Assembly (NCBI GenBank): GCA_034722055.1
Contig: JAYENL010000079.1
Coordinates: 1 to 12,378 of the forward strand
Reading direction: 5' to 3'
Source: Armatimonadota bacterium
Lineage (GTDB): Bacteria > Armatimonadota > Zipacnadia > Zipacnadales > UBA5352
Length of the DNA: 12,378 nt
The translations under genes and the position numbers were made by a program. The notes beneath the pieces are model-generated. The model was not told where the DNA came from. It did no database searches and worked only from the letters and a program-made list of their open reading frames with translations. Shown in pieces: positions 1 through 12,378 of the stretch (positions are counted from its first letter, which is position 1; every line of letters begins with the position of its first letter).

Positions 1-274
1 TGTAGCAGCGGCGGGAAACGGGCGCAATGGGCGGACGAGATGACAGGCAAACGACAGTACTGCGAAGCGCTGGCTGTGTGAGGCCCTAAGCGGCGCGGTC
101 GCTGGCGCTCACGTGGCGGAGCGGGGTGGCCGACCACCAGTGCTGCCGCGGCCCGGGCTTCCGCCCCGGCGCCTGAGCACCGCAGTCGCCTTGCCGGCGA
201 CGCGCAGGGCAGTGGGTCCGGCGGACGGAATAGTCTCCCCCGGTCGGTCATGCGATGCCGGAGGTTATGCGCGC

Positions 275-1078
275 ATGCGAATGGTGCGCGGTCTCGGCGG
301 TCAGTGGCGCAGACGCTACATGGGGGCAGCACTGCCCGTAGTCGTGTTCGCGTGTGCCCTCTGCCCTGCGGACACGGGGACGGTGACCTATCCGTCTGCC
401 GGCAACATCGAGATGCGGGAGGGCACCCTCGAGATGTGGGTCAGCATCCCCTTTGACGTGCAGGAGTACCTCCCGTCCGATGAGACCTATCAGGGCCTTC
501 TCGCCATCGCCCGCATCGAGGGCGAGCATGGTACGTTGAGCCTGGGATACTGCGCTGGCGCGATGATGAGGCCGGGGGCAGGGCTCTTCGCGAGTCTCGG
601 CTCTGACCTCGTGCAGCTTCACTCCCTCTCCGCCGGCCAGTTCACCCCCCTGCCGGGCGAATGGCACCACGTAGCCGTGACCTGGTCGGGCAATCGAGTG
701 CGATACTACGTGGACGGCGAGATGCGGGGGGAGCGGGTGACGCTCGCCCCGCTGGCTCAGGCGTTCGGGTCTGTGGGAGCCAAACCGCTGTTGCTTGGTG
801 ACCCGTGGGGCCGGAACGCGCGCATGGCGATCGACGAGCTGCGCGTCTCCTCCGTCGAGCGCGCACCCGAGGAGCTGGGGTGGCACGGCCGGCTGGAGGT
901 CGATCCCTACACCCGTATCCTCGATCGTTTCGACCAGACCTTCGAGATCGACGGCGAGACCCGTACCTCTCCGGAGGTGATCTTCGTCGGCGACGGCGGT
1001 CTGCCGAGCCGACACTGCCGGTTCATCGACGGCCGGTTTGGCGGGGCGCTGGCGCTCTACCTGGGAGGCGGGCAATGA
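275..1078 (+). CDS. Secreted LamG/concanavalin A-like jellyroll domain protein (~267 aa)
   Basis: ORF 113..1078 re-started at ATG 275 (GGAGG at 260-264); ATG 281 or 320 are alternatives. Basic then hydrophobic N-terminus resembles a signal peptide. LamG_3-type motifs: GTLEMWV, GEWHHVAVTW, YYVDG, IDELRVSSVER. Stop overlaps the next start (ATGA, 1075-1078). Confidence 0.8.
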   Translation: MRMVRGLGGQWRRRYMGAALPVVVFACALCPADTGTVTYPSAGNIEMREGTLEMWVSIPFDVQEYLPSDETYQGLLAIARIEGEHGTLSLGYCAGAMMRPGAGLFASLGSDLVQLHSLSAGQFTPLPGEWHHVAVTWSGNRVRYYVDGEMRGERVTLAPLAQAFGSVGAKPLLLGDPWGRNARMAIDELRVSSVERAPEELGWHGRLEVDPYTRILDRFDQTFEIDGETRTSPEVIFVGDGGLPSRHCRFIDGRFGGALALYLGGGQ

Positions 1079-4000
1079 GCGCCCGCAGGCCCTACGTTCA
1101 GGCGCTGCTTTTGCTGGCCTGGCTGGCGCCGGCGGGGGCACAACAGGAGACGGGTTTCGCGGACATGATGTCCCGGCAGCAGAGGCGGGACCATGTGCAG
1201 GCCTGGGCACGCTACGCCTTTATCGGCATTCCGCGCGCGACCGGCGGCCCAGTGGTGGACGGCCAGGTCGGCGTGCGCGAGTGGGGGTGTTCGGCCCAGG
1301 TGGCGCACGCTCTGCAGATGAGCACGGGGGTCGCGGTCCCCGACATGGTGCAGTTCCAGCTCTGCTATACCTCTGACACGTTCTTCGTGTCCTTTCGTGT
1401 CGAGCGTCCGGAATCGGCGCGAGTTCCATCGAGCCGCGACTTCTTCGAGCTGCTGCTTGACGTCGAGCACGATCATGACCGCTACCGCAACATCGCCGCC
1501 ACCCTTGAGGAGATTCTGTGGCACGGCATCGGGCCCAACCTCGATCGCTCCGCCTGGTCGCCGGATGTCGAGTATGTCGCGCGGACGACGTGGTTCGGCT
1601 GGGAGGGAGAGTTGGCTATCCCGTTCGTCGAGTTCGGTCTGGACGGGCCGCCCGAGCCGGGCACTGTCTGGGGCATCGACCTGCTGCGAAATGAGCGCAC
1701 CCCGACGGACCGGCTGGCGCAGGTCGGCTGGCGTTCCACATGGGCGGCCACAAAGGACCTTGCTCACATGGCCTTTCTCGGGCGCCCGCTTGCGGTACGG
1801 GTCGAGGAGATCGGCTGGATGCCCGGGATAAGGCAGATCGGCGCACGGGTCGCTGTCACCAACTTCAGCGACCAGCCGGTAAGCCTGGACGGTCTGGTGG
1901 AGCTGCGGCAAGCCGCGAGGGATCTGCCCATGGGCTTTCTCCCGGCGGTGGACTCGGCGCTGACGGAGGATCTCGATGCCGCCATCGGCTCCAACGCACG
2001 GGCGGAGGTGCAGACGGCCCTGGCTGAGTGGACGGTGCTCGAAAGGCAGGAGAGCGAGCTCACCGTCCCCGCCCGGACCACACAGCATCTGGGACTGGCT
2101 CGGCCGGACGAGCCGGGGGACTACCTGGTGTCCCTCGCTGTGCGGGACGATGAGGCGCTGCTGGCGGCGATGACCGTGCCCTTCGTGGTAACGGTGCCCC
2201 TCGATGTCAGCGTCAAGAGCTACCTGTTCAGCGCCTCCGCTGTGGACTGGACGGTGGATCTGCGACGGGTGCAGGACCTGATCGGCGAAGGGACTGCGCT
2301 CTCCGTGGCAGCCTCGCCCGTCGGGGGGGCCGAGACGGTGGATGCAGTTCGCCAGGACGAGCTAGGAGGATTGCGTGAGGTCAGCGGCACGCTGCGCTTC
2401 GATGCCACGCCCGGTGGAAGCTACGAGATAACGGCAGCGCTGCGCAGAGGCGAGGAGGAGCTCGCGCGCAGCACAACGGCCCTGTCGGTTCCACAGAAGC
2501 CGGAGTGGATCGGCAATCAGATCGGGCGCTCGAGGCTGATCCCGCCGCCGTGGGGGCCGCTGCAGGCCGACGAGGTCCGCACGCAATCGCTGACCGTAGG
2601 CTACGACTGGTCGAAGCCAGCGGTCCTGCCCGCCATCATCGTGAATGACCGTGCGCTGCTTGCGGGGCCCGCCCGACTGGTCCTGAGTGACGCCGAGGGA
2701 CAGGAGCAGCTCATGGCGGTCGATCGCTTCGAGCTTGTCGAGAGCGATGATCTGCACGCGGTGTATGAGATCGGGGCCGCGGCCGGTCATCTGGGCCGTG
2801 TGCGTGCCACAGTCACGGTGGAGTTCGATGGGTTCGCATGGTGGGATGTGACGCTCGAGCCGCACGAAGACGTCACGCTCGGCGGCTGTCGCCTGGAGGT
2901 GCCCCTGCGACCTGAGTATGCCAGGCTGTACACCCGCGGGCGCATGACCGAGGGCCTGGGCGATACCATGCCCCGGGACAGCGGCGTCGGGCGGCTGCCC
3001 GCCGAGGGGCTTGAGCTGCCGTACGTCTTCCAGGTCTGGATGGGATCGGTGGAAGCCGGTCTGCAGTTCTACTGCGAGAGCGCGCGGAACTGGCACAATG
3101 CAGACGACTCCCGGGCGATCCGCGTGATCCCGGGGGCGGACAGCGTCACGCTCCAGGTGCGCTTCGTAGACCGCCCGGTGGAAGTTCAGGGGCCGATGGA
3201 CTGGCACTTCGGCCTCATGCCCACCCCTGCCACGACCCGGGACGGCGGTCTGGAGGATCACGCGTACTTCCAGCTCGGCGGTGTCCCCGCCATGGATCCT
3301 CCGGATGAGGAGCTGCAGGAGACCGACCCGAGGCGCTACCGCGAGCTGCAGCACGGGCACGATCTCGTTCACTCCATACTGGCCGAGCGCGGGGTCAAGG
3401 CGGTCATCCTCTTCAGTTCCTACAACGACGTCTTCGGCTATCCCGGGGTCCGGGACCCCGACAAGCGGGACAAGCTGCGACGGTTCGTCGAGCTGATGCA
3501 CTCTCAGGGCATCAAGGTGCTTGTCTACGCCGGGTGGGGGATAAGCACGGAGGCGCCGGAATGGGAGCGATTCGGGAGTGAGCTGGTGAACCTGCCACTG
3601 CGCAACTCCGGCTACGGCACCTACTGGGCGAGCCCGGTGAGTCTGTTTCCCGACCTGTTCGTCTACCGGCTCGCTGAGCACATTCGCCAGTTCGACCTCG
3701 ACGGAATCTACATGGACAGCACCACCTCCATCAGCGGCTCACTGCACCCCAACGGGATGCGCTGGACGGATGAAGCCGGCAACCGGCGCGGCTCCTATCC
3801 GGTGCGCGCGATGCGTGATTTCACGCGCCGGATATACCGCGTGCTCAACGGTGAGGTGATCGAGGACGGCATCTTCTACAACCATCACTCACCACCCGCG
3901 AATGCGTGTGTCGAGAACTTCGTCACCGTCCGCTGCCCCAGCGAGTTCGCCCAGTTCCACGAGGGGCCGCTTGATGACGCGTTTATCGACTACTTCGTCG

Positions 4001-4518
4001 CCAAGAACGGCGGCGTGCCCTTCGGCTACCATACTGAACTTACCAACAAGAACTGGATGTCGGGGATCGAGAAGTCAATCGCGGAGCTCTACTCGGTCGC
4101 GCTGCCTCTGCAGGTGTCCTTCAAGGCCGTGAACTTCGCCCCCTGGGCCACGCACGACTACTCGCGAATGGCCCAGCCGATGCACGTGGTATGGGACGCC
4201 ATGGCGTGGGTGGACAGCTCCTCGGCGCAGTATCTCCCCTGGTGGGATAACGAGGACTACATCAGCATCGAGCCGACCGACGGGACACTCAGCGCAATCT
4301 GGCTGCAGCCGGGTGAGCGGGCGCTGGTGTGCGTATCAAACCTACCTGACCAGGAACGCGAGTTAACTGTCCGACTTGACCTGGAGCGGATGGGCCTTGG
4401 CGATGCCACGGTCGAGGATGCGATAGTAGGTGAGTCGGTGCCGCTCACCGACGGCACGGTGACCGTGACCATCGAGCCGCAGCGGTGGCGGCTGTGGAAG
4501 GTGCAGGGCGGCCGGTAG
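1075..4518 (+). CDS. Large secreted putative glycoside hydrolase (~1147 aa): N-terminal CBM9-like sugar-binding domain, DUF6067/GH123-N-like middle region, TIM-barrel-like catalytic region
   Basis: ORF 805..4518 re-started at ATG 1075 (GGAGG at 1064-1068; ATGA coupling). Signal peptide MSARRPYVQALLLLAWLAPAGA/QQ. CBM9-like motif WEGELAIPFVEFG..P.PGTVWGIDLLR. Motifs VTVEFDGFAWW, GLQFYCESARNW and FGLMPTP. Barrel-like LRRFVELMHSQGIKVLVY and DGIYMD. Substrate unknown. Confidence 0.72.
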   Translation: MSARRPYVQALLLLAWLAPAGAQQETGFADMMSRQQRRDHVQAWARYAFIGIPRATGGPVVDGQVGVREWGCSAQVAHALQMSTGVAVPDMVQFQLCYTSDTFFVSFRVERPESARVPSSRDFFELLLDVEHDHDRYRNIAATLEEILWHGIGPNLDRSAWSPDVEYVARTTWFGWEGELAIPFVEFGLDGPPEPGTVWGIDLLRNERTPTDRLAQVGWRSTWAATKDLAHMAFLGRPLAVRVEEIGWMPGIRQIGARVAVTNFSDQPVSLDGLVELRQAARDLPMGFLPAVDSALTEDLDAAIGSNARAEVQTALAEWTVLERQESELTVPARTTQHLGLARPDEPGDYLVSLAVRDDEALLAAMTVPFVVTVPLDVSVKSYLFSASAVDWTVDLRRVQDLIGEGTALSVAASPVGGAETVDAVRQDELGGLREVSGTLRFDATPGGSYEITAALRRGEEELARSTTALSVPQKPEWIGNQIGRSRLIPPPWGPLQADEVRTQSLTVGYDWSKPAVLPAIIVNDRALLAGPARLVLSDAEGQEQLMAVDRFELVESDDLHAVYEIGAAAGHLGRVRATVTVEFDGFAWWDVTLEPHEDVTLGGCRLEVPLRPEYARLYTRGRMTEGLGDTMPRDSGVGRLPAEGLELPYVFQVWMGSVEAGLQFYCESARNWHNADDSRAIRVIPGADSVTLQVRFVDRPVEVQGPMDWHFGLMPTPATTRDGGLEDHAYFQLGGVPAMDPPDEELQETDPRRYRELQHGHDLVHSILAERGVKAVILFSSYNDVFGYPGVRDPDKRDKLRRFVELMHSQGIKVLVYAGWGISTEAPEWERFGSELVNLPLRNSGYGTYWASPVSLFPDLFVYRLAEHIRQFDLDGIYMDSTTSISGSLHPNGMRWTDEAGNRRGSYPVRAMRDFTRRIYRVLNGEVIEDGIFYNHHSPPANACVENFVTVRCPSEFAQFHEGPLDDAFIDYFVAKNGGVPFGYHTELTNKNWMSGIEKSIAELYSVALPLQVSFKAVNFAPWATHDYSRMAQPMHVVWDAMAWVDSSSAQYLPWWDNEDYISIEPTDGTLSAIWLQPGERALVCVSNLPDQERELTVRLDLERMGLGDATVEDAIVGESVPLTDGTVTVTIEPQRWRLWKVQGGR

Positions 4519-4524
4519 CAGTGG

Positions 4525-5325
4525 CGAAGCAGCGAGACAGCGGAGACTGCTGAGCCACCGCGACTACCGTGACGATCTGGCGGAGATGGGCGACCGCGTT
4601 TACACCAAAGCGTGATGATCTGCCCCGGAGTCCCGCCGCGCCCGATTGCGCAAAGCGGTGTTGTCATTGACAAGGTGCCGGCGGGCGCGGGCTACCTCCC
4701 GGAGCAGTCTGGTGTCGTCGTCGGGTATCCGGACCCGGTAGGTGTCCAGGAGGCCGCGCGCGAGCGCCATGGCGATAGCCTCCGCATCCAACCGATCGCT
4801 TTTGGAAGTCTTCATGCCCTGGACGAAGCGGTTGCTCCTGGACGGATCGACCATAACGACCTCGAAGCCGCAGTATTAGAGCTCTCTGGCGACGAAGAGG
4901 GACTTGCCGCCACCGGCTTCAAGCGCAACGCGCGTGCCCTCTGTGGCAAAAGGCGCCAGGAACTGGGCGAGCTGTCCGGTGGGAACATCCTTTGGTCGCT
5001 TGCGAACTCCGCAGCTGAGGTGGTCGGCAATCGCTACGGTCGTATTGCGGTCATGAACGTCCAGTCCGATACAGATCATCTTCGGTCCGCTGTACCATCT
5101 CACCAGGCCCTCACGTGCGCGTCTGGACGCGGAGCGGCTCTAACCGCGTCTATCCGGAGGATGCCGCGCCATCTACGGCCCCGCGGCCGGCAACCAGGAG
5201 GCGTGAGCGGGCCAGCACCTGCGGGGCCTCTCGCAGGGAAAGGCTCTGGGCGACGCGCTGGGGCTGGAGTGCCGGGCTGGGCCATGCTCTGAGCGGAGCA
5301 ACCGCCTCAACTTCTGAGCCTCGAC
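4525..5325 (-). mobile_element. Degenerate IS110-family element (boundaries approximate)
   Basis: Transposase remnant plus ~245 bp of non-coding 5' end with hairpins, lying antisense between two + strand genes. IS110 elements typically lack long terminal IRs, so the ends cannot be fixed from this sequence alone. Confidence 0.6.
4600..5079 (-). pseudogene. IS110-family (DEDD RuvC-like) transposase/recombinase pseudogene
   Basis: ORFs 4876..5103 and 4600..4854 are in the same frame, separated by one TAA at 4878-4876 (...ARE-L-*-YCGFEVVMVDP...). DEDD motifs IGLDVH, VALEA and KSDRLDAEAIA are present, followed by the start of the coiled coil (LREVARARRHLV...LRNR). Likely start ATG 5079. The C-terminal domain is largely missing. 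Confidence 0.9.
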
Positions 5326-5343
5326 TGTCACGGAGAGCGTGAC

Positions 5344-6930
5344 ATGAACAGGACTGCAGCGCTTGCCATCGCGTGCGTCATGGCGTTGTTCGGAGCTTGG
5401 GCTGAAGGTGCCGAACGTTACGTCGCGCCGGATGGCAGTCCGGACAACGACGGGACCCGCGCCGCCCCGTGGTCTCTGGCCCAAGCGAACACGGCTGCCG
5501 GGCCCGGCGACGTGCTGCTACTGTTACCGGGCAGCTATGACACACCGCTGGCACCCGCCGCCAGCGGGGAGCCGGGGAACCCCATCACATTCAGAGCGGT
5601 TGAGGAGCATCAGGCCGTTCTCGGCGCGGGACCGACCGCGCGCATTGCCGCCATCGACGTATCACAACGCGGGCACATCGTCATCGAGGGCATGGCCGTC
5701 CGGGACGTCAAACGTTTCATCGTGGCGATCGGAAGCCATCACATCACCATCAGCAACTGCTGGTTCGAGAGCGGTTCGGGATGGGAATCATGCCGCTTCC
5801 GAGAGAGCGGTGACAGCATCCGTCTTCTCGGGAACGTGTTCCGCAACGGCACGGACCTGGTGAGCATCGAGGGCGGGCGTTTCCACCATATCGAGAGCAA
5901 CCTATTCGACCGGGCCAACCACACGTGCCTTACGCTGATGGCCGTCGAGAACTCCGTGATCCGCAGAAACACCTTCCGCAACGACCTGATGAAGCTCGTG
6001 GAGGTCTTCGCGGGCCGAGAAGGCCGGCCTGTCGCCGGCAGGCCTACGCGGCACACGCTCTTCGAGGGGAACCACTTCGCCCACACCGCCGACTACACCA
6101 AATCCGGCAGCTCGTCAGTCTGCATGACGCTGTCGGGCAAGTCAGTCATTGTCCGCCGCAACCTCGTGACGGATTGCCAGGCGGGCTTCTACCTGTTCCT
6201 GAACCGGGGCAACATCGAGTCCAACACCTGTGAGGGCAACCGCATCTGCCACAACGTCGTTTACGGCTGCGGTCACGGAGGGGCCTTCAAGTACAACGGC
6301 CTGGCGTTCATTGTCTGTGGGACAGGGGCGACCTTCGGCGACAACATCGCGGTGAACAACGTGATCTTCGGCAATCGCCACGCGGATGGGCGGCATTTCC
6401 AGGGCTTCCCCGCCACAACGCAGATCGGCTATCACGCCGGCGCGCTTCCGAAGGACCTGCAGCTATTCAGCAACGTGATCGTCAGCGAGAGGCCCAGCGA
6501 ACCGGTTATTGCATCCATCACCTCCGGCAGACGGCAGTACACGCTTGCCGAGTTCGAGCACGCTCACCCTGCAGCCGCCGCCGGGAATGTCAATCTCGAT
6601 CCGGGCTTCGTCGACGCGGACAACTATGACTTCCGGCTGCGCGACACCAGCCCATGTATCGACGCCGGCCGTCCGCTCACGACGGCAGTGGAGGCTGGGC
6701 AGGGAACGCTGCTGCGGGTGGGCGACGCCACCTGGTTCACCGATGGCTATGGCGTGATCGAGGGCGATATGGTCCGGGTCGGCGAGCAGCGGGCGAGAGT
6801 GGTCCAGGCCGACTATGCGGCCGGAACTCTGACGCTCGATGAGCCGTTGCGGTGGACGGCGGGCAGCGGTGTCAGCTTGGACTATCACGGCAAGGCGCCC
6901 GACATCGGTGCGGTGGAGATGGGACACTGA
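5344..6930 (+). CDS. Secreted right-handed parallel beta-helix (pectin-lyase fold) protein, 528 aa
   Basis: GGAG at 5332-5335. Signal peptide MNRTAALAIACVMALFGAWAEGA. N-terminal YVAPDGSPDNDGT..APW...AGPGD.LLL.PG.Y motif. Repeated 'I.NC.F / I..N.F' beta-helix rungs. C-terminal DPGFVD...DFRLR..SPCIDAG and G.APDIGA.E motifs. Confidence 0.85.
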   Translation: MNRTAALAIACVMALFGAWAEGAERYVAPDGSPDNDGTRAAPWSLAQANTAAGPGDVLLLLPGSYDTPLAPAASGEPGNPITFRAVEEHQAVLGAGPTARIAAIDVSQRGHIVIEGMAVRDVKRFIVAIGSHHITISNCWFESGSGWESCRFRESGDSIRLLGNVFRNGTDLVSIEGGRFHHIESNLFDRANHTCLTLMAVENSVIRRNTFRNDLMKLVEVFAGREGRPVAGRPTRHTLFEGNHFAHTADYTKSGSSSVCMTLSGKSVIVRRNLVTDCQAGFYLFLNRGNIESNTCEGNRICHNVVYGCGHGGAFKYNGLAFIVCGTGATFGDNIAVNNVIFGNRHADGRHFQGFPATTQIGYHAGALPKDLQLFSNVIVSERPSEPVIASITSGRRQYTLAEFEHAHPAAAAGNVNLDPGFVDADNYDFRLRDTSPCIDAGRPLTTAVEAGQGTLLRVGDATWFTDGYGVIEGDMVRVGEQRARVVQADYAAGTLTLDEPLRWTAGSGVSLDYHGKAPDIGAVEMGH

Positions 6931-7307
6931 GGAGAGACGGGCACCTTACGCCCCCGTTGGCTACACCATGGGCGCTGACCGACCTACACGCTGGCCGGGT
7001 GGCCCCGAGGGGAACCCTCCTGCCCAGCGCGAATCGCTGCCTGAGTACGTGAGCGACGCAGCCGCAGGTTGGAGCAGTAGCCGGTGACCGGCGCAAAGCA
7101 GTTCGCAGTCCAAGGCCGTGCTGGTGCCAAGCCAGTCTCCAGCGGGGCACTTCCACAGTCTGGCTCTCCGTGCATTCGGCGCTGGGCAGGCGAAGCGGCC
7201 TGGCGGGGTCGATGAGGTTTGGCTTCCTGAACGGCCAGAAAGGTTCTGGGGTACTCATGCCGAACCAGCAGATGGAGCCGCAGGACGATGGAACAGACTT
7301 ACTGTGG

Positions 7308-7397
7308 ACACAGCCCTACTTATGCATGCATTTCTGTGTACAGTGGGCAAACTTACGTCCTCATCTCGGGGAAAAGTGCCCTTAGAGAGGGCTGTGT
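7308..7397. repeat. 10-bp perfect inverted repeat bounding a 90-bp, relatively AT-rich segment
   Basis: ACACAGCCCT (7308-7317) / AGGGCTGTGT (7388-7397), with nested GGGCA (7345-7349) / TGCCC (7377-7381). Confidence 0.6.
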
Positions 7398-7469
7398 ATG
7401 TTGATATCGTCCGAACTCGATGCAACCGCAATCCTCATGAAGGCCTCCGCGTCGCTGCGCGTCAGTCGC

Positions 7470-8420
7470 TCAGTGGGCGCGTTGCGCAGATGTCCGCCTT
7501 ATGTAGTAGGTGTGGCCTTCGTAATCGGTCTCGACAAGCTTATCCTGGTCGATCAGTTCCTCGATCGCAGCCCAGTCAGCGCCGGTGCGCTCCAGCACGT
7601 TTTGCACCGCCTGCTGGCGCATCGGATGAACGGCAGTGATGCTCAGTATGTCCTCGGCCACGTTGCCGGTGGAGGCGAATGCATTCCCTTCGTAGCCGAT
7701 CAGGTACTCAGCACCGGCAACCGCCCCCGCGATGATCTGGTAGTAGCGGTTGATGGTGTGCTCACTGGGCAGGCGCACCCAGTCCTCCGCCGGAGGCCGC
7801 GTCGGGATGGACACGTAGGCCTTGGCGGGGGAGAGATCGCTCAGGAAGTCGGCCACCTCTGTGGCATGGCCGTCGCTGTCGTTGAGGTCGGCGACGAGCA
7901 TCGTCTCGGTCGCAAGCTCTCCGGTGAAGGCCTCCGCAAACTTCAGGAGGCCATCAAGGATGGTGTCAAGATCAAGGGATCGATGGGGCCGGTTGTGCCT
8001 GCGCCAAGTCTCCTCTCGCACCGTGTCAACCTTCACCGACACCCAGTCGGCCCTCATTAGCTCCTCCGCGACATCCGGCCGCGAGACCAGGGACGCGTTG
8101 GTGATAACGGCGATCTTCCTACCGAGAGGGCGCAGCATCTCTATCTCCTCGCCGAGATGGATGTCCAGAGTTGGCTCGCCATCCGGCACCAGCGTGAGAT
8201 AGTCGATGCGCTCCCCCGCCGCGGTTGCCCGTTCGACGCTCTCCGTGACCTCTGCGCTAATCTCGTCAGGGTCGTAGAACGTGGTGCGCTCTGACTGCAT
8301 CTTCAGTGTGCGACCCACCTGGCAGTACACGCATGAGTAGGTGCAGGCTTTCGGCGGGATGTTGTTGATACCCAGGCTCTGTCCGAGGCGTCTCGACGGA
8401 ACCGGTCCGTACGCGATCAT
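7470..8420 (-). CDS. Radical SAM protein, COG0731 (TYW1/wyosine-synthase-like Fe-S oxidoreductase) family, ~316 aa
   Basis: Family signature YGPVPSRRLGQSLGIN, CxxxCxxC motif (CTYSCVYC), DGEPTL, AVITNASL. Start re-placed at ATG 8420 with GGAGG 8 nt upstream. Actual reaction not inferable. Confidence 0.88.
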   Translation of the reverse strand: MIAYGPVPSRRLGQSLGINNIPPKACTYSCVYCQVGRTLKMQSERTTFYDPDEISAEVTESVERATAAGERIDYLTLVPDGEPTLDIHLGEEIEMLRPLGRKIAVITNASLVSRPDVAEELMRADWVSVKVDTVREETWRRHNRPHRSLDLDTILDGLLKFAEAFTGELATETMLVADLNDSDGHATEVADFLSDLSPAKAYVSIPTRPPAEDWVRLPSEHTINRYYQIIAGAVAGAEYLIGYEGNAFASTGNVAEDILSITAVHPMRQQAVQNVLERTGADWAAIEELIDQDKLVETDYEGHTYYIRRTSAQRAH

Positions 8421-8474
8421 CGGCTTGGCCTCCCTCACGTCAGTAGCGGGATGTGCAGACCCGTCCAGGTGAGG

Positions 8475-9515
8475 CTACTCTCTGCGCGTCTCGCCACCCA
8501 TGCCAACACCGGCGACGGACGCGCCACAATCCGGACACGTGTCGTTGGATGCTATGCGATTCTCGATGACAGACATGCCTGCGCGGCGGATGAGCACGCC
8601 GCCGCAGGAATGGCAGATGGTGTCGGTCTCCTCCAGCACGTTGCCGACGTACACGTAGCGCAGCCCACTCTCCACACCGATATCTCTTGCCTCCCGCAGC
8701 TTCTCCACCGGGGTTGGCGGCACGTCAGTCATCTCATAGTCGGGAAAGAAGCGACTGACGTGCCAGGGGGTGTCCACGCCAAGCTCCTGTGCGATGAACG
8801 CCACCGCGTCGGTCAGTTCCGCTGTGTCATCGTTGATCCCGGGGATAACCAGCGTCGTGACCTCCAGCCAGATCCCGAGCGACTTCATTCGCTTCATTGT
8901 ATCCAGGACGGGCTGAAGCTGGGCGCCGACGTATTCCCGATAGGTGCTGTCACGGAAGGCCTTCAGGTCCACGTTCGCTGCACTGAGGTAAGGCTGGAAA
9001 GTCTCCAGCATCTCCTCCGTCATGTAGCCGTTCGTCACGTAGATGTTCTCGAGACCCGCGGCTTGACCACGTCTGGCCGTATCGTAGCTGTACTCGAAGA
9101 AGATGGTCGGCTCCGTGTAGGTATACGCAACAGACCGGCAGCCGGCATCAACCGCAGCCTTCACGACATCCTCAGGACTTGCCTCGGTGCCGGAGAGGAT
9201 GTCACGATCGCGGGGCATCTGCGAGATCTGCCAGTTCTGGCACCAGGGGCACCTGAAGTTGCATCCCGGGGTCGCGATAGAGTAGGCGGTGGATCCGGGA
9301 TAGAAATGAAACAGGGGTTTCTTCTCGATGGGGTCAATGTGCTGAAGGACCGTGCGCCCGTACACCAGCGTGTAGAGAGTACCTCCCCGGTTCTCGCGAA
9401 CGTTGCAGATTCCTTTTCGGCCCTCCGCAATCGTGCAGCGGTGCGCACACAGATTGCAGCGCACGCGCCCATCCGAGAGCCGCTCGTAGAGCATTGCCTC
9501 TTTCACACTTGCCAC
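8475..9515 (-). CDS. amrS: AmmeMemoRadiSam system radical SAM enzyme
   Basis: N-terminal CNLCAHRC...GICNVREN, diagnostic DPIEKKPLFHFYPG, CNFRCPWCQNWQISQ (CxxxCxxC), AYTYTEPT, NVDLKAF, LEVTTLVIPG.ND, WHVSRFFP.Y, GLRYVYVGNV, and C-terminal CHSCG/CPDCG. The start may instead be GTG 9506 (MKEAMLY). Confidence 0.93.
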   Translation of the reverse strand: MASVKEAMLYERLSDGRVRCNLCAHRCTIAEGRKGICNVRENRGGTLYTLVYGRTVLQHIDPIEKKPLFHFYPGSTAYSIATPGCNFRCPWCQNWQISQMPRDRDILSGTEASPEDVVKAAVDAGCRSVAYTYTEPTIFFEYSYDTARRGQAAGLENIYVTNGYMTEEMLETFQPYLSAANVDLKAFRDSTYREYVGAQLQPVLDTMKRMKSLGIWLEVTTLVIPGINDDTAELTDAVAFIAQELGVDTPWHVSRFFPDYEMTDVPPTPVEKLREARDIGVESGLRYVYVGNVLEETDTICHSCGGVLIRRAGMSVIENRIASNDTCPDCGASVAGVGMGGETRRE

Positions 9516-9601
9516 CCAGTAATCCCGTATCGGCCTTTGTTCTCGATAGCGGTCAGTCCCGTATCCTCAACGGGTTCGTCCTGCGAAAGGTAATTCCTGG
9601 T

Positions 9602-9886
9602 TCAGTCGCAGCACTTCGCGGCCAGGCGGATCACCTGCGTCAGGCACTCGTCAGTGAGCCTGTAGCAGACTCGCTTGCCCTTCCGCTCCGGCGTGACCAG
9701 CCCGCGCTCGCGAAGCTCAGCAAGGTGCTGGGAGATGTTCGGCTGGCTCCGATCCAGTATCTCTCCCAGATCCCGCACACAGAGCTTCCCCTCCAACACG
9801 TTTGCGACCAGACTCAGCCTAAGTGGGTGCGCGAGTGCGCCGAAGAGCCCGGCCAGCTTCTCGTAATCCTCCGCAAGCTCACGCAT
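9602..9886 (-). CDS. ArsR/SmtB-family transcriptional regulator, 94 aa, Cys-rich with C-terminal CC
   Basis: F.ALAHPLRL, LCVRDL, SQPNISQHLAELRERGLV..ERKGKRVCYRL. ATG 9886 has a strong RBS (GGAGGAG, complement of 9894-9900). Cys at 36, 74, 81, 92 and 93. Confidence 0.93.
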   Translation of the reverse strand: MRELAEDYEKLAGLFGALAHPLRLSLVANVLEGKLCVRDLGEILDRSQPNISQHLAELRERGLVTPERKGKRVCYRLTDECLTQVIRLAAKCCD

Positions 9887-9930
9887 AGAACCACTCCTCC
9901 TGTCCGCCACGGGACTGCTCCCGCCGCCCC

Positions 9931-9958
9931 TTGACATTGCCGCACCAGGTGCTATATT
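9931..9958 (+). promoter_or_regulatory. Sigma70-type promoter firing rightward, toward the isomerase-like gene
   Basis: TTGACA (9931-9936), 16-nt spacer ending TGC (extended -10), TATATT (9953-9958). Confidence 0.7.
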
Positions 9959-9960
9959 CA

Positions 9961-9970
9961 TATGCGCATA
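9961..9970. promoter_or_regulatory. Palindrome TATGCGCATA, candidate ArsR operator core
   Basis: Perfect 10-bp palindrome in an AT-rich patch between the two promoters and upstream of the ArsR gene. ArsR/SmtB proteins usually autoregulate at inverted repeats near their promoter. Confidence 0.55.
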
Positions 9971-9990
9971 CCTGCAATCGAATCGACAGT

Positions 9991-10019
9991 ATACTATTGC
10001 GCGACGTTGGGAGTGTCAA
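9991..10019 (-). promoter_or_regulatory. Sigma70-type promoter firing leftward (arsR-amrS-radical SAM operon)
   Basis: Minus strand TTGACA (10019-10014), 17-nt spacer, TAGTAT (9996-9991). Confidence 0.7.
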
Positions 10020-10224
10020 GTGCCGGGTCGTGTCGATCGATACCTGCCTTATCGTCCGCCTTTCGAGCGCCAAGCAGGCGTCGCGCGGTGAGATCGCGGC
10101 GGAGTTTTGACGGGACAGGACTACTGGGAGGAGGTCGGCGACCAGCAGAGCATCGAGATGGTCCGGACGGCACGCGACGAGAGCAATGAGAAGGCATCCA
10201 GCGCCGGATGATGAGGTGAAGACA

Positions 10225-11508
10225 ATGGCGACGACCATTCGCACTGTCTACCTGTCAAAGGACATCGGGAAGCCAGGCTGGCCGAACAAGGACTTCGACC
10301 CCAACGAGAGAGCGAACCAGTTGGAACGCAGGCTGGGCTCGCTGCAGGACCGACTGGACTTCGAAGTGAGTTCCACCGGAGCGCATATCGTGACTGATGC
10401 CACTGACGTCGCTCACCTCAAGGAAACCATCAGCGAGGATGACGACGGCCTGCTGCTGTTCATATTGGCCTCGGGGGCCCAGCCACACCTCAATGAGATC
10501 GTTGACATCGGCCTTCCCACAGTCAGCTTCATTGACCTGTTCGGCTACTTCGTGCTGTCGGTTCCCGACAATGTGATCGGCATTTCGTCGTCGGATTTCA
10601 CCGAAATCGCCTCTGCGCTGAAGGCCGTAGACACCGTGCGGAGGCTCAGCGCGTCGAAGATCGTCTGTGTGAGCGACCGTAAGGACGTTTCGAGCTACCG
10701 GAAGCAGGCTCGAGATCAGTTCGGAGTTGAGATTGAGCAGGTCGGACATGAACCCCTGCTATCCGCCTACGAGCAGGCGGACGAGAGGCAGGCCGAGGAG
10801 ATAGCTGCTGAGTACATTACCAACGCCGAGAAGGTCGTGGAGCCGACCAGGCAGGATGTGGTGGACGCCGCAAAGATTTACCTGGGGATCCGCGAGTTGA
10901 TGGTCGATGCCGAGGCGAACGTGATCACCGTGGACTGCCTCCCGCTCACCTATGCGGGCACCCTCCCGGCCTTCCCATGCCTGGCCTTCTCCCGGCTCAA
11001 TGATGAGGGGCTGGTCGGTGTCTGTGAGGCGGACCTGGCCGCGACCCTGACCCAGATGCTGGTCGGCTATCTGGCCGACCGTCCGGGCTTCGTCTCCGAT
11101 CCGGTGATAGATACCTCAACCAATACGATCATTCACAGTCACTGCGTCGCCGCCACGAAGATGGGTGGTATGGACAGCTACCCCGAGCCCTACATCCTCA
11201 GAAGCCACGCAGAAGACGATGAGAGCGTCTCGCTGCAGGTGAAGATGCGGGCCGGCGAGCAGGTGACACATGCCAAGCTGGCCGACTTCGACACCATGGT
11301 GGTGGCGCGGGGCAAGACGGCCGGCAATGTTGACATCGACAAGGGCTGCAGGACCAAGGTGCGCATGGTAGTTGATGATGCCAGGAAGCTTTACGACAAG
11401 TACCGCGGGGGGCTGCACCGGGTGATGTTCTACGGTGACCTCGTGCGACAGGTCGAGGACCTGGGCACGCTTCTCGGCTTCGACGTGGTCGACGAGTGTC
11501 AGGGGTAA
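10225..11508 (+). CDS. L-fucose/L-arabinose isomerase-like protein (~427 aa)
   Basis: Start re-placed at ATG 10225 (GAGGTG at 10213-10218). Motifs PCLAFSRLNDEG..GVCEADL, GFVSDP, HSHC, GCRTK and GLHRVMFYGD match the FucI/AraA-like fold, with candidate metal ligands E, D and H. Substrate unknown. Confidence 0.75.
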   Translation: MATTIRTVYLSKDIGKPGWPNKDFDPNERANQLERRLGSLQDRLDFEVSSTGAHIVTDATDVAHLKETISEDDDGLLLFILASGAQPHLNEIVDIGLPTVSFIDLFGYFVLSVPDNVIGISSSDFTEIASALKAVDTVRRLSASKIVCVSDRKDVSSYRKQARDQFGVEIEQVGHEPLLSAYEQADERQAEEIAAEYITNAEKVVEPTRQDVVDAAKIYLGIRELMVDAEANVITVDCLPLTYAGTLPAFPCLAFSRLNDEGLVGVCEADLAATLTQMLVGYLADRPGFVSDPVIDTSTNTIIHSHCVAATKMGGMDSYPEPYILRSHAEDDESVSLQVKMRAGEQVTHAKLADFDTMVVARGKTAGNVDIDKGCRTKVRMVVDDARKLYDKYRGGLHRVMFYGDLVRQVEDLGTLLGFDVVDECQG

Positions 11509-11591
11509 CGCACCAAGAGCAGGGCCGCAACACTAATCGAAGAGAGAGACAGTAGCGCCCCGGACCAGGGCAGAGAGCAGCGGGAGGTGGG

Positions 11592-11617
11592 TGACCGCCC
11601 CCCATTCTTCGGACCAG
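11592..11617. repeat. IS3 right terminal inverted repeat
   Basis: TGACCGCCCCCCATTCTTCGGACCAG: begins 5'-TG like IS3-family ends and abuts the transposase stop codon. The partner IR is outside the window. Confidence 0.75.
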
Positions 11618-11646
11618 TTACAGTGAGAGGGTTGCGGCCTCCCTGG

Positions 11647-11695
11647 CGCTGTGGGGGCGGAGGGAGGGCGTAGCCCGACCGGAGCCCCCACAGCG
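11647..11695. repeat. GC-rich stem-loop near the IS3 3' end
   Basis: CGCTGTGGGGGC (11647-11658) / GCCCCCACAGCG (11684-11695), 12 bp perfect, with inner GGGC-GTA-GCCC (11666-11676). Confidence 0.75.
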
Positions 11696-11901
11696 TGCCG
11701 CCTCCACCTCCCCCTCCCGCCACTGCTGTGCAAACTCCACCGGTGTGAGATATCTCAGGGAGCTGTGCGGGCGCTCAGTGTTATACTCCTCCCGCCACGC
11801 CTCGATCACCACCCGCGCCTCCTCCAGGTCCGCGAACAGCTCGCAGTTGAGGCACTCGTCCTTGAGCTTACCGGTGAAGCTCTCGATATACGGATTCTCC
11901 C

Positions 11902-11921
11902 GGCGGATCATCCCATCCGCA
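11902..11921. repeat. Short palindromic insert GGCGGA-TCATCCCA-TCCGCA
   Basis: Sits between the codons for PGS and ENPYIE. There are 23 nt where 6 (Pro-Trp) are expected. Confidence 0.85.
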
Positions 11922-12011
11922 GGCTGCCCGGCGTAATGTAGATCGTCTCGCACCCCTCCTGCTCCAGCCACTCGCGCACCGCCCTCGCGATGAACTCCGA
12001 CCCGTTGTCGA

Positions 12012-12031
12012 GGCGGACGCCAGCGTCCGCA
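12012..12031. repeat. Short palindromic insert GGCGGA-CGCCAGCG-TCCGCA
   Basis: Adds ADAGVR between HIR and LDNGSEF. Removing 12013-12030 restores HIRLDNGSEF. Confidence 0.85.
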
Positions 12032-12378
12032 CGAATATGCTCGGGCCTGCCACGCGTCAGCGACAGCCACGTAAGCAGATGTACCACCGCCTCGCCGCTG
12101 ATGCTGCGCGCCACCTCAATCGCCAGGCACTCCCGCGTGAACTCGTCCACCACGCTCAGCACACGCAACTGTCCGCCGCGCTCGGTACGGTCCTCGCAGA
12201 TGTCATAGGTCCACACGTGATCGGGATGCGTTGCTCGTTGCTCTACCTCGCCCTTAGGGCCATATGCGCGCTTTGTGCGCCGCCTGCGCCGCAGGTCCAG
12301 GCCCTCCTCTTTCCAGATGCGGTGCACCCGCTTGTGGTTGACCGGCCAACCCTCCCGTCGCAGCAGCGCCCAGATGCG

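Follow-up and report, generated by a model that had tools for sequence, protein, structure and literature searches.

Short hairpin modules in an IS3 transposase gene of Armatimonadota and their recurrence in related genomes

What could place two short palindromes, alike in their arms, in the catalytic core of a single transposase gene? The window that raises this question is a stretch of 12,378 nucleotides that corresponds to contig C79 of the Armatimonadota genome G000, and it ends within the orfB gene of an IS3 element. We compared this element with its relatives in other genomes and in the contigs of five sequencing runs, of which X1 to X4 are from one study, possibly including the source of G000, and X5 is from another.

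Two insertions in the IS3 orfB

The features of the element in the window, including two sites that are filled only in relatives, are as follows (a slash marks the point of insertion).
11592..11618, minus strand: right end of the IS3 element with its terminal inverted repeat, joined to several different flanks in run contigs
11618..12378, minus strand: catalytic part of the IS3 orfB, from its 3' end to the contig end, which cuts it
11778..11780, minus strand: site D (YN/TxRPHS), empty in the window; hairpin insert of net 17 nt in X4
11902..11921, plus strand: site-C module (PGS/PWEN), consisting of G, an 18-nt hairpin (11903-11920) and A
11943..11949 (approximate), minus strand: site B (xT/xxIxPG), empty in the window
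12012..12031, plus strand: site-A module, just before the second catalytic Asp (D-N-G), consisting of G, a perfect 18-nt hairpin (12013-12030) and A

Both micro-inserts of the original prediction are where it had placed them, and the exact pattern GCGGA-N8-TCCGC is matched twice in the window, compared with a mean of 0.08 in shuffled sequence (0 of 200 shuffles reached two). As had been proposed, the site-A module adds a net 18 nt in frame before D-N-G, and the site-C module, which replaces three target bases, adds a net 17 nt and breaks P-W with a frameshift and a TGA stop inside the module (11908-11910, minus-strand reading). In a frameshift-aware alignment these two modules are the only lesions of the window orfB, and orfA and the start of orfB are intact on contig C90, which overlaps C79 by 127 nt. 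At these positions, homologues from other phyla have R-S-D-N-G and P-G-S-P-W-E-N and no inserts, which bears out the catalytic motifs that had been recognised.

The analysis confirms that the two 20-nt pieces were truly inserted into an IS3 orfB that is intact in all other respects. Contigs of X1, X2, X3 and X4 contain both inserts without gaps, and the X5 allele, which spans the region in one contig, has neither of them; over 431 nt it differs from the window by 46 other letters and 35 gap positions. The X4 allele is a relative with 34 differences and a third hairpin (net +17, at 11778-11779 in site D), and the differences between X2-X4 and the window are patchy. An adapter or assembly artefact is ruled out by the gap-free contigs of four runs, by inserts in independent genomes and by the empty X5 allele. 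Alignment with empty alleles from X5 and from relatives further revealed that two to three target bases are lost and that none are duplicated.

The original prediction had described fixed arms around a variable 8-nt core. The arms are present, but the core is not all loop: since both inserts fold into hairpins with a stem of 6-8 bp and a short loop, the eight interior bases belong in part to the stem. The 11902 insert has a 6-bp stem in the window and a 7-bp stem in X4, in which C>G at 11914 completes the seventh pair, and the 12012 insert has a stem of 7-8 bp, with predicted loops of 2-4 nt across both. Net insert lengths vary (+16, +17 and +18), and an Rfam search gave two matches, both far under threshold.

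There are hints of several IS3 copies. Several flanks join at 11592 in the run contigs, and the depth of the IS in X1 and X2 is approximately three times that of its flanks, although depth is not copy number and right-end-only fragments also occur in G000. A comparison of the IS3 flanks on C79 and C90 identified no common duplication. Copies of the last 70-120 nt of this IS3 are located in G000 at C288:49439-49560 and 49984-50102, C74:1-97, C185:4429-4546 and 7715-7783, and C14:1-96, and possibly represent a right-end mini-element; one X1 contig contains an IS3 right-end piece in tandem. On C90, the left flank of the IS3 adjoins a frame with an NPPY motif (634-1500), which is likely to be a DNA methyltransferase or restriction-modification gene. 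Elsewhere in the window, the frames at 805-4518, 5344-6930, 7470-9515, 9602-9961 and 10186-11508 encode products that, judged from sequence only, include a large carbohydrate-active-like protein, a beta-helix lyase-like protein, two radical-SAM proteins, an ArsR-type regulator and a sugar-isomerase-like protein.

Recurrence at four IS3 sites and a wider hairpin class

The comparison set comprised 33 distinct IS3 alleles from G000 and its relatives, fewer of which span each site. Site A is filled in 5 of 21 alleles, site C in 6 of 23 and site D in 5 of 25; site B is filled in 4 of 21, in each case by a double hairpin of 44-45 nt. Elsewhere in 12.9 kb of IS3 sequence there are three insertions of at least 12 nt, none with a stem longer than 4 bp. 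Outside the lineage, 79 IS3 loci were taken, 71 of which span the core, and 0 of the 71, which come from other phyla, has such an insertion. Named records that bear inserts are from Ca. Zipacnadia or Armatimonadota: the site-C pattern had 14 matches in genome contigs, three of them in IS3 and all three in Ca. Zipacnadia, and two of the five matches to the site-A pattern are in IS3, both in Armatimonadota. In a metagenome pattern scan, 1 of 20 matches is an IS3.

In an IS3 tree built with the insert sites masked, filled alleles are intermixed with empty ones, with filled site-A alleles in three clades, filled site-C alleles in two, and branches of UFBoot 98-99 between them. Filled alleles from outside the window's clade share 54-67% identity with the window sequence, and one clade is a mosaic in which the occupied sites are A, B, BC, ABC, CD, ACD, D or none. 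A degenerate site-C insert in L100 (G010), detected by blastn but below the score cut and on an artefactual long branch, was excluded from the counts. Stems vary among IS3 alleles by compensatory changes, and each site has its own stem family; site D holds two different stems.

No target-site duplication was found at the examined junctions. In the empty alleles closest to those filled at sites C and D, A-C-G stands in place of the module, such that three bases are replaced there, and at site A and in REP arrays the module replaces two to three bases. Module ends are C/A on one strand and mostly C/C on the other (slash at the junction), and the same flanks can enclose a loop of either orientation. 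A conserved CCGTR coincides with sites C and D and is lacking at sites A and B, and two further conserved CCGTR positions in orfB are always empty; a preference for 4-5 nt is therefore insufficient to explain the four sites. The possibility that the inserts are the excision footprint of a larger element lost ground in a half-site search for site C in 79 genomes, which gave 12 matches in 10 genomes, five of them in IS3, all with short inserts and none with a long one.

The two inserts are members of a lineage-wide class of 17-21 nt hairpins in Armatimonadota with the form GG-(7-8 bp stem)-CA, within which they belong to different stem families. The single fixed-arm element of the original prediction does not hold. 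The shared 6-bp arms at N8 spacing are only modestly over-represented in G000 (13 matches, compared with 0-11 at 30 other spacings). Much of the excess among 87 genome matches to a fixed-arm N8 element is explained by 37 REPs of one family, and the remaining matches follow codon periodicity. It is the wider class that is enriched. Among non-coding hairpins of 17-19 nt, GG..CA is the top flank class (102) and TG..CC the third (85), whereas no flank class exceeds 50 in coding DNA. Likewise, GGAGA-N9..11-TCTCA has 26, 41 and 29 matches, whereas ten other spacings have 3-17, and GGAGA-N7-TCTCA forms another peak, of 79. A tighter GAGA pattern in 301 genomes has 41 matches in G000, 15 in G005, 5 in G040 and 1-2 in each of seven more.

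Members of this class also differ in presence between otherwise comparable sequences. Self-comparison of G000 revealed modules of 14-21 nt that are present or absent between REP-array copies. One host gene has an in-frame +18 module (C77:41953-41973) that 6 of 6 orthologues lack; another (C38:12083) has a module that is missing from the orthologue in G001. Another transposase, at C306, appears from its reading frames to have been frameshifted by a module. An alignment of G000 with G001 over 1.30 Mb (100 of about 770 contigs, 87% identity) contained 64 indels of 9-60 nt. Three of them are clear GAGA modules, one is a double module and two are hairpins of a less clear kind; in each of these cases the extra sequence is in G000. 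Frameshifting of host genes on a genome-wide scale was considered and rejected: 54 of 5931 in-gene hairpin calls are at a frame change, many of these at gene junctions. From these counts, host genes contain a few modules per Mb, with the clear ones in frame, and IS3 cores contain more than one per kb, a comparison that is confounded by selection. The modules are not confined to mobile genes.

In terms of copy number, the class as a whole is abundant and mostly extragenic, whereas the site-A stem occurs 10 times and the site-C-type core in 5 places in G000. A REP-like family at C82:43241, C104:136, C132:18854 and C27:7499 of G000 has constant flanks and interchangeable compensated stems, and stems like these make up the second of the two hairpins in the site-B insert. 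Its first hairpin (L457-L564) is a dispersed repeat that turned up in 108 stretches spanning many phyla, including Fibrobacteria, Acidimicrobiia, Anaerolineales and others, with no RAYT match within 800 nt.

Origin of the modules

Empty alleles, repeated sites, and copies in host genes and REP arrays together favour an ultra-short mobile element and a recurrent process, which was among the options first put forward. More specifically, our best explanation is that the modules are hairpins of REP origin without a tag, and that a RAYT/HUH enzyme inserted them. We infer RAYT-driven insertion, with confidence that is evenly balanced, because the stems are shared with REPs of relatives and because of the cut sites given in PMC8266576: those of a TnpA-REP are CT and CA, and with a GTGG guide they become CA and CC. 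On single-stranded DNA, a RAYT resident in the genome (an HUH tyrosine transposase) would move such hairpins, cutting at C/A or C/C beside the stem and inserting preferentially at sites with a tag-like CGT/ACG sequence, and short recombination at conserved stretches may later have carried the modules from one IS3 copy to another. The window transposase would now be dead, and its element mobile in trans only.

Several findings are relevant to this proposal. The 7-bp stem at site A is identical to that of a GTGG-tagged REP inverted pair around the RAYT gene L293 (G017), and G000 contains a RAYT 56% identical to L293, 37 REPs of that family and six Y1 transposases. The site-C stem, together with the bases next to it, recurs in a REP-like family of G028, in a context common to 7 of 10 loci; at the RAYT loci of G028 the stem was found in 0 of 7. 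In addition, modules come and go between copies of a RAYT-flanking repeat at L450 (G040:C166), with the GAGA module located inside the repeat and not itself constituting it. At this locus the RAYT has flanking direct repeats, two of which bear a module with flipped loops (AA and TT), and a third copy is empty. RAYT genes occur in 17 of 18 family genomes, and so near-universal a distribution does not discriminate.

Further points count against the RAYT explanation: REP singlets are argued to be immobile remnants in PMC3116915, the loss of 2-3 bases and the variable junctions are a poor fit to clean HUH strand transfer, and the inserts have no intact tetranucleotide tag. Nor does it account for the recurrence at four conserved IS3 codons. 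For that recurrence, it is tempting to speculate that a targeting system writes hairpins of up to 20 nt into the most conserved IS3 codons, with a family for each site, although we hold this only tentatively. A nuclease or RNA-guided recombinase, of the small GIY-YIG/Ssn type or the IS110 bridge type, would recognise IS3 codons and write or copy the hairpin; the outcome, equally doubtful, would be either a selfish, cargo-free homing unit or a heritable host scar that disables the IS3. The same four codons are filled across clades that are 54-67% identical, with a stem family for each site, and the codons surrounding the second Asp of IS3, the position of site A, are the target of ISEc21 (PMC11187229). 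In relatives, genes for small GIY-YIG proteins occur at tRNA-Met together with a hairpin of 18 nt, but that hairpin differs from the modules, and no small GIY-YIG gene was found in G000, G005 and G007 or in the incomplete assemblies of G001 and G010 (in G000, 93% complete, the sole match has 637 aa). Furthermore, modules that host genes carry in frame, and others within REP arrays, argue against a scar directed purely at insertion sequences, and it is the four-codon preference that keeps targeting in play. Among the loci concerned, L570 (G008:C23), L579, L580 and L581 have a tRNA-Met, a 94-aa GIY-YIG gene and then a tRNA 3' fragment in which the 18-nt hairpin takes the place of 8 nt; among 61 genomes of the order, 14 contain homologues. 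Two IS110-like genes are present in G000. The window has an N-terminal remnant of an IS110-family transposase (4600-5103, minus strand), which was rejected as a module carrier, as it has a TAA stop and a truncation but no hairpin module. A distant Transposase_20 match, L199 (G000:C98), is located in a phage-like region with tandem repeats upstream.

Targeting would be needless if each site had received one old insertion that then spread by short gene conversion between divergent IS3 copies, as mosaic occupancy within one clade, the patchy differences among X2-X4 and the window, and the compensatory variation of stems would allow. We regard this as unlikely, and as workable at the most conserved stretches only. 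Against it, the flanks remain specific to each clade to within a few bases of the junction, which leaves less than 10 nt of homology for conversion, and site D holds two different stems. Since neither the first insertions nor the host-gene modules are explained by it, conversion can only supplement another mechanism. Far less probable is that the modules are tiny introns or ribosomal bypass signals in a transposase that still functions, despite their location at conserved sites, the otherwise intact orfA and orfB, the roughly threefold depth of the IS in X1 and X2 (again, not a copy number), and the 14 synonymous versus 9 non-synonymous codon differences between the filled window and X4 alleles. 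Contiguous deletions of 14, 17, 20 or 23 nt at site C never yield P-W (those of 17 nt read L-R, R-R or I-R-R), net lengths vary, and the synonymous bias lies in patches common to the empty X5 allele. Just as improbable is an artefact or a local mutation in which a tandem duplication was perfected into a palindrome. Filled site A does resemble a degenerate repeat of I/V-R-x-D-x-G, but the same stems occur in unrelated flanks and in REP families elsewhere, and site C has no duplication and matches the G028 repeat family; inserts in independent genomes and in the contigs of four runs speak against artefact.

Our verdict is that the modules are real and lineage-wide, and probably a new form of tiny mobile hairpin repeat, of which the IS3 site preference is the most interesting part. 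The spread of REP-type repeats is described as unresolved in PMC8266576. The modules represent single insertion events that can be dated, with alleles of both states, known junctions and, in the same genome, candidate enzymes, and so make the mobility of REP singlets testable. The recurrence at four codons points to an unrecognised target rule or a transposon-disabling mechanism, and in-frame modules add six-residue loops to host enzymes. If the targeting reading were true, the modules would rank with the smallest mobile DNAs that are directed to a site, and, should the pattern also hold in other phyla, they would represent a general, undescribed layer of transposon control.

Relation to known systems

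No printed description of such modules was found in a literature search drawn largely from papers outside subscription and from main texts, and PMC10290634 makes no mention of transposition, palindromes, repeats, mobile elements or CRISPR. Like the REP/REPIN/BIME repeats associated with RAYT, as described in PMC3733652, PMC8266576 and PMC3116915, the modules are GC-rich hairpins of 7-8 bp that occur in arrays and as in-frame copies in genes; their stems are common to REPs of relatives, and their C/A and C/C ends fit the reported cuts. Unlike REPs, they have 17-21 nt, are tagless and single rather than paired, cost the target 2-3 bases, and occupy fixed IS3 codons. No constant tag of the GTAG type precedes the stem on its 5' side; one strand has just TG, and some sites have CGTG, partly derived from the target. 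A REPIN is an inverted REP doublet, whereas modules are single at A, C and D, and site B has two different hairpins in tandem. A MITE has terminal inverted repeats, a target duplication and a parent transposon, whereas the modules entail base loss without duplication and have no long form at site C. Because the tests of tag, doublet and duplication fail, we do not file the modules as REP, REPIN or MITE.

The palindromic elements of Rickettsia are not known to have an IS3 site preference. These elements are longer than the modules and, like them, are palindromes read through in frame in functional genes, according to PMC3733652. ISEc21, an IS110-family element with a seekRNA/bridge RNA, has the site-A position of IS3 as its target, but according to PMC11187229 it is a full-size element with a transposase, a guide RNA and one target, whereas here there are four sites and no such element was found. 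The Ssn GIY-YIG single-stranded DNA nucleases with NTS/SRM hairpins (PMC11893778, in part) likewise tie a short hairpin to a small ssDNA enzyme; their hairpin sequence is different, and, although Ssn-like genes do occur in the order, no small GIY-YIG gene was found in G000. Insertion activity of Ssn is not reported in the accessible part of that paper.

Modules are slightly shorter than the small dispersed repeats (SDRs) of Nostoc, and come from another phylum with another sequence, a link to REP/RAYT and fixed IS3 sites. Those SDRs, on which Elhai and colleagues are said to have reported in 2008, are reportedly hairpins of about 21-27 nt with compensatory changes, confined to one lineage, moved by an unknown agent and nested in other repeats and mini-transposons. 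By analogy, the modules appear to behave like a REP singlet or a Nostoc SDR.
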